From an uncultured virus (IMG/VR IMGVR_UViG_3300037961_004118) (Duplodnaviria > Heunggongvirae > Uroviricota > Caudoviricetes > Kyanoviridae), in the IMG/VR virus record IMGVR_UViG_3300037961_004118: 64,000 bases of DNA; one strand, given 5' to 3'. Numbering within the stretch: position 1 is the first letter of the stretch; every line of letters begins with the position of its first letter. Shown here piece by piece: positions 1 through 64,000 of the stretch. The notes under the pieces are model-generated. The model was not told where the DNA came from. It saw only the letters and a program-made list of their open reading frames with translations, and did no database searches. A program made the position numbers and the translations under genes.

Positions 1-227
1 TCACACCAAAAAACAAAGGTGAAGAGGAATACATGCATAGAGGTATTTCCAGTCGCACCTTTGCTAGAGGATTTAATTTATCAGATGATGTCGAGATCGG
101 CACAGTTACTTTCAACAATGGATTGCTTGTGGTAGAATTGAGGAGAATCATTCCCGACCACCAGAAACTGAAGGTTTATGAAATCCAAGATGCTTCAAAT
201 GCTGAGTCATCCAGTGACTCTGCTTAA
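1..227 (+). CDS. hsp20: Small heat-shock protein (Hsp20), 5'-truncated by window
   Basis: YMHRGISSRTFARGFNLSDDVEI...NGLLVVEL alpha-crystallin C-terminus; frame is open from position 3. Confidence 0.9.
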   Translation, partial: TPKNKGEEEYMHRGISSRTFARGFNLSDDVEIGTVTFNNGLLVVELRRIIPDHQKLKVYEIQDASNAESSSDSA

Positions 228-372
228 TGGTTTGCTTGTTGGATTCTTGATCATCGTGGGTTTGGCACACAATCATGCCCACTTTACTATGGAACAAGAC
301 CCTGATTCATATGTGAGAGCATGGTGCAAGAAGAATCCAGACACTTGTCAGAGTTACCTAGATGATTACTGA
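178..372 (+). CDS. Small membrane hypothetical protein (start may be 199)
   Basis: Hydrophobic N-terminus followed by WCKKNPDTC; followed by a hairpin + T-run. Confidence 0.6.
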   Translation: MKSKMLQMLSHPVTLLNGLLVGFLIIVGLAHNHAHFTMEQDPDSYVRAWCKKNPDTCQSYLDDY

Positions 373-387
373 TATATAGTGTACAAC

Positions 388-413
388 TAAAGAGACCCTT
401 GGGGTCTCTTTTT
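388..413 (+). terminator. Rho-independent terminator
   Basis: AAAGAGACCC-TTG-GGGTCTCTTTTT hairpin. Confidence 0.7.
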
Positions 414-429
414 GTTTGAGGTAAACTTT

Positions 430-660
430 ATGAATGTTTATGTAAACTTAAAACCGAATAGTTATGATGGCGATACGGACTTATTGACAGTAGAAGTTCC
501 AGCATCTTATACTGAAGAATTGCTGAGATATGTCCGACCTATCGCAGAACAAAAAAATACAGATGAATCCAAAATCCTTAAGGATATTATTAAGGAAGCA
601 GTAAACGAAATTGAAAGGAGGAATTATGAGCGTAAGAATCGTAAGACTAAAAAATGGTGA
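430..660 (+). CDS. Hypothetical protein
   Basis: ORF with GAGG RBS before ATG 430. Confidence 0.6.
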   Translation: MNVYVNLKPNSYDGDTDLLTVEVPASYTEELLRYVRPIAEQKNTDESKILKDIIKEAVNEIERRNYERKNRKTKKW

Positions 661-1108
661 AGATGTCATTTGTAACCTCTTTGAAGTTACGATGAAAGAT
701 GATCCTAAAGCACCAGTTGCTTTGAGGATGGACTTCCCATATAATATTTCTATCATTGAACCTGACGATGAGGCAGAACTCAATGAAGAGATTGATGAAC
801 CTATGGCGTATGAAATCGATGACGAGGGTAATGCAGTCCCCGCTGAAGGTGTTGATGTTAGTATCGCTGACATTGAGGCAGAAGAGGATGCTGAGTACCC
901 TGAGGATGATTTTGAGGACGAGGATGGTATCAAGAAGATGACTGGTCTTGATATTGATATGCGACCTTGGGCACCCCTGAGTAAGGATAAGCACATTCTT
1001 CTCAAACTCGATGATGTTGTTAGTGCATATGAAACTTTCGATATCGTTGTTGAAAAGTACAATGAACTAGTGGAGGCAGCAAAGAGTGGACCAGGAACAG
1101 ACAACTAA
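626..1108 (+). CDS. Conserved cyanophage protein (Sm-like fold candidate) with long acidic insert
   Basis: AAGGAGG RBS; VRIVRLKNGEDVIC...PWAPLSKD motifs. Confidence 0.65.
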   Translation: MSVRIVRLKNGEDVICNLFEVTMKDDPKAPVALRMDFPYNISIIEPDDEAELNEEIDEPMAYEIDDEGNAVPAEGVDVSIADIEAEEDAEYPEDDFEDEDGIKKMTGLDIDMRPWAPLSKDKHILLKLDDVVSAYETFDIVVEKYNELVEAAKSGPGTDN

Positions 1109-1334
1109 ACTCATTCTTCTCAATGGTAGAGATGAATACCTAATTGGTGAGGTAACTGAACTAGATGAAGAACCATCGATCTTAGTTCAAAATTGTTATG
1201 AAGTGAAAGAAGAAGAATTGGTTACTCCGTTCCCTCGTTTCGCCCAACAGCGTGACGTTTTCTTGACAAGCGAGTCAATCTTCACTATACTGGATCCGAG
1301 CCCTAAACTGCTGGAGACGTATAAGAACGCATGA
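1086..1334 (+). CDS. Hypothetical protein, possibly related to the upstream ORF
   Basis: KLILLNG..EYLIGEV pattern; overlaps gp43 start. Confidence 0.65.
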   Translation: MDQEQTTKLILLNGRDEYLIGEVTELDEEPSILVQNCYEVKEEELVTPFPRFAQQRDVFLTSESIFTILDPSPKLLETYKNA

Positions 1335-3829
1335 GTTCCTTCTATACCAACATTCAACTTGCTGGTGACACCATCCTCTACCGAGGATACGAAGACGGAA
1401 AACCTGTATCATATCGAGCAAACTTTTCTCCAACTCTGTATGTTCTATCTCGACAGAGAGAAAAGTTGAAGACCTTGGATGGGCGATATGTTTCACCCAT
1501 TCAGTTTCAAACTGCTCGTGAGGCACGAGACTTCATTCGTCAGTATGAGAATGTAGAAGGATTTGAAGTTCATGGATATGAACGATTTGTATATCAATAT
1601 ATTCGTCAGGAGTTTCCTGATGAAGTAGATTACAACATTAGTCAGATGAAGATCTACGCAATGGACATTGAGGTCCAGTGCGAGAATGGATTCCCTAATG
1701 TTGAAGAAGCAGCAGAAGAAATGTTGTCTATCACCATCAAAGATATGGTGACTAAGAAATACTATTGCTGGGCAACTCGTGAGTTTGAAGCACCTGAAGG
1801 TGTAGAGACTCACATCTTCTGGACTGAACATGAAATGCTGAACCATTTTATCGAATGGTGGGTGCAACATACACCAGATATCCTTACGGGTTGGAACGTG
1901 AATCTGTATGACGTTCCATACATTGCCCGTAGGGTTAATCGTGTGCTTGGGGAGAAATGGATGAAGAGTCTATCTCCATGGAATCGTGCAAATGAGAGGG
2001 AAGTCTATGTCCAAGGGCGTAAAAATTATGCTTACGATATCTCTGGTGTCAATATTCTTGACTATCTGGATCTATATCGCAAGTTTACATACTCAAATCA
2101 AGAATCTTACAGACTGGACCATATCGCTTTCGTCGAACTTGGGCAGCGAAAAGTTGATCACTCTGAATACGAAAACTTCAAGGACTTCTATACCTCTGAT
2201 TGGCAGAAGTTCATGGAATACAACATCCAAGACGTTGAACTGATCGACAGATTGGAAGATAAGATGAAGTTGCTTGAACTCGCCATCACGATGAGTTACG
2301 ATGCCAAGGTCAACTTTGAAGATGTGTATAGTCAGGTCCGTATGTGGGACACTATGATCTATAACTATCTTACAGATCGCGATGTTGTTGTACCACCAAA
2401 GAAGGGTGCCAAGAAAGATGAAAAATACGCAGGAGCATACGTCAAAGAACCGATTCCTGGAAAGTATGATTGGGTTGTGTCTTTTGACCTTAATAGCCTG
2501 TATCCTCATCTCATTATGCAGTACAACATCTCGCCAGAGACGCTTGTCGATGCCCGACACCCCACGGCTACCGTTGATAAAATTCTTGGAGAGTCGCTAG
2601 ATATCAACGGGGACTATTGTGTATGTGCTAATGGGGCACAATATCGAAAAGATATTCACGGGTTCCTACCAGAAATGATGCAGAAGATCTATGATGAACG
2701 TACCATCTACAAGAAACGGATGCTTGAGTCTAAGCAAGCTCTTGAACATGCCAAGACACCTGCACAGACCGCATCATTACAAAAAGATATATCAAAATTT
2801 AACAACATCCAAATGGCAAGAAAGATCCAACTCAACTCTGCCTATGGTGCCATTGGAAACCAATACTTCCGATACTACAATCTGGCAAATGCTGAGGCGA
2901 TTACTCTCTCGGGGCAAGTCTCGATTCGTTGGATCGAAGGTAAGGTAAATAGTTATCTGAACAAACTACTCAAAACGGAGGACCACGACTATGTTATTGC
3001 TTCCGATACTGACAGCATCTATATCTGTCTTGATCTACTTGTTCGCCATGTATTTGATGTACAAAGTGTTTCTGCAGAGAGGGTCGTTGACTTCCTCGAT
3101 GCTGCCTGTAAGGATCGAATCGAACCATTCATCGACAGATCGTACAAAGAACTAGCAGATTACGTCGGTGCCTATGAACAGAAGATGTTCATGAAGCGGG
3201 AGAACATCGCTAACAAAGGCATTTGGACTGCTAAGAAACGATACATCCTCAACGTCTGGGACAGCGAGGGTGTTCGCTATGAGAAACCTAAACTCAAGAT
3301 CATGGGTCTTGAGGCAGTCAAGTCTTCCACTCCTGCTGCATGTCGTGTTGCCATTAAAGAATGTATGCAGGTGATTATGAACAAAGAAGAGGAAGACGCA
3401 CAAGAATTTATTTCAAAGTTTAGGGATAAATTTTCATCATTGCCGATCGAAGATATTTCATTCCCACGAGGATGCAATGGTATAAATAAGTGGTCACATC
3501 CCGTGACACTTTATAGTAAAGGCACACCCATACACGTCCGAGGCGCATTGCTATACAACTTTCACAATAAGAAAAATAAACTTACTCACAAGTATCCCTT
3601 AATTCAAGACGGCGAAAAGATAAAGTTCGTTTATTTGAAAACCCCAAACAAGATTGGCGAGAATGTTATCAGTTATCTGAATACATTCCCGAAGGAGTTT
3701 GGTCTTGACAAACAGGTGGACTATGATCTACAATTCTCAAAGAGTTTCCTTGATCCTATCAAAGTCATTATGGACACAATTGGGTGGCAACCTGAGAAAA
3801 TCGCATCACTGGAGTTTCTATTTGGATGA
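1331..3829 (+). CDS. gp43: Family B DNA polymerase (gp43)
   Basis: Exonuclease DIEV, SFDLNSLYP, KIQLNSAYG and SDTDS motifs. Confidence 0.98.
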   Translation: MSSFYTNIQLAGDTILYRGYEDGKPVSYRANFSPTLYVLSRQREKLKTLDGRYVSPIQFQTAREARDFIRQYENVEGFEVHGYERFVYQYIRQEFPDEVDYNISQMKIYAMDIEVQCENGFPNVEEAAEEMLSITIKDMVTKKYYCWATREFEAPEGVETHIFWTEHEMLNHFIEWWVQHTPDILTGWNVNLYDVPYIARRVNRVLGEKWMKSLSPWNRANEREVYVQGRKNYAYDISGVNILDYLDLYRKFTYSNQESYRLDHIAFVELGQRKVDHSEYENFKDFYTSDWQKFMEYNIQDVELIDRLEDKMKLLELAITMSYDAKVNFEDVYSQVRMWDTMIYNYLTDRDVVVPPKKGAKKDEKYAGAYVKEPIPGKYDWVVSFDLNSLYPHLIMQYNISPETLVDARHPTATVDKILGESLDINGDYCVCANGAQYRKDIHGFLPEMMQKIYDERTIYKKRMLESKQALEHAKTPAQTASLQKDISKFNNIQMARKIQLNSAYGAIGNQYFRYYNLANAEAITLSGQVSIRWIEGKVNSYLNKLLKTEDHDYVIASDTDSIYICLDLLVRHVFDVQSVSAERVVDFLDAACKDRIEPFIDRSYKELADYVGAYEQKMFMKRENIANKGIWTAKKRYILNVWDSEGVRYEKPKLKIMGLEAVKSSTPAACRVAIKECMQVIMNKEEEDAQEFISKFRDKFSSLPIEDISFPRGCNGINKWSHPVTLYSKGTPIHVRGALLYNFHNKKNKLTHKYPLIQDGEKIKFVYLKTPNKIGENVISYLNTFPKEFGLDKQVDYDLQFSKSFLDPIKVIMDTIGWQPEKIASLEFLFG

Positions 3830-3984
3830 ACACAACTACGAATTATATTGTTTCCTATCAGAACGCTTTTGGATTCTCACCTAGAGAAGAAAAAGTGTTC
3901 AAGGACTTGAAAGAGGCACAATGGTTTGAACGTGCCATGAAACGTTCTAATTACATCACGTCATTATTGGAGGTTAAAGAGTGA
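3826..3984 (+). CDS. 52-aa hypothetical protein
   Basis: Manual translation [16 protein letters not shown]...EVKE; ATGA/GTGA overlaps with both neighbours. Confidence 0.65.
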
Positions 3985-4991
3985 ATTTTTTGAAAGATGT
4001 AGCAAAGGAGATTGGTAATGAGTATGCAGGACTTGTCAGTGATGGTGTCGCAGCAGGAGACACTGGCGGTTTCATTGATACTGGTAGTTACATTTTCAAT
4101 GCTTTGGTTAGCGGTTCAATCTATGGAGGTGTCCCCTCAAATAAGATCACCGCTATCGCTGGTGAGTCTTCTACTGGCAAGACTTTCTTTTGCCTTGGGA
4201 TTGTCCAGCATTTTCTTGACAGCAATCCCGACGCTGGGGTAATTTATTTTGAGTCTGAGTCTGCTATCTCTAAGCAGATGATTGAAGATCGTGGTATTGC
4301 ATCTGATCGCATGATGATTGTGCCCGTTGCAACCATCGAACAATTCAGAACTCAGTCTTGTCGTATCCTCGACAAATACATGGAGCAAGATGTTTCAGAA
4401 CGTAAACCTCTGATGTTCGTCCTGGACTCTCTGGGTATGCTCTCTACAGAGAAAGAGATTGCAGACGTTGCAGCGGATAAGCAGGTTCGTGACATGACTA
4501 AGAGTCAGTTGATCAAGGGTGCCTTCCGTGTGCTAACGCTCAAATTAGGTAAGGCAAATGTCCCAATGCTCGTTACCAATCATACATATGATGTAATCGG
4601 TGCATACATGCCCACCAAAGAAATGGGAGGAGGAAGTGGACTCAAGTACGCTTCATCAACAATTATATATCTATCAAAGAAGAAGGAAAAGGATGGTACG
4701 GAGGTTGTCGGTAATATTATCAAATGCAAAGCACACAAATCCCGACTAACAAAGGAGAACTCTCAGGTTGAAACCCGACTTTATTACGATCGTGGACTTG
4801 ACCGCTATTACGGACTACTGGAACTGGGTGAGAAGTATGGAGTCTTCGCCAGGAAAGGAAATCGTATCGTCATTGGTGAATCTACTTTTTATCCTAAGTC
4901 TATTCTCGCTGATCCAGAAAAGTATTTCACCCCCGAAGTGATGCAAGCATTGGATGAGGCAGCAGCTCAGGAGTTCCGTTATGGTAGCTGA
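3981..4991 (+). CDS. uvsX: UvsX RecA-like recombinase
   Basis: Walker [26 protein letters not shown]. Confidence 0.97.
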
Positions 4992-5547
4992 ACTCAAAGA
5001 CTATATCAAAGTCTATGATGGTATGGTTGAGGATAGTCTCTGCCAGGATATCATGGGTGCATTTGAAACTACTGGATACGAGTTCTTTGATAGAGAACAG
5101 AGACCATCCTTCAATGAATTGAATATCTCTCAGTTGTATAACAAGAAAGAGAAACCTTGGGATAAACTCCAAGAGAAAATTATGAATCGTTTCATCGATG
5201 CAACTGAGTTGTATATGGATGAACTTGATTTGGGACCAGACTTTCCTGAGGAGTATGCCTTTGAAGAGTTTCGTATCAAGATGTATCGAAACAATGAATA
5301 TGATGAGTTCAAAGATCATGTTGACGTTGGAAACTACAACTCTGCTCGTAGATTCCTAGTTTGTTTTTTATATCTTAATGACGTTGGTGCTGGTGGATAC
5401 ACCAACTTCCCAAAATTAAACCATGCAATTACGCCAAAGCGTGGTAGAATACTATTGTTCCCATCAACCTGGCAGTATCGCCACTCGGGTCAACAACCTA
5501 TCACCAACAACAAATATATCGTCGGATCTTATCTGCACTACGTATGA
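4981..5547 (+). CDS. 2OG-Fe(II) oxygenase (prolyl-hydroxylase-like)
   Basis: HVD...FLYLND..GG.T.F...[11 protein letters not shown]. Confidence 0.88.
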
Positions 5548-6929
5548 ACCTAGAAGTAACTATCCTCAGCAATCTCATTTATAATGAGAAGTATGCTAGG
5601 AAAGTATTGCCTTTCCTCAAGTCGGATTACTTCACTGCTCGTGAGCATAAGATTATCTTCTTAGAGATCCATGAATATATCAGTCAGTATGATGCGTTAC
5701 CATCTCTCAACGCAATTGGTATAGAATGTCAAGAACGAGTTGATCTTACTGAAGATCAATTCAAAGAAATTATTCAGGTGCTAAATGTCCTTTCCGATGA
5801 TTCCGCAGACTACGATTGGCTCGTTGATTCTACAGAAAAGTGGTGTCAAGAGCGTGCGATTTACTTATCTCTTATGGAATCTGTCAAGATTGCTGACGGG
5901 CAGGATACCAAGAGGGATAAAGGCGCTATTCCTTCGATTCTTTCGGAAGCGTTAGGAGTATCGTTTGACCAGCATGTAGGACACGATTATGTCTCAGACG
6001 CAGAAGCGAGGTACGAATTCTACCATCGCAAAGAAGATAAGATCCCGTTCGATCTTGAGTTCTTCAATAAGATTACGAAGGGCGGTCTACCGAATAAAAC
6101 TCTTAACATCGCACTCGCAGGCACTGGTGTCGGCAAGTCTTTGTTTATGTGTCACATGGCCGCTGCGACCCTTCTTCAAGGTAAGAATGTCCTCTATATC
6201 ACGATGGAGATGGCAGAGGAAAAAATCGCTGAACGCATTGATGCAAATCTGCTCAACATCCCTATCCAACAACTTTCGGATCTTCCGAAGGTGATGTTTG
6301 ATAAGAAGATCAAGACACTAAGTAAGAAGACTCAAGGTAAACTTATAATTAAAGAATACCCTACGGCATCTGCACATGTCGGTCACTTTAAATCTCTTGT
6401 TAGTGATCTTGCTCTTAAGCGGTCTATTAAACCCGATATTATCTTCGTGGATTACCTTAATATCTGTGCGTCCCAAAGATATAAAGGCAGCATTGTCAAC
6501 TCCTACACCTACGTCAAAGCAATCGCAGAGGAACTTAGGGGTTTTGCTTGTGAGTGTAACGTTCCTATCATCTCTGCTACACAGACCACTCGTTCAGGTT
6601 ATGGTAGCACTGATGTTGACCTTACTGATACTAGTGAATCCTTCGGTCTCCCTGCTACTGCTGATCTTATGTTTGCCCTTATTAGCACAGAGGAGCTTGA
6701 GGGCATGAATCAGATCATGGTCAAGCAATTGAAGAATCGCTACAATGATATCAGCAGAAACAAAAGATTCTGTGTAGGTATTGACAGAGCAAAGATGAGG
6801 TTGTATGATGTTGAGGAGTCTGCCCAAGAGGATATTATTGATTCTGGTCAAGGCAACGATCAACAACAGGTTGATCTAGTTAAAAAATTTACAGCAAAGA
6901 AAACGTTTCAAGATCTAAAGTATGATTGA
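5544..6929 (+). CDS. gp41: DnaB-like replicative helicase (gp41)
   Basis: AGTGVGKS; VDYLNI; SESFGLPATAD; QLKNRY. Confidence 0.97.
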   Translation: MNLEVTILSNLIYNEKYARKVLPFLKSDYFTAREHKIIFLEIHEYISQYDALPSLNAIGIECQERVDLTEDQFKEIIQVLNVLSDDSADYDWLVDSTEKWCQERAIYLSLMESVKIADGQDTKRDKGAIPSILSEALGVSFDQHVGHDYVSDAEARYEFYHRKEDKIPFDLEFFNKITKGGLPNKTLNIALAGTGVGKSLFMCHMAAATLLQGKNVLYITMEMAEEKIAERIDANLLNIPIQQLSDLPKVMFDKKIKTLSKKTQGKLIIKEYPTASAHVGHFKSLVSDLALKRSIKPDIIFVDYLNICASQRYKGSIVNSYTYVKAIAEELRGFACECNVPIISATQTTRSGYGSTDVDLTDTSESFGLPATADLMFALISTEELEGMNQIMVKQLKNRYNDISRNKRFCVGIDRAKMRLYDVEESAQEDIIDSGQGNDQQQVDLVKKFTAKKTFQDLKYD

Positions 6930-7323
6930 TCCTATTAAGTATGTTGAATTTGTCGATGCAGTCACGTCCACGCCGTCGAAAGATCACGAAGCATTCGTTT
7001 ATCGTGTTCAAGAACTTGAGGGTCAGGGATTTCATTCCGAGCGATTGCTTACTGCTTCTGTAGGCATGTGTGCTGAAGCAGGTGAGTTCACTGAGATTGT
7101 CAAAAAGATTGTCTTTCAAGGCAAACCTGTCAACGAAGATAACCTGTTTCACCTGAAGCGTGAACTGGGTGACATCATGTGGTATGTTGCTCAAGCATGT
7201 ATGGGTCTGGACATCAGTCTCGATGAAGTGCTTGCTATGAATGTAGAGAAACTCTCTGCTCGTTATCCTGATGGTGCTTTTGATGTTCACTTCTCCGAAA
7301 ATCGTAAGGAAGGTGACGTATGA
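6922..7323 (+). CDS. mazG: MazG nucleotide pyrophosphohydrolase
   Basis: EAGEFTEIVKK...RELGDIMWY. Confidence 0.95.
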   Translation: MIDPIKYVEFVDAVTSTPSKDHEAFVYRVQELEGQGFHSERLLTASVGMCAEAGEFTEIVKKIVFQGKPVNEDNLFHLKRELGDIMWYVAQACMGLDISLDEVLAMNVEKLSARYPDGAFDVHFSENRKEGDV

Positions 7324-7616
7324 AATTTACTCAAGAAGATCTTTGGAAAACCATTCAGACACTTGGATGGGATACCAACGACGACATTCATATTGAAATT
7401 GGTGGCACCTCAGTCTATATGATTGATGGTGCTGGTACTAAGTGGGCACCTGTCAAAGGCACTCGTAAGTACAACAAAGATGCATTCATTGTTATTAAGA
7501 ACCGATCCCGTGACCCCATTGCACCTTCAGTAAATGACGACCCCGAACGACTACAACACCATTCCAAGGTGGAAGCAAGCGAGCAACGAAGCGATAGCGA
7601 AAAATCTCCTAGTTAG
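7320..7616 (+). CDS. Hypothetical protein
   Basis: ORF coupled to the mazG stop. Confidence 0.65.
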   Translation: MKFTQEDLWKTIQTLGWDTNDDIHIEIGGTSVYMIDGAGTKWAPVKGTRKYNKDAFIVIKNRSRDPIAPSVNDDPERLQHHSKVEASEQRSDSEKSPS

Positions 7617-7722
7617 TATAGGAGAACTTCTGGACGCTGAAGTAAAATACTACTATTGTTCAGATAGGACTACAATGCACAAACAAATTATTATCACCTA
7701 CGACGAGGAGAAAAAATCATGA
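7534..7722 (+). CDS. Hypothetical protein
   Basis: ORF; overlaps the previous gene. Confidence 0.5.
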   Translation: MTTPNDYNTIPRWKQASNEAIAKNLLVSIGELLDAEVKYYYCSDRTTMHKQIIITYDEEKKS

Positions 7723-7874
7723 TTGGAAATCTTGAACCAGAAGAGCGTATTCTCAACGTGCAAAGCGATGAACTTCAAGCAGACCTTGAAGCAATTTATA
7801 ATGAGATTGAACAACTTGCGTTTCGTATTTACATGACTGGGTACAATAAGGGAGTGGAGCGTGAATCTAAATAG
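7719..7874 (+). CDS. 51-aa hypothetical protein
   Basis: GAGGAG RBS; MIGNLEPEERIL...RESK. Confidence 0.6.
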   Translation: MIGNLEPEERILNVQSDELQADLEAIYNEIEQLAFRIYMTGYNKGVERESK

Positions 7875-7895
7875 TCTTGATGATATGGTCTAGAA

Positions 7896-9227
7896 ATGTC
7901 TAACTCACCTTCTAACGTTTTCCTAGTTCTGAACGAGGTTCTTGAGGGAGTCGAAGTAGAACAGGTACAAGAAAGTAAAACTATGCAGAAGATGCGTGTT
8001 TTATCAAAAGAACGTGCAGAAATTCAGGGTGAGATTCACGAAAAATTAAAACGAAAGGGGGTTCGGTTTGACACTACAGTTGTCAAGTCCGAGTCCTCTT
8101 TTGCTGTAACTGAGGTTCCTATTGATGACAGTGAAGGTAAGTATAAGATTCGTCTAATTTATAAACGAAAAGGTGGTGGAGGATCTGGTGCTGGTGCAGC
8201 ACTTACTAAGTTATCAGAGTCTGCACAATGCATGTATGCAGCACTTGCATGGATGAAGAATGGAAAGATAACTAATCAAGATGTAACTTGTGAAAACTTT
8301 AATGATAGAGCAGTAAAATCAAAGACTCTCACTGATGAAAAGTATGAGGCGATGTGTAATGACTTGCCCGATGAATGGATCAATTCTTGTATTGAAGGTG
8401 CAAACAAACTAAAAGAAGTATACAGCGGTAACTATACATTTCATAGAGGTTCACCCATGGTGAATCAAATCGAAGGACACTTCAAGAGAATCAAAAGACT
8501 GGAAGGTGTGAGGATGGACCTAAACAAATGGTCTCCCGCTGACATCTATTTGATTCGTAAAGATTTTGATATTGGTTGTCTAGCAAAGGAGAAAACTATT
8601 TTAGGTTTGAATGCCTGTATGCAGAGAGAACTTAGTGACGGAAAACTCATTGGTGTTTCACTCAAAAAGATTACAGGTAATGCAAGACTGAAAGCAATGA
8701 ATCAGTCTGGAACAGCACCTGAAGTTAAGTATGATGGGTTTGAATTGAGTCCCGATTCTATGGATGGATATCTAAAGGTCAAGGTAGCAGGTTCTGCAGC
8801 AAAGATTCAGTTCAGAAGTTTTGGTGGTAACACTTCACTGACTGGTTGGCAAGGAGAAGTCAAAGGTGCATCTGCAAACCAGGGTAAGATCTCTTATGGT
8901 CCTATCAATTTGATCTTAAAAAATCATAGTGTGACACAAATTAGAGCAAATGCGGCACAAGATGCAAAACGGAATGATGATGCAGTTGCTACTCAGATTG
9001 CAAAAGGTATGATCGAACTGGGTGCATTAAGTGGCAAAACAAAAGATCATGTAATGATGATCAAATCAAAAAGTGACAAATGGAGATATTCAAAACTACA
9101 GGTGGTTCAACTGCTATCTACTATCAAGAGTCTGTCACCCGAGAAACGCAATCAGGTTATGGAGGATCTGTTCTTATATGCGTCCAGTCAGTCTCAATAC
9201 TCCGCTCCATACATGAAGATGGAATGA
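7896..9227 (+). CDS. Putative PD-(D/E)xK-like nuclease / hypothetical protein
   Basis: LSES...KWSPADIYL...LIGVSLKK motif set; CTAAATA late-promoter-like site upstream. Confidence 0.5.
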   Translation: MSNSPSNVFLVLNEVLEGVEVEQVQESKTMQKMRVLSKERAEIQGEIHEKLKRKGVRFDTTVVKSESSFAVTEVPIDDSEGKYKIRLIYKRKGGGGSGAGAALTKLSESAQCMYAALAWMKNGKITNQDVTCENFNDRAVKSKTLTDEKYEAMCNDLPDEWINSCIEGANKLKEVYSGNYTFHRGSPMVNQIEGHFKRIKRLEGVRMDLNKWSPADIYLIRKDFDIGCLAKEKTILGLNACMQRELSDGKLIGVSLKKITGNARLKAMNQSGTAPEVKYDGFELSPDSMDGYLKVKVAGSAAKIQFRSFGGNTSLTGWQGEVKGASANQGKISYGPINLILKNHSVTQIRANAAQDAKRNDDAVATQIAKGMIELGALSGKTKDHVMMIKSKSDKWRYSKLQVVQLLSTIKSLSPEKRNQVMEDLFLYASSQSQYSAPYMKME

Positions 9228-9236
9228 CACCCTACA

Positions 9237-9280
9237 AACTGTCCTAATCTATGTGCGACTCCATCTTAGCGTGCTATAAT
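9237..9280 (+). promoter_or_regulatory. Early sigma70-type promoter (extended -10)
   Basis: TGC-TATAAT at 9272-9280; AACTGTC 38 nt upstream of the -10. Confidence 0.55.
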
Positions 9281-9304
9281 AATGGTATACAGACAGAGGA
9301 CGCT

Positions 9305-10213
9305 TTGCCCAACAAACACCTGGAGCACCTTGAGGATTCTATCTTCGATGGTCGTAGAGTTGCTGTTGCTGCTGTCAAAGACACCCTGCTATGCAGCAAG
9401 GTCAGTGTCAAGTGGGATGGCGCACCTGCTATTGTGTTTGGAACCAATCCAGAGAACGGCAAGTTCTTTGTAGGAACCAAGTCCGTCTTCAACAAAGTCA
9501 AAGTCAAAATCAATTACACCAATGAAGATATCGATCAAAACCATACTGGGGCTGTTGCTGACATCCTTCGTTTGTGCTTACGTCATCTTCCCCGTACTGC
9601 TGGCATTACTCAAGCTGATTTTATTGGTGTTGGTGGCGGCAGGCAATATACCCCAAATACTATTACTTATAGGTTTCCTGATACTATTCGCCGCGATATT
9701 ATCCTAGCACCACATACTAGTTACACGGAGATATCTCCTACAGCAGAAGCAACTATTGGAGTCAAACTTCCGTCTGCACTTGGTACTGAGTTTATTGATA
9801 CAACCAATGCACAACTTGGTCGTCAAAACAATATCAAACTTGTTACTGAAATTCTTTCACTGATTCCCTTTTGTAAAGTAACTAAAGACAAGTTCGCTCG
9901 TGTATATTTTCGCACTCTTATCAACAAATTTGTTCGCTGCGGTTCACTCCCCAGTCCTGAACTAATGTATACTATGGTCGATGCTAAATATAAGGAGGAA
10001 GTTAATGTGACGACCTTTCGGGTCTGGCATAAACTCTTCCAACTGAAACAGCGTCTTCTCGATGCGATTGTTGTAAATGGAAATGTTGAATGTTACATCG
10101 ATGGGAAACCTACTCGTCACGAGGGGTTTGTTACAGTTTCAACCAATCCTTACAAACTTGTCGATCGATTGACCTTTAGTAAAGCAAACTTTAATCTTAG
10201 TAAGAATTGGTAG
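9305..10213 (+). CDS. Conserved T4-like protein (DUF6267-like) with KWDG motif
   Basis: NKHLEHLED, KWDGAPAIVFG, HEGFV, KLVDRLTFS; TTG start after GAGGA. Confidence 0.7.
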   Translation: MPNKHLEHLEDSIFDGRRVAVAAVKDTLLCSKVSVKWDGAPAIVFGTNPENGKFFVGTKSVFNKVKVKINYTNEDIDQNHTGAVADILRLCLRHLPRTAGITQADFIGVGGGRQYTPNTITYRFPDTIRRDIILAPHTSYTEISPTAEATIGVKLPSALGTEFIDTTNAQLGRQNNIKLVTEILSLIPFCKVTKDKFARVYFRTLINKFVRCGSLPSPELMYTMVDAKYKEEVNVTTFRVWHKLFQLKQRLLDAIVVNGNVECYIDGKPTRHEGFVTVSTNPYKLVDRLTFSKANFNLSKNW

Positions 10214-10214
10214 A

Positions 10215-11375
10215 ATGAAAAAGTTCAGTGCTTTCCTAACTGAAGCAGAGAGATCCTTTGCAGCTAAGTCTGCAGAAAAATTAAAACTTAAGCATATTGG
10301 GTATGGTAGGTATGCGGACCCTTCGGGGAACATTACCCATATGTCTAAAGACGGAAAACTTGTACGTGTAGATCCAAATCAACCTGAGGAGCCAACTCAA
10401 CAGAATGGAGAAGAAGAAACTGGAGATGGCTCGGGTAAGGTCGATCAAGGCGCAATATCTATTACATTTGGAAGATTTAATCCACCAACTATTGGCCATG
10501 AAAAACTTCTAGCAAAAGTAGCTAGAGAGGCAAAAGCAAATGGAGGAGAGTATAGAATATACCCCTCAAGGTCGGAGGATCCAAAGAAGAATCCCCTCGA
10601 CGCAGGCACCAAAGTTAAGTACATGCGGTTGGCGTATCCCGATCACGCGAACGCAATTGTTGACAATCCCGACATGCGTACTATTTTTGATGTTCTCACC
10701 GCTCTCGATTCTGACGGGTATAGTTCAGTTAATATTGTGGTGGGAGGCGACAGGGTTAGCGAGTTCAATAGTCTCGCAACGAAATACAATGGGGACTTAT
10801 ACACATTTGACGAAATCAAAGTGGTAAGTGCAGGTGGTCGTGATCCTGATGCTGAAGGTGTTGAGGGTATGTCTGCATCTAAGATGCGTAAGGCAGCAGT
10901 AGAAGGTGACTTTGATTCATTTGATCAAGGAATCCCCGAATCTTTAAGCAAGAAAGATAGAGATACATTATACTTGCTGCTACGTCAAGCGATGCAAGTA
11001 GAAGAATCTTTTGATGATTTTGCTGAAGCATCTTATGATGTATATGAAATCGCACCTAAGTTAGATCCTCAAGGTCTTCGCGAAGCATATTTCAATCAAG
11101 ATTTATTTGGAGTAGGAACCTTTGTCGAAAACATCAACACAGGGATCGTTAGTAAAGTTGTTAGTCGTGGTAGCAATTATGTCATCAGTGTTGATGAGTC
11201 TGATCATCTTTTCCGTACTTGGTTGAGAGATCTAGTAGAGAAAAATGATATCAAGTTTTTCAACTATACACCTGCTGGTGAAATGGGAACCGACAAACTT
11301 GCTAACTATATGAGGAGACTTACCCCTGGTGAGTTTATTCGCAAGATAAATAAAAAGGACAAGGACACTAAGTAA
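10215..11375 (+). CDS. Cytidylyltransferase/NMNAT-like nucleotidyltransferase
   Basis: TFGRFNPPTIGH (HIGH-like), VVGGDR, MSASKMR. Confidence 0.85.
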   Translation: MKKFSAFLTEAERSFAAKSAEKLKLKHIGYGRYADPSGNITHMSKDGKLVRVDPNQPEEPTQQNGEEETGDGSGKVDQGAISITFGRFNPPTIGHEKLLAKVAREAKANGGEYRIYPSRSEDPKKNPLDAGTKVKYMRLAYPDHANAIVDNPDMRTIFDVLTALDSDGYSSVNIVVGGDRVSEFNSLATKYNGDLYTFDEIKVVSAGGRDPDAEGVEGMSASKMRKAAVEGDFDSFDQGIPESLSKKDRDTLYLLLRQAMQVEESFDDFAEASYDVYEIAPKLDPQGLREAYFNQDLFGVGTFVENINTGIVSKVVSRGSNYVISVDESDHLFRTWLRDLVEKNDIKFFNYTPAGEMGTDKLANYMRRLTPGEFIRKINKKDKDTK

Positions 11376-11376
11376 G

Positions 11377-12909
11377 ATGTATCACAACGACCTTCCAGAT
11401 ATGTCTGAGGCACTCAGACAGGTTTATGAAAAGAAACAACTTGACTCTGTAGGTGCAGAGGACAAAGACATCGACAACGATGGTGATCACGATAAGACAG
11501 ATTCTTATCTCCTGAATCGTCGTAAGAAGGTCGCTAAGGCAATGGGTAAGAAGACCCATATCTGTGCAAAATTAGTTGGGTACAAGAAAGAAGAGTGGGA
11601 AACTATTCCTGAGCAGCACACCATGCTTGAGGATGGTACAGTAACTCACTACGATATTAAGAATGGTGATACTATTCTTGAGAATGTTCCTGTCGAAGAT
11701 TTAGATATCCTGATCTCTGAGAAGCATGAGCACTTCGATAACTACGACAAGAATGCTCAGATGATTGAGGGTTATGATGACTCCAAAGTTTCTATGAGAT
11801 TTGGAGATGGACCCGAAGCACAAAAAAAGAGAAAGGAGAAACTTGAAAAGAAAAGAGGGATGAAACTGGATGATCATCCTCAGTTCAAGAAAGAAGCATT
11901 CTACTTCACTGATGAAGAGATTGCTGACATGGTAGAAATTGATGAAGCAACTGATGAAGAACTGGAAGAGTTTTTCATTGAAGCAATTCAAGAACTCGCT
12001 GAAGATGAAGAAGATCTTCTGGAAATCTGCGAGCATCTTGAGCAAGTTGAAATGCTCTCTGAGGAAGAGCGTGATGCAGGTGCGATGGCAAGAGAAAAAC
12101 TCAACAAACCTGCTGGTCCTTCCCGCATGGATCGTTTGAAGTCTGCTGCTAAGAAAGCAGGTTCTAAACTAAAAGCAGGTGCTATGAAGGCAGGTGCTGC
12201 TGCTAAGAAAGGAATCAAGGCAGCGGGTAAATCTGCTGCAGCAAACGCTGGTAAAGCAGTTGGTACATTCCAAGCAAATAGAATTAAGGCAAAACGTGCA
12301 GAACTCTCTAAGAAAGATGCACCCAAGAAAGAAGCACCTAAGTCTTCCTCTAGCGATGACGACGGCACAGGTGGTAAGTTGGATGCACTCATTGCAAAGA
12401 CTAGAGGCACATCTGGTGGTAGTAGTTCTGGCGGTGGAAGCAGCAGTGCATCGTCTGGTGGCGGGGAAAGAAAGGGTCCTGGTCTTCTGAGAAGGATCGG
12501 TAGTGCAGTTAAGAAAGGTCTGAAGAAAGCGGTTGGTAAGACTGCTCGTGCAGTATCTGGTGGTAGTGACAAACTCGCCAAGCGTCTTGGTGAGAACTAT
12601 GACGAGATCGCACATCTCTATGAGTCTGGTCTATTCAGTATGGAAGAGATCGAGAACGTTGTCATGGAACTCTACAAAGGAAAGCATGGTCAGTCTGAGA
12701 AACAATACCAAGATGGTCGCTCTGACGGCGGCAAGATGGTCTCAGGTGACAGCAAAGTTAGTGGTGCTGCATACTCTTCTCGTGCAGTAAAGAACACTGG
12801 ACCTAATCCCGCTGGTGGCAGTAAGAAACCTCAGGGTCAAGGTCGCATGACCTCTGGCGCTAGAGCAGATCTGCAATATCGTAAAGCAAACATGAAGGCA
12901 GGTAAGTGA
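11377..12909 (+). CDS. Low-complexity probable internal head protein
   Basis: Alternating acidic and K/A/G-rich blocks separated by hydrophobic-X-E sites; DIDNDGDHD motif. Confidence 0.55.
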   Translation: MYHNDLPDMSEALRQVYEKKQLDSVGAEDKDIDNDGDHDKTDSYLLNRRKKVAKAMGKKTHICAKLVGYKKEEWETIPEQHTMLEDGTVTHYDIKNGDTILENVPVEDLDILISEKHEHFDNYDKNAQMIEGYDDSKVSMRFGDGPEAQKKRKEKLEKKRGMKLDDHPQFKKEAFYFTDEEIADMVEIDEATDEELEEFFIEAIQELAEDEEDLLEICEHLEQVEMLSEEERDAGAMAREKLNKPAGPSRMDRLKSAAKKAGSKLKAGAMKAGAAAKKGIKAAGKSAAANAGKAVGTFQANRIKAKRAELSKKDAPKKEAPKSSSSDDDGTGGKLDALIAKTRGTSGGSSSGGGSSSASSGGGERKGPGLLRRIGSAVKKGLKKAVGKTARAVSGGSDKLAKRLGENYDEIAHLYESGLFSMEEIENVVMELYKGKHGQSEKQYQDGRSDGGKMVSGDSKVSGAAYSSRAVKNTGPNPAGGSKKPQGQGRMTSGARADLQYRKANMKAGK

Positions 12910-13517
12910 TGTTAAGTTTTAAAGCACTTTCTGAAAAGAAAACCAAAATCAAAATCAACCCTAAGCAATCTGAAATTACAGAGAAGAAGGGTTGTAACCA
13001 TACTAAGAAAGGCATGGAGTGCCCCATGCATGGTATGGACAAGTGTCCTGACACCGAAGTGGAAGAAGGATACAAAGGATATTCTAAGGGTGGTGAAGTC
13101 GAACCTCCAAAGGAGAGACTCAAAACTGATCGTAATATGTTCAACATCCCTAAGGATGAGCAAGACGCTGCTCGCGAACGCCTTAAAGCGAAAGCAGCAG
13201 CAAAACGTAAACAACTTAAAAAGGAGGAAGCCTATGTCAGTCAAGAAGAAGTTTCAGAAGAAAGCACAAAAGAAGTCGCAGAAACTGAAACCTCACTCTT
13301 GACCTTTGGTCAGTTTGCAGAAGGATTATCAATTGATGATCAGATGAGGATCTCTAGGGAGCACAATAGAAAGTCTCCTGAAGAGAAGAAAGCAGCAAAC
13401 AAAAAAGCAATGGGTAATGTTAAAAAGGTTGCTCCCAAAAAAGACACCAGAACAGATGCTCAGAAAATGACTGATGCAACTGGACCTCGCCCTGGTTCTC
13501 GTTATAGAGGAGACTGA
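12909..13517 (+). CDS. Probable internal head protein
   Basis: N-terminus MLSFKALSE; K/E-rich. Confidence 0.5.
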   Translation: MLSFKALSEKKTKIKINPKQSEITEKKGCNHTKKGMECPMHGMDKCPDTEVEEGYKGYSKGGEVEPPKERLKTDRNMFNIPKDEQDAARERLKAKAAAKRKQLKKEEAYVSQEEVSEESTKEVAETETSLLTFGQFAEGLSIDDQMRISREHNRKSPEEKKAANKKAMGNVKKVAPKKDTRTDAQKMTDATGPRPGSRYRGD

Positions 13518-13557
13518 TTTTTCCTATATAGGATAGACCCCTTTATAGGATAAAATC

Positions 13558-13761
13558 ATGTTAGCATTTTTACTCCCCCTTGCTAAGAAAGTTGTAGCAG
13601 ACGCAGTATCTAAGATCCCTGATGATGCAGAACTCGGTGAAAAACTCATTGATATCTGTATCTTGGTTCTGGAGAAAGCAGTCAAACTTACAAAGACAAC
13701 TGCTGACGATAAGCTGTTAGAAGCAGTGAAGAAAGCACTTGTCACTAGAGAAGAAAAATAA
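13558..13761 (+). CDS. Small helical hypothetical protein
   Basis: MLAFLLPLA...TKTTADDKLLEAVK. Confidence 0.65.
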   Translation: MLAFLLPLAKKVVADAVSKIPDDAELGEKLIDICILVLEKAVKLTKTTADDKLLEAVKKALVTREEK

Positions 13762-13763
13762 TT

Positions 13764-13787
13764 AAAGGGGCGAAAGCCCCTTTTTTT
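13764..13787 (+). terminator. Rho-independent terminator
   Basis: AGGGGC-GAAA-GCCCCT + T run. Confidence 0.85.
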
Positions 13788-13794
13788 ATAAATA
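13787..13794 (+). promoter_or_regulatory. T4-type late promoter
   Basis: TATAAATA. Confidence 0.75.
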
Positions 13795-13822
13795 AATATT
13801 AGGAAAACGTCTTCGGAGCAAC

Positions 13823-14559
13823 ATGGCAATCTNNNNNNNNNNGTAACTAAAAACGCTGCTGACTCTGTAGAGGTTGGTGACGTTCTGGATATTCTTGGCG
13901 TTGCTTACATCGTAAAAACAGTAACATCAACCACTTCTATCGAACTGCACACAACTTATGCAGGATCTACTGCAGCATCAGTTGCTGCTGCTAGTGTTCT
14001 ACGCAGAACACCTCCTCGTGCAGTTGCTGAGTTTGTTATCAAGGGTGGCGACACTAACTCTTACGAGTTACTTTTCGTAGATGACACTGAGAAAGACATT
14101 GCAGCAAACAAGGGTCGTGGTATCACTGGTCCTGGTTGGTGGCAGTATCGCACTCATACTGATGTATCTGGTGCAACTCGTCATAAGGCAGAGTGCTTAG
14201 CATTCGTACATGCAAGTGCTTCTGATGCAGGTGACGACACTGATGATACACTCGTAGCAGATGCAGCGAACACCATCACCCTCAGCACAAACAACACCGA
14301 CAAGACTACTTCATCTGGTGCAGCAACCTTCGCTGTTGTCGCGTCTGTTACCAACTCTGGTACAGCATCGTTCCAATGGCAGAAGCGCACATCTTCCAGT
14401 GGTCGTTTTGCAAACGTCTCTGGTGCAACCAGCACCAACCTGGCACTCACAGGTCAGACTGCAGCAAACGATGGCAACCAGTATCGTGTTAAGGTAACAT
14501 CTGATAATGGTGCTCCTGAAGTAATCTCTGCCGTAGCAACATTGACATTTGGTAGCTAA
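13823..14559 (+). CDS. Virion protein with C-terminal Ig-like domain (Hoc-like); spans an N gap
   Basis: Manual translation after gap: GITGPGWWQYRT...RHKAECL...FQWQK...GATSTNL...DGNQYRVKV. Confidence 0.7.
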
Positions 14560-14921
14560 TGAAATTTGACGAACTGAATGAGTCTAACTACATTCTGTTC
14601 GCCATTAAGCATTATGAAAATCCTCATTGTGTGACAAGAGAGGATTTTGATGAGGACATCAAACGCTTCAAGTATCTGAAAAGACTCTTGAAGCGTTATG
14701 TTCGTGGGGGGTCACTAAGGATTCACCTGATAATTAATCATCTCATCATTCTTTATAATGTTTTTGGTGAAGCAGCAACACCGCTCCTCTTCTTTAAGTT
14801 GGAGCGTGAGTATTGGAGTATACTGAAAACCATACTTCTTTACTTGAATAAATATCCTTTAGATATGATGCCTCGATTAGAGGTCGATGAGGACGTACAA
14901 GAAGACTTGGAGAAACTATGA
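14559..14921 (+). CDS. Conserved T4-like hypothetical protein
   Basis: MKFDELNESNYILFAIKHYENP...LIINHLIILYNVFG. Confidence 0.8.
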   Translation: MKFDELNESNYILFAIKHYENPHCVTREDFDEDIKRFKYLKRLLKRYVRGGSLRIHLIINHLIILYNVFGEAATPLLFFKLEREYWSILKTILLYLNKYPLDMMPRLEVDEDVQEDLEKL

Positions 14922-15472
14922 CAGTCATGACTGCTGGTACTGGGGGATTTAGTAGCAACGCCGCTGCTACAGGACCCAATGCGGGTTATGATCCTGTGCT
15001 GAAGTTTCGTAAGAAACTGAAGAAGACTAAAGAGGATAAAAAACTTGTGGCACCTGGTAACAAACTGGGTGAATCAAAAGAAAATCCTAAGATGCCTTCC
15101 CGTCTTTTCCAATACAAGGTAAGTATTCCTGAAGTTGGTGAGACTGTTATCTATGCTAACTCTCCTGCAGAGTTGCAACGAAAACTTCGCATGGTAATTT
15201 CTCCAATGCACAGAAGCAGCATTGAGATTGAGAGAATCCTGCCTGCTAATGCTGGTAAGTTCTTCATGGACAAGCGTATGAAGCACATGCGTAATGTTCA
15301 GGAACAAGCAGATAAGCAAATGCAGATGCAGATTACACAACAACAAATTGGTAATGAGAAAAAGAAAGTCCAAATGAAGATCAAAGAGTTACAGACACAA
15401 TTGCAGAAGAAGACTGCATCTCTGAAACTGAAAGCAAGATCTGGTGGGGCACAAGCGTCGGTAGATAAGTAA
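14918..15472 (+). CDS. Hypothetical protein with C-terminal coiled coil
   Basis: GTGGFSS..AATGPNAGYDP N-terminus; Q/K-rich tail. Confidence 0.65.
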   Translation: MTVMTAGTGGFSSNAAATGPNAGYDPVLKFRKKLKKTKEDKKLVAPGNKLGESKENPKMPSRLFQYKVSIPEVGETVIYANSPAELQRKLRMVISPMHRSSIEIERILPANAGKFFMDKRMKHMRNVQEQADKQMQMQITQQQIGNEKKKVQMKIKELQTQLQKKTASLKLKARSGGAQASVDK

Positions 15473-15901
15473 ATGGCATTCGGATTGGGTAGACTAGAAG
15501 GATTACAAACAAAACTTGACATCTACGAGGACTTATCTAAAGAGATGTTGGACAAGTTAGAACGTGCTGTCTCTACCATTTCCGAAAATAGTAATAAAGT
15601 ATCAGTCATCCTGGAGCGACATGAGAATCGTTTGGATGAAGCAACTAGATCAGATCAATTGATCATCAAAATGATCGAAGAGATGAAGGATCAGGAAGAA
15701 AAGAATCACAATATCCTTCATGAAAGAATCGACAGAATTCAAAAGAAAGTAGATACAAACCAGAGGTTTGTGATTGGAGCAGGTGCTGTGTTAGCAACCC
15801 TAGGAGTGATCGCTCAGATAGCATTTCCTATTTACAGGTCCTTGACAAACGAACCTACAGCGAGTATGATACGTACTGAGGTTGTCAGAACTATTGGGTG
15901 A
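15473..15901 (+). CDS. Coiled-coil membrane protein
   Basis: Heptad region followed by TM segment FVIGAGAVLATLGVIAQIAF. Confidence 0.7.
   Translation: MAFGLGRLEGLQTKLDIYEDLSKEMLDKLERAVSTISENSNKVSVILERHENRLDEATRSDQLIIKMIEEMKDQEEKNHNILHERIDRIQKKVDTNQRFVIGAGAVLATLGVIAQIAFPIYRSLTNEPTASMIRTEVVRTIG
15842..15870 (+). promoter_or_regulatory. Sigma70-type promoter for primase
   Basis: TTGACA-17-TATGAT. Confidence 0.7.
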
Positions 15902-16890
15902 TTGATTTTTATTATGCGAATCTGGTCGCTTCTCGACTGGATAAGTTCAAGCAACTGAGGACTGGAGTATACACTTTTAGGTGTCCCTATTGTGGTGACT
16001 CACAGAAGCACAAGAACAAAACCAGAGGATATTTCTTCACCAAGAAAAGTGGACTTGTATACAAGTGTCACAATTGTGGTGTAGGTAGATCGTTTGGTAA
16101 TTTTTTGAAGGAACAAGCACCAGAACTCTATGACGAGTATGTTATGGAGAGGTACAAGTCTGGACTGACTGGAAAGGGTAGGAACGTAGCAGATCCTACA
16201 TTCGAGTTTCAGAAACCTGTCTTCAAAAAGAAAAAAACTACTGATCTGCAGTCTATGGATCAGCTAAATAAGGAACACCCTGCAGTCGGATATCTTCTCG
16301 GTCGTCAAATACCTGAAACAAATTATTCAGATTTGTTCTATACCGACAAGTTCTGCACATGGGTTAACACTCAAAAACCAACGTTCAAAGATGTCAAAAA
16401 GGATCACCCAAGAATTATCATCCCTTTTATTGACACCAACGGCGAATGGTTTGGATTCCAAGGCAGGTCCCTAGTACCCAATGATCCGATGCGTTACATC
16501 ACGATCATGTTGGACGAGTCTAAAACAAAAATCTTTGGTCTTAATCGAGTAGATTTTAGTAAGACCATATACATTACAGAAGGTCCTATTGATAGTTTCT
16601 ACATCGACAATGCAATTGCTATGGCAGGAGCAGATGTTGATTGGAGTGCATTGGTAGGGAAAGAAGTAGTCTTTGTTTATGACAACGAACGACGTAATAG
16701 AGATATTGTCAAACGAATGGAAAAAGCAATTGAAAAAGGATATGAAATTGTGATTTGGCCAGAGAACTTGAAAGAGAAAGATCTGAACGACATGTTTATC
16801 GCTGGACATGATGTGCAATCTCTGGTAGAATTCAACACTTACAGCGGTCTACAAGCTCAAATTAAATTAAGCGAATGGAAAAAGGTATGA
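15898..16890 (+). CDS. gp61: DNA primase (gp61)
   Basis: CPYCGDS...CHNC zinc finger; TOPRIM EGPIDS, YDNE. Confidence 0.96.
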   Translation: MIDFYYANLVASRLDKFKQLRTGVYTFRCPYCGDSQKHKNKTRGYFFTKKSGLVYKCHNCGVGRSFGNFLKEQAPELYDEYVMERYKSGLTGKGRNVADPTFEFQKPVFKKKKTTDLQSMDQLNKEHPAVGYLLGRQIPETNYSDLFYTDKFCTWVNTQKPTFKDVKKDHPRIIIPFIDTNGEWFGFQGRSLVPNDPMRYITIMLDESKTKIFGLNRVDFSKTIYITEGPIDSFYIDNAIAMAGADVDWSALVGKEVVFVYDNERRNRDIVKRMEKAIEKGYEIVIWPENLKEKDLNDMFIAGHDVQSLVEFNTYSGLQAQIKLSEWKKV

Positions 16891-19187
16891 AAGAGATCCA
16901 AGTAATTAAAAGAGATGGAGAAAAAACTCCACTCAACTTAGACAAAGTTCATGCGATGGTAGAACACGCTTGCAATGGTCTTGCAGGTGTCTCTGAGAGT
17001 CAGGTTGAGATGAATGCTAATCTGCAATTTTTTGATGGTATCAAGACCTCTGATATTCAAGAGATCCTTATTCGTTCTGCCAATGATTTGATCTCTTTGG
17101 AAGCACCTAACTATCAGTTTGTTGCTGCACGTCTGCTTCTATTTGGTCTTAGGAAAGCAGTATATAATGGTCACCCTGATGGGCATCCTCCACTCAAAGA
17201 ACACGTTGAGAGGTGTGTTGTGAGGGGTGTGTATGATCACACTATTCTTTCAAAGTATACTGATGAAGAATGGGAGAAGTTATCTTCTTTCATGGATCAC
17301 GATCGTGACTATTTGTTCACATATGCTGGCATTCGTCAAGTCGCAGATAAATATTTGGTGCAGGATCGTAGTTCTGGTGAGGTGTATGAGACACCCCAGT
17401 TCATGTATATGATGATTGCTGCAACATTATTCCAAGATGACGATAAGTTTTATCGTCTCGAATACGTCAAAAAATACTATGACGCAATCTCCAAACACCG
17501 AATCAACATCCCGACACCAGTCATGGCAGGGGTTAGAACCCCCCTTCGACAATTTGCTAGCTGTGTTCTTGTTGATGTTGATGACACCCTCGATAGCATC
17601 TTTAGCAGTGACATGGCTATTGGTTACTATGTTGCTCAAAGGGCTGGTATCGGTATCAACGCAGGTAGAATCAGGGGTATCAACAGCAAAATCCGAGGTG
17701 GAGAGGTTCAACACACAGGTGTGGTCCCCTTCCTCAAAAAGTTTGAATCAACTGTCCGATGCTGCACACAAAACGGCATCCGAGGTGGGTCAGCAACTGT
17801 CCACTTTCCTATCTGGCATCAAGAGATAGAAGATATTATTGTTCTTAAGAACAACAAAGGAACCGAAGATAATCGTGTTCGTAAACTAGACTATAGTATT
17901 CAGTTCAGTAAACTCTTCTATGAACGATTCATCCAGAATGGAATCATCTCCCTCTTCAGTCCGAACGATGTACCTGGTTTGTATGACGCTTTTGGCACTG
18001 ATGAATTTGATGATCTCTATACAAGTTATGAATCTGACGGAGGAGTTCCAAGAAAGACTGTTCGTGCTCAAGAACTTTTTCTGGACATCCTGAAGGAGAG
18101 AGCAGAGACTGGTCGTTTGTACATTATGAACATCGACCATTGTAATACTCACTCTTCATTTAAAGACAAGGTGAATATGAGTAACCTGTGTCAAGAGATC
18201 ACTCTGCCTACAGATCCTCTGCAACACATTGACAAGAAAGGTGAGATTGCTCTGTGCATTCTTTCTGCAATCAACGTTGGTAAACTGAAGAACCTGGACG
18301 AACTGGATGAACTCTGTGACCTCGCTGTAAGAGGTCTGGATGCCTTGATTGATTATCAAGAGTATCCTGTTAATGCAGCAGAGCAGAGCACTACCAATCG
18401 TCGCTCACTGGGCATCGGTTATATTGGACTCGCACATTACCTTGCAAAGCATGGTGCAAACTATGACAGCAGCAAGGCACATGACCTCGTTCACAAACTC
18501 ACTGAGAGGTTCCAGTATGCCCTTCTAACAGCGTCTAATCGTCTTGCTATGGAGAAGGGTCCTTGCGGTTATTTTGGTAAAACAAAGTACGCTGACGGAA
18601 TTCTTCCTATCGATACATATAAGAAGGAAGTGGATGAGATTGTACCGAATGACCTTTCATGTGATTGGGAGTTTCTTAGAGAGCGAATCAAACAATACGG
18701 ACTTAGGAACTCAACATTGTCCGCACAAATGCCTTCGGAGAGCAGCTCCGTTGTGTCAAACGCTACCAATGGAATCGAGCCGCCTCGTGCATACTTGTCC
18801 GTTAAGAAGTCGAAGAAAGGTCCCCTCAAGCAGATTGTCCCGTCTTATACAACACTTAAAAATGCCTACACTCTTCTCTGGGACATGCCAAACAACGACG
18901 GATACATCAAAGTCACCGCCGTAATTCAAAAGTTCTTTGATCAGGCAATCAGTGGCAACTGGAGTTACAATCCAGAGATGTATCCAGACAACGAAGTGCC
19001 AGTATCAGTGATGGCAAAAGATCTTCTAACTACTTACAAGTATGGATGGAAGACTTCTTACTATCAAAATACATATGATGCTAAGAAAGATGGTGATGAT
19101 GAACCTGTGAAAGAAAATGTTGACGCATTAATTCAAGAGTTACTAACAACCGAGGAGGAAGAAGATTGTGAGTCCTGCAAAATCTGA
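16887..19187 (+). CDS. nrdA: Ribonucleotide reductase class Ia alpha subunit
   Basis: ATP cone VIKRDG; SCVL; SNLCQEI; C-terminal CESC. Confidence 0.98.
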   Translation: MKEIQVIKRDGEKTPLNLDKVHAMVEHACNGLAGVSESQVEMNANLQFFDGIKTSDIQEILIRSANDLISLEAPNYQFVAARLLLFGLRKAVYNGHPDGHPPLKEHVERCVVRGVYDHTILSKYTDEEWEKLSSFMDHDRDYLFTYAGIRQVADKYLVQDRSSGEVYETPQFMYMMIAATLFQDDDKFYRLEYVKKYYDAISKHRINIPTPVMAGVRTPLRQFASCVLVDVDDTLDSIFSSDMAIGYYVAQRAGIGINAGRIRGINSKIRGGEVQHTGVVPFLKKFESTVRCCTQNGIRGGSATVHFPIWHQEIEDIIVLKNNKGTEDNRVRKLDYSIQFSKLFYERFIQNGIISLFSPNDVPGLYDAFGTDEFDDLYTSYESDGGVPRKTVRAQELFLDILKERAETGRLYIMNIDHCNTHSSFKDKVNMSNLCQEITLPTDPLQHIDKKGEIALCILSAINVGKLKNLDELDELCDLAVRGLDALIDYQEYPVNAAEQSTTNRRSLGIGYIGLAHYLAKHGANYDSSKAHDLVHKLTERFQYALLTASNRLAMEKGPCGYFGKTKYADGILPIDTYKKEVDEIVPNDLSCDWEFLRERIKQYGLRNSTLSAQMPSESSSVVSNATNGIEPPRAYLSVKKSKKGPLKQIVPSYTTLKNAYTLLWDMPNNDGYIKVTAVIQKFFDQAISGNWSYNPEMYPDNEVPVSVMAKDLLTTYKYGWKTSYYQNTYDAKKDGDDEPVKENVDALIQELLTTEEEEDCESCKI

Positions 19188-20328
19188 AGTAGAGGGTATG
19201 ACCGTATTCAATAGTAAAAAAGTAGACACAAAGAAGCAACCAATGTTTTTTGGTCAACCTCTGGGAGTCCAGAGGTATGACTCTTATAAGTATCCAGTGT
19301 TCGACAGATTGACCCAGCAACAACTGGGTTACTTCTGGAGACCTGAAGAGGTATCCCTACAAAAAGATCGTGCAGATTACCAAACTTTATCGCCTGAGCA
19401 AAAACACATCTTCACTAGTAACCTTAAGTACCAGATCATGTTGGATTCTGTACAAGGGCGTGGTCCTGGGATGGCTTTTATCCCTTACTGCTCACTGCCT
19501 GAGTTAGAATCTTGTATGTTAGTATGGGAGTTTATGGAGATGATCCATAGTCGCTCCTACACATACATCATTAAGAATGTTTATTCTGATCCTAGCGAAG
19601 TCTTTGATACCATCTTGGATGATGAACGTATCCTTGATAGAGCATCCTCGGTTACTGGATCTTATGATGAGTTCATCGAACATGCTCATCAGTATGATGG
19701 CAGCACTATGTGGGATCTTGCAAGAGAAGGTCACCAGGGTGGACAATGGGAACGCCGTGAGTTGAAGCGTAAACTTTATCGTGCAGTTGCTAACGTAAAT
19801 ATCCTAGAGGGTATTCGTTTCTATACATCGTTTGCATGTTCTTTTGCTTTTGGTGAGAACAAACTCATGGAGGGTTCTGCAAAGATTCTTTCTCTGATTG
19901 CTCGTGATGAATCTCAACATCTGGTGCTTACTCAGAACATTCTGAAAAACTGGATGAATGGAGATGATAAAGAGATGCAAGAGATTGCTAAGGAAGAGGA
20001 AGGTTGGGTTGCAAACATGTTCCAGACCGCAGTAAATGAAGAGAAAACTTGGGCAGATTATCTGTTCAAAGATGGTTCGATGATTGGTCTTAATGAACGT
20101 TTGTTACATAACTACGTTGAATGGATTGCTAATCGTAGAATGAAAGCCATTGGTATCAAACCGATGTTCGATATCCCTGCTAAGAACAATCCTTTGCCCT
20201 GGACAGAGCACTGGTTAAATAGTAAGGGTCAACAAAATGCACCTCAAGAAACGGAGATTGAAAGTTATGTCATCGGAGGAATCAAACAAGATGTCAAATC
20301 AGATTCGTTCGCAGGATTTTCTCTCTGA
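19168..20328 (+). CDS. nrdB: Ribonucleotide reductase beta subunit (start may be 19198)
   Basis: FWRPEE, EMIHSRSY, EGIRFY, RDESQH. Confidence 0.98.
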   Translation: MSPAKSEVEGMTVFNSKKVDTKKQPMFFGQPLGVQRYDSYKYPVFDRLTQQQLGYFWRPEEVSLQKDRADYQTLSPEQKHIFTSNLKYQIMLDSVQGRGPGMAFIPYCSLPELESCMLVWEFMEMIHSRSYTYIIKNVYSDPSEVFDTILDDERILDRASSVTGSYDEFIEHAHQYDGSTMWDLAREGHQGGQWERRELKRKLYRAVANVNILEGIRFYTSFACSFAFGENKLMEGSAKILSLIARDESQHLVLTQNILKNWMNGDDKEMQEIAKEEEGWVANMFQTAVNEEKTWADYLFKDGSMIGLNERLLHNYVEWIANRRMKAIGIKPMFDIPAKNNPLPWTEHWLNSKGQQNAPQETEIESYVIGGIKQDVKSDSFAGFSL

Positions 20329-20545
20329 TGCTGAGTGGGATTCGTTCCTAGATAAAACCGACCAACCATCTAATCCTTTCGCGGAGGCACAATGGGAAAT
20401 GGAAAAGAAAAAAGCACAGCAACAGGAAAGAAACACTAGACATAGTGTTGATAAGGGTCAAGAGTTTATCAAATCTGGTATGACCCTTATCACTGATGTA
20501 GAATCTGATAGATATCTAAAGAAAACGAAAAAGGTATCAGAGTGA
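20291..20545 (+). CDS. Hypothetical protein
   Basis: GGAGGA RBS; overlaps the nrdB end. Confidence 0.55.
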   Translation: MSNQIRSQDFLSDAEWDSFLDKTDQPSNPFAEAQWEMEKKKAQQQERNTRHSVDKGQEFIKSGMTLITDVESDRYLKKTKKVSE

Positions 20546-20569
20546 ACTACATATATCATGGTTTCATGA

Positions 20570-20577
20570 TATAAATA
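20570..20577 (+). promoter_or_regulatory. T4-type late promoter ahead of the riboswitch cassette
   Basis: TATAAATA. Confidence 0.7.
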
Positions 20578-20617
20578 TAGATGTAGCACTTGCTACACAC
20601 TTAACGTTCATCTCACA

Positions 20618-20815
20618 ATGTTCAGTACTCTACTGGCATTGACCTTAGCCTCTCATGATGCGTCACCTTATGGGTGGCATATGACTTGTGAAAGGTTTCT
20701 ACAGAGAAGAGTTGAAATCCTTATGGATGACAACTTGGATAGACGATCTAAATATAATCTAATAGGTTATTTAAGATCTAAAGTTGATGGTCAATGCGAT
20801 CAGATGCTAATATAG
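20618..20815 (+). CDS. 65-aa two-Cys protein inside the aptamer 1 loop
   Basis: ORF; signal-peptide-like N-terminus; resembles 20854-21015. Confidence 0.6.
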   Translation: MFSTLLALTLASHDASPYGWHMTCERFLQRRVEILMDDNLDRRSKYNLIGYLRSKVDGQCDQMLI

Positions 20816-20853
20816 TGAGACGCAAGTAAGTCGCGGAACGGAGCGTTCATCCC

Positions 20854-21015
20854 ATGATTGAAGTATTACTCTACACAACCATGAATTGTACCGATACAGC
20901 AGAAATGTTGGCACGGATTGAATCTCATGACTGGTTAGAGGAACAAGCAAAGGTTGAACTAATTGAAGTAATTCAAGAAGCAACGCCTCATTGTGCATGG
21001 GACGCAAACGATTGA
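20854..21015 (+). CDS. 53-aa two-Cys protein inside aptamer 2
   Basis: MIEVLLYTTMNCTDTAEML...EATPHCAWDAND; GGAG upstream. Confidence 0.6.
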   Translation: MIEVLLYTTMNCTDTAEMLARIESHDWLEEQAKVELIEVIQEATPHCAWDAND

Positions 21016-21056
21016 AGGAACGGGGACTACCAACCCTAGTATTTCAGGAGTAACAA

Positions 21057-21221
21057 ATGAACACACTTACTATCATCAAGAAGCAAATCGAGAAGGCAGC
21101 AGCACTGCACGATGCACAAATTGCTATGACCACCTATCGTGGTGTCAAGTTTGAGTGTAAGCAGGGCGGTGAGGAGACTCACGGCACCTTCTGCTATCGT
21201 GGTCACACTTACACCAAGTGA
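21057..21221 (+). CDS. DUF4278-like peptide (54 aa)
   Basis: AGGAG RBS; TYRGVKF and CYRGHTY motifs. Confidence 0.75.
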   Translation: MNTLTIIKKQIEKAAALHDAQIAMTTYRGVKFECKQGGEETHGTFCYRGHTYTK

Positions 21222-21226
21222 TTGCC

Positions 21227-21322
21227 ATGGAAACATTAACAGTCGTTGGACTTATGTCCTTAGGTTGTGCCGCATTTATCGGCATGATTTATGGTGAACT
21301 CATTCTTCTACAGAAGATTTGA
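21227..21322 (+). CDS. 31-aa single-TM peptide
   Basis: METLTVVGLMSLGCAAFIGMIYGELILLQKI. Confidence 0.5.
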   Translation: METLTVVGLMSLGCAAFIGMIYGELILLQKI

Positions 21323-21336
21323 GGGGGGTATGACAA

Positions 21337-21495
21337 ATGCTGAAGGTCAGACTTGAGTATGGCCTTCCAGAATTTGACCCTGATAAACACGATCCAGATA
21401 AGGTCTTCGGACTTCTAACTTATCGTGGAGTACACTACGCCAAGTGGGTTAATCTTAAACCATTTGGTATCAAAAACTGGAAAGTCAAATCTTGA
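21337..21495 (+). CDS. DUF4278-like peptide (52 aa)
   Basis: LTYRGVHY motif. Confidence 0.65.
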   Translation: MLKVRLEYGLPEFDPDKHDPDKVFGLLTYRGVHYAKWVNLKPFGIKNWKVKS

Positions 21496-21504
21496 TTTCA
21501 ACAC

Positions 21505-21529
21505 AAAGCACCCAAATGGGTGCTTTTTT
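21505..21529 (+). terminator. Rho-independent terminator
   Basis: AAAGCACCC-AAAT-GGGTGCTTTTTT. Confidence 0.85.
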
Positions 21530-21565
21530 GCTATTCTAAATACTGATAACCTATACAGGAGAGTC

Positions 21566-22222
21566 ATGAAAATCTTTCTGGACTGTTCTGACCCTGAGTT
21601 AATCACGAGTGCATTTGAGACTGGTTTAATCGACGGAGTTACAACTAACCCCAGTCTCATGTTGAAAGCAGGTAAAGATCCTAAGCAAGTTATCAAGGAG
21701 ATCTCTGAGATCTTTCCTTGGAACGCTTCCATTTCTGCTGAAGTGGTCGGTGATACTGCCGAAGAGATGCTTGACATGGCACAAGATTACTTGGAAATCG
21801 GACCAAACATTACAATCAAAGTACCTTGCACAGTTGAAGGACTTAAAGTCTGTAGAGAACTATCAGATGATGATGTGCAAGTAAACGTCACATTAATTTT
21901 CAGCACGGCACAAGCGATACTTGCTGCGAAAGCAGGAGCAACATTTGTTTCTCCTTTCGTTGGTCGTGTTTTCGATCAGCACTGGAATGGTATACACCTT
22001 ATTGAGGAGATTGCAGATGTCTTCGCTACACACCAAGTTAAAACTAGGGTACTCGCTGCTTCCATTCGTGAAGCTAATCAGGTATCCGATTGTTTCAGAG
22101 TGGGTGCTGATGTATGTACTCTTCCGCTTCCCATTTTTTACAAACTTTATAAGCACATTCTTACTGATAAGGGACTAGAACTCTTTGATGAAGACTGGAA
22201 ATCACTTCAAGAAAAATTGTGA
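21566..22222 (+). CDS. talC: Transaldolase TalC
   Basis: MKIFLD, GVTTNPSL, IKVP, VNVTLIFS, SPFVGR; AGGAG RBS. Confidence 0.96.
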   Translation: MKIFLDCSDPELITSAFETGLIDGVTTNPSLMLKAGKDPKQVIKEISEIFPWNASISAEVVGDTAEEMLDMAQDYLEIGPNITIKVPCTVEGLKVCRELSDDDVQVNVTLIFSTAQAILAAKAGATFVSPFVGRVFDQHWNGIHLIEEIADVFATHQVKTRVLAASIREANQVSDCFRVGADVCTLPLPIFYKLYKHILTDKGLELFDEDWKSLQEKL

Positions 22223-22230
22223 GAAATTCT

Positions 22231-22380
22231 ATGACTAAAGAAGAAGTCGAAGTTCGGGTTCTAAAGTTGAAGAATGAACTATACGATGGTTCTTGGCACG
22301 ACAAGAATGGTGAATGGCATGATGGTGCCCACACAATGCTCAACAGAGTGTTGGATATTATACAGGAGTATCGTCTATGA
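22231..22380 (+). CDS. 49-aa hypothetical protein
   Basis: Manual translation MTKEEVEVRVLKLKNEL...EYRL. Confidence 0.6.
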   Translation: MTKEEVEVRVLKLKNELYDGSWHDKNGEWHDGAHTMLNRVLDIIQEYRL

Positions 22381-22541
22381 ATAAAAAAAATTTGAAGATC
22401 CTCATTCAAGACCTTGAGTTCGCAGTCGCTGAACTCAAGGCAGAGGTTTATGCTGATCCTTCTGCTTACATAGATAAGAGTAGCAAGCGAACAGCGAGTA
22501 GCTACAGTGAACAAAACGACGACGACGGAGACCCCGACTGA
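22377..22541 (+). CDS. 54-aa hypothetical protein
   Basis: AGGAG RBS; LKAEVYADPSAY...DDDGDPD. Confidence 0.6.
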   Translation: MNKKNLKILIQDLEFAVAELKAEVYADPSAYIDKSSKRTASSYSEQNDDDGDPD

Positions 22542-22891
22542 TTATGAAAACCCCTGGATTTTTAACGGACACCCTTTTCTATCTGAGAACATTGACGACA
22601 ATTTCGGTTTTGTCTATTGCATTACAAACACACTCACTGGTAAGAGGTACATCGGAAGGAAATACTTTCACCAACTACGAAAACCTAGAGGTGGAGGTAG
22701 GCGAGTTAAAAGTGAGAGCGACTGGAAAAAATACTACGGAAGCTCTGCTGAACTTACTGCCGAAAGGANNNNNNNNNNTCAATAATGTACTTACGGAGGC
22801 ATTTGACGATGGCACACCAGCGTTTTACAACTCAAACATTCTTGGTAGGTACATGCGAAAGGACTATTTCCAAACTGACCACACCCCTTGA
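22507..22891 (+). CDS. GIY-YIG endonuclease (T4 EndoII/DenA-like), interrupted by an N gap
   Basis: GFVYCIT...YIGRK...SDWKKYYGSS; C-terminus FYNSNI lies after the gap in another frame. Confidence 0.8.
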
Positions 22892-22916
22892 CCCTTGCTG
22901 ATGGGTCTGCTATAAT
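22888..22916 (+). promoter_or_regulatory. Sigma70-type early promoter
   Basis: TTGACC-17-TATAAT. Confidence 0.75.
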
Positions 22917-22941
22917 TACAGGGTAGTCAAGAGGAATTCCA

Positions 22942-23094
22942 ATGAACGCCGAGTTCTACGAAACTGATTGTATTGAAGACGCATTGATGGATTTGTTCAT
23001 CGATCATCTGCATGATTTTGCTGCGCTTGAACAGGATTCCAAAGAGACTACCGCTTGGGTCAGTAGCTCAGCGGATAGAGCAACCGCCTTCTAA
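22942..23094 (+). CDS. 50-aa ORF running into tRNA-Arg
   Basis: GAGG RBS; stop codon lies in the anticodon loop. Confidence 0.4.
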   Translation: MNAEFYETDCIEDALMDLFIDHLHDFAALEQDSKETTAWVSSSADRATAF

Positions 23095-23129
23095 GCAGTT
23101 GGTCGCAGGTTCAAATCCTGCCTGACTCG
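23057..23129 (+). tRNA. tRNA-Arg(TCT)
   Basis: GGGTCAG/CTGACTC acceptor; CT-TCT-AA loop; GGTTCAAATCC. Confidence 0.93.
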
Positions 23130-23167
23130 TTGCCCTTCGGGGCATACGGTCCATTGCTAGTAAACGT

Positions 23168-23380
23168 ATGACTACAGCACAGAAGTTCTCGTCGTCTTTA
23201 GACATTCTCAGTGATGCCATTGACAGACAAGTAACACTTGACATCGAGTATCCTATTCTTTATAATAAAGTTTTGAAATTCTATGAGGAGAAAGGTGTTG
23301 ATTTCTATGGTGATGTAGATGAGGATTATGATATCCTCCTTACCAAACTTGAACAAGACCTATTTTATTATGAAACCTGA
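23168..23380 (+). CDS. Hypothetical protein
   Basis: ORF; YEEKGVDFYGD motif. Confidence 0.7.
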   Translation: MTTAQKFSSSLDILSDAIDRQVTLDIEYPILYNKVLKFYEEKGVDFYGDVDEDYDILLTKLEQDLFYYET

Positions 23381-23615
23381 AGTTCTTTACGAACGCTTTC
23401 CCTATCGTTATGTTCAGTCTGGGACGATCGAACTCAATGGTCGTCCCGACTATCGTATTCAAAAGTACGATGAATGGACAAAGCGATACAAAGATATGTA
23501 CCTCCTTGACAATGCAATTCAATTGGATTATGCTATGGAGGATTTTGAATACACCAAATGGTTAGACCCTGCTGGTGTTCCCTGTTACATCCGAGATACC
23601 GTCACTTCCTCATGA
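23370..23615 (+). CDS. Hypothetical protein
   Basis: ORF; ERFPYRYV...EDFEYTKWLDP. Confidence 0.7.
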   Translation: MKPEVLYERFPYRYVQSGTIELNGRPDYRIQKYDEWTKRYKDMYLLDNAIQLDYAMEDFEYTKWLDPAGVPCYIRDTVTSS

Positions 23616-23896
23616 ATCCTTATCAAACAGCGATCAAAGCACTCGAAAATTGCGTCAAAGACGCCATGGAAAACAATGTTGATCCTGGTCTCCAAATGGA
23701 AATCTGGCGACACTATCAAGGTATGAAAGCAATCGACAGGCAATTGCCTAAGCAGAAAGAATATAAGTTCTCTCTTGCTGACGATCAGATTAGCATTTCA
23801 ACCAGTTACTATGATCCAGATTACAACGTCCAAGCAGCACAACCTGTTGAGTTGGACTTTGGCGGTGGTGGTAATGATGTGATTACCTTTTCCTAA
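23612..23896 (+). CDS. Hypothetical protein
   Basis: ORF coupled to the previous stop. Confidence 0.65.
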   Translation: MNPYQTAIKALENCVKDAMENNVDPGLQMEIWRHYQGMKAIDRQLPKQKEYKFSLADDQISISTSYYDPDYNVQAAQPVELDFGGGGNDVITFS

Positions 23897-23907
23897 AACT
23901 AAATACA

Positions 23908-24075
23908 CTAGTCTTTGCCAATAGACTATAAACTAGATGGTGTTTGACTGGATGACAGTCGCTCATATGTAGAAAGAGTTTCTCCATTCTCTAAAATAAA
24001 AACGGAGTGGTGGAGTCAATCTTGACCCTATCTGGTTTCTTGCTTCCATAAAAAGCAAGTGGCGATGCATGAACC
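23908..24075 (+). ncRNA. manA/wcaG-like cyanophage structured RNA
   Basis: Repeated hairpin-pseudoknot units (GTTTCTCC..GGAGTGG; GTTTCTTGCT..AGCAAGTGG) and GAGTCAA-TC-TTGACCC; family recalled from memory. Confidence 0.6.
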
Positions 24076-24079
24076 TCAC

Positions 24080-24106
24080 AAGGACCCCATAAGGGGTCCT
24101 TTTTTG
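24080..24106 (+). terminator. Rho-independent terminator
   Basis: AAGGACCCC-ATAA-GGGGTCCTTTTTT. Confidence 0.85.
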
Positions 24107-24137
24107 TTGGATTCAAAATCTTAATATTTGAAGGTGC

Positions 24138-24183
24138 TTGACAACCCTTAACAATTACTATATAATATGTAAAGTTTCGTAAC
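24138..24183 (+). promoter_or_regulatory. hli promoter with HLR1-like box
   Basis: TTGACA-17-TATAAT; minus strand GTTACGAA-AC-TTTACATA at 24166-24183. Confidence 0.75.
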
Positions 24184-24189
24184 AAACTC

Positions 24190-24408
24190 ATGACCGTAAC
24201 AACTAATGAGCACGGCCAACAGAATATGTTTGCCAATGAACCTCAGATGTACATCTCAAAGACCGACGCTGAGCGTTATGGTTACGAGACGTATGCAGAG
24301 CGTGCTGAGAAACTGAATGGACGTGTTGCTATGCTTGGATTCGTAGCAGCAGTTGTTTCTTATGCTACCACTGGTAGTATCTTTTTCTTTGGAGCATTCG
24401 GTATCTGA
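24190..24408 (+). CDS. hli: High-light inducible protein
   Basis: AEKLNGRVAMLGF. Confidence 0.95.
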   Translation: MTVTTNEHGQQNMFANEPQMYISKTDAERYGYETYAERAEKLNGRVAMLGFVAAVVSYATTGSIFFFGAFGI

Positions 24409-24629
24409 TGGAAAACTCCCTTCTTGAAATTCTAACTTATTATGTTATTGGCGGTGCCCTTTTGATTGGTGCCCCAGGAGTATTCTTCTTTATCGTATTC
24501 CAACCCGCCCTTCAAAATACTAAGGGTCGCATGGTAGGATACAAAGACCACAAAACTTATGGTGATTCCTCAATCTATGAGAACACCCCAAGTGACAACA
24601 CTAAATTTTATCTTACACTCGGAGACTAA
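24408..24629 (+). CDS. Small membrane protein
   Basis: TM segment YYVIGGALLIGAPGVFFFIVF. Confidence 0.65.
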   Translation: MENSLLEILTYYVIGGALLIGAPGVFFFIVFQPALQNTKGRMVGYKDHKTYGDSSIYENTPSDNTKFYLTLGD

Positions 24630-24633
24630 AACA

Positions 24634-24741
24634 ATGACACCTGAAGCAGAACGTTTTAATGGTTGGGCAGCAATGATCGGCGTGATCGCTGCAATCGGTG
24701 CTTATGCAACGACGGGACAAATTATTCCTGGCATTTTTTGA
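24634..24741 (+). CDS. hli: High-light inducible protein (35 aa)
   Basis: MTPEAERFNGWAAMIG...TGQIIPGIF. Confidence 0.95.
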   Translation: MTPEAERFNGWAAMIGVIAAIGAYATTGQIIPGIF

Positions 24742-24742
24742 T

Positions 24743-24901
24743 ATGTCACCTGAAGTAGCGCAGACAATAGTATTTTGTTTAACACCACTGGCGTGTTTAC
24801 TTTTTATTAATGCTCTACTTGATGATGGCAGTGATGATGACAATGGTCCTGGTGGTGGAATGTTACAACCAATACAAACACCAGTAGCAAACCCTATCTA
24901 A
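24743..24901 (+). CDS. Small membrane protein
   Basis: TM segment followed by DDDNGPGGGMLQP. Confidence 0.6.
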   Translation: MSPEVAQTIVFCLTPLACLLFINALLDDGSDDDNGPGGGMLQPIQTPVANPI

Positions 24902-24922
24902 ATACTTTTTTGGACAAGAGAT

Positions 24923-25060
24923 ATGCCCACCGATCTTTATGAAGATATGGCAACATTGAATACTCTGTATGAGGAACTTTGTTGGGACCCAGAAAAACCT
25001 CTAGAATTTAAAGCAGATTACGAAAACGATCAGATTGTTATTAAACTCAAGAGAGACTAA
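24923..25060 (+). CDS. 45-aa hypothetical protein
   Basis: MPTDLYEDMATLNTLYEELCWD. Confidence 0.6.
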   Translation: MPTDLYEDMATLNTLYEELCWDPEKPLEFKADYENDQIVIKLKRD

Positions 25061-25089
25061 ATAAAATCGAATATCGTCGTCGCTGGACG

Positions 25090-25141
25090 GAGGGGCAACT
25101 GGCACAATCCAGTTGACGCCCCTCTTTTTATTTGGTAGAAT
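25090..25141 (+). promoter_or_regulatory. Terminator-like hairpin overlapping an early promoter
   Basis: GAGGGGCAACTGG..CCAGTTGACGCCCCTC + Ts; TTGACG-17-TAGAAT. Confidence 0.65.
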
Positions 25142-25155
25142 ACTGAGGTAGTCTT

Positions 25156-25752
25156 ATGAGAATTATGTCAATTCCAGTACTTGCATCTGCTGCCTTGGGC
25201 ACTGCACTCGCAGCACCTCTGTTTTGGTTTACACCTGTGGAAGTTGAGGCACCTACTGATGCTACTCCCATTGCTGTAGAACCTTATGTAGAGACATGGA
25301 AGTGCCCAGACTGCACACCAGAAGAACAATATGTCCTCGAACAATTACAAGAACACACAAGAATCACCGATCGTAATGCTCTTGCTACGATCATGGGTAA
25401 CATTAAACAGGAAAGCAAGTTCATTCCCAACATATGCGAGGGAGGGGCTAGAGTTTCTTACGGGGATTGCCATAGCGGTGGTTATGGTCTTATTCAGTGG
25501 ACCTCAGTAGGTCGCTATAACAACCTTGGCAAGTTCTGTGAGAAGTATGGTTGTGACCCTAGTAGTCTTGAGGGTCAGACTCGTTACATGATTAACGAAA
25601 GCGTCTTTCAACGCTACCTTCCTATGTTTGAAGGTAATGGACAATCTGTCCAGCAGTACATGGTCCCTGCTTACTACTGGTTGGGATGGGGCATCAAGGG
25701 TGCCCGTGAAGTCTATGCTTGGGACTACACTAAGAAACTTGTACTGGTATAA
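25156..25752 (+). CDS. Phage tail-tip lysozyme-like (Phage_lysozyme2) protein
   Basis: ATIMGNIKQES...GYGLIQWT; signal-like N-terminus. Confidence 0.75.
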   Translation: MRIMSIPVLASAALGTALAAPLFWFTPVEVEAPTDATPIAVEPYVETWKCPDCTPEEQYVLEQLQEHTRITDRNALATIMGNIKQESKFIPNICEGGARVSYGDCHSGGYGLIQWTSVGRYNNLGKFCEKYGCDPSSLEGQTRYMINESVFQRYLPMFEGNGQSVQQYMVPAYYWLGWGIKGAREVYAWDYTKKLVLV

Positions 25753-25769
25753 ATACTCATATTTTTTGC

Positions 25770-25819
25770 TTGACGGGAAAACCGAACCCTGATATACTAA
25801 ATAGGTAAACAAATGTAAA
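25770..25819 (+). promoter_or_regulatory. psbA promoter (sigma70 plus overlapping late CTAAATA) with HLR1-like box
   Basis: TTGACG-17-TATACT; minus strand TTTACATT-TG-TTTACCTA at 25802-25819. Confidence 0.75.
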
Positions 25820-25842
25820 GCACATCGCTTTTCCTTTATACT

Positions 25843-25947
25843 ACTCCCCGTAAACCGAGACCTCTAGGGAGTCAAAACTACGTCTCTCATACCTCTGCTT
25901 AGGGTGCAGAGGAATAGTAACTCCACCATGTCCCTGATGGTCTTACT
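25843..25947 (+). ncRNA. PhotoRC-II RNA motif (psbA leader)
   Basis: ACTCCC/GGGAGT, CCTCTGC/GCAGAGG, ACCAT/ATGGT stems with GAGAC/GTCTC and AGGG/CCCT pseudoknots directly 5' of psbA. Confidence 0.75.
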
Positions 25948-25962
25948 TATTTCTTATTAAAA

Positions 25963-26996
25963 ATGGCTAGTACAACTCTGTCACGCTCTCGCGTGTCTAA
26001 CTGGGAATCCTTCTGCGAATGGGTTACCAGCACTAACAACCGCCTCTATGTCGGTTGGTTCGGCGTTCTGATGATCCCAACTCTGTTGGCAGCAACAATC
26101 TGCTTCATCATCGCCTTCGTCGGTGCTCCTCCTGTGGACATCGATGGCATCCGCGAACCTGTTGCAGGTTCTCTCATGTATGGCAACAACATCATCTCTG
26201 GTGCAGTTGTTCCTTCTTCCAACGCAATTGGTCTTCACTTCTATCCCATCTGGGAAGCAGCAACTCTCGATGAGTGGTTGTATAATGGTGGTCCTTTCCA
26301 ACTCGTAGTTTTCCACTTCCTGATTGGCATCTATGCTTATATGGGTCGTGAGTGGGAACTCTCTTATCGTCTTGGTATGCGTCCTTGGATCTGTGTTGCT
26401 TACTCTGCACCTGTTGCAGCAGCATCCGCAGTCTTCCTGGTGTATCCATTCGGTCAAGGTTCTTTCTCTGACGCAATGCCTCTTGGTATTTCTGGTACTT
26501 TCAACTACATGCTTGTATTCCAAGCAGAGCACAACATCCTCATGCACCCCTTCCATATGCTCGGCGTAGCAGGTGTGTTCGGTGGTTCGTTGTTCAGTGC
26601 AATGCATGGTTCTCTGGTTACTTCTTCGCTGGTTCGTGAGACCACCGAAACTGAGTCCCAGAACTATGGTTACAAGTTTGGTCAAGAAGAAGAGACCTAC
26701 AACATCGTTGCTGCTCATGGTTACTTCGGTCGCCTGATCTTCCAATACGCTTCCTTCAACAACTCCCGTTCACTGCACTTGGTGTTAGCACCATGGCATT
26801 CAACCTGAATGGTTTCAACTTCAACCAGTCCATCCTGGATAATTCTGGCAAGGTTCTGCCTACTTGGGCAGACGTGCTGAACCGCGCTGGTCTGGGCATG
26901 GAAGTTATGCACGAGCGTAATGCTCACAACTTCCCTCTCGATCTCGCTGCTGCTGAGTCCACTCCTGTGGCACTTACCGCACCTGCGATCGGTTGA
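25963..26996 (+). pseudogene. psbA: Photosystem II D1, frameshifted by an internal ~46-nt deletion as assembled
   Basis: D1 sequence to SRSLH, then [12 protein letters not shown]...APAIG in another frame. Confidence 0.92.
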
Positions 26997-27013
26997 TACA
27001 ATTTGTGGTATAA

Positions 27014-27354
<341 letters not shown>

Positions 27355-27355
<1 letters not shown>

Positions 27356-27492
27356 TGTTTAACGAGGACACGCCATACAAACTTAAAGAGATCATTATGG
27401 ATACGTGGCCTCAACTTTTCTGGTTAAAAAAACAAAAGGTTAAAAAAAATGACAACAAGTACACTACAAGCACCGACAAGGGGGTGGTTTGA
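27355..27492 (+). CDS. 45-aa hypothetical protein
   Basis: TGATG overlap with pet[17 protein letters not shown]. Confidence 0.5.
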
Positions 27493-28504
27493 TGTCCTGG
27501 ATGACTGGCTTAAACGGGATCGCTTTGTCTTTGTGGGTTGGTCTGGATTACTTCTTCTTCCCACTGCTTATCTTGCAATTGGTGGCTGGCTTACTGGCAC
27601 GACGTTTGTTACAAGCTGGTACACCCATGGACTCGCAAGTTCTTATCTTGAGGGTGCTAATTTCCTTACAGCGGCTGTGTCAACGCCTGCTGATGCTATG
27701 GGTCATTCTCTTCTTCTACTTTGGGGTCCTGAGTCTCAGGGAGATTTCGTCCGCTGGATCCAACTTGGGGGACTCTGGAATTTTGTGGCGCTCCACGGAG
27801 CATTTGCTCTCATAGGTTTTATGCTTCGTCAATTTGAAATTGCTCGTCTCGTAGGTATCCGTCCGTACAATGCAATCGCTTTTTCTGGTCCTATTGCTGT
27901 CTTCGTTAGTGTCTTTCTCATCTACCCTCTGGGTCAATCGAGTTGGTTTTTCGCTCCATCTTTCGGGGTCTCAGCAATCTTTAGATTCCTCTTATTCCTC
28001 CAAGGGTTCCACAACTGGACCCTGAATCCATTTCACATGATGGGTGTAGCAGGTATCCTGGGTGGTGCATTGCTTTCTGCCATTCATGGTGTTACAGTAG
28101 AGAATACTTTGTATCAAGATGGTGAACAAGCAAATACTTTCAAAGCATTTGACAGCACTCAGGAAGAAGAAACCTATTCAATGGTTACTGCAAACCGCTT
28201 CTGGTCTCAGATCTTTGGTATTGCGTTTAGTAATAAGAGGTGGCTACACTTCTTTATGTTGTTTGTTCCTGTTATGGGTCTTTGGACATCTTCCATCGGT
28301 ATTATTGGTCTTGCTCTCAACCTTCGTGCTTATGACTTTGTATCCCAAGAGATCAGAGCAGCAGAAGATCCAGAGTTCGAGACGTTCTACACCAAGAACA
28401 TCCTATTGAATGAAGGTCTTCGTGCATGGTTGGCACCAGTTGATCAACCGCATGAAAACTTTGTATTCCCTGAAGAAGTTCTACCGCGTGGCAACGCACT
28501 CTAA
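27449..28504 (+). CDS. psbD: Photosystem II D2
   Basis: [16 protein letters not shown]...[10 protein letters not shown]; intact 351 aa. Confidence 0.99.
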
Positions 28505-28543
28505 ATACAAAATAAATAGAGGGTGTAACAACCCTCTTTTTTA

Positions 28544-31500
28544 ATGTCTAAGTTTTATCCTAGAGGTATTTTTGGTCCTGTATGTGATATCCAACCCTCG
28601 GATGATTCTTTAAAAAGTCGTCCAAGGAGAGTACCAGAGGATGATGATGACGATCGCATTGAAACTATTCCGATTGACATTGATTTCCCTGATATTATTA
28701 ATGAATTTGATCCCCCACCTCCATACTTAATCGGTAGGAAGTGTAAAAGGAGAGAGTTACCAGACGGAACGATTGAATATTATGATTGTATTGATGAGTA
28801 TACAGTCGATTATCCTGGTGATCCTGATCTCATTGATAGGATTACGGATGTTACGGATTTATTCCCACTCGATCCTATTCGATTCGTACCAGAACTTACT
28901 CCTATTACATGTTCTCCTTTTGATCCCGATATCAATATTCTTCCACAATATATAACTCTCGCAAATGGAAGTCGAGGGATAAGATATTACTATCAAAATT
29001 CTGATCCTCCAACATTTCCTGTTGAAGCAGATGCACGATTTACATTTGCTGAATCAACTAATCAATTTAGTTTTGTTGCTGGTGGTGGTAGTGGTGGAAC
29101 TTTCCCAATTACAGTAGCGGCACAAGGAACAAATGGCAGAGGGACTAATGCTGCCCTTAAATCTGTTTCAAGTAATGTAATTAAATGGACAGATTCGACC
29201 AGTCAAATGGATACTGATGCAGAATTGAAAATTATATCAACTGATTCTGGTACGACTGCCAGTTTTAGTGGAAGTAATGAAAGCAACCTTGTATTAAATG
29301 TTACTGGTAGTGGCGCTGTTACTTTAGAATTCGAGTGGGATGATGACGAAAACGTCAATGGACAAGCGGTTGGTGCATTAACTATTGATGGTCAGACATA
29401 TAACCAGACGGGTGATGAAGGAGACGTAACGATAGTTCTTAATTCTAGTGTATCGTTAGTTGTCGGTGGTACTGGTACATCTAACATCAATATCACACTT
29501 GACTGGGACGATAATCCAAACACATATGGTCAAGCACTTGGTTCTATTAGTATTGGTGGTGCTACCTGGACACAAACTAGTGGAGTTGAGGAAGGAAGTG
29601 TCACAAGAACTTTAAGTCTTGGTCCTGGTACTTACCCCGCAACGATTACACCTGGAAGTGGATATGGTGGATTTGTCATACAAAATAATGCTACAGAACT
29701 CTGCTTCCGAGATCTTGATAACACTGATTGTAATGCAACACTTTCATTTGGACAGATTGGTTCTACAACAACAGCAGTAAATGCAAGTGCATGGTCTGAT
29801 GAAGGTAATGCGTATGCAGTATGGGTGAACCCAGAAGTTTGTACCTTACCTTTACAAACTCAGACAATTACATACTACATTGAGATTCCTACTACAGCAG
29901 AATATGCATTCCGAATGGGATCTGATGATAGGATGACCATCACTTTGAATGATAATGATGTAATCTTGAATAATCAGGCAGGAGGAATTTTTAGAACAGG
30001 AAGTCTCAACACTCCATATACAACAACCAGAAATCTTACTGGTGGCACTACGTTGAAACTAGTGGTGAATGTATATAACTCTGCTGCTAGTCCCAACAAC
30101 ATTGATGCTGAAGGTAATCCCTTTGGTAAAGCATTTCTGTGGACTGATAACCCTGGTGGTTACTTTATCAAGATCTGTAGAGGTAACAAGTGTTTCCAAT
30201 CGGCAAATGTTTCATGGGTTCCCTCTGGTCCTCACGTCAATTGGAATCAAATAATGCATGACTATGCTGTTTACCCATCATCCAGTGAAGTTTTAACAGG
30301 AACTGTACATTCTGCAAGCTGGAATGTTAACGTGCCTTTTACTGGTAATTATCTGTTGGAGTATGCAGTAGACAATATTGGAACTCTTTCTTTGAATGGT
30401 TCGAGCATTGCATCGTTTACTGGATTTTCAACTACACAATCACAGACAGTTACACTTGCAGAGGGTAGTCATGTCATAGGGGGCACATGTGAGAACGTGG
30501 ACAATGGTCGCCCTTGGGCAGACAATCCTGCTGGACTGGCATGGAAACTAACTTATCCTGGGTCAAATTCAACCCTGACTGCTAAGTTTAAATCGAATGG
30601 TTCTATCCAAGTCGATGGAACTGGTTCTGGTCAGTTGGCATTGAACTTTGCTTGGAATGAAAACAATCAGTCTCAAACTGTAAACTCAGATATCAATGCT
30701 CAGTTTAATAATGGTACAGGATTAGTTGTTGGTGGCTCGGGCACTGGTACAGTTACCCTAAGATTTGAATGGGATGATAATCCAAACACATATGGTCAGG
30801 CACTTGGTACTTGGTCTATTGGTGGTGTTGGATTTGTACAGACAGATAATGAAGAGGGAAGTGTTGAAAAAACTTTGACTAATGCACAAGTTGGAACTTA
30901 CACAACAGTCATTGTTGGTAATACTGGTGGGTATAGTCGTTCAAGTAACAACAAAGAACTACGCTTCCGAGATGGCGGTGGATCAGATACCAATGCAACG
31001 TTGAAAATTGAAAGTGGTGATGCATATTTTAATTCCAGTGGTAACTTAGTTGTTAGCACTGCTGGTAATATCAGATTTAGATTCTTCTGGGATGACAATC
31101 CTAATACAAGTGGCAAAGCAGTTGACCATGTTGTTGTCGGTGTGGATGGTAATAACTTCTTCACTCAATCTCTGGGTATTGAAGAAGGATCTTCAGAACT
31201 TACTTTGAATGTAGAAGCAGGTAAAACTTATGCGGCAACCTTGACACATCAGACAGGAGGGTATAGAATCGAAGGTAATGCAACTAGAGTTTGTTTCAAG
31301 GATAAAGATGGTAGCGATTGTAATGCTACCCTCAGAATCAAAAACATTACAAACGACTCTACAACAACTGCATTAAATGCTGATACTGCCTTAGGCACAT
31401 ACTCTGTTGGTAATCTAACCTTCACACAAACTTCTGCAGAATCTGGATCCGCATCAGGATCAATTAATGTAGAAGGTGGTAGGACATATCCTGCAGTGGT

Positions 31501-31723
31501 CTTAAGAAATCCAAATGGATTTGTAAGACAAAGTAATAATCAGCAACTAGGTTTCAAAGACTCTGGTGGAGTCAAAGCAACTGTTACTATGGGTTCTATT
31601 ACTTCTCAAGATATCATAGTTGCAACATCTCGCGATACCAATACAGGTGGAGATGGAAACCTATTCTGGCACACTAGAATTGGTGCTGGATACAGAATTT
31701 CAACAGTACCATACGACGAATAA
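28544..31723 (+). CDS. Large repeat-containing virion/adhesin-like protein with PA14-like region
   Basis: Repeated (F/L)xWDDNPNTxGxA modules; YAFRMGSDD and YAVDN PA14-like motifs. Confidence 0.6.
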   Translation: MSKFYPRGIFGPVCDIQPSDDSLKSRPRRVPEDDDDDRIETIPIDIDFPDIINEFDPPPPYLIGRKCKRRELPDGTIEYYDCIDEYTVDYPGDPDLIDRITDVTDLFPLDPIRFVPELTPITCSPFDPDINILPQYITLANGSRGIRYYYQNSDPPTFPVEADARFTFAESTNQFSFVAGGGSGGTFPITVAAQGTNGRGTNAALKSVSSNVIKWTDSTSQMDTDAELKIISTDSGTTASFSGSNESNLVLNVTGSGAVTLEFEWDDDENVNGQAVGALTIDGQTYNQTGDEGDVTIVLNSSVSLVVGGTGTSNINITLDWDDNPNTYGQALGSISIGGATWTQTSGVEEGSVTRTLSLGPGTYPATITPGSGYGGFVIQNNATELCFRDLDNTDCNATLSFGQIGSTTTAVNASAWSDEGNAYAVWVNPEVCTLPLQTQTITYYIEIPTTAEYAFRMGSDDRMTITLNDNDVILNNQAGGIFRTGSLNTPYTTTRNLTGGTTLKLVVNVYNSAASPNNIDAEGNPFGKAFLWTDNPGGYFIKICRGNKCFQSANVSWVPSGPHVNWNQIMHDYAVYPSSSEVLTGTVHSASWNVNVPFTGNYLLEYAVDNIGTLSLNGSSIASFTGFSTTQSQTVTLAEGSHVIGGTCENVDNGRPWADNPAGLAWKLTYPGSNSTLTAKFKSNGSIQVDGTGSGQLALNFAWNENNQSQTVNSDINAQFNNGTGLVVGGSGTGTVTLRFEWDDNPNTYGQALGTWSIGGVGFVQTDNEEGSVEKTLTNAQVGTYTTVIVGNTGGYSRSSNNKELRFRDGGGSDTNATLKIESGDAYFNSSGNLVVSTAGNIRFRFFWDDNPNTSGKAVDHVVVGVDGNNFFTQSLGIEEGSSELTLNVEAGKTYAATLTHQTGGYRIEGNATRVCFKDKDGSDCNATLRIKNITNDSTTTALNADTALGTYSVGNLTFTQTSAESGSASGSINVEGGRTYPAVVLRNPNGFVRQSNNQQLGFKDSGGVKATVTMGSITSQDIIVATSRDTNTGGDGNLFWHTRIGAGYRISTVPYDE

Positions 31724-31724
31724 A

Positions 31725-31952
31725 ATGGATCTACCAAAAATTAAAAATGAGGATCTACCAGAAGAACTTAAAAAGATTCTTGGTGATGCCGATGCAGAGT
31801 TTGATGCAATTGTAGATCCTACAGACATTGTTAATCTCAACGTTGATGCTGAACAACTTGAAAACGAACGTTTAGAAGTTGCAAAAAAACTAATTCAGTC
31901 TAGAGAAAAACTAAACGAAATTAGACGCCAGGAAAGAAATGGGAATGTATGA
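31725..31952 (+). CDS. Hypothetical protein
   Basis: MDLPKIKNEDLPEEL. Confidence 0.6.
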   Translation: MDLPKIKNEDLPEELKKILGDADAEFDAIVDPTDIVNLNVDAEQLENERLEVAKKLIQSREKLNEIRRQERNGNV

Positions 31953-32124
31953 AGAACTGAATTGTTTTGAAGAAGCACTAAAGCACTTCGGAACAAGAGT
32001 TGAAATCATCTGTGCTATGGAACTTGGTGGTAGACTTAAATCTGAGGATGCCTATCAAATGATCAAGGACGAGATGAAAGAACTAAAAAAGTGTAGGAAA
32101 CTCTACAAAAATCAAGACTGCTAA
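31939..32124 (+). CDS. Conserved hypothetical protein
   Basis: FGTRVEIICAMELGG..EDAYQMIK. Confidence 0.7.
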   Translation: MGMYEELNCFEEALKHFGTRVEIICAMELGGRLKSEDAYQMIKDEMKELKKCRKLYKNQDC

Positions 32125-32142
32125 CTTGTATAAATACTCACC

Positions 32143-32198
32143 TGTAACTTCTGTTACAAACTGAAACACTTGCCAAACTCAGGCAAGTATGCTATACT
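32143..32198 (+). promoter_or_regulatory. NtcA-like box plus sigma70 promoter
   Basis: TGTA-ACTTCTGT-TACA; TTGCCA-17-TATACT. Confidence 0.55.
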
Positions 32199-32277
32199 AC
32201 TCTTCAACGCAGACAAGTCGAGTCTGCTTTCATCTGCGGGTAATCACTCCGCAAGTAAACAAAACGAGGTATTTCAA

Positions 32278-32649
32278 ATGATCAAATCTGTATTCGCAGC
32301 AACCGCTGCTCTCTCCATGTCCGCTGGCGCTGCTTTTGCAGGTCCCTACGTTAACGTAGAAACCAATGCAGGATGGTCGGGTTCGGACTACACTGGGGCA
32401 GCAACGGATTTCCACGTAGGCTACGAGGGTGCTCTGGGCGAATCTGCTTCCTACTATGTTCAGGGCGGTGCTACCCTGGTCACTCCTGACGGCGGCACTG
32501 ACGAGACTGTTCCTTCTGGCAAGGCAGGTATCGGTCTTGCTCTGAGCGACTCCCTGGGTGCTTATGGTGAGGTCTCCTTCGTCGGTTCTGGCGACAAGGA
32601 CATCGATCGTGGCTATGGTGCTAAACTGGGTCTGAAGTATAGCTTCTGA
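32278..32649 (+). CDS. Small outer-membrane beta-barrel-like protein
   Basis: GAGGT RBS; signal peptide ending AFA; alternating beta pattern; terminal KYSF. Confidence 0.75.
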   Translation: MIKSVFAATAALSMSAGAAFAGPYVNVETNAGWSGSDYTGAATDFHVGYEGALGESASYYVQGGATLVTPDGGTDETVPSGKAGIGLALSDSLGAYGEVSFVGSGDKDIDRGYGAKLGLKYSF

Positions 32650-32701
32650 TATATAGTGTGAGACCTTTCGTGCGGTCTCTACAAAATCGGAACTACCATC
32701 G

Positions 32702-32728
32702 AGGGACTCTAATGAGTCCCTTTTTTCT
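32702..32728 (+). terminator. Rho-independent terminator
   Basis: AGGGACTC-TAAT-GAGTCCCT + T run. Confidence 0.8.
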
Positions 32729-32740
32729 TCGGAGAAAATT

Positions 32741-32977
32741 ATGAATTTTACAATTTACACCAGACCTGGTTGTCCCTATTGCACAAAGATTAAACAAGTT
32801 CTTGGTGCTAAGGGTTTCCAATATAAAGAAGCAGTTCTTGGAAAAGATTTTAATCGCGATCAATTCTACGCTGAGTTTGGACAGGGCTCGACATTTCCCC
32901 AAGTTCTGTTAGACTCAAAGAGACTTGGTGGTTGCACTGAGTCCGTTAAATATCTGCGAGAGAACAAACTAATTTGA
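32741..32977 (+). CDS. nrdC: Glutaredoxin
   Basis: CPYC; TFPQV; GGC. Confidence 0.93.
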   Translation: MNFTIYTRPGCPYCTKIKQVLGAKGFQYKEAVLGKDFNRDQFYAEFGQGSTFPQVLLDSKRLGGCTESVKYLRENKLI

Positions 32978-33312
32978 TGGAAGAATTTTGCGAACTGATC
33001 GAAAGATCAATCGACGTTGCTTTTGAACAAGACAAATATTTGTTTCGTTGTTACACCTATCTGAAGACTAGCAAAACAACTAGAAAAGACGTTCGTAAAT
33101 TTATAGATTCTGCCACTGCGACCAACATTAATTCTTTAATTGCTGATCTTGAAAAGTATATCAAAGGAGGCGACAAAGTAGTTCGTGAAGCATATGGGCA
33201 TCTTGGAAAACCTAGGGCGAGAAAGATACTTAAGTACCTACATGCCATCATAAATGATGCAGTCCAGTACGAAAAAGATCGTCGCCCAGGTCGAAAAAAG
33301 AAAGCTAAATAA
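32974..33312 (+). CDS. Conserved hypothetical protein
   Basis: REAYGHLGKPRARKI. Confidence 0.7.
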   Translation: MMEEFCELIERSIDVAFEQDKYLFRCYTYLKTSKTTRKDVRKFIDSATATNINSLIADLEKYIKGGDKVVREAYGHLGKPRARKILKYLHAIINDAVQYEKDRRPGRKKKAK

Positions 33313-33377
33313 TCACGAGTTCAAAACTTAGGAGGTTGGTTTCCAATATTATTGTAAATCTTTTAACGGGGGAAACC

Positions 33378-33611
33378 ATGTTAGTAGCACTAGTAGTCTT
33401 AGTCGTAATCGGAGCTTTTATCTTAGGAATTTCCGTTTCTTGGTTAGCAAAAGGATACGTTGAAGACTTTATTGAAAACGCTGCATATGCCAAATCAGTA
33501 ACACATCCTGAAATGTTTGACGCTGATGGTAATATGATACAGGATGAACTTATTTTTCTCAGACCAGAAAACCCATACTGGAATTTTGAATCTGAGGAAG
33601 AAGAAGAATGA
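33378..33611 (+). CDS. Small membrane protein
   Basis: N-terminal TM; HPEMFDADGN. Confidence 0.7.
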   Translation: MLVALVVLVVIGAFILGISVSWLAKGYVEDFIENAAYAKSVTHPEMFDADGNMIQDELIFLRPENPYWNFESEEEEE

Positions 33612-33626
33612 CTTAAGGAGTTAATT

Positions 33627-34091
33627 ATGCCTACACGATCTATGGAAAATAGCAACCCTAGGTTGCTTATTAGTGAGATTTTGAGAAAGGTCTCCAATGC
33701 AAAGACTAAAGCAGAGAAAATTTCTTTGCTTCGTAAACACAACAGCAATGCACTTCGTCAGTTGATGATTATCAATTTTGATGATAGTGTTATCTGTGAA
33801 TTGCCTGAGGGAGATGTACCATATACTCCCAACGATGCACCAGTAGGTACAGACCATACTCGTCTTGAGTCTGAGTACAAGGGTCTGTATCGTTTCTTCA
33901 AGGGTGGCGCTAAACTGCCAGGACTGAAGAGAGAATCAATGTTTGTTCAACTTCTTGAAGGGTTGTCAGCAGAAGAAGCAGAACTGCTGGTCCTAGTCAA
34001 AGATGGTAGGATGAACGACAAGTATAAGCGTATTACTAAAGCGGTTGTATCTGAAGCATTCCCCAGTATTGAATGGGGAGGTCGTTCCTGA
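33627..34091 (+). CDS. Conserved T4-like hypothetical protein
   Basis: LPEGDVPY...KRESMFVQLLEGL; AAGGAG RBS. Confidence 0.8.
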   Translation: MPTRSMENSNPRLLISEILRKVSNAKTKAEKISLLRKHNSNALRQLMIINFDDSVICELPEGDVPYTPNDAPVGTDHTRLESEYKGLYRFFKGGAKLPGLKRESMFVQLLEGLSAEEAELLVLVKDGRMNDKYKRITKAVVSEAFPSIEWGGRS

Positions 34092-34092
34092 T

Positions 34093-34359
34093 ATGGGGAA
34101 AGGTATTAAAATGATTAAGCAAGATTGTGATCCCTCTCTTGCTGAAGATCGGTCATTGCCTTATACTGCATACATGGTAGAATATCTACAAGATGGTATT
34201 ACCAAGTTTGATGTTGTATCTGCTGCAAAGCAGGTTGATATCTTTGACCACTATTGGGACCTTTACAGAAACGACTTTCGGAACATGACACAAACCGAAG
34301 GCAGAATTAATCCTAAATTATGGGTAGATCCGAACGCACCGAAAAAGAAAACAAAATGA
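34093..34359 (+). CDS. Hypothetical protein
   Basis: LPYTAYMVEY...IFDHYWD. Confidence 0.7.
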   Translation: MGKGIKMIKQDCDPSLAEDRSLPYTAYMVEYLQDGITKFDVVSAAKQVDIFDHYWDLYRNDFRNMTQTEGRINPKLWVDPNAPKKKTK

Positions 34360-34595
34360 CAATCTACTTCGACAAACGTGCTGATGAAGAACGTACTGCC
34401 GAAGAGGAAGAACAAAAGAAAAAAGAGGACGCATACAAAGCTGCAGCAGGATGTGTTGCTATCTTTGCCAAACCTCTACTCCTTATGCTATTATGGAACT
34501 GGTTAATGCCAGGTCTATTTGGTCTTGCTACTATAAATTATCTCAAAGCGTTTGCTCTTTGGATGATTGCTCGCCTTATTTTTGATAAAGAATGA
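34356..34595 (+). CDS. Small membrane protein
   Basis: LWNWLMPGLFGLATINY. Confidence 0.7.
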   Translation: MTIYFDKRADEERTAEEEEQKKKEDAYKAAAGCVAIFAKPLLLMLLWNWLMPGLFGLATINYLKAFALWMIARLIFDKE

Positions 34596-35302
34596 CAAAA
34601 GTATGTTTGATCTCTGTTACTCCTGATGCAGAGAAAACAATTGGTTATATTGCTCGTGTAAGCAATCCTGCAAATCAGGAGAACCCTAAGGTTTCAGGAC
34701 TGCTGAAGTATTGTATCAAGCATGGACACTGGTCTGTATTTGAACAAGCATCTATGACTCTAGAGATCCATACTACGAGAGCGATTTCACCTCAAATTTT
34801 GAGGCACCGTTCATTTACATTTCAAGAGTTTTCCCAACGCTATGCTGATTCCTCCCTACTCTCGGAAACGATCCCTCTCCCAGAACTCCGTAGGCAGGAT
34901 GACAAGAATCGACAGAATAGTATTGATGACATTGACCCATTTACTAAGCAGAAATTTGAGATCTTGATGCAGCATCACTTCAAAGCAGGTATGGAACTAT
35001 ACCAGCAGATGCTTGATGCGGGAATCGCAAAGGAGTGTTCAAGAAATGTACTCCCCCTCGCTGTACCAACAAAAATGTACATGTCGGGAAATCTAAGAAA
35101 TTGGATTCATTATATCCAATTGCGTTCTGCCAACGGCACCCAGAAGGAGCACCAAGAGATTGCACTGCTTGCCAAACAGCATTTCATCTGTCAGTTCCCA
35201 ACCATCTCACAGGCGCTTGAGTGGTGCCCTGAGGGTGACTGCGGATGTGCTGAACATCTGGATGATTGCAACTGCCTACAACCAGCATTGAGGATTGACT
35301 AA
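34592..35302 (+). CDS. thyX: FAD-dependent thymidylate synthase
   Basis: GHWSVFE; QILRHRSFTFQEFSQRY. Confidence 0.97.
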   Translation: MTKVCLISVTPDAEKTIGYIARVSNPANQENPKVSGLLKYCIKHGHWSVFEQASMTLEIHTTRAISPQILRHRSFTFQEFSQRYADSSLLSETIPLPELRRQDDKNRQNSIDDIDPFTKQKFEILMQHHFKAGMELYQQMLDAGIAKECSRNVLPLAVPTKMYMSGNLRNWIHYIQLRSANGTQKEHQEIALLAKQHFICQFPTISQALEWCPEGDCGCAEHLDDCNCLQPALRID

Positions 35303-35751
35303 TGGAATTACTTGACGATTATCTCTCCAAACCTTTGTTTGAAGAATTCAAACTAGCACTAACCAGTTCTACTTGCCAGTGGTATTGGGATGAAGAGTCT
35401 GGAGTTTACACTCATAAAATATATGAAAACGATTCACCGATGAGTGACTTGTATCAAATGTTTGATCAAGTCTTCAGGCGTCGTTTGAATGCTAAGACAT
35501 GGGTTAGTATTAAAATCCATGCATATGGTCCTGGTCAAATTATTCCACCAGAACCAGTGGGAGGTAAGTATCTTACTTTCTTCTACTTTGACACTAATGA
35601 TGGTATCACTAGTGTTAGCACTGAAGATGGGCATGAAAGTATTGAGGTAAAATCAAATCGAGTTGCTGAAGTTGAAACCGATGAGTATACTCATACTACA
35701 TATGATAAGGGTCCTTCCCGATCTCTTCTTCTCACCCTAAGCTATTTCTAA
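35302..35751 (+). CDS. Divergent 2OG-Fe(II) oxygenase-like protein
   Basis: DDYL..WYW..FYFDTNDG.T..NR..H pattern shared with 60559-61119; no clear HxD. Confidence 0.5.
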   Translation: MELLDDYLSKPLFEEFKLALTSSTCQWYWDEESGVYTHKIYENDSPMSDLYQMFDQVFRRRLNAKTWVSIKIHAYGPGQIIPPEPVGGKYLTFFYFDTNDGITSVSTEDGHESIEVKSNRVAEVETDEYTHTTYDKGPSRSLLLTLSYF

Positions 35752-35754
35752 AAG

Positions 35755-35985
35755 ATGCCAACATACCCTGTAATAAATAAGACCACTGGGGAGACAAAAG
35801 ATCTCCGCATGACCGTTGCTGAATATGAGCAATGGAAAACTGACAACCCTGACTGGGATAAAGACTGGAGTCAAGGTATCGCAGGTACAACCTACGGCAC
35901 CCCCAAACAATCTGATGGATTTAAGGAAGTAATGTCCAAGGTCCAGAAAGCACATCCCCGAGCAAACTTATCCCGTTTTACTTGA
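35755..35985 (+). CDS. Conserved small protein preceding phoH
   Basis: MPTYPVINKTTGE...GFKEVMSKV. Confidence 0.75.
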   Translation: MPTYPVINKTTGETKDLRMTVAEYEQWKTDNPDWDKDWSQGIAGTTYGTPKQSDGFKEVMSKVQKAHPRANLSRFT

Positions 35986-35986
35986 T

Positions 35987-36745
35987 ATGCCAAGAGCACG
36001 CAAAAGGAATACCACTAGTAATCCTGTTTCTAATATGACTGCAAAACAGATTAGAAGAAAGAAACCGATTGATAAATCCTACATGGTTCCTATCAATCCA
36101 CTTACTCCTAACCAAGAGACAGTCTTCCAGCAATATGCTGAGGGACAGAATCTTCTTCTCCATGGTGCTGCTGGTACTGGTAAGACATTTATTACATTGT
36201 ATCTTGCGTTACAAGAGGTACTTGACGAATCTACACCTTATGATAAGATATACATTGTAAGGTCTCTTGTTCCGACTCGTGAGATTGGTTTCCTTCCTGG
36301 AGATCATGAGGACAAGTCTGCACTTTATCAGATTCCTTACAAGAACATGGTTCGATACATGTTCAGTATGCCTGATGACAATTCATTCGAGATGTTGTAT
36401 GACAACCTCAGAGCGCAGGAAACTATTAGTTTCTGGTCTACAAGTTTTATTCGCGGTGTTACTCTTGATAATGCCATTGTTATTGTAGACGAGTTCTCTA
36501 ATCTCAACTTCCACGAACTCGATTCGATGATCACTCGTATCGGGGAAGACTCCAAGATTATGTTGTGTGGTGATATCACTCAATCAGACTTGGTAAAAGA
36601 AAATGAGAAAACTGGTGTCTCGGATTTCATTCGTATTCTTCAAGCGATGCGCGAGTTTACTTGCGTTGAGTTTGGTATTGATGATATTGTTCGCTCTGGA
36701 CTGGTCAAGTCTTATCTTCTTACTAAGTATAATTTAGGTTTCTAA
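35987..36745 (+). CDS. phoH: PhoH-like ATPase
   Basis: GAAGTGKT; IGFLPG; RGVTL; IVRSGLV. Confidence 0.96.
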   Translation: MPRARKRNTTSNPVSNMTAKQIRRKKPIDKSYMVPINPLTPNQETVFQQYAEGQNLLLHGAAGTGKTFITLYLALQEVLDESTPYDKIYIVRSLVPTREIGFLPGDHEDKSALYQIPYKNMVRYMFSMPDDNSFEMLYDNLRAQETISFWSTSFIRGVTLDNAIVIVDEFSNLNFHELDSMITRIGEDSKIMLCGDITQSDLVKENEKTGVSDFIRILQAMREFTCVEFGIDDIVRSGLVKSYLLTKYNLGF

Positions 36746-37428
36746 TGTTTAATTTTGTCGATGTCAACCTTGACAATCATGTTGAGGTTGAACCCGTGAG
36801 TCGCGATGGTACTAGATTTTATCCTATCCCTGGAGCAGATAAATACTATCCAAGTGTAACCTCAATCACATCGTTTAAGAACGCTCAATTCTTCGCTGCA
36901 TGGCGAAGCCGTATTGGTGAAAACGAGGCGAATCGAATTACTGCTAGAGCAACACAACGGGGCACTGCCTTTCACGCACTCGCAGAAGACTATTTCAAAG
37001 GAGCAGTGGACATCGACAGGTACTTGGAAAATAATCCATTGTCTGTTAGAATGTTTCAGTCAGCAAAGTCTACGCTGAATCGTATTAATAACATTCATTG
37101 CTTAGAGACTTTCCTTTACTCACATTTTCTAGGTTTAGCAGGTCGGGTAGACTGCATTGCTGAATTCGATGGTGAGTTGGCAGTAATCGATTTCAAAACT
37201 TCAACGAAAGAAAAAAAGGAATCATACATCGAGCACTATTTTGTGCAAGAGACTGCATACGCAGCGATGTTCCTGGAACGTTCAGGTTTAGAGGTAAAGA
37301 AAATTGTCACACTTATCGCCACCGAAGAAGGAACTATTCAAGTGTTTCAGAAGTACAATCTTGATGACTATTTACAATTACTTAAGTCCTATATTGAAGA
37401 GTTCGTCTCCTATCATCATGACAGATAA
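36745..37428 (+). CDS. PD-(D/E)xK exonuclease
   Basis: YPSVTSI; RGTAFH; AGRVDC; IDFKTS; QETAY. Confidence 0.9.
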   Translation: MFNFVDVNLDNHVEVEPVSRDGTRFYPIPGADKYYPSVTSITSFKNAQFFAAWRSRIGENEANRITARATQRGTAFHALAEDYFKGAVDIDRYLENNPLSVRMFQSAKSTLNRINNIHCLETFLYSHFLGLAGRVDCIAEFDGELAVIDFKTSTKEKKESYIEHYFVQETAYAAMFLERSGLEVKKIVTLIATEEGTIQVFQKYNLDDYLQLLKSYIEEFVSYHHDR

Positions 37429-37687
37429 AAAAACAAAGGGCGACGACAAAGTAGAGGAGAAGTTTCTCACACCAATCAAGTTCTCTCAGGAGATTGAACG
37501 ATTGGTAAAGAGAAGCAATGGTTTGATTTCATACATTGAAGCAGTCGTAACATACTGCCAAGAGAATGAGATTGAACTAGAGACAGTTCCAAAACTTATT
37601 TCAAAACCGCTAAAAGAACGCTTGCGTCATGAAGCAGAGCGTCTAAACTACATGAAGAAAAGATCTAAAGGAGTTCTACCATTGTGA
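37418..37687 (+). CDS. gp33: Late transcription coactivator gp33
   Basis: FSQEIE...YIEAVV.YC..NEIE..KLISKPLKE. Confidence 0.88.
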   Translation: MTDKKTKGDDKVEEKFLTPIKFSQEIERLVKRSNGLISYIEAVVTYCQENEIELETVPKLISKPLKERLRHEAERLNYMKKRSKGVLPL

Positions 37688-38283
37688 CTGGATTTGAAGT
37701 GTACAAAATGTACCTTGCATTAAGACAGCACTTCACTAAAGACTCCTACGATTACGTCAAATACAGAGGCAAAGTATCTGCCTCTGAAAAATCATTTGAA
37801 GAACGGCGTGATCGATATTTCTTTAAAAAACTAGCGACGAAGTATGACGGGCAGAAAATGCTTGATTACTTTGTCGCTAATTTTATTGCTGATCCTAGGG
37901 GATACATCAAAACATTCTCGGACGGGAATTACGAATCCTGGAGAATCAATCAAGAGTCTTTCTCTTATAAATTTAGACAGGACGTTAATTTACTCCTTAA
38001 CGATTACGAATCACCTTATCAGGATAAATTCGACAAAATATTTGAAGTGCAATCTCGCCAACACCCTGCACTTCTAAGACATTATTTTTCTGGAGAGATT
38101 AAGTTAGAAACCCTAGTGGTATTTGAAATTTGTTTAGGTTTTGTTAGTAGATTTGATAACGTTTTGAACGATCCTATTTGGAAAGAAACTAGAAACCTAA
38201 TTTTAAAATACAAACCTTTTCTAAAAGTTGATTGTACAAAATACAAGGCAGAAATTCTGACAGTAATAAGGACAAAACTATGA
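37684..38283 (+). CDS. gp59: Helicase loader gp59
   Basis: YKMYLALRQHFT..YDYVKYRGK; RRDRYFFKKLA. Confidence 0.92.
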   Translation: MTGFEVYKMYLALRQHFTKDSYDYVKYRGKVSASEKSFEERRDRYFFKKLATKYDGQKMLDYFVANFIADPRGYIKTFSDGNYESWRINQESFSYKFRQDVNLLLNDYESPYQDKFDKIFEVQSRQHPALLRHYFSGEIKLETLVVFEICLGFVSRFDNVLNDPIWKETRNLILKYKPFLKVDCTKYKAEILTVIRTKL

Positions 38284-38615
38284 GCAAATTTTTTAAGTCT
38301 GAGCAAGTTCAGGCAAACTTACAAGACATCTTTGAAACCTATCAAGAGATTGCATCTATGACATCTCAGTTAGGTCGGATGAATAAAGAAGAAAAGTTGG
38401 ATCACATCGAAGATTGTAAGGTGCTGATCGACAAACAGAAAACTTTTTATGGTAGACTATGCCTTGCTGCAGCAGAGGACACTGATGCAGCAGACATGAA
38501 GACAAGGATCAATGCTTTGTCTCAAGCGTTTGGGTATCATGACCTTGCTGAGTGCATGGATGCTATGGTGGAGACACTTGAATTAGCGGCACAACGCGAG
38601 GTTGACGGCGACTAA
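38280..38615 (+). CDS. DUF1825-like protein
   Basis: FFKSEQVQ...KQKTFYGRLCL. Confidence 0.65.
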   Translation: MSKFFKSEQVQANLQDIFETYQEIASMTSQLGRMNKEEKLDHIEDCKVLIDKQKTFYGRLCLAAAEDTDAADMKTRINALSQAFGYHDLAECMDAMVETLELAAQREVDGD

Positions 38616-38630
38616 ATAGTATGCTACGAT
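38602..38630 (+). promoter_or_regulatory. gp32 promoter (sigma70 plus nested late CTAAATA)
   Basis: TTGACG-17-TACGAT. Confidence 0.65.
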
Positions 38631-38675
38631 AACCCAGTAGCAAACAAAACACACTACAAATACGGAGAATACGAA

Positions 38676-39629
38676 ATGTCTTTTGCAAATCTCAAGAAAG
38701 CGTCTGCCGCTGGCAATACCTTTGCCAAGTTGACCAAAGAGATTGATAAACTGAACCAACCTGCTGCTGGTTCTTCTGCTGACGAACGTTTCTGGAAACC
38801 TGAACTCGATAAGTCTGGTAACGGATACGCCGTCATTCGATTCCTTCCTGCTCCCGATGGCGAAGAAATGCCTTGGGCAAAGGTCTGGTCTCACGCATTC
38901 AAGGGTCCTGGTGGGCAGTGGTACATTGAGAACTCTCTCACCACTCTCGGCAAAGATGATCCTGTCGGTGAGATGAATCGTGAACTTTGGAACAGCGGTC
39001 GTGACAGCGACAAGGAGGTCGCTCGCGCACAGAAGCGTAAACTCTCCTACTATGCTAACATCTATGTTGTGAGCGATCCTGCTCACCCTGAAAAAGAAGG
39101 TCAGGTATTTCTCTACAAATTCGGTAAGAAGATCTTCGACAAACTCGTTGAAGCAATGCAACCTGCATTTGCAGACGAGACTCCCATCGATCCGTTCAAC
39201 TTCTGGACTGGTGCTGACTTCAAACTGAAGATCCGCAAGGTCGATGGTTACTGGAACTATGACAAGTCTGAGTTCGCTTCTGCTGGAACTCTGGGTAACT
39301 TTGAGGATGATAAACTGGAAGGTATCTGGAAGCAGGGTTACTCTCTTGCAGAGTTTGAAGATCCTAAGAACTTCAAGTCCTATGAGCAACTTCAAGCACG
39401 TTTGAACTTGGTGCTTGGCAGGTCTGCTGCTGCACGTCCTGTTGATGAGTCCCTTGAGGATGAATCTGAGGGTCGTGGTAGTTTCAATGCTCCTGACATC
39501 ACTCCATCCAACCAACCTGACTGGGGTGCTGAAGTGAAAGACTTCCGATCACAAGCAGTTGCTGCTTCTCCTGTTGAGGAAGAAGAAGACACCCTCTCTT
39601 ACTTTGCCAAACTTGCTGAAGAAGACTGA
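38676..39629 (+). CDS. gp32: Single-stranded DNA-binding protein gp32
   Basis: GNGYAVIRFLP; WYIENSLTT; NYDKSEF; acidic tail. Confidence 0.97.
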   Translation: MSFANLKKASAAGNTFAKLTKEIDKLNQPAAGSSADERFWKPELDKSGNGYAVIRFLPAPDGEEMPWAKVWSHAFKGPGGQWYIENSLTTLGKDDPVGEMNRELWNSGRDSDKEVARAQKRKLSYYANIYVVSDPAHPEKEGQVFLYKFGKKIFDKLVEAMQPAFADETPIDPFNFWTGADFKLKIRKVDGYWNYDKSEFASAGTLGNFEDDKLEGIWKQGYSLAEFEDPKNFKSYEQLQARLNLVLGRSAAARPVDESLEDESEGRGSFNAPDITPSNQPDWGAEVKDFRSQAVAASPVEEEEDTLSYFAKLAEED

Positions 39630-39841
39630 TGATGGAACCTATTACAGTTGAAGATTACAAACTCGTTTCTAACGAGTTCTTTCAGAAATATGATTACGCT
39701 GCCGAGCGTATGGGTCCTGGAAATCACAGGGCAGAAGATGTTCTGAAAGTTATGGAAGCACTCAGTGCTGCCGTGATGAAAGACCGAGTAAAAGATAAGA
39801 TCGGTCCTTTCGGATTCAATAAAGGAGGCAAAAAAGAATGA
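39629..39841 (+). CDS. Hypothetical protein
   Basis: Coupled ORF. Confidence 0.65.
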   Translation: MMEPITVEDYKLVSNEFFQKYDYAAERMGPGNHRAEDVLKVMEALSAAVMKDRVKDKIGPFGFNKGGKKE

Positions 39842-40023
39842 ACCTGCTTGCCCAAGCTCAACTCGACCTGGTAGATGCCTGGAACATGAGTTGGGAAGAG
39901 GGCATCCAGTTTATTATTGTTCTGGTTGCTCTTTACTATACTAAAAAGCGAATTGATTTGTACTTTGCAAAGAAAACTGCTAAAACTACCATATATAAAG
40001 TCAGGTTGGTAGAAGAAAAATGA
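39838..40023 (+). CDS. Small membrane protein
   Basis: GGAGG RBS; single TM. Confidence 0.6.
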   Translation: MNLLAQAQLDLVDAWNMSWEEGIQFIIVLVALYYTKKRIDLYFAKKTAKTTIYKVRLVEEK

Positions 40024-40472
40024 AACTTGCACTTGCAACACTATTAATGTTCTCTGCTCTGCCTGTTGGTGCAGAGAGCATCGGTGATCGATCTAATCGT
40101 CTAGCATATCGATCACAATCTGGATATGCTCGCCAAGAAAAATGCTTCAAGCGAGTCTATCGTGAAGAGTATGTTCCTGGTACATTTCGTAACCCTGGAT
40201 ATGTCAGAACATACAAGAAAAGGGTTGCTGTTCCATGTGAACCTGCAGCAAAGATCTATCATAAGCACCATCATCACCACCATGGTACTAGGGAAGACAG
40301 AATCCAGAGGAAACATCATGATGATAACTCCTGCATCGAAGGTGCAGTTCTTGGTGGCATCGGTGGTGCTGGTATCGGTGCTGCTGCTTCCCGAGGTGAT
40401 GGTCGTCTCTGGGCAATCCCTCTAGGTATTATCGGAGGCAGCATGGTTGGATGTCAAATCGATGGAGGCTAA
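40020..40472 (+). CDS. Exported His-rich glycine-zipper protein
   Basis: Signal peptide; HKHHHHHH; GAVLGGIGGAGIG zipper. Confidence 0.7.
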   Translation: MKLALATLLMFSALPVGAESIGDRSNRLAYRSQSGYARQEKCFKRVYREEYVPGTFRNPGYVRTYKKRVAVPCEPAAKIYHKHHHHHHGTREDRIQRKHHDDNSCIEGAVLGGIGGAGIGAAASRGDGRLWAIPLGIIGGSMVGCQIDGG

Positions 40473-40525
40473 ACCAAAATCGACTTTTGATTTCCCAAAA
40501 GGGGCAAAAAAAATCCCGCCAAAAA

Positions 40526-40717
40526 TTACGTCTCTAAGGTTTTTTCCAGAATAATCCTAAACAAGTTATCTTTCATTCTGTAAAGTGCTTCTTGTTCTTC
40601 TGGATGACCTCCAGGCCATTTCTCTAGATGAAAACAGACGGACCTGTACATAAGTGCAAGTCCGTCTTTTGTTATGCTCATATCAATAATATCGTCTGGA
40701 TCAATACCCTCCACCAT
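40526..40717 (-). CDS. Hypothetical protein
   Basis: EKWPGGHPEEQEAL motif. Confidence 0.6.
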   Translation of the reverse strand: MVEGIDPDDIIDMSITKDGLALMYRSVCFHLEKWPGGHPEEQEALYRMKDNLFRIILEKTLET

Positions 40718-41687
40718 AACCTCCTGGTGATGGACTCGGAGAAGGACTAGGAGAAGGAGAAGGAGAGGGTGAAGGACTTGGAGAAGGTGAGGGACTTGGC
40801 GAAGGCGAAGGTGAGGGACTTGGTGAAGGACTTGGAGAGGGACTAGGCGAAGGAGAAGATGCTGCTGAGGTTGTAGTTGTTGTAGTTGTAGAAGCAACTG
40901 CTGTACCACCTGATCCTGTGACTACACCCGCTGTTGCTCCACCAGAGGATGATGGACCATAGTCGAATGACGTAGCACCAGTTCCAGCAGCACTAAACTC
41001 AATAACAGAAATACTACCCTGAGCACTTGCAATGTTGTCGAGGAACTTAGCAGCAATATTGAGAGGTGTCTTTTTATTACCCTTTTTATCCAATTCAGGG
41101 TGAGGCAAGTATCTAACAAGAGTCTCAAACTCTTCAATAATTTTATCCAACATTGTAGGAGTTGGAATTAGAATTTGTCTCTTTTTCTCGTTTACAAACT
41201 GCTCATGCTCATAATTTGTGATAGGAATTCTTGAATCTTCAGGACCTAAAGTAGTACCATCAGGAAGAATCGTTCTATAATCTACATTAACTTCAATACC
41301 TTCAGGTACATAGACTGAACCATCAGAAAGTCTTGCTTCTTGCGTTTCATAGTGGTGAACAGCATCAGTATCACCATATTTTTCTAAAATAAACTCAAAG
41401 AGATCATTATCTCTCTTTGGCCAGTCATCATATGGATCAATAACGTTATTAATAAGAAGGATAACCCAATCTAAGGTTCCTTCAGAAAAGAATTTACGAG
41501 CAAGACTTTCTGGTGTTTCACCATCTCTAATTGAATATGCTTCAAACAGCGTGCTATATTGTGCTAGATCTTCTCTAGACTTAACACGTCTGAAAATATT
41601 TTTTACTAGGCGATACTTAAAGTTCTCGTCATCTGAAATGCCTTCACCGACGTATACCTTTGGAAAATAAGAAAAATAACCTGCCAT
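40701..41687 (-). CDS. gp53: Baseplate wedge subunit gp53 with Ser-Pro tail
   Basis: YFSYFP; IRDGETPESLA..WVILLIN; HHYET. Confidence 0.9.
   Translation of the reverse strand: MAGYFSYFPKVYVGEGISDDENFKYRLVKNIFRRVKSREDLAQYSTLFEAYSIRDGETPESLARKFFSEGTLDWVILLINNVIDPYDDWPKRDNDLFEFILEKYGDTDAVHHYETQEARLSDGSVYVPEGIEVNVDYRTILPDGTTLGPEDSRIPITNYEHEQFVNEKKRQILIPTPTMLDKIIEEFETLVRYLPHPELDKKGNKKTPLNIAAKFLDNIASAQGSISVIEFSAAGTGATSFDYGPSSSGGATAGVVTGSGGTAVASTTTTTTTSAASSPSPSPSPSPSPSPSPSPSPSPSPSPSPSPSPSPSPSPSPSPSPGGYGGGY
40725..40856 (-). repeat. About 22 Ser-Pro dipeptide repeats
   Basis: Hexamer periodicity with varied codons. Confidence 0.9.
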
Positions 41688-42664
41688 TAGAAACCTCTTG
41701 CAATATCTCCTTGAGAAATCATTCTAGTCTCGGTAAATGCTAGAGACAATTGAATAGCGGGGACTTGAACCATCTCCCCAGTGATGTTTTTAAATGATGT
41801 ATATTGACCATCTGGTGTATAGTTCACTTGAACTCCAGTGCAAACTGAAGTATGAATTTTGAAGTGCATACTACCAAATCCGTCAGCATCTTCAGAAAGA
41901 GTTCCATCTGGACTCATCCTTACGAATTTGATATTGAATTTATCAGGCACTTCCATAAATCTGTTTCTAGAGGCAACACTACCTGCTCCACTTGAATCAT
42001 CGCCAAATTCACCTGAAATATCATTTGCTCCTCCTCCCCCAATAATAGGAACAGCACCACCTTTGATATATGATATAATACGCTTAATTTCTCTTGCTTC
42101 TTCCATGCTGCGAGACAGCATCTTAAAGTTAAACTGGTGTGTTCTAAATGACATGTTACTGAAAACCTGTTCAGTAAATGGGTTGAACACCTTTCCTTTT
42201 GAAATTGCTAGTAAAGAATTGGAATCAACGTTACCTTGTAAACCTAAGGCACTATTGATACCACTTGCTGCTTGAGCAATAGTAGACATCGCAAATTCTG
42301 GTAATGCATCAACAGCAGCACCTTGAATTGTTCCCGCAAGTGTGTTTATATCAGCAGTAACGCCACCAGCAACCGCACTAGCTGCCATAACACCTGTGAC
42401 ACCCATATCAACCTGTCTATATGCTGGGCTGTATGAAGTATTCAGTTGATTTGGCATTGCTATATAACACATGTCAGGATTCAAAACCCTGTCAATGCTG
42501 TTATTAGGCAAGTTCTCACCATAGTATCTAACCTCGCCGTCAGCATAGTTGATCCTATTACGACGCAGCATAATGTAATCCGTTGCTTCTGTGGGAGCAT
42601 TGGCGTCATAATTGCCCTGACTGGTTGGTACAGGGGGTCTGAGCGGGTATCTATAAACAGTCAA
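41687..42664 (-). CDS. gp48: Baseplate tail-tube cap gp48
   Basis: NPFTEQVF..FRTHQFNFKM; VNYTPDG; LAFTE. Confidence 0.85.
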   Translation of the reverse strand: MTVYRYPLRPPVPTSQGNYDANAPTEATDYIMLRRNRINYADGEVRYYGENLPNNSIDRVLNPDMCYIAMPNQLNTSYSPAYRQVDMGVTGVMAASAVAGGVTADINTLAGTIQGAAVDALPEFAMSTIAQAASGINSALGLQGNVDSNSLLAISKGKVFNPFTEQVFSNMSFRTHQFNFKMLSRSMEEAREIKRIISYIKGGAVPIIGGGGANDISGEFGDDSSGAGSVASRNRFMEVPDKFNIKFVRMSPDGTLSEDADGFGSMHFKIHTSVCTGVQVNYTPDGQYTSFKNITGEMVQVPAIQLSLAFTETRMISQGDIARGF

Positions 42665-42672
42665 TTTACTAC

Positions 42673-42703
42673 CTAAATACTATGTGACCTTTATGTATTT
42701 ATG
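42673..42703. promoter_or_regulatory. Back-to-back late promoters between divergent gp48 and gp4
   Basis: CTAAATA on + strand and TATTTATG (CATAAATA on - strand). Confidence 0.6.
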
Positions 42704-43120
42704 AGATATCAAGGTAAGTACCGAGTATCATTCCCTAGGAAGTACAAAGGAGACCCTAGGAACGTCATTTACAGGTCATCCTGGGAGTATAAATTCATGA
42801 AATGGTGTGATATTACACCATCTGTTGAAGAATGGGGTAGTGAAGAAATTATTATTCCATATACATCTCCTGTTGATGGAAAACGACATCGATACTTTCC
42901 AGACTTCTATGTCAAAATTGGCAAAAAGAAGTACCTAGTTGAAGTCAAACCATTTAAACAAACGAAGGAACCTAAAACCCAGAAAAGACACACGAAACGA
43001 TATATCAATGAAGTTGTGACATATGCTGTAAACCAAGCAAAGTGGAAAGCAGCAACTGAATTTTGTGTAGATAATGGATGGGAGTTTATGTTAATCACAG
43101 AAAAGGAACTTAAAATCTAA
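42701..43120 (+). CDS. gp4: Head completion nuclease gp4
   Basis: KYKGDP..YRSSWE; RYFPDF; EVKP; NQAKW. Confidence 0.92.
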   Translation: MRYQGKYRVSFPRKYKGDPRNVIYRSSWEYKFMKWCDITPSVEEWGSEEIIIPYTSPVDGKRHRYFPDFYVKIGKKKYLVEVKPFKQTKEPKTQKRHTKRYINEVVTYAVNQAKWKAATEFCVDNGWEFMLITEKELKI

Positions 43121-43911
43121 TGGGTATTCCAAATCCGCAAGCTGCCAGTTATAACTCACTCCAAAGATTCATTTCTGTATTCAAACAGGAAGATACGTTT
43201 GTTGCGACTACTAATCTATATTCAGTTCACTTTTCACCCCCAAGAATTCTGTTACCATCTACTCAGTTTGGAGGTGGTACACAAGGTAATACGTTCAACC
43301 CAAACTCAGGTGAACTTAGAGATCTCTTAGACTATTATGCTAAGAGTGTTAACCTACCCAGCAAACAAGTTACAACTGGTCAAATTACAGATGTAGGTTC
43401 TGCTGTCAAGTATGCAACAAACGCTGCTTTTAGTCAAATCAATATTACGTTTCAAATTCCCAGATCTCAATATACTAGAAACTTCTTTGAGCGTTGGATT
43501 TCAAAGATGACTAACGATGCTAATCAATATACAGACTTCTATCAGGACTATTGCTGTCCTACTTTGATGATATATAAATGGGAACGTGGTGGTGGAGAAA
43601 GACTTCCACTCCCTCCAGAGTTGGCGCGTAGAGCACAGCAGCAAAATCAGAGACCACTATTTGCCAGGAAAAACTCACTGACTGCGGCATGGGAACTCAG
43701 AAATGTTTTCCCATATAATATCGGATCTATTCAACTTAGTTCTGATGAGGCAAGAGTGATGGAACTGCAAGTGGGATTCTATTACGAGAGATATAGATTC
43801 TTCACGCAAGATAAATTCGATGATCCTGGTGTTGAACAAGATATCACAGTTTCTTCCGAAGGTCTTGATAACAATACTGATCCTAGTACGGATAGAAATA
43901 CAACTGTCTGA
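43120..43911 (+). CDS. Tail-tube-like baseplate protein (gp54-like)
   Basis: SVNLPSKQ; FFERW; LRNVFPYNIG; synteny. Confidence 0.6.
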   Translation: MGIPNPQAASYNSLQRFISVFKQEDTFVATTNLYSVHFSPPRILLPSTQFGGGTQGNTFNPNSGELRDLLDYYAKSVNLPSKQVTTGQITDVGSAVKYATNAAFSQINITFQIPRSQYTRNFFERWISKMTNDANQYTDFYQDYCCPTLMIYKWERGGGERLPLPPELARRAQQQNQRPLFARKNSLTAAWELRNVFPYNIGSIQLSSDEARVMELQVGFYYERYRFFTQDKFDDPGVEQDITVSSEGLDNNTDPSTDRNTTV

Positions 43912-43946
43912 TACTCTCCTAAATAAAATTACTGAATTGAATTTCT

Positions 43947-44660
43947 ATGGCATTACCTAAGTTAAACACCCCAAAATATAAACTAAAACTGCCTTCTGAT
44001 GGCAGACCTGTGAATTTTAGACCATTTCTAGTAAAAGAAGAAAAACTTCTTCTCCTTGCAACTGAAACGGGGGAACAGGCAGATATCATTCAAGCAATTA
44101 AAGATATCATCACTGCCTGCACTGACGTGAAAGATGTTGATAAGTTAGCGACATTTGATATCGAATATCTGTTCCTGCAGATTCGTACAAAGTCTGTCGG
44201 TGAAAATGTAGATGTCCGTGTGACATGCACAGATGACAATGAAACAGAAGTTGATGTTTCTATTCCTCTTGATGAAATCAAAGTAATCAAGAACAAGGAC
44301 CATAAGAGAGAAATCAAACTTTCTGACGATATCATGGTTACTATGGGATATCCTAGTCTTGATATGTTTGTCAAGATGAACTTCACTGACGATAATGTTA
44401 GTCAGGTCGATCAAATCTTTGAAATGGCATCTAGTTGCATCGAATCTATTGCAGATCCTAATCAGATCTACGAGTGTGCTGATGTACCTAAGTCTGAACT
44501 GGTTGAGTTCTTTGATCAACTCAACAGCAAGCAGTTTCAGATGATTCAAACTTTCTTTGAAACGATGCCTAAGTTGTCTCATACAGTTGAGGTTACAAAC
44601 CCCAACACTAAGAAGAAGACGAAGGTTCTACTTGAGGGATTAGCGAGTTTTTTCGCATAG
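43947..44660 (+). CDS. gp26: Baseplate hub assembly chaperone gp26
   Basis: MALPKLNTP..FRPFLVKEEK; FDIEYLFLQIR.KSVGE. Confidence 0.92.
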   Translation: MALPKLNTPKYKLKLPSDGRPVNFRPFLVKEEKLLLLATETGEQADIIQAIKDIITACTDVKDVDKLATFDIEYLFLQIRTKSVGENVDVRVTCTDDNETEVDVSIPLDEIKVIKNKDHKREIKLSDDIMVTMGYPSLDMFVKMNFTDDNVSQVDQIFEMASSCIESIADPNQIYECADVPKSELVEFFDQLNSKQFQMIQTFFETMPKLSHTVEVTNPNTKKKTKVLLEGLASFFA

Positions 44661-44848
44661 CCCTCCTTCACAATAATCTTCGTGCTTACTATGAGGGCAA
44701 CTTCGCCCTTATGCATCATCATAAGTGGAATATTGAGCATATTGATAACCTAATGCCATGGGAGAAAGAAATCTACGTCAATATGCTAATCCATTTCCTA
44801 AAAGAAGAAGAAAAACGAATGAAGGAGCAACAAGCAGCAGGTGGCTAA
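44648..44848 (+). CDS. gp51: gp51-like baseplate hub assembly segment, in the -1 frame of gp26
   Basis: FFRIALLHNNLRAYYEGNFALMHHHKWNIEHIDNLMPWEKEIYV. Confidence 0.8.
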   Translation, partial: FFRIALLHNNLRAYYEGNFALMHHHKWNIEHIDNLMPWEKEIYVNMLIHFLKEEEKRMKEQQAAGG

Positions 44849-47405
44849 ATTACAAACATATAAGTTCGTAAATCCTGGAGTCTCGTCCGTAAAGTCTCCT
44901 GCTGTTGGTGCTGTCAGAAAACAAACTTTAGCAATTAACCGCTTAGGTCAGTCGGTTAGTAGTATTCAAGCAACATTTTATAATCTGAATGCTATTGCAA
45001 TTGCTAGTCAGAAATTAGAAGACGCTGAAGAGATAAAAGAACGCAGACGAAAGCGTAGAGAAGCAGACGCTGCCGCTGAAGAAGCGCAAGAGGTAGGTAA
45101 GTTAGAAAAGGGTAGAAAGAAAGAAAAACCCAACGCAAAACTGAAGAAAAAAGGCAAAGGTCTTTTTGGTGATATTTTAGGTAAATTTCTTGGTCCTATT
45201 GGTGATCTGTTTCTGCGAATCGCAGCAATTGGTCTTATATCAGAAACACTGAAATGGATCGGTGATGAGGAAAATAAAGAAAAATTAGTCACATTCCTAG
45301 AGAAGACAAAGTTTGTCTTTGATAAGTTATTTGGATTTGCATCAGCATTAGTTGGGACATTCTTAGACGGATTCTCAGCACTGATGGATCCCAATGGAGA
45401 CTTCATCAGTAAAATTACAGGTCTCGGTAAACTATTAGTAGGTATCATCGGATTACGATATCTGATGAATCCGTTTGCATTGATTGGGGATATCCTCGGT
45501 CTAATTGACATGCTCGATAGTGATCCTGGAATGGATCCAGATGTAGATCCTAAGACAAAAGTAAAACCAAGACCGACTGATGCTAAACTTAAGAAGATGG
45601 GTCTCAACCCAGATCAAATTAAGGAATATAATAGGTTAAGGGATGCTGGCGAGGGTGCAACAGATGCTCTCAGACAAGCAAAGAAATTCAAAGCACCACG
45701 CAAAGGTCTTTTTGGTGCCCTCCAAAATGCTGGAGATGCTATTGGTGGTACATTAAGATCTGGTGCAGACTTTGCTGTTGAGCAAGGCACCAGATTTAAA
45801 GATTTTCTTATAAATCAGGCGAAACAAAAATATAAAAACCTTAGTGAAGCTGCTATCAACGCTTACGCCAACCTGAGCAAAGAGGCTCGTAAAAGGTGGG
45901 AGCAGATGGTGGAATTCACCCAAATGGCGAAGAAAAAGGGTGCTCAATTTGCGAATGGATTAGGTGATAAGGTAAACAAAGCAGGCGATTGGGTCGGTGG
46001 AAAGTTAACTAGTGCAGGTGAGAATCTTAAGCGTATCGCTATTGATAAGGTTATTGATCCTGTCAGAAAATTTATTGACCCTATTGTAAAGCAGGTCAAA
46101 AACATTGGCGATGGTGTCATGCAGACCATCCTCAAGTCTCCTGCTGGTGCTGCTGTAGAAACTGCACTGAAGAAAAAAGGATATTCTATCACAAAACCTG
46201 GTCCTCTTGCAAAGAAGATCGGTGGTAAAGCACTGCCTGTCATTGGTGGTATTCTGAATGCATTATTTGCATATGATAGATTCCAAAGTGGAGACGTTGT
46301 AGGTGGACTGATTGAAGCATTATCTGGTGCATTTGATATTTCTGGTCTATTTGGTTTTGCTCCTGGTCCTGCAATCTCTCTGGGCATTGATGCTTACATG
46401 TTTGCTCGTGACTTAGTTCCTGGCATTCAGGAGTTTGAGACTGGTCTCGTAGATGCCATTCCTGGAATGAAGTCTCTCAGACCAAAAATCGAGGGATTTG
46501 CTAAAGGATTACCTCCACTTGGTAGTCTGTTCAATATTTTCGGCGGTGAAGGAGATCTTGACAAACAGGATGCAGGCGAGTATACTAACACTGAAGAGGG
46601 TTCAAGGGAAGATCCAGTACCTGGCCAACAGCCTCAGGAAATGTTCTTGGGTGGTGTTGTTAAGGGTATCAGTAAAGCAGTTGGTGGTATTGGTAAGACT
46701 ATTGGTAAGATTGCAAGTAATCCTTTAGTTCAAACTGCTGCATCATTCATTCCTGGTGCTGCTCCTATCATGGGAGCTATCAACATGGGTATGGGACTGA
46801 TGTCTGGTAATCCTATGTCAATGCTAGGATCTATTGGAGGCATGATTCCTGGACTTGGTGGCATGATGGGTGGTATTGGAAATGCCATTGGTGGATTTAT
46901 GAATAGTCCACTGGGTCAAATTGGTAGTTCATTACTGGGTGGCAACTTTGGTGCTGCTGCTAGTGCTGCAATGGGTATGATTCCTGGTGCTCAGCAATTT
47001 GGTGGAGCGGTTTCTAACTTTATCAATAGTGGATTTAATCCTATTGCTGGTATCACTGGTCTTGCAGATACATTTGGCATGGGTGGTATCATGAAGAGCG
47101 TCACTGGTATGATGGGTGCTGGTCCTGCAGGTATGATGAGCGGGATGACTGAAATTGCTGGTGAACTTGGAGTAGATCCTGAAGCACTTGGTGTTGTAAA
47201 ACAAGTATCGTCTCAGGCATCAAAAGTATTAGGTAAAGATGGAATATCTGCACAAATGATAATGCAACAGGCGATGGAATTTGTTCCTGTGCCTGTAGTT
47301 GTAGAGAAGTTTATGCCTATGCCACAACCAGTGCCCATAAATACAGGTGGTGCAGCAGGTGTTGTTTCCGCTGGAGCATCTGGTCTCAATTCTAGAATGA
47401 ACTAA
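44841..47405 (+). CDS. Tape-measure/baseplate-hub-like protein
   Basis: Long helical and G/M-rich amphipathic repeats after gp26/51. Confidence 0.6.
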   Translation: MAKLQTYKFVNPGVSSVKSPAVGAVRKQTLAINRLGQSVSSIQATFYNLNAIAIASQKLEDAEEIKERRRKRREADAAAEEAQEVGKLEKGRKKEKPNAKLKKKGKGLFGDILGKFLGPIGDLFLRIAAIGLISETLKWIGDEENKEKLVTFLEKTKFVFDKLFGFASALVGTFLDGFSALMDPNGDFISKITGLGKLLVGIIGLRYLMNPFALIGDILGLIDMLDSDPGMDPDVDPKTKVKPRPTDAKLKKMGLNPDQIKEYNRLRDAGEGATDALRQAKKFKAPRKGLFGALQNAGDAIGGTLRSGADFAVEQGTRFKDFLINQAKQKYKNLSEAAINAYANLSKEARKRWEQMVEFTQMAKKKGAQFANGLGDKVNKAGDWVGGKLTSAGENLKRIAIDKVIDPVRKFIDPIVKQVKNIGDGVMQTILKSPAGAAVETALKKKGYSITKPGPLAKKIGGKALPVIGGILNALFAYDRFQSGDVVGGLIEALSGAFDISGLFGFAPGPAISLGIDAYMFARDLVPGIQEFETGLVDAIPGMKSLRPKIEGFAKGLPPLGSLFNIFGGEGDLDKQDAGEYTNTEEGSREDPVPGQQPQEMFLGGVVKGISKAVGGIGKTIGKIASNPLVQTAASFIPGAAPIMGAINMGMGLMSGNPMSMLGSIGGMIPGLGGMMGGIGNAIGGFMNSPLGQIGSSLLGGNFGAAASAAMGMIPGAQQFGGAVSNFINSGFNPIAGITGLADTFGMGGIMKSVTGMMGAGPAGMMSGMTEIAGELGVDPEALGVVKQVSSQASKVLGKDGISAQMIMQQAMEFVPVPVVVEKFMPMPQPVPINTGGAAGVVSAGASGLNSRMN

Positions 47406-50400
47406 TGGCAGCAATTCAGAAGTCAACAAAATTAAATTTCTATAAGTTTGTAGATGCAAAACCCCCTGCTACTTCTACTTCAGAAGAGGGTATTGAGAGC
47501 AGACAAATTGCTGTAGCAACTAATAAAAACACAGAAGCGATTAATAATATTGGTGATGTCCTGAATGGTTTCATGAAAGGAATCGCCAACTTAAATAATA
47601 TTGAACTTGAGAAGTTAGAGGAACAGAAGAAGAACAGAACTAAATTCAAGGCAGAATATAATACAAGAAAGAAAGGTAAAAATGTATTAGGTGTCTTAAC
47701 AGGTATTGCTAAGGGTGTTGGTAATTTCTGGGATGGCATTCTAAACTTATTAGGATCTCTATTCAAAGCTCTTGTTATTCTTCCTGCACTGAAGTGGTTA
47801 GGAGATCCTAAGAATAGAGAGAAAGTAGTTAATATCCTTGAGGGTATTGCAAAGGTTGCTAAGTTTATTTTTGACTGGGCAAAGTTTGGTGTTGTCAATA
47901 CTATTGAAGGTCTGTATAAACTTCTGTCTGATGATACTAGTTGGTGGGATAAATTAGTAGGATTTGGTCAGGCATTTGTTGGACTGGGTGCAATCTTCTT
48001 AGGGTTGCGTTGGTTGAAGAATCCGTTTAGAATCATCACAGATCTCTTCAATGTCCTGAATAGTTTCCGAAAGAATCTACTCAGATCTAAGTCTGCACTT
48101 CGCAGAAGAAGAGGTGGACTAGGCGGTGGCGGACGTAGAGGTGGATTTGTAAAGACTGCTGCGGGACTCACTGCTGCTTTTGGCACTGGGATGCTAGTTA
48201 ACCAAATGATGCAACCAGGTCAAGATGGACAAGATGGTGAGGATGGAAAGGATGCTGATCCTGAAGACATGAAGAAGATGGTGGATCAGAAGTTTGCAGA
48301 ATATGAAGTAGAACAAAAATCACAAGGTGGCAAGGTCAAAAAACTGCCACAAAGATCACAAGGAGGATTCATTAGTGGACCACAATCGGGATACAAGGTA
48401 TCGTTGGACGGGGGGAGATCCACCTCGTTCATCGGACATGGAACTGAGTATGTTGCTAGAAAGGCAAATGGGGGAGCTTTCGTCGTTCCTATTAATACTC
48501 CTGGAACAAAAACACAACCCCACCTAACTCAAAAAAGAGTTCAGGAAGCAAAGAGTCAAGGGTATAGCGTTCCTGGAATGGCGATCGGTGGAGACTATCT
48601 GAAAGCAGTCAAGGCAAATGACGCTACACAAGGTGATAACTCAGCAAAGAAAATTTTCTTACACTGGAGTGCTGGTAACAGAAGTGATACTAGTTTTTAC
48701 AAAGGTAACGGATATCACACTTATATTCCTGCCAGTGGTAATCCTGTTCGTAGGGCAAAGTTTGGTAGCACTGGACGACCTCACCATACTTATGGTAGAC
48801 CAAAGTCACAATCAGCAGCTATCGGTGTTGCTGGTATGTCTACTGCTAATAATGAGAATGGTAAAGACTGGGGTTCTCAGGCAATTACTCCAAACCAATA
48901 TCAAGCTATGGCAAAAGAAGCAGCAGCAATTGCTACTGCTTGGGGATGGAAACCTTCAGACATCACTGACAAGAGAGTAAGAACACACGCTGAAGAATAT
49001 AGAGATTATCCAAACTGGTATCATAGAAATAATTCTAGTCATTATCGTTGGGACTTGTCTAAACTTTATGCTGGTGAACCAGCATTTTCTGGTGGTCCTA
49101 AGATCCGTAATATGATCAAGCAGCAAATGGGTGGTGCCGCTGCTGAAGGAGATGGTAACTTTGTAGAACAAAGCAAGGACGGATCGACGCCAGAACTTAA
49201 TAAAGCACCTACAGGAATTATGGGTAATTTGTTGGGTGCTGTTGATTTTATAACTGGCGGTAGAACAGACTTTGATGGTAGAGGTAATGGTTCAAGTCCT
49301 CAGCGTAATATCACTAATCCAGATCAGAAAGGGGAAAAAGAAGCAAACGCTAGAGAAGCACAAGAAAGTGAAAGTAAGACGCAGGGAATGGTATTCCCAC
49401 TTCCAAATGGTAGATTTGCTGCTGGTGCAAGGCAAGTCTATGGTGCTGGAAGAGACTATGGCGGTCATGCTGGTATCGACTTAACAGAGTTACCTCCATT
49501 TGGTGCTGATCCTAAGATTCCTGTTGTTGCTGCTATCTCTGGTACAGTTCTCAACGAAAGATATAAAAGTGGTCAGACATACTATTCTGGAATGATGATT
49601 CGAGGTGATGATGGATATGATCAAAGATATCTTCATATGGAACCATCAGTTAAACCTGGTCAAAAAGTTCAAGCAGGTCAACAGATTGGTAGATTATATG
49701 ATGACAAAGACAATACGCACCTACACTTTGAGGTATATAAAAGAGGTAAAGGTGGTCACTTAAATCCATCTCAGATTTATCCTGATCTCTTCAAACCTGG
49801 ATCTCAAGGCGGTGGTGGAGTCATTCAAGGAGCTGTTACATCACCTGGTGCAACTAATCCCCCTCCTGCCCCTGGTGCTGATAGTGCAGCAAATCCTTCC
49901 GATTCTAGAAATACAGGTAAGACATTCTTCTTACCTAAGGCATCTTCTGGTATGTCTTATGAACAAAGATATGGTAATTATCGTAGCATTCAAGATAATT
50001 TTGAACTTGCAACTACTAAAGAGGAGGAACGTAGAGCGCAACTTCAAGGAATGCTGCCTAATATGAATAACTCTTTTGGTCCTGGTGGTCCTGTAGCACC
50101 CAATCAAGGTGGTATGACTGCTAAGGAACTTCAGAAGATAACTAAAGATAGGAATAACGCAAGACAGCAGGTTCAAACAAAAACCCAAGAAATGATTCAG
50201 CAAGTTATGTCGCAGGTCGCCCAACAAAATGGCATGAATCAGCAGATGGCACAGCAAGCTAGTGCTATGATTGCTCAGATGATGTCTCAGGGTAAAGCAG
50301 GTGCTGGTGCTGCTGGTGGACAATCTCAATATATCCCATCAGGTGGCCAAGGTCGAGGAACTGAAAACTCTGGTGCTGGTCTCTTAAAGACTACTGCTAG

Positions 50401-50446
50401 TGTCCTTAATTCCAATCTCAATCCATTAAAAGGTCTGTTTCAATGA
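47405..50446 (+). CDS. Tail-associated protein with amidase-like and M23 peptidase domains
   Basis: IFLHWSAG...YH; HAGID...YLHM...HLHFE. Confidence 0.75.
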   Translation: MAAIQKSTKLNFYKFVDAKPPATSTSEEGIESRQIAVATNKNTEAINNIGDVLNGFMKGIANLNNIELEKLEEQKKNRTKFKAEYNTRKKGKNVLGVLTGIAKGVGNFWDGILNLLGSLFKALVILPALKWLGDPKNREKVVNILEGIAKVAKFIFDWAKFGVVNTIEGLYKLLSDDTSWWDKLVGFGQAFVGLGAIFLGLRWLKNPFRIITDLFNVLNSFRKNLLRSKSALRRRRGGLGGGGRRGGFVKTAAGLTAAFGTGMLVNQMMQPGQDGQDGEDGKDADPEDMKKMVDQKFAEYEVEQKSQGGKVKKLPQRSQGGFISGPQSGYKVSLDGGRSTSFIGHGTEYVARKANGGAFVVPINTPGTKTQPHLTQKRVQEAKSQGYSVPGMAIGGDYLKAVKANDATQGDNSAKKIFLHWSAGNRSDTSFYKGNGYHTYIPASGNPVRRAKFGSTGRPHHTYGRPKSQSAAIGVAGMSTANNENGKDWGSQAITPNQYQAMAKEAAAIATAWGWKPSDITDKRVRTHAEEYRDYPNWYHRNNSSHYRWDLSKLYAGEPAFSGGPKIRNMIKQQMGGAAAEGDGNFVEQSKDGSTPELNKAPTGIMGNLLGAVDFITGGRTDFDGRGNGSSPQRNITNPDQKGEKEANAREAQESESKTQGMVFPLPNGRFAAGARQVYGAGRDYGGHAGIDLTELPPFGADPKIPVVAAISGTVLNERYKSGQTYYSGMMIRGDDGYDQRYLHMEPSVKPGQKVQAGQQIGRLYDDKDNTHLHFEVYKRGKGGHLNPSQIYPDLFKPGSQGGGGVIQGAVTSPGATNPPPAPGADSAANPSDSRNTGKTFFLPKASSGMSYEQRYGNYRSIQDNFELATTKEEERRAQLQGMLPNMNNSFGPGGPVAPNQGGMTAKELQKITKDRNNARQQVQTKTQEMIQQVMSQVAQQNGMNQQMAQQASAMIAQMMSQGKAGAGAAGGQSQYIPSGGQGRGTENSGAGLLKTTASVLNSNLNPLKGLFQ

Positions 50447-51825
50447 GTTTTAGAAGAGAACAAGTAGGTGACGTTGAAGTATCTCTTACCATTTACAGAA
50501 ATGGTGAGAGACTTGAGAACGATCAAGGTTCATATGACTTGAAAGAATTTTTGCGTGGATTTGAAATCTATGAAAGTATGACTCAGGCAACCCTTGAGTG
50601 TATGCTTGTATTGGAAGATGCTGCTGGTTTGATTGGTGCTTTGACAGGATCAGAACTTTTTGTACTGAATATTGTAGGTACAATTCAAGACAGAACCTAC
50701 CAATTCAGAAGTTATGAGATTTCTTCTAGAAATAGAAATAATCAAGGTAATGATATCTTTATTGTCAATTGTGCTTCAGACGAATACATTAGAAATGAAA
50801 TTACCAATGTATTTGGTAACTCTGAAGTTATCTTTGAGCAGAGTGGATTTGAATCAAGTCAAATTGTAGAAACTTTATTGTCCAGTCAATTTTTCTTAGG
50901 AACTAACAAAGTTTTATTCTTAGAAGAATCACTAAATTCACACCAATTTGTAATTCCCAACTGGAGAGTATTTGATACAATTTATTGGTTATGTCAACGA
51001 TCTATTCGTCGTACACAATCTGGTGGTAGTCTTCAGAATGGATTTGTTTTCTATGAAAATGCTTTAGGGTTCCACTTCAAATCTATTGACAAACTTATCG
51101 AAGATGTCAACGATCAGACAGAGAATCAAGAAACTGATTTAACTAGTGGTAGAGCAAAACTATACACATATGTTTATGCTCCAATGAAAACAGATGAAGG
51201 TGCTAGAGATGCCTATAAAATTCAAAAGGTAGTATTTCCCAATGAAAGAAACTTTTTGAATGGTTTACGTCATGGTACTTGGTCTGGATTTAGTATGGGA
51301 TTTGATCCTAATACAATTACATCATCTAAGATGGGAACATCTACAGATATGTCGGTAGATGCTTATCGCTATAGTCTCAGTGAAATGTGGGATCAGATGG
51401 AGCACTTAGGCGACACTGGAACACATACTAATCCATTTGAGCAGGCAGATGAAAATGTTCGAGCATACACTGAATATCCGAAGAGAGTACGATATACAAT
51501 TCTACCTAACCAGATCTTTGATCAAAGAAATACAGAACAACCTGGTAGAAATTACGAAGCGTTAGTTGAACTGCAAGCATATCAATGGATGCGATTTGAA
51601 ACTCTAAAGACAATCAAACTTCAGATTGAAATTCCTGGTAACTTGGATTTATATGTTGGTGCTGGAATCAACATTGTAATTCCATCCACTGCTAAAAGTG
51701 GAGATCGTAAGAGAGTAGATAGAAAGTATAGTGGTAAATACGTGATTGCTGCCTTGACACATAAAGGTACAGGGTCTACAATGACAACAGAGCTGTTCCT
51801 GGTAAAGGATTCAGTTCTCGGATAA
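50443..51825 (+). CDS. Baseplate hub protein (gp27-like)
   Basis: IYES; GFVFYEN..GFHFKSID; IPGN; YSGKYVI..LTH. Confidence 0.65.
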   Translation: MSFRREQVGDVEVSLTIYRNGERLENDQGSYDLKEFLRGFEIYESMTQATLECMLVLEDAAGLIGALTGSELFVLNIVGTIQDRTYQFRSYEISSRNRNNQGNDIFIVNCASDEYIRNEITNVFGNSEVIFEQSGFESSQIVETLLSSQFFLGTNKVLFLEESLNSHQFVIPNWRVFDTIYWLCQRSIRRTQSGGSLQNGFVFYENALGFHFKSIDKLIEDVNDQTENQETDLTSGRAKLYTYVYAPMKTDEGARDAYKIQKVVFPNERNFLNGLRHGTWSGFSMGFDPNTITSSKMGTSTDMSVDAYRYSLSEMWDQMEHLGDTGTHTNPFEQADENVRAYTEYPKRVRYTILPNQIFDQRNTEQPGRNYEALVELQAYQWMRFETLKTIKLQIEIPGNLDLYVGAGINIVIPSTAKSGDRKRVDRKYSGKYVIAALTHKGTGSTMTTELFLVKDSVLG

Positions 51826-51855
51826 ATATTATTGTATCATTAGTATACTACTGCT

Positions 51856-52083
51856 ATGGAAAGTATCGAAAAGCATATCGAGATGGATAAGCAAATTCTC
51901 GATAATCCAAACACAAATCCTCAAATGCGTCGTCACATCGAAAGCGAACTGCATGACTTAGAGGAATACAAAGAGCATCATAAGAAAGAGATTGAAGCAG
52001 GAGATCATCACGATCCAACGTATCTTGAACTTTATTGTGATCAAAACCCATCAGAACCTGAATGTCTTGTGTATGACGATTGA
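51856..52083 (+). CDS. cp12: Calvin cycle inhibitor CP12
   Basis: LELYCDQNPSEPECLVYDD C-terminus. Confidence 0.92.
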   Translation: MESIEKHIEMDKQILDNPNTNPQMRRHIESELHDLEEYKEHHKKEIEAGDHHDPTYLELYCDQNPSEPECLVYDD

Positions 52084-52541
52084 AAGTGAACTTTGAAAAG
52101 TATCTACTTGGTCATTGGTCTAATAAAGCACAAGCACAATCAGATCCTCAAAATTTTGCCTCATTGAATATTGTGTGGAAAAAGATTGAGGATGGTTATG
52201 AGTCTATGAACTATAAAAGGTGTCGGGGTGCATATGACCCCTACAGACGTAAATATCATAAACTAGAGATAGTTTCCGACACCGAAATTATTATGCACAA
52301 CTATTATACGGACTGGACACCTCACGAAGATTGTGATATGATATTCACATTCGATGGCAACTCCTGGACTGGTCGCCTTATTGGTAACAACTGTCGAGGA
52401 TATAGAGGTCATCGAATTGTATCACACATTCAACTTTTTGGAAACAAACTACATAACATGGATCAAGGATATGACGATCAAGGTAACTTGGTTTGGGGCA
52501 CTGAAAAATGTTATCGATACATCCGTATTAAGGGCGAATAG
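52080..52541 (+). CDS. cpeT: CpeT/CpcT-like bilin lyase (start uncertain, GTG 52086 possible)
   Basis: GHWSNKAQA; PYR; CDMIF; DQGYD..G..VWG. Confidence 0.85.
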   Translation: MKVNFEKYLLGHWSNKAQAQSDPQNFASLNIVWKKIEDGYESMNYKRCRGAYDPYRRKYHKLEIVSDTEIIMHNYYTDWTPHEDCDMIFTFDGNSWTGRLIGNNCRGYRGHRIVSHIQLFGNKLHNMDQGYDDQGNLVWGTEKCYRYIRIKGE

Positions 52542-52603
52542 CTCAGCGGTAGAGCTACTCGTTTACACCGAGTCGGTCGGGGGTTCGATCCCCTCTTCGC
52601 CCA
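52532..52603 (+). tRNA. tRNA-Val(TAC)
   Basis: GGGCGAA/TTCGCCC; ACTCG-TTTACAC-CGAGT. Confidence 0.95.
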
Positions 52604-52612
52604 TATAAAATT

Positions 52613-53227
52613 ATGATGAAAGCCATACACCCACCTAATCTAGGATGGGTACAACAAAAATTAAAACCCGATGCAATGAAATTCCTGTGGAATGCGATTG
52701 AAGCAGGAGGTAGTTCCATGCGTTCAAAACTGGCAGGTAATATTCACAATAGTTACAGGTTGTCAGACAAAGATGATTGGTTTTTCAAGAACGTATTAAC
52801 TGACACCATGAAATTCTATACAGAGGAGTTTCGAGATCCTTTGTATGATTTCCCAACCAAGAAAAATCTAAAGTATGTCTTAGAAGACATGTGGGTTAAC
52901 TTTCAAAAACAGACAGAATTTAATCCAATTCATACTCACACTGGTGTATTCAGTTTTGTAATCTGGATGAAAATCCCTACCATTTTTGAGGAGCAGAAAA
53001 AATTACATATTGCTTCCGAAGTAAATTCTAACTCTATTTCAAACTTTGAGATTTCTTATTTGGACATTTTAGGTAAACAGATATCTCACACGTATGATAT
53101 GAATCCTAATAGAGAGGGCACAATGTTACTTTTTCCATCTGCATTAGGTCATTCTGTGTATCCTTTCTATAATTGTAATGAAGATAGGGTTAGCATTTCT
53201 GGCAATGTTATGGTAGAATTGGCATGA
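52613..53227 (+). CDS. 2OG-Fe(II) oxygenase-like protein
   Basis: WVNFQ..EFNPIHTH; LLFPS.L.H.V.P; RVSISGN. Confidence 0.85.
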   Translation: MMKAIHPPNLGWVQQKLKPDAMKFLWNAIEAGGSSMRSKLAGNIHNSYRLSDKDDWFFKNVLTDTMKFYTEEFRDPLYDFPTKKNLKYVLEDMWVNFQKQTEFNPIHTHTGVFSFVIWMKIPTIFEEQKKLHIASEVNSNSISNFEISYLDILGKQISHTYDMNPNREGTMLLFPSALGHSVYPFYNCNEDRVSISGNVMVELA

Positions 53228-53349
53228 AAAATATCATAGCACTTGTAGTCGTCACTCTATCTACATTAGCGGTTATCGTTGCTGGTTATTTTCACGGCAA
53301 TATGCATCTATTAACAACACTCAAAAACGCGAGAGAATTTTACTCATGA
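53224..53349 (+). CDS. 41-aa membrane peptide
   Basis: ATGA overlaps on both sides; TM segment then GYFHGNMH. Confidence 0.55.
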   Translation: MKNIIALVVVTLSTLAVIVAGYFHGNMHLLTTLKNAREFYS

Positions 53350-54026
53350 AACTCCGTAATGCAATCCTTGCTGGACTTATGTTTGGCATGGCACATGGAC
53401 TAGCAGTAAATGCTGGTGAAGAAAAAATTACTAAGGGTTACTACACCATGGATGCCATGGGTTGTATGCTCCTTAAAGAATGTACAAAAGATGTGGAACG
53501 CATCAATTCATCAATTGATCTCGAACGTGCATTTCCGCAATCTAATTGGGATGTAGTCAAAGATGAGTTTGATCAGATTATGATTGCCTTTCAGAAGATT
53601 GGTGTTCATGTTCACCTTGCTGATGAACGTTACTTCCCAGTAGGACATCGTGGTGTATATCATACAGTAAGCAATCACTTTTATCTCAACAGGAGTTATG
53701 TATATCGTCCTCACATTTTGATGAGTGTTGTTCGTCATGAGGGATGGCACGCTGCACAGGATTGTATGGCAGGCACGATCAAAAATAACATGATTGCTAT
53801 CATCAAACCTGAGGAAGATGTACCAGAGATCTGGCAAGAGATGGTGCGTCGTACATATCCTGCTCATGCACAACCCTGGGAGAAGGAAGCAACTTGGGCA
53901 GGTAAAACTGCTGGTATGACACAGAAAGCACTAGAATCCTGTGCTGCTGGCACTATGTGGACTGATTATGATCCCACACCTATGACTCGTGAATGGTTGG
54001 AGGAGAATGGTTACCTTACTAAATAA
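53346..54026 (+). CDS. Exported HExxH metallopeptidase-like protein
   Basis: Signal peptide; RHEGWHAAQDC; EKEA. Confidence 0.65.
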   Translation: MKLRNAILAGLMFGMAHGLAVNAGEEKITKGYYTMDAMGCMLLKECTKDVERINSSIDLERAFPQSNWDVVKDEFDQIMIAFQKIGVHVHLADERYFPVGHRGVYHTVSNHFYLNRSYVYRPHILMSVVRHEGWHAAQDCMAGTIKNNMIAIIKPEEDVPEIWQEMVRRTYPAHAQPWEKEATWAGKTAGMTQKALESCAAGTMWTDYDPTPMTREWLEENGYLTK

Positions 54027-54048
54027 AATTGTAAGATCCTAAGAAAAT

Positions 54049-56592
54049 ATGGCAACAATTGAGGGAATCACTAAAGAACCCGTAGTAAATTTTGTCGGTA
54101 AAGACGGATTTTTCTGGTGGGTTGGTGAGGTAGAAGATAATCAAGATCCTATGGAACTCGGACGTGTAAAAGTTCGAGTTCTTGGTTACTATACCAATGT
54201 GCGTGGTGGAACTACGGCAGATCTTCCTACCGAAAAACTGCCATGGGCAACTGTCATGCAGCATACATGTCAGGCAGGTAACGATGGTCAGGGTGAATCT
54301 TCTGGTCAGTTACAACCTGGTGCTATTGTTATGGGATTCTTCATGGATGGAGAATCTGCACAGATGCCTATCGTTATCGGTGTTCTTCGTGTTCAAAAAT
54401 CGTCTGATACAGCAACAGATAAAGTGTTTGCTTTTACAGGCGAATTTATGGAACCTGGTGTTAGTCCCAACGCTTCTGCATTGAGTCCTGGTAATCCTAA
54501 CTCCGTTACCGCAAGAACATCAGAACAGGGATATCAAAGACAAGGTGATAACAACTCGGTATCTATGCCTGGTATGAGAACTACCACTCCTGGTGGTTCT
54601 GGTTCTCCTAATAACTTAGGTATTCAACCTGGTATTAATGGTAGCAGTGGTAATCCTCACAAACCAAGACAACCCGAAAAACCTATTCCTGCTGCCAATG
54701 GTGTTGGTGGACCTTGGAAAACATTAGAATATAAGTTGTCTTATTTGGTAGAAGATATTGCTGACACCGCTGGAACTCTTGTAAAGGGTGAAGGTGGAGA
54801 TTTTCTCGATGTTGTTAGTGGTAAACTTGTAACGGCACAGGCACTTACTGGAAAGGTCAAGAACTTTCTAGGTTCAGTCTTTGCTCAGGTTGTATCTGCT
54901 ATTCGACAATATGTTTCCAACTTAGCAGAAAGTCTTAACATCGCAACCTTTATCAGTTCTGCTACTGGTATCCCTCTTGCCATGATGTCGGTTATTCAGC
55001 AAGCGGTTCAAACAATTCTATCATCTCTCTGCAACATTGATAGTAACCTCGCTGGATACATTGCTGACCCTATTGGATCATTAACAAATCTTGTTAATGG
55101 TTTCCTTGATGGTTTGTTTGACAGAGCATCAATGGTTCTTCAAGGTGTTCAGGGTGTTATTGATTCTGTGATCTGTAAAGTTCAAGAAATCATCAACTCG
55201 ATCATGAGTCTGGTTGACACAGTAAAAGGTATTGTTCAAGGCGTACAGCAAGCACAGGATATCATCAACGCATGGCAAGAAGGTTCGGGAATCTTTGAAG
55301 AAGGAACTGACCTGATGCAGCAAGGTATCACAAGTATCACAGGTTTGATTCAGTTGTTCTTGGGTTTCATCGGCGGTGGTTGTAATAGAACTGCTGATGG
55401 TGGTGCTGATACAGTAGGTTGGTATCCTATGTTTGGTGTTACACATTGTACACCTGAGGAATTGGATGAGATTAATAGGATACGTGGGCAAGGTAGAGGA
55501 AGTTGCGGCAACAATAGCAGTGGTGGAAACCTGATTGATAACATCATCAATCAAGCAGATCCATACATGTCTGTTGCAAAAACTTGGGTCAATGGTGCAT
55601 ACGATCATTTTGTTGGTACACCTGGTCGTCAAGCGAAACTTTCTAGATCACCTAACGGAACTATGCACACTTCCGTTAAGTTGAACAACTACGAATATGG
55701 TAAGTATGTTGCGGAGAAAGAGATTCGTAACACAAACAACGAACTCACAGAGGATGAAATCCAACAAAGAGCAGAGCAAGCGGGTAGAGAAGCTGCGAAC
55801 AATCAATCAGAAACTGGCAACTTAGTTGCTGATCACTCTAGTTATGCAGGTAATTACACATGTGAAGTACATGGTGATGATTGCAGACAGATTGATGGCG
55901 ATCATGTTGTAAACGTTGAAGGTGATTATTTCCTGAAAGTCACTGGTAACATGCATATTGAGTGTGGTGGTGGATTCTTCTTCGGTGCTGAGGGTGCTCC
56001 TAAATCTGCTGACAAAAATGGTAATGACCAAGACACTGATGTTCAAAAGCATACACTTCGCTTTGGTTCTGACGTTGATGTTAACGTAGTTGGTGCAAAG
56101 TTTGCACTTCAAGGTTCTGAAATGGAACTTGCTGCTCAGTCACATAAAATTGTTGGTGGTAGTTATGATAATGGTTGTTCTAACATTTCATTAGGTGCAG
56201 GTGGTGACCTCATCCTTTCTGCAACAAATAGTGTTAGTATTGTAACGACAGTTCTGAATGAAACTATCAACATGACTAGTGCTGTTCCTGCTCTTAAGTC
56301 TGGTATCTTTAGACAGATCAGAGGTTCTGAAGAATCATTCTTGATTGCTGGTGGTGGTGCTAGTGATAATCCTCCTAGATATACCATTGCTAACCCCTCT
56401 GGTGCATATACAAACACTCAAGGACTTGGGTGGACTACTACAACCGCAGCAGGTGCTGCAACTCTTACAGCAGGTGCTGGTCTAGTTGCTATTACTGCTG
56501 GTGCCGCATGTACTATCAAAGCTGCCGCTGCCATTGGTATCACTGCTGAAGCAAATGTAACAGTTGTCGGTGCTTCTATTTTCCTAAATTAA
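54049..56592 (+). CDS. gp5: Baseplate hub/spike gp5
   Basis: WWVGEVED..DP..LGRVKVR OB fold; VMGFFMDG; C-terminal beta-helix repeats. Confidence 0.9.
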   Translation: MATIEGITKEPVVNFVGKDGFFWWVGEVEDNQDPMELGRVKVRVLGYYTNVRGGTTADLPTEKLPWATVMQHTCQAGNDGQGESSGQLQPGAIVMGFFMDGESAQMPIVIGVLRVQKSSDTATDKVFAFTGEFMEPGVSPNASALSPGNPNSVTARTSEQGYQRQGDNNSVSMPGMRTTTPGGSGSPNNLGIQPGINGSSGNPHKPRQPEKPIPAANGVGGPWKTLEYKLSYLVEDIADTAGTLVKGEGGDFLDVVSGKLVTAQALTGKVKNFLGSVFAQVVSAIRQYVSNLAESLNIATFISSATGIPLAMMSVIQQAVQTILSSLCNIDSNLAGYIADPIGSLTNLVNGFLDGLFDRASMVLQGVQGVIDSVICKVQEIINSIMSLVDTVKGIVQGVQQAQDIINAWQEGSGIFEEGTDLMQQGITSITGLIQLFLGFIGGGCNRTADGGADTVGWYPMFGVTHCTPEELDEINRIRGQGRGSCGNNSSGGNLIDNIINQADPYMSVAKTWVNGAYDHFVGTPGRQAKLSRSPNGTMHTSVKLNNYEYGKYVAEKEIRNTNNELTEDEIQQRAEQAGREAANNQSETGNLVADHSSYAGNYTCEVHGDDCRQIDGDHVVNVEGDYFLKVTGNMHIECGGGFFFGAEGAPKSADKNGNDQDTDVQKHTLRFGSDVDVNVVGAKFALQGSEMELAAQSHKIVGGSYDNGCSNISLGAGGDLILSATNSVSIVTTVLNETINMTSAVPALKSGIFRQIRGSEESFLIAGGGASDNPPRYTIANPSGAYTNTQGLGWTTTTAAGAATLTAGAGLVAITAGAACTIKAAAAIGITAEANVTVVGASIFLN

Positions 56593-56595
56593 ATT

Positions 56596-57186
56596 ATGAA
56601 AACTTGGTCTATTGCTCCTCTGTTTGTGCAACCAATTGCATCAACAGAGATTGAAGAAACATTGTGTACACAATTAAAAGAAATTTCGGAAGACGCATAT
56701 TGGTTCTCCTCTGATGGAGTCGATATTACGTCTAAAGATAAACAAATTCTTGATAAACATAAAGATCTTCGATCTAGTATCAAAGAGATTTCTGAAGATC
56801 TTGTTACTCAACTTGGGTATGATTGTGATATTCAACTCACTACATCTTGGTTGCATAAATTGCCACCAGGACACGAGGTTCGTGCCAAAACTATCTACAA
56901 CTCTTGGTATACTGGTATGATATTCTTTGATGAATACACAGAAAAATCTGGTGATATTGAATTTTTTGTTGACCCTCAAGGTATTCATGTTGTCCCCGCT
57001 GAGTGGTCTCAATGGACAGCACCATTCATCCGTTTGTCACCTAATGCAAATCACATGATGATGTTTCCCAGTCATGTAAAACATAGGGTTTACATGAATA
57101 CTTCAGACACTGATAGATTGTGTCTTACATTTAACGTCATGCCTAAAGGACAGACGGGAAGCGACGAATCTACGTTTATTTACTGA
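56596..57186 (+). CDS. 2OG-Fe(II) oxygenase-like protein, first His motif lost
   Basis: TTSW..NSWY..FPS.VKH.V..N; lacks HxH. Confidence 0.75.
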   Translation: MKTWSIAPLFVQPIASTEIEETLCTQLKEISEDAYWFSSDGVDITSKDKQILDKHKDLRSSIKEISEDLVTQLGYDCDIQLTTSWLHKLPPGHEVRAKTIYNSWYTGMIFFDEYTEKSGDIEFFVDPQGIHVVPAEWSQWTAPFIRLSPNANHMMMFPSHVKHRVYMNTSDTDRLCLTFNVMPKGQTGSDESTFIY

Positions 57187-57788
57187 TGTGGAATGTAACT
57201 CCTATATTTGCCAAACCATTACTAAACACTTATGTAGATCTTGGTATTTGTGATGATCTAAAAAAAGTCTGTGCCCAGATGAAATGGAATGAAGACACTT
57301 GGGAGACTGGATATAAAAGTGGAGCGAGTAAAGACACTCATGTTCTGCATACTATGGACAGATCCGTGTTGAAATACTTTGAAGATCTTTTTAATGAATG
57401 TGTGAGAAGTTATCTTGGGTATCAAAATTTTATACAGATAACAACATCTTGGTTTACTAAAACATACCCTGGTGGTTTTGCTGCAGAACATGTACATACT
57501 AATTCATGGTATAGTGCGGTGTTGTATTTTGATGAATATAATGATGACTCTTCAAAATTAAAACTTGTCGAAACTCCTTCACCCATTCTTCCTCTGTATG
57601 ATGAATATAACATATTCAATGCAGGAGCTTATATGGTTCCACCACAAAAAGGTCTGATGGTCATGTTTCCCAGTGAAGTTCGTCACCTTGTGACACCAAA
57701 TAATTCTGATCAGACTCGATATTCAATCGCTTTTAACATGATGCCCAAGGGTCCGTGTGGCAGTGGCGATTCTGCACACCACTATTGA
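57186..57788 (+). CDS. 2OG-Fe(II) oxygenase-like protein
   Basis: HVHTNSWYS; FPSEVRH; RYSIAFN. Confidence 0.85.
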   Translation: MWNVTPIFAKPLLNTYVDLGICDDLKKVCAQMKWNEDTWETGYKSGASKDTHVLHTMDRSVLKYFEDLFNECVRSYLGYQNFIQITTSWFTKTYPGGFAAEHVHTNSWYSAVLYFDEYNDDSSKLKLVETPSPILPLYDEYNIFNAGAYMVPPQKGLMVMFPSEVRHLVTPNNSDQTRYSIAFNMMPKGPCGSGDSAHHY

Positions 57789-57813
57789 CAGGGGCACCCC
57801 TCTCTGCTATACT
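57785..57813 (+). promoter_or_regulatory. Sigma70-type early promoter
   Basis: TTGACA-17-TATACT. Confidence 0.78.
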
Positions 57814-57836
57814 ACATAGGTACTGAAGAGACACCC

Positions 57837-58028
57837 ATGGATTCCCTGTCGCACATCTTTGTCAACTTCTCGAAGCGTAAAATGACTTTGGTTGATGATG
57901 AAGGTTATGAAAAGGATGTACAATGGAGGTTTGATGATGAGGGTGCGGAAGGATTCTCTGAAACAATCTCGGAAGTTCAAGAGATTATTGACAACAACAT
58001 GATCACTTATTGCTTTGCTGTAAAATGA
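57837..58028 (+). CDS. Hypothetical protein
   Basis: First ORF after the promoter. Confidence 0.65.
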   Translation: MDSLSHIFVNFSKRKMTLVDDEGYEKDVQWRFDDEGAEGFSETISEVQEIIDNNMITYCFAVK

Positions 58029-58243
58029 TTGGACCGATTGGTATTACGCTGCGTCAAGCAGAAGATCACTTTGATTTCATCATGGATCTAACAGAATCTC
58101 AACATGTTTGTTGGAAAATTGTTCGTCCTGATGGAAAGTCTGCAATGATGGTTCCTGTAAATGAGATCCCTCCTGTTGCAGATGAAATTCAACAGCAAGC
58201 AGAAGAATTTAGAAAAAAATTCCTGGAGGAAAATGCGACCTGA
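58025..58243 (+). CDS. Phd/YefM-like small protein
   Basis: ITLRQAEDHFDFIMD...IVRPDGKSAMMVP. Confidence 0.5.
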   Translation: MIGPIGITLRQAEDHFDFIMDLTESQHVCWKIVRPDGKSAMMVPVNEIPPVADEIQQQAEEFRKKFLEENAT

Positions 58244-58406
58244 AACTCGTAAATCTATGGAAATGCTTTGGTCAGCAAAATGGAACTTGCCAACAGCAGC
58301 AAAACATGCTAATCTTAGCAACAAGGAAATGAAAATTACTTTCAATGAGTATTGTCATTTTCATCCCCCGTCTTATAAGGTGCCAGATGGGAGTGTGGCG
58401 GAATAG
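58233..58406 (+). CDS. Hypothetical protein ending inside tRNA-Leu
   Basis: GGAGG RBS; AKWNLPTAAKH...MKITFNEYC. Confidence 0.65.
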   Translation: MRPETRKSMEMLWSAKWNLPTAAKHANLSNKEMKITFNEYCHFHPPSYKVPDGSVAE

Positions 58407-58473
58407 GTAGACGCACCAGACTTAAAATCTGTTGAGAATTAATCTCGTGGGGGTTCAAGTCCCCCCACTCCTA
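58389..58473 (+). tRNA. tRNA-Leu(TAA)
   Basis: GGGAGTG/CACTCCT; CT-TAA-AA loop; long variable arm. Confidence 0.95.
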
Positions 58474-58477
58474 TATT

Positions 58478-58657
58478 ATGGACAAAGAAACCTTGATCAA
58501 GATGCTTCACCAAAACGAAAATGACTATCACGAACTTCCGATGTATGGTCTGATTGCCGATTGGTATCTTCGTTATTGGCATTTACATATTGCATTGTAT
58601 CAATATCTGGAACTTGATAAAGAAGATTATTATGGTCCATGGCCCTTACGTCAATGA
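58478..58657 (+). CDS. 59-aa hypothetical protein
   Basis: Manual translation; ATGA overlap with the next gene. Confidence 0.55.
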   Translation: MDKETLIKMLHQNENDYHELPMYGLIADWYLRYWHLHIALYQYLELDKEDYYGPWPLRQ

Positions 58658-59208
58658 ATGTTCTCTTTCCCACTACATTTTTCTTAAAGTACAAAATTCC
58701 TAACTTTGTTGAACTCTTAGAGTTACATGAAAAATATGTAACTAAAGAATCTAATACAGATTTTGAATGGAACTTTTATTGTAATGTCAAAACAAGTAAT
58801 ATTCCTGTTGAGGAAGCACTACCTGTTATCAAACCATCCTTAGATCTTCTCTCCAAAGATATCGGATCATTTAATTTTACAATGTTTGATCCTTGGGTAA
58901 ACACCTATGGAAAAGGATCTTACCAAGAAGTTCATGATCATTCAGAAAATGATATTGCTGCCGTTTTCTTTTTGAATCAAGGTGATAACTTTGGTGAGTT
59001 CTACATCAAAGATCGAATGAGTCCATTACTAAGTGCTCGAATGAAAAAGCAACTTAATTATATGGATTGTGTTCGGTCTTCTGATGTAAATATTCAGAAA
59101 GGTGAAGTAATTTTCTTTCCTGGACATGTACTGCATGGAGTTACACCTCATCTAAGTGATGTAGATCGTAAAACTATTGCAGCAAATATCAATATAGTCT
59201 CGGGATGA
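58654..59208 (+). CDS. 2OG-Fe(II) oxygenase-like protein
   Basis: WVNTY..QEVHDH; FFPG..LHGVTP; RKTIAAN. Confidence 0.85.
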   Translation: MNVLFPTTFFLKYKIPNFVELLELHEKYVTKESNTDFEWNFYCNVKTSNIPVEEALPVIKPSLDLLSKDIGSFNFTMFDPWVNTYGKGSYQEVHDHSENDIAAVFFLNQGDNFGEFYIKDRMSPLLSARMKKQLNYMDCVRSSDVNIQKGEVIFFPGHVLHGVTPHLSDVDRKTIAANINIVSG

Positions 59209-59249
59209 CTATAAACTCGCACTGGTCGGGATAATCCGTAGGACCTTCT

Positions 59250-59471
59250 ATGAATGATGACTATATAAGAGACACGGCAAACTACAAGTTTGGTGGGTTT
59301 CCACTCTCAGCAGTAAATGTGTTGAGATTGATCAGCGAATTAGAAGGTTCTTATCAACTACTCAAGTATTTGGGTTTCAAAGAAGATATGGACACTCTCG
59401 ATGAAATTAAACAAAAGTATTACAAACTCTACTTCAAACTCAAAAAACAAGAAAAATTACCGCCCCCGTAG
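59250..59471 (+). CDS. Hypothetical protein ending inside tRNA-Thr
   Basis: LISELEGSYQLLKYLGF. Confidence 0.65.
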   Translation: MNDDYIRDTANYKFGGFPLSAVNVLRLISELEGSYQLLKYLGFKEDMDTLDEIKQKYYKLYFKLKKQEKLPPP

Positions 59472-59533
59472 CTCAGCGGTAGAGCAGGGCTTTTGTAAAG
59501 CTCAGGTCGCAAGTTCAAATCTTGTCAGGGGAA
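59462..59533 (+). tRNA. tRNA-Thr(TGT), 3' acceptor strand imperfect and overlapping tRNA-Ala
   Basis: GGGCT-TTTGTAA-AGCTC; GTTCAAATC; GCCCCCG pairs with CAGGGGA. Confidence 0.8.
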
Positions 59534-59600
59534 TTAGCTCAGTTGGTAGAGCGCCTGCTTTGCAAGCAGGATGTCAGGAGTTCGAGTCTCCTATTCTCCA
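59528..59600 (+). tRNA. tRNA-Ala(TGC)
   Basis: GGGGAAT/ATTCTCC with G3:U70; CCTGC-TTTGCAA-GCAGG. Confidence 0.95.
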
Positions 59601-59648
59601 TGGGGGAGTACAAAAGATCTGTATTTTAGAAACAGCGCCCCCTCCCAT

Positions 59649-59720
59649 TCCTCTTTAGCTCAGCGGCAGAGCAAGCGACTGTTAATCGCTCGGTCCTAGG
59701 TTCAAATCCTAGAAGGGGAG
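59649..59720 (+). tRNA. tRNA-Asn(GTT)
   Basis: TCCTCTT/AAGGGGA; AGCGA-CTGTTAA-TCGCT. Confidence 0.95.
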
Positions 59721-59737
59721 TTACCACTATTTTCGGT

Positions 59738-60337
59738 ATGTCACAAGAACCAGTTGCATTTACAGACAAACTTGTTTGGGAGTGTCCCACACAATTACCT
59801 CCTGGATTGATTATGTCAATGAGGAAGTATGTTCGTGGGTTGACATACGAAACTGCAAAGGTTAATAGTTCCGATCCAAAAGAAAAGGAATCAACATCAA
59901 CAGGGATTCGTAAGAATGATGTTGGATGGATCCCATGGGATGAATGGATCCCAGGTATCATACACAATTGTATGATTAGTGCTAATAATTCATACTTTAA
60001 GTATGACCTTACACACTTTGAAAGTAGGATTCAGTCTACCATTTACAATGGTGATTCAGAAGACTTCTACACTTGGCATGTAGATAATTTTTATCAGCAT
60101 GATCGTCACTTAGGTGAAGAAAGAAAACTATCTTGTTCTCTTGTTCTTACAGATCCTGACGAATATGAAGGCGGTGAGTTACAAATATGCTATTATAAGA
60201 ACCGATTCTTTAATATCAAACCTAAAGCAGGAACCGCTGTTGTGTTCCCGTCTTGGGTTCCACATAGAGTCAGACCTGTGAGAAGCGGACAACGTATTTC
60301 ACTGGTAGCATGGATGAAAGGTCCAATGTTCAAATGA
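59738..60337 (+). CDS. 2OG-Fe(II) oxygenase (PKHD/prolyl-hydroxylase type)
   Basis: YTWHVD; RKLS; YEGGEL; FPSWVPHRV; RISLV.W. Confidence 0.9.
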   Translation: MSQEPVAFTDKLVWECPTQLPPGLIMSMRKYVRGLTYETAKVNSSDPKEKESTSTGIRKNDVGWIPWDEWIPGIIHNCMISANNSYFKYDLTHFESRIQSTIYNGDSEDFYTWHVDNFYQHDRHLGEERKLSCSLVLTDPDEYEGGELQICYYKNRFFNIKPKAGTAVVFPSWVPHRVRPVRSGQRISLVAWMKGPMFK

Positions 60338-60555
60338 AAAAAGATTATGATGGTCCACTATATGCTGAGTGGTGGAAAGTACAAAAATTCAAGGAGACAA
60401 GCATGACTAAAAAATCAAAAACTATTGGTAGTGATACTTGGGAGTGGGAAGAAACTCCTGAAGTTCGTGCAGCAGTAGAGCGACTTCATCAAAACATTCG
60501 TGACTTGGAAAAAGACCAAGGTAAAAAGAATGGCGACTATGGTGTAGGAAAGTAA
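60334..60555 (+). CDS. Hypothetical protein
   Basis: ATGA overlap; YDGPLYA. Confidence 0.55.
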   Translation: MKKDYDGPLYAEWWKVQKFKETSMTKKSKTIGSDTWEWEETPEVRAAVERLHQNIRDLEKDQGKKNGDYGVGK

Positions 60556-60558
60556 AAC

Positions 60559-61119
60559 ATGCCACTCAACACGATTCAAACACCTGAAGATATCAAGGTA
60601 ATTGATGATTTCTTGCCAGCAAATGAGTTCTCTAAACTAGAGAGCATCTTGATGGGTCGTGACTTCCCGTGGTATTTTATTGATATCATCAATTATGAAT
60701 GGTCGGAAAAAGAAAAGAATGATCTAAGAAGTTTTCAATTCGTTCACTTACTCTTAGGAGTAAGTTATGAAAACTACAGCGATTACACTCGAATGATTGT
60801 TGATATGTTTGGAGATAGGTTAAATGCTTTTATGTTTATGCGAATAAAAGCAAACCTTAATATCAACTCCGACAAGATTGAAGCATATGACTGGCATACG
60901 GATTATTACTCTGATTGGTCAGAGAAAAGTAAGAGTGCAGTTTTCTATGTAAATAGTAATGATGGTTACACTGAGTTTGAAGATGGTGTTAAAGTTGAAA
61001 GTGTAGCAAATCGCATTGCTATATTTCCAACAATGAAACTACACAGAGCAACTAACTGCACAAATTCTAAGTCAAGAGTTGTTCTAAATTTTAACTTTTT
61101 TGAGAATTCCCTGGTATGA
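60559..61119 (+). CDS. 2OG-Fe(II) oxygenase-like protein
   Basis: DDFL..FPWY; RIKANL; WHTD; NDGYTEF; H..T; RVVLNFN. Confidence 0.85.
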   Translation: MPLNTIQTPEDIKVIDDFLPANEFSKLESILMGRDFPWYFIDIINYEWSEKEKNDLRSFQFVHLLLGVSYENYSDYTRMIVDMFGDRLNAFMFMRIKANLNINSDKIEAYDWHTDYYSDWSEKSKSAVFYVNSNDGYTEFEDGVKVESVANRIAIFPTMKLHRATNCTNSKSRVVLNFNFFENSLV

Positions 61120-61340
61120 ACCTTAATGAGACACTAGACTACGACAAGCAACGGCGTTGTCGTTTGGCAGACATGTTGCTGGATTATCTCGACGACGATA
61201 AGGTTAAACCCCGAAAGTTGTATGAGGAATTGATCAGTGAAACCACTGAACTGATTGAGTATCATAAATCTAAAAAGGAGAAGTATGAGCAATTCAGAGA
61301 ACTTATCCTCGGAAACAGACCCATCGACTTCAATCCCTGA
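61116..61340 (+). CDS. Hypothetical protein
   Basis: ATGA overlap; helical. Confidence 0.65.
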   Translation: MNLNETLDYDKQRRCRLADMLLDYLDDDKVKPRKLYEELISETTELIEYHKSKKEKYEQFRELILGNRPIDFNP

Positions 61341-61440
61341 GGAATTGCAAGAAGAATGGGAGTATTACAACGCATGTTGTGAAGCATTGGGTATACCACC
61401 CAACATCCGACGCTTTACCAGATACAATGAATTGTATCCG

Positions 61441-61448
61441 TATAAATA
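61441..61448 (+). promoter_or_regulatory. T4-type late promoter
   Basis: TATAAATA upstream of structural genes. Confidence 0.75.
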
Positions 61449-61475
61449 AACTTGTAGCAAATCGTGTGATTATTC

Positions 61476-62816
61476 GTGGGAACCCGTAAAATTTCTCAGT
61501 TAGATACAATCGCAGATGCGAACTTGTCGGGAGAAGCAATTCTCCCTGTTGTCGTATCTGACCCGTTGATTCCTAACAGAAAAGCAAAAGTAAATCAACT
61601 CTTTAAGGGAGTTTCACAGGGCACTAAGGCAGCGCCTGGACTTTGTTTTGACTTGGACCGAGACACTGGATTGTACCAACTGGAATATGATCAACTGGGT
61701 CTTTCTTTTGGTGATGGTGGACTTTACCTTACTAGAAGTAATGTAAATGATACCACCAGTAATATCACACTTGGTAGTAGAGACGAAGTAAGAGAGAATG
61801 CTAACATTATTCTCTCACCAAAGGGTAGTGGTACAGTATCAATTACAGGTATCTTCTCCACTCAAGACGAAAACTTCCAACTTACTGATAATACAGCAAG
61901 TACAACTGCCAGATTTGAAGTTAGTGCTGTTGGTACTGGTGCCACTCGTGTGTTTTCCTTACCAACTGTTTCCCAGGGTTCTACAACAACATTAGTTGGT
62001 TCTGATACTACACAAGTCATTACTAACAAAACGATCAACATTGATCACGATAATCTACAAATCGAAAACCTTATCCCAGGCACTGCTGACAAGGATAGGG
62101 CACTTTTTCAACTTAATTATACCGATTCGCAAGGTCAACTCAGGAAATTCTTCTTACCTGACGCAGGAGCGACAGTTAGTGTTGCTCAACCTACTACAAC
62201 AGAGTCTACTCTGCTTGATACAAAAGCAGATCAAACTGTACTTACAAAGACATTTGTACAACCCAAGTTTACTAGAAACGATTCTGTAGGTACTGAGTAT
62301 TTCCAGTTCAATACTGATGCTCTTACAACAAATAGAATTATCACAGTTCCTGACTTGAACTTGACTCTGGTTGGTGTGAACACTACCCAGACACTGACTG
62401 CTAAGACTATTGTCAATCTTATTCTTTCTGATAATATTGACGTTACAAAGCGAATGACGTTTGACCTGAGTAACATCAACACTCAGACAAATAACTCCGT
62501 AGGATTCCCTGCTACAGACTCGCTAAATAATGCAGGTGCTACTAGCATCCTGGTTACTGAGAAAGCAACTCAAGATCTTTCTAACAAGACTCTTATTCGC
62601 CCTCAGATTCGTGAAGCAGCATCGGCAAGTCGATATGTAGTTATCGACACTACGAATATTACAGCAGCAAGAACAATTAAGTTCCCAGATGCAGACGCAA
62701 CTCTGCTTTCTACCGAAAACGTTACAGTTGACGATGTTAACTTTGGTGCAGGTATCGGTGCTGCTAACTTAACTGGTCGCACAAGACTTCAACAATTTTT
62801 CTACGCAGGATTCTAA
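61476..62816 (+). CDS. Virion structural / tail-fibre-associated protein
   Basis: RKISQL N-terminus; APGLCFDLDRDTG; repeated LVG..TTQTL.NKT. Confidence 0.7.
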   Translation: MGTRKISQLDTIADANLSGEAILPVVVSDPLIPNRKAKVNQLFKGVSQGTKAAPGLCFDLDRDTGLYQLEYDQLGLSFGDGGLYLTRSNVNDTTSNITLGSRDEVRENANIILSPKGSGTVSITGIFSTQDENFQLTDNTASTTARFEVSAVGTGATRVFSLPTVSQGSTTTLVGSDTTQVITNKTINIDHDNLQIENLIPGTADKDRALFQLNYTDSQGQLRKFFLPDAGATVSVAQPTTTESTLLDTKADQTVLTKTFVQPKFTRNDSVGTEYFQFNTDALTTNRIITVPDLNLTLVGVNTTQTLTAKTIVNLILSDNIDVTKRMTFDLSNINTQTNNSVGFPATDSLNNAGATSILVTEKATQDLSNKTLIRPQIREAASASRYVVIDTTNITAARTIKFPDADATLLSTENVTVDDVNFGAGIGAANLTGRTRLQQFFYAGF

Positions 62817-62825
62817 TTTATAACA

Positions 62826-64000
62826 ATGGCAAAATCAGGCATTTTAGGGCAATCAAAACCCGCTGCTACTACAAATACAATTCTGTACAAGGCACCGATC
62901 GACAAGTCTGCCAGTGCAGTATTAACTATTGCAAATGATGGCACTGGGGCAGCATATGACATTGCGTTGAAAGATTATGATCAGAATCTGACAATGGACG
63001 CTAGTACATATCTCTTCCATGAAGGTGATGTGGTAACTAATCATAGATTTGCTCTTGACCAAAACTTTACCACTAGCACTCCAATCTCTCCTGGTGATAC
63101 AATTACTAGTGCAGACGCTGAGAAGAAAGCAAAGTTTCACGGATTTTATATTCCCGAGTTTACTACAATCAATGTAAAGGCGATTGACCTTACTATCATC
63201 ACGACTGAAAGTCAGTCTGGTGACTTTAACTTAGGTGACACTATCACTAAAGGTAGTGCTCCTAACACTACAACTGCGGTTCTTTATGATACCTACGTTA
63301 GTGGTTCTAACAGAATTTTGATTGTTGGTCCTAGAACTTTGAATGGAACTGGCACTGAATTTGCTGCTGCTGATGCACTTGCTAGTTCTTCTGGTGGTTC
63401 TACAACAATTTCTACTGGTGGTGTTGCTGGAAGTGCAACTAACGAGTTTGTTTTCTCAACTGACGCATCAACATATGGTTTCTATCACAGAACTCTGAGT
63501 GATTTCCTTTTGACATTCACTGCTGACAGAGCATATCGTTTCGATGTTTCTGATTCATCGATGGCAAGTAAGGTTTTGAAACTTTCATCGACAGTCAATG
63601 GTGAGTATGGTCCTGACAATGATGCCGCTGCCACTGGTGACAATGGCGTAGAATATACTGACGGCAAGACAACTAATGGAACCGCAGGATCTAGTGGTGC
63701 ATATGTTCAATATGACTTCTCTGTAGGTACACCTCCCAGCGTTCTCTATTGGTATGAAGGCACTACTGGTGGTAACGCTGGTGCTGCTTATGGTGGTGAT
63801 GACAGAGGTATTTCTATCGGCACCAGTTTCTTCTACAATCAAATTTATGTTTATGACATTGAGGGTACTTGGACCAACACAGACACATTTACAGTTGGTG
63901 AAAACTCTTACCAGTTGACTGGTCAAACCTCTGGAAAGTGGGGTGTTGTTAGAGATTACACCAGCACCGCGTTGAAAATCATTCTTGGTCCTGGATCTAG
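62826..64000 (+). CDS. Virion structural protein, 3'-truncated by window
   Basis: MAKSGILGQSKPAATTNTILY...; T/G/S-rich; appears open to the window end. Confidence 0.7.
   Translation, partial: MAKSGILGQSKPAATTNTILYKAPIDKSASAVLTIANDGTGAAYDIALKDYDQNLTMDASTYLFHEGDVVTNHRFALDQNFTTSTPISPGDTITSADAEKKAKFHGFYIPEFTTINVKAIDLTIITTESQSGDFNLGDTITKGSAPNTTTAVLYDTYVSGSNRILIVGPRTLNGTGTEFAAADALASSSGGSTTISTGGVAGSATNEFVFSTDASTYGFYHRTLSDFLLTFTADRAYRFDVSDSSMASKVLKLSSTVNGEYGPDNDAAATGDNGVEYTDGKTTNGTAGSSGAYVQYDFSVGTPPSVLYWYEGTTGGNAGAAYGGDDRGISIGTSFFYNQIYVYDIEGTWTNTDTFTVGENSYQLTGQTSGKWGVVRDYTSTALKIILGPGS

Follow-up and report, generated by a model that had tools for sequence, protein, structure and literature searches.

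The 64,000-nucleotide stretch of marine cyanophage DNA analysed here (the window) contains a small operon with its promoter at 20570 and its terminator at 21526, and the leader of this operon is probably a single composite glutamine-I riboswitch whose hairpin loops carry genes. The motif ACGCAA-N5-15-GGAACG occurs twice in the 64 kb versus 0 expected, and the pair is thus far more than chance would give. Upon re-reading of the sequence all of the motifs, stems and ORFs of the initial annotation were recovered where it had placed them (Table 1). The two tandem aptamers that it proposed, however, proved to be nested cores with a helix in common.

Table 1 Features of the leader and of the operon downstream (window coordinates).
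Feature	Position	Strand	Remark
Promoter motif TATAAATA	20570..20577	+	Read from sequence
Palindrome TGTA-N8-TACA, TGTAGCACTTGCTACA	20582..20597	.	NtcA-box-like; also folds as hairpin GUAGCA-CU-UGCUAC
Outer P1 5' strand, first CGUUC	20605..20609	+	Partner 21018-21022
P2 5' strand, UCUCAC	20611..20616	+	Partner 20815-20820
ORF1, 65 aa	20618..20815	+	phrog_6471; 2 Cys; fills P2 loop
P2 3' strand, GUGAGA	20815..20820	+	Overlaps ORF1 stop UAG (20813-20815)
J2/3, CGCAAGUA	20821..20828	+	RF01739 consensus CGGAAGUA save G to C
P3 5' strand, AGUCG	20829..20833	+	Partner 21009-21013
Inner P1' hairpin: GAACG, GAG loop, CGUUC	20836..20848	+	Compensatory changes in homologues
Inner P1' strand, first GAACG	20836..20840	+
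Inner P1' strand, second CGUUC	20844..20848	+
P2' 5' strand, UCCCAUG	20850..20856	+	Holds ORF2 start codon; partner 20996-21002
ORF2, 53 aa	20854..21015	+	phrog_504; 2 Cys; fills P2' loop
P2' 3' strand, CAUGGGA	20996..21002	+	Covariation
Inner junction, CGCAAA	21003..21008	+	Kept in compact elements without ORF2
P3 3' strand, CGAUU	21009..21013	+	Position 2 is a G.U pair in the window
GAAG, then outer P1 3' strand	21014..21022	+	RF01739 consensus GAAGGAACG
Outer P1 3' strand, second GAACG	21018..21022	+
Shine-Dalgarno AGGAG of downstream gene	21046..21050	+
54-aa protein, two YRG motifs	21057..21221	+	phrog_545; DUF4278-like (IF17-like)
ORF, hydrophobic peptide of ~31 aa	21227..21322	+	Conserved in S-8S29, Syn2 and S-P4 (by eye)
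52-aa protein, one YRG motif	21337..21495	+	phrog_6192
Intrinsic terminator hairpin, then T run	21505..21526	+

Judged from covariation among homologues, the two cores are nested and P3 belongs to both: the first CGUUC pairs with the second GAACG, whereas the first GAACG pairs with the second CGUUC. The four P1 strands of the window are of consensus sequence and permit either nested or tandem pairing. In homologues where the strands are substituted, CAACG at the first GAACG site is accompanied by CGUUG at the second CGUUC site (the inner pair swapped to C-G) in 84 of 84 unique variant elements; note that such element counts, here and below, are not independent events, since the loci are phylogenetically related and were gathered with patterns fixing parts of the core. 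Among these 84 the first CGUUC is unchanged in 77, and in the other seven CGUUU is found there together with AAACG at the second GAACG site (the outer pair being U-A). The substituted homologues thus show nested pairing in place of the P1 partners 20605/20836 and 20844/21018 assigned at first.

The possible pairing of the two junction loops (AGTCG with CGATT), a side remark of the initial annotation, turned out to be a real covarying helix, P3. Each of the 154 unique elements pairs at all five positions of this helix. Position 2 is G-C in 138 of them, A-U in 11, U-A in 3 and G.U in 2, and variant 5' strands are matched by the compensating 3' base in 17 of 17 complete loci. The scan gave 0 loci with variants at position 3. 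P3 encloses at least 37 nt containing the second core, not a short hairpin loop, and a single-core form having a P3 loop of 3-32 nt was found in none of the elements of the viral contigs scanned. The AGUA and GAAG blocks of the family are divided between the units and meet only across P3, and the inner core is without the AGUA/GAA (E-loop) blocks.

Both of the P2 stems drawn initially covary across homologues. In the window the P2 loop measures ~198 nt. P2 positions 1-3 form pairs of several types in 151-154 of the 154 unique elements, compensatory pair types are seen at positions 1-5, and the paired fraction is 0.881 versus 0.692 with shuffled partners, although some long unit-1 elements have just three contiguous P2 pairs at the junction. 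These P2 and closing-helix statistics are junction-anchored counts used in place of an RNAalifold alignment. With long unit 1 aligned by MAFFT, gap placement caused RNAalifold to miss P2, and its output was limited to the ends of P1 plus one long-range GCAU/AUGC helix. The unconstrained ViennaRNA minimum free energy structure of 20598-21030 contained outer P1 (5/5 pairs), P1' (5/5), P2 (6/6) and P2' (7/7), no tandem P1 pairs and no P3, and the energies were nearly equal for the nested (-119.0 kcal/mol), tandem (-118.8 kcal/mol) and unconstrained (-121.4 kcal/mol) folds.

Rfam annotation of the window gave no glutamine-family match, either at the gathering threshold or at E <= 10. The Rfam models were also used to score natural short-loop homologues, the gathering scores being 35 bits for RF01739 and 33 bits for RF01704. 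On RF01739, 10 of the 20 compact loci tested reached the gathering score with 35.2-46.4 bits (46.4 bits for locus L136), and in eight of these ten the matches were 87-101 nt long and extended across both cores. Single short units gave only 21-29 bits. In two of the compact loci unit 2 by itself scored 35.2 and 36 bits. The RF01704 scores of homologues were 18-29 bits, the best (29.4) being below 33. By these scores the compact homologues belong to the glutamine-I riboswitch class RF01739, which upholds the original assignment of the cores to a glutamine riboswitch class, and the window falls below the RF01739 score because of its two loop inserts. When aligned to the model consensus, window positions 21014-22 equal the RF01739 junction block GAAGGAACG exactly and ACGCAAGUA (20820-28) has one difference from the junction block ACGGAAGUA. 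J2/3 is invariant in 38 elements where it was free to vary, and the junction nucleotides are almost invariant over hundreds of loci having flanking genes down to 42% identity. We infer that the window RNA would bind glutamine.

By the usual signatures of coding selection ORF1 and ORF2 are real genes lying within the P2 and P2' loops, as first proposed. The coding test of the loop ORFs gave codon-position entropies of 1.10/0.62/1.47 and a median dN/dS of 0.41, with four to six stops in the other frames. ORF1 matches phrog_6471 (E = 9.2e-34, positions 1-65 of 66) and ORF2 matches phrog_504 (E = 3.5e-21, positions 1-53 of 53). Of 139 unique elements, 129 have an ORF2 length that preserves the reading frame, 123 have its start at +10 and 127 have its stop at the core UGA. 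Relatives of ORF1 are encoded on 546 IMG/VR stretches, and in 73 of the best 80 of these the gene lies between CGTTCA and an exact unit-1 core.

Coding and structural signals overlap at both ends of the loops. The ORF2 start lies in the P2' strand UCCCAUG, and its last codons (..WDAND, then the stop) are the aptamer core itself and cross P2', the inner junction and P3, which agrees with the initial reading of this gene. The ORF1 stop is inside P2 and the ORF2 stop is inside P3 and the junction. The GAG loop of P1' plus its preceding G gives GGAG 10 nt 5' of the ORF2 AUG, and this GAG linker is present in 37 of 42 ORF2-bearing elements versus 1 of 37 compact elements. ORF1 is without a Shine-Dalgarno sequence. 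The P2 helix is predicted to extend into ORF1 by pairing of ~20618-20644 with ~20783-20813. Duplexes of cognate ORF1 ends were computed at -28.1 kcal/mol, as opposed to -18.6 for non-cognate and -14.6 kcal/mol for shuffled ends, and cognate pairing was the better in 98% of 50; by this measure the ORF ends co-evolve as closing helices. The ORF2 subfamilies are related in hhalign (A to B 89.5%, B to D 96%), part of the score being due to the C-terminus that the RNA imposes. Paralogy of ORF1 and ORF2 was considered and was not established (hhalign probability just 11-14%, E ~0.002). A PDB sequence search with the ORF1 and ORF2 profiles returned nothing below E = 0.19, and the ESM Atlas gave only virus-only hypothetical clusters for ORF1.

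Both cores were present in 37 of the 37 homologous loci first examined, and the 40-nt core is found in at least 413 GenBank cyanophage records and hundreds of IMG/VR contigs. In the survey table of PMC9964418, which rests on standard Rfam annotation, just two cyanophages have the family, so the number of phage riboswitches is underestimated by current surveys. Both cores are kept, with P2' as a freely covarying hairpin, in 103 contigs without ORF2, and 36 of the 38 unique compact inner sequences have CGCAAA, CGCACA or CGCAAC as their junction. Among isolates, Syn19, Syn2 and S-8S29 have both ORFs, and S-P4 and S-RIM2 are without ORF1. From these comparisons the RNA cores are under selection independent of coding. 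A scan of genomes gave only five stretches with the element: one Synechococcus MAG (a contig of phage-genome size), one Nonlabens contig and three small MAG contigs (from an uncultured bacterium and a Euryarchaeota MAG). We read all five as probable phage DNA inside assemblies. Logan contigs from RNA libraries cover the cores; they are no proof of transcription and carry no transcript ends, strand or expression level; bins without cover (e.g., 21412-21587) are uninformative.

The motif TATAAATA, which we take to be a promoter of the T4 late type, recurs in 24 of the 151 unique regions upstream of homologous elements, most of the others having sigma-70-like TTGAC..TATAAT sequences. GTA-N8-TAC is found no more than 70 nt upstream in 109 of 151 unique loci versus a background of ~0.02 per region, and across the whole window there are four matches versus 1.37 expected. 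The palindrome of the window is a putative NtcA-like site, for which an RNA hairpin is the alternative reading because the N8 is itself palindromic in the late-promoter loci.

The expectation that DUF4278 genes follow the leader held for the homologues, 30 of 31 aligned relatives of the 21057-21221 protein matching this family at E <= 0.01 (best 1.7e-7), but the protein of the window itself stays under the Pfam cut-off (PF14105, 16.9 bits, E = 0.0085; cut-off 25.3). The hydrophobic ORF that comes next had no Pfam/PHROG-type family match. A small putative G-rich/C-rich hairpin is visible by eye after GGAACG; RNAalifold did not recover it and gave no consensus structure for 92 aptamer-to-start-codon spacers.

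In this architecture the outer core is a three-way junction of P1, P2 and P3, with J2/3 as one joining strand and GAAG plus the P1 strand as its 3' side, and P3 opens into a second, circularly permuted core (the P1' hairpin, P2' and the CGCAAA junction) rather than into a loop. The start codons of ORF1 and ORF2 and both stops are built into riboswitch helices, and long-range helices from the ORF ends join aptamer strands across ~140-200 nt. We propose that glutamine would stabilize the nested fold, with two effects: translation of the DUF4278 (IF17-like) gene downstream would be switched on, and the start codons of ORF1 and ORF2 would be buried. The ON direction for the downstream gene is taken by analogy with Synechocystis gifB (IF17), where the glutamine riboswitch is an ON switch that acts in addition to NtcA control (PMC6212724, PMC7760959). 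Ribosomes on ORF1 or ORF2 would unwind P2, P2', P3 and outer P1 and so leave the sensor unable to fold, and outer P1 could close only once all ~418 nt had been transcribed. Nitrogen sensing and ORF1/ORF2 translation therefore probably compete on one RNA. More tentatively, the aptamer helices may themselves be the expression platform, such that one glutamine fold with two P3-coupled ligand sites switches the IF17-like gene on and the embedded genes off, and co-transcriptional translation delays the reading of glutamine. If true, a single riboswitch would encode a translation-gated switch that acts reciprocally on three genes.

A rather doubtful alternative view is that the riboswitch is real and nested and that only the DUF4278 gene is regulated, ORF1 and ORF2 being optional cargo in tolerant loops. 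The closing helices would then just keep the sensor working, with no meaningful reciprocal regulation. Cargo of this sort fits the variation in loop content, the 154 unique elements comprising 93 with a short unit 1 and 61 with a long one, unit 2 being compact in the 103 contigs mentioned above, only a ~38-nt remnant being left in the P2 loop of S-RIM2, and the loop genes belonging to several very different protein subfamilies. It fits poorly with start codons that sit within P2 or P2' at a fixed offset, with stop codons that are part of helices and with the fact that ribosomes on ORF2 necessarily cross P2', P3 and the E-loop side. Moreover, the co-occurrence of the GGAG linker with ORF2 points to an ORF whose expression is coupled to the folding of the RNA.

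It is unlikely that the nested RNA has ceased to be a glutamine sensor and now has some other function for the operon, for instance in stabilizing or processing its mRNA or as a scaffold to which proteins bind. Such a role would agree with the J2/3 C in place of the consensus G, with an inner core devoid of E-loop blocks and with single units that score under both Rfam thresholds, but the compact forms pass the RF01739 gathering score, the junction nucleotides stay nearly invariant while the flanking genes diverge, and the DUF4278 association is that of the validated host switches (PMC6212724). Least probable are two independent tandem aptamers, with the P1 helices first assigned and an optional kissing contact. 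The window sequence permits them, their computed energy is within 0.2 kcal/mol of the nested fold, unit 2 alone can reach the RF01739 score in two compact loci, and glnA RNAs in tandem were noted by Weinberg (2010). However, tandem pairing puts C.C plus G.G (or U.C plus G.A) mismatches into all 84 variants, where nested pairing is perfect, and it leaves the AGUA and GAAG blocks split between separate units.

The composite riboswitch that we favor resembles the glutamine-I class (RF01739; gifB leader, PMC6212724) in its CGUUC/GAACG P1, in having P2 directly after CGUUCA, in the succession of J2/3 ending in AAGUA, P3 and 3' GAAGGAACG, and in its position upstream of a DUF4278-type gene with a putative NtcA-type site nearby. 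It differs in being phage-borne, in a P3 that leads into another, permuted core and not into a loop, in the entire genes (65 and 53 codons) that its P2 and P2' loops accommodate, and in the J2/3 C for G, and the Rfam model does not detect it in the window. The phages' hosts use the glutamine-II class RF01704 (PMC6212724). With that class (Downstream-peptide, of marine picocyanobacteria) the phage element shares the order CGUUCA, hairpin, CGCA and then GGAACG, and also the DUF4278 genes, but it has no second hairpin around GGAACG, the first phage GGAACG pairing with the next CGUUC. Group I introns house ORFs in peripheral loops and so give another case of a structured RNA in which a hairpin loop can accommodate protein-coding sequence, although the present RNA is a riboswitch rather than a ribozyme and its inserts are not homing endonucleases. 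Tandem riboswitches such as those for glycine also place two ligand-sensing cores on one leader, but side by side, whereas here the cores are nested with a common helix.

Our literature search found no description of a nested architecture with genes in the loops, in keeping with the initial annotation, which knew of none, although nested glnA aptamers may have been mentioned earlier. Aptamers are usually treated as compact and non-coding, whereas these loops hold complete genes with the signatures of coding selection, with start and stop codons built into the aptamer helices, and the compensatory swaps are a rare natural proof of nested sensor cores that share a helix. The system suits direct testing of the competition between translation and RNA folding, and it is relevant to the way in which marine cyanophages sense the nitrogen status of their hosts, and perhaps manipulate it, via IF17-like peptides. 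The two cyanophage elements annotated by Rfam as 'glnA', S-CREM1 (99 nt, 44.0 bits) and P-TIM68 (95 nt, 46.7 bits), have loops without genes and are given in Table 4/S7 of PMC9964418 as database matches, with no nested second core mentioned there. With matches of 95-99 nt to a model of 53 positions, they agree in length with the compact nested form of 87-101 nt.

The elements named in the initial annotation all lie where it had placed them, and the pattern ACGCAA-N5-15-GGAACG occurs twice in the window versus none in 100 shuffles. The annotation read the two cores as a tandem, with unit 1 (20605-20840) and unit 2 (20844-21022) each closing its own P1 from its CGUUC and GAACG strands, here numbered by unit. 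In the nested alternative CGUUC(1) pairs with GAACG(2) as an outer P1, whereas GAACG(1) and CGUUC(2) form an inner hairpin, P1'. As all four P1 strands of the window are consensus, its sequence alone cannot choose between the two. Thermodynamics alone was also indecisive because forced nested and forced tandem folds of 20598-21030 were only 0.2 kcal/mol apart (ViennaRNA). The unconstrained fold of this segment contained the complete outer P1, inner hairpin, P2 and P2', with P3 (the pairing between the two junction loops) absent.

Coordinates of features of the riboswitch locus and of the window
Feature	Position	Remark
nrdB end	20328	
TGTA-N8-TACA sites	20582-20597, 32092-32107, 32143-32158, 36198-36213	
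CGTTC, unit 1	20605	P1 strand
TCTCAC, unit 1	20611	P2 5' strand
ORF1	20618-20815	in P2 loop
GTGAGA, unit 1	20815	P2 3' strand
AGTCG	20829	junction-loop pairing strand
GAACG, unit 1	20836	P1 strand
CGTTC, unit 2	20844	P1 strand
TCCCATG, unit 2	20850	P2' 5' strand
ORF2	20854-21015	in P2' loop
CATGGGA, unit 2	20996	P2' 3' strand
CGATT	21009	junction-loop pairing strand
GAACG, unit 2	21018	P1 strand
AGGAG	21046	3' of riboswitch, before 54-aa gene
Transaldolase gene start	21568	
wcaG RNA	23974-24073	46.7 bits
PhotoRC-II RNA	25831-25925	78.4 bits
tRNA matches (six)	23057, 52532, 58389, 59468-59720	

Strand swaps at other loci discriminate between the topologies. A protein-based search (ORF1 alignment) gave two contigs having CAACG(1) together with CGUUG(2), with CGUUC(1) and GAACG(2) unaltered. 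Scanning for a base other than G at the first position of GAACG(1) gave at least 120 loci. Among the matches listed 114 fit the element, 84 of them unique, and CAACG(1) was accompanied by CGUUG(2) in 84 of 84. The outer strands of these 84 were CGUUC(1)/GAACG(2) in 67 and CGUUU(1)/AAACG(2) in seven, the remaining ten lacking the 3' end in the retrieved DNA. Tandem pairing of the variant elements gives C.C and G.G or U.C and G.A mismatches, whereas nested pairing keeps every pair. The annotated observation stands but its tandem topology is contradicted, and these comparisons argue that the two cores are nested. Six listed loci that did not fit the element (L381, L399, L401, L448, L458 and L461) break right after CAACG-GAG-CG, and beyond the break these contigs carry unrelated sequence of coding appearance; an insertion or rearrangement within the inner hairpin could account for this.

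Pairs in the other helices were counted from the junctions in 154 unique elements from 169 loci; the counts are of related sequences rather than independent events, because the loci are related and the patterns used to find them held other core segments constant. P2 positions 1, 2 and 3 were paired in 154, 154 and 151 elements, as U-A/A-U, C-G/U-A and C-G/U-A/U.G/A-U, respectively. The P2 paired fraction was 0.881 versus 0.692 after partner shuffling, and thus the proposed P2 covariation was borne out. P2' positions 1-4 were paired in 154, 154, 153 and 153 elements. The suggested pairing of the junction loops also held: all five P3 positions were paired in 154 of 154, and the second base, where the window has a G.U pair, showed compensatory changes. 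A variant scan at that base gave 18 loci (15 AAUCG and three AUUCG), in which AAUCG was matched by CGAUU in 14 of the 14 loci with the unit 2 core in the retrieved DNA and AUUCG by CGAAU in 3 of 3.

No Rfam match was obtained at the riboswitch locus of the window, either at the gathering threshold or at E <= 10. The annotation had expected a match once the loops were removed, and natural short-loop homologues bore this out in part. Unit 1 of S-P4 measures 38 nt, has only a short hairpin and lacks the ORF, and the S-RIM2 P2 loop is a remnant of ~38 nt. Such single short units stayed below threshold, at 26.4 bits for glutamine-II (RF01704, cut-off 33) and 25.8 bits for glutamine-I (RF01739, cut-off 35). 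In L136, a locus where both units are short, RF01739 gave 46.4 bits (E = 8.5e-8) as one aptamer across both units, parsed as CGUUCA, P2 and CGCAAGUA from unit 1, AGU..[41 nt]..ACU as P3, and GAAGGAACG from unit 2. Compact unit 2 (short loop, no ORF) was found by pattern scan in 103 viral contigs with 38 unique inner sequences. Of 20 compact loci tested, ten reached the RF01739 gathering score, eight as 87-101-nt matches across both units and two with unit 2 alone (35.2 and 36 bits). Matches spanning both units imply that the AGUA and GAAG blocks of the family are divided between units and joined only across the AGUCG/CGAYU helix. At 514-552 of the S-RIM2 locus the P2 loop retains TCTCACAAT... 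and ...ATAGTGAGA flanking ~20 nt of unrelated filler, as if an ORF1-bearing element had undergone a deletion.

Three RNA-library runs belonging to two studies yielded contigs that lie on the cores and the gene at 21057; these are library contigs, not proof of transcription. One of 208 nt is identical to 20835-21042, and another links 20853 to 20999 via TTCG and is a natural compact unit 2.

The loop ORFs had been proposed to encode proteins, and their sequence evolution marks both as real genes. ORF1 belongs to phrog_6471 (E = 9e-34) and has relatives encoded by 546 IMG/VR stretches; among the best 80 of these, 73 lie between CGTTCA and an exact unit 1 core and the other seven have variant cores. 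The ORF1 stop codon is inside or adjoins the P2 3' strand. Duplexes between the two terminal 40-nt segments of the ORF1 loop averaged -28.1 kcal/mol, versus -18.6 with ends from diverged loci and -14.6 with shuffled ends, the cognate pair being better in 98% of 50. The corresponding ORF2 values were -16.9, -14.3 and -12.1 kcal/mol (cognate better in 77% of 135).

The ORF2 analysis covered 139 unique elements whose unit 2 is long. The length of that unit was 2 mod 3 in 129, hence frame-keeping; the start lay at +10 from CGUUCA in 123 (start codon ATG in 131 and TTG in eight), and the stop was the UGA of CGAYUGA in 127. For the 106 sequences of the main subfamily, codon-position entropy was 1.10/0.62/1.47, pN was 0.34 versus a pS of 0.69, and median dN/dS was 0.41 among 122 closer pairs; stops in the two remaining frames averaged 4.2 and 5.9 per sequence. 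Loci found via the ORF2 protein had both cores in 33 of 33. Very different protein subfamilies share the C-terminus ..DAND, encoded by GACGCAAACGACUGA, and since the same RNA sequence is conserved in compact elements lacking ORF2, the RNA dictates this tail. Between GAACG(1) and CGUUC(2), 37 of 42 unique elements with ORF2 have a GAG or GAGC linker, versus 1 of 37 compact elements, the count being limited to elements whose linker was not fixed by the search (Fisher 8e-16, a value that ignores relatedness); this places GGAG 10 nt ahead of the ORF2 AUG. In each protein the N-terminus is short and hydrophobic and two cysteines, ~35 residues apart, are invariant. Pfam, PDB sequences and the ESM Atlas gave nothing informative.

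The element is a genuine and common variant of the glutamine-I riboswitch, its structure proven by compensatory changes, and it holds two genes; we infer its glutamine binding and regulatory logic. The inner hairpin would fold first, P2 and P2' would close only once their respective ORFs had been transcribed, and the outer P1 would form last. Folding would hide both start codons, the ORF1 AUG lying within a predicted ~28-bp helix. Ribosomes on either ORF would have to open P2, P2' and P3, and at the ORF2 stop also the strand of the outer P1 that lies 3-7 nt further on. With starts buried by the fold and helices opened by ribosomes, sensing would exclude translation of the embedded genes, and vice versa. 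The gifB parallel suggests that glutamine turns the IF17-like (DUF4278) gene on.

That downstream gene, at 21057, encodes a 54-aa protein with two YRG motifs (phrog_545). The annotated DUF4278 assignment held for its homologues, 30 of 31 matching at E <= 0.01, but the protein of the window itself matches weakly. Further downstream are genes for a ~31-aa hydrophobic peptide and another YRG protein (phrog_6192), and then a terminator (21505-21526). The conserved peptide ORF (21227-21322; ..VVGL.S.GCAAFIGMIYGELILLQK.), located between the two YRG genes, also occurs in S-8S29, Syn2 and S-P4, and a family search gave no match. Right after the outer P1, 21023-21045 comprises a G-run, an A-rich loop and a C/U-run, by eye a putative small hairpin that covaries among loci; a conserved spacer rich in U and then AGGAG come after it. 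On a MAFFT alignment of the spacer before the downstream gene, RNAalifold gave no consensus structure.

Upstream of the riboswitch TATAAATA at 20570 is followed by TGTAGCACTTGCTACA. A 102-aa ORF (20237-20545; phrog_1336, E = 1.5e-39) overlaps the nrdB end and stops just short of the TATAAATA motif. GTA-N8-TAC occurs within 70 nt upstream of the element in 109 of 151 unique loci (background ~0.02), and the window has four NtcA-box-like TGTA-N8-TACA sites versus 1.37 expected. At late-promoter loci the riboswitch-adjacent box is an extended palindrome with covarying inner bases (GTAGCA..TGCTAC, GTAACA..TGTTAC, GTATC..GATAC), so it could form a 5' RNA hairpin, in addition to or in place of being a protein-binding site.

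The source of the window is a T4-like cyanomyovirus. Rfam placed PhotoRC-II RNA, wcaG RNA and tRNA genes close to the riboswitch; the two RNAs and the six tRNA matches are typical for T4-like cyanophages. Segment 20400-21600 matched 420 phage records (blastn), all named as Synechococcus, Cyanophage or Prochlorococcus phages. The parts seen of PMC9964418, PMC9602691 and PMC9004378 mention T4-like cyanophage glutamine riboswitches only as Rfam matches (in PMC9964418, Table 4 and Table S7, the latter listing S-CREM1 and P-TIM68), and some glnA RNAs are tandem according to Weinberg 2010. In a full-text literature search with partial coverage of glnA aptamer papers, neither a nested double core nor loop-housed genes turned up. 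GenBank phage records with the 40-nt core at 20817-20856 number 413, of which 245 reach >=99% identity; in prokaryotes (one genome per species) the core occurs in only five stretches, which are apparently phage DNA inside assemblies. Four loci with the core (L479, L481-L483) lie on contigs of a Synechococcus MAG (194 kb), a Nonlabens assembly (188 kb) and a Euryarchaeota MAG (two contigs); these probably represent cyanophage sequence that was binned or assembled together with cellular genomes.
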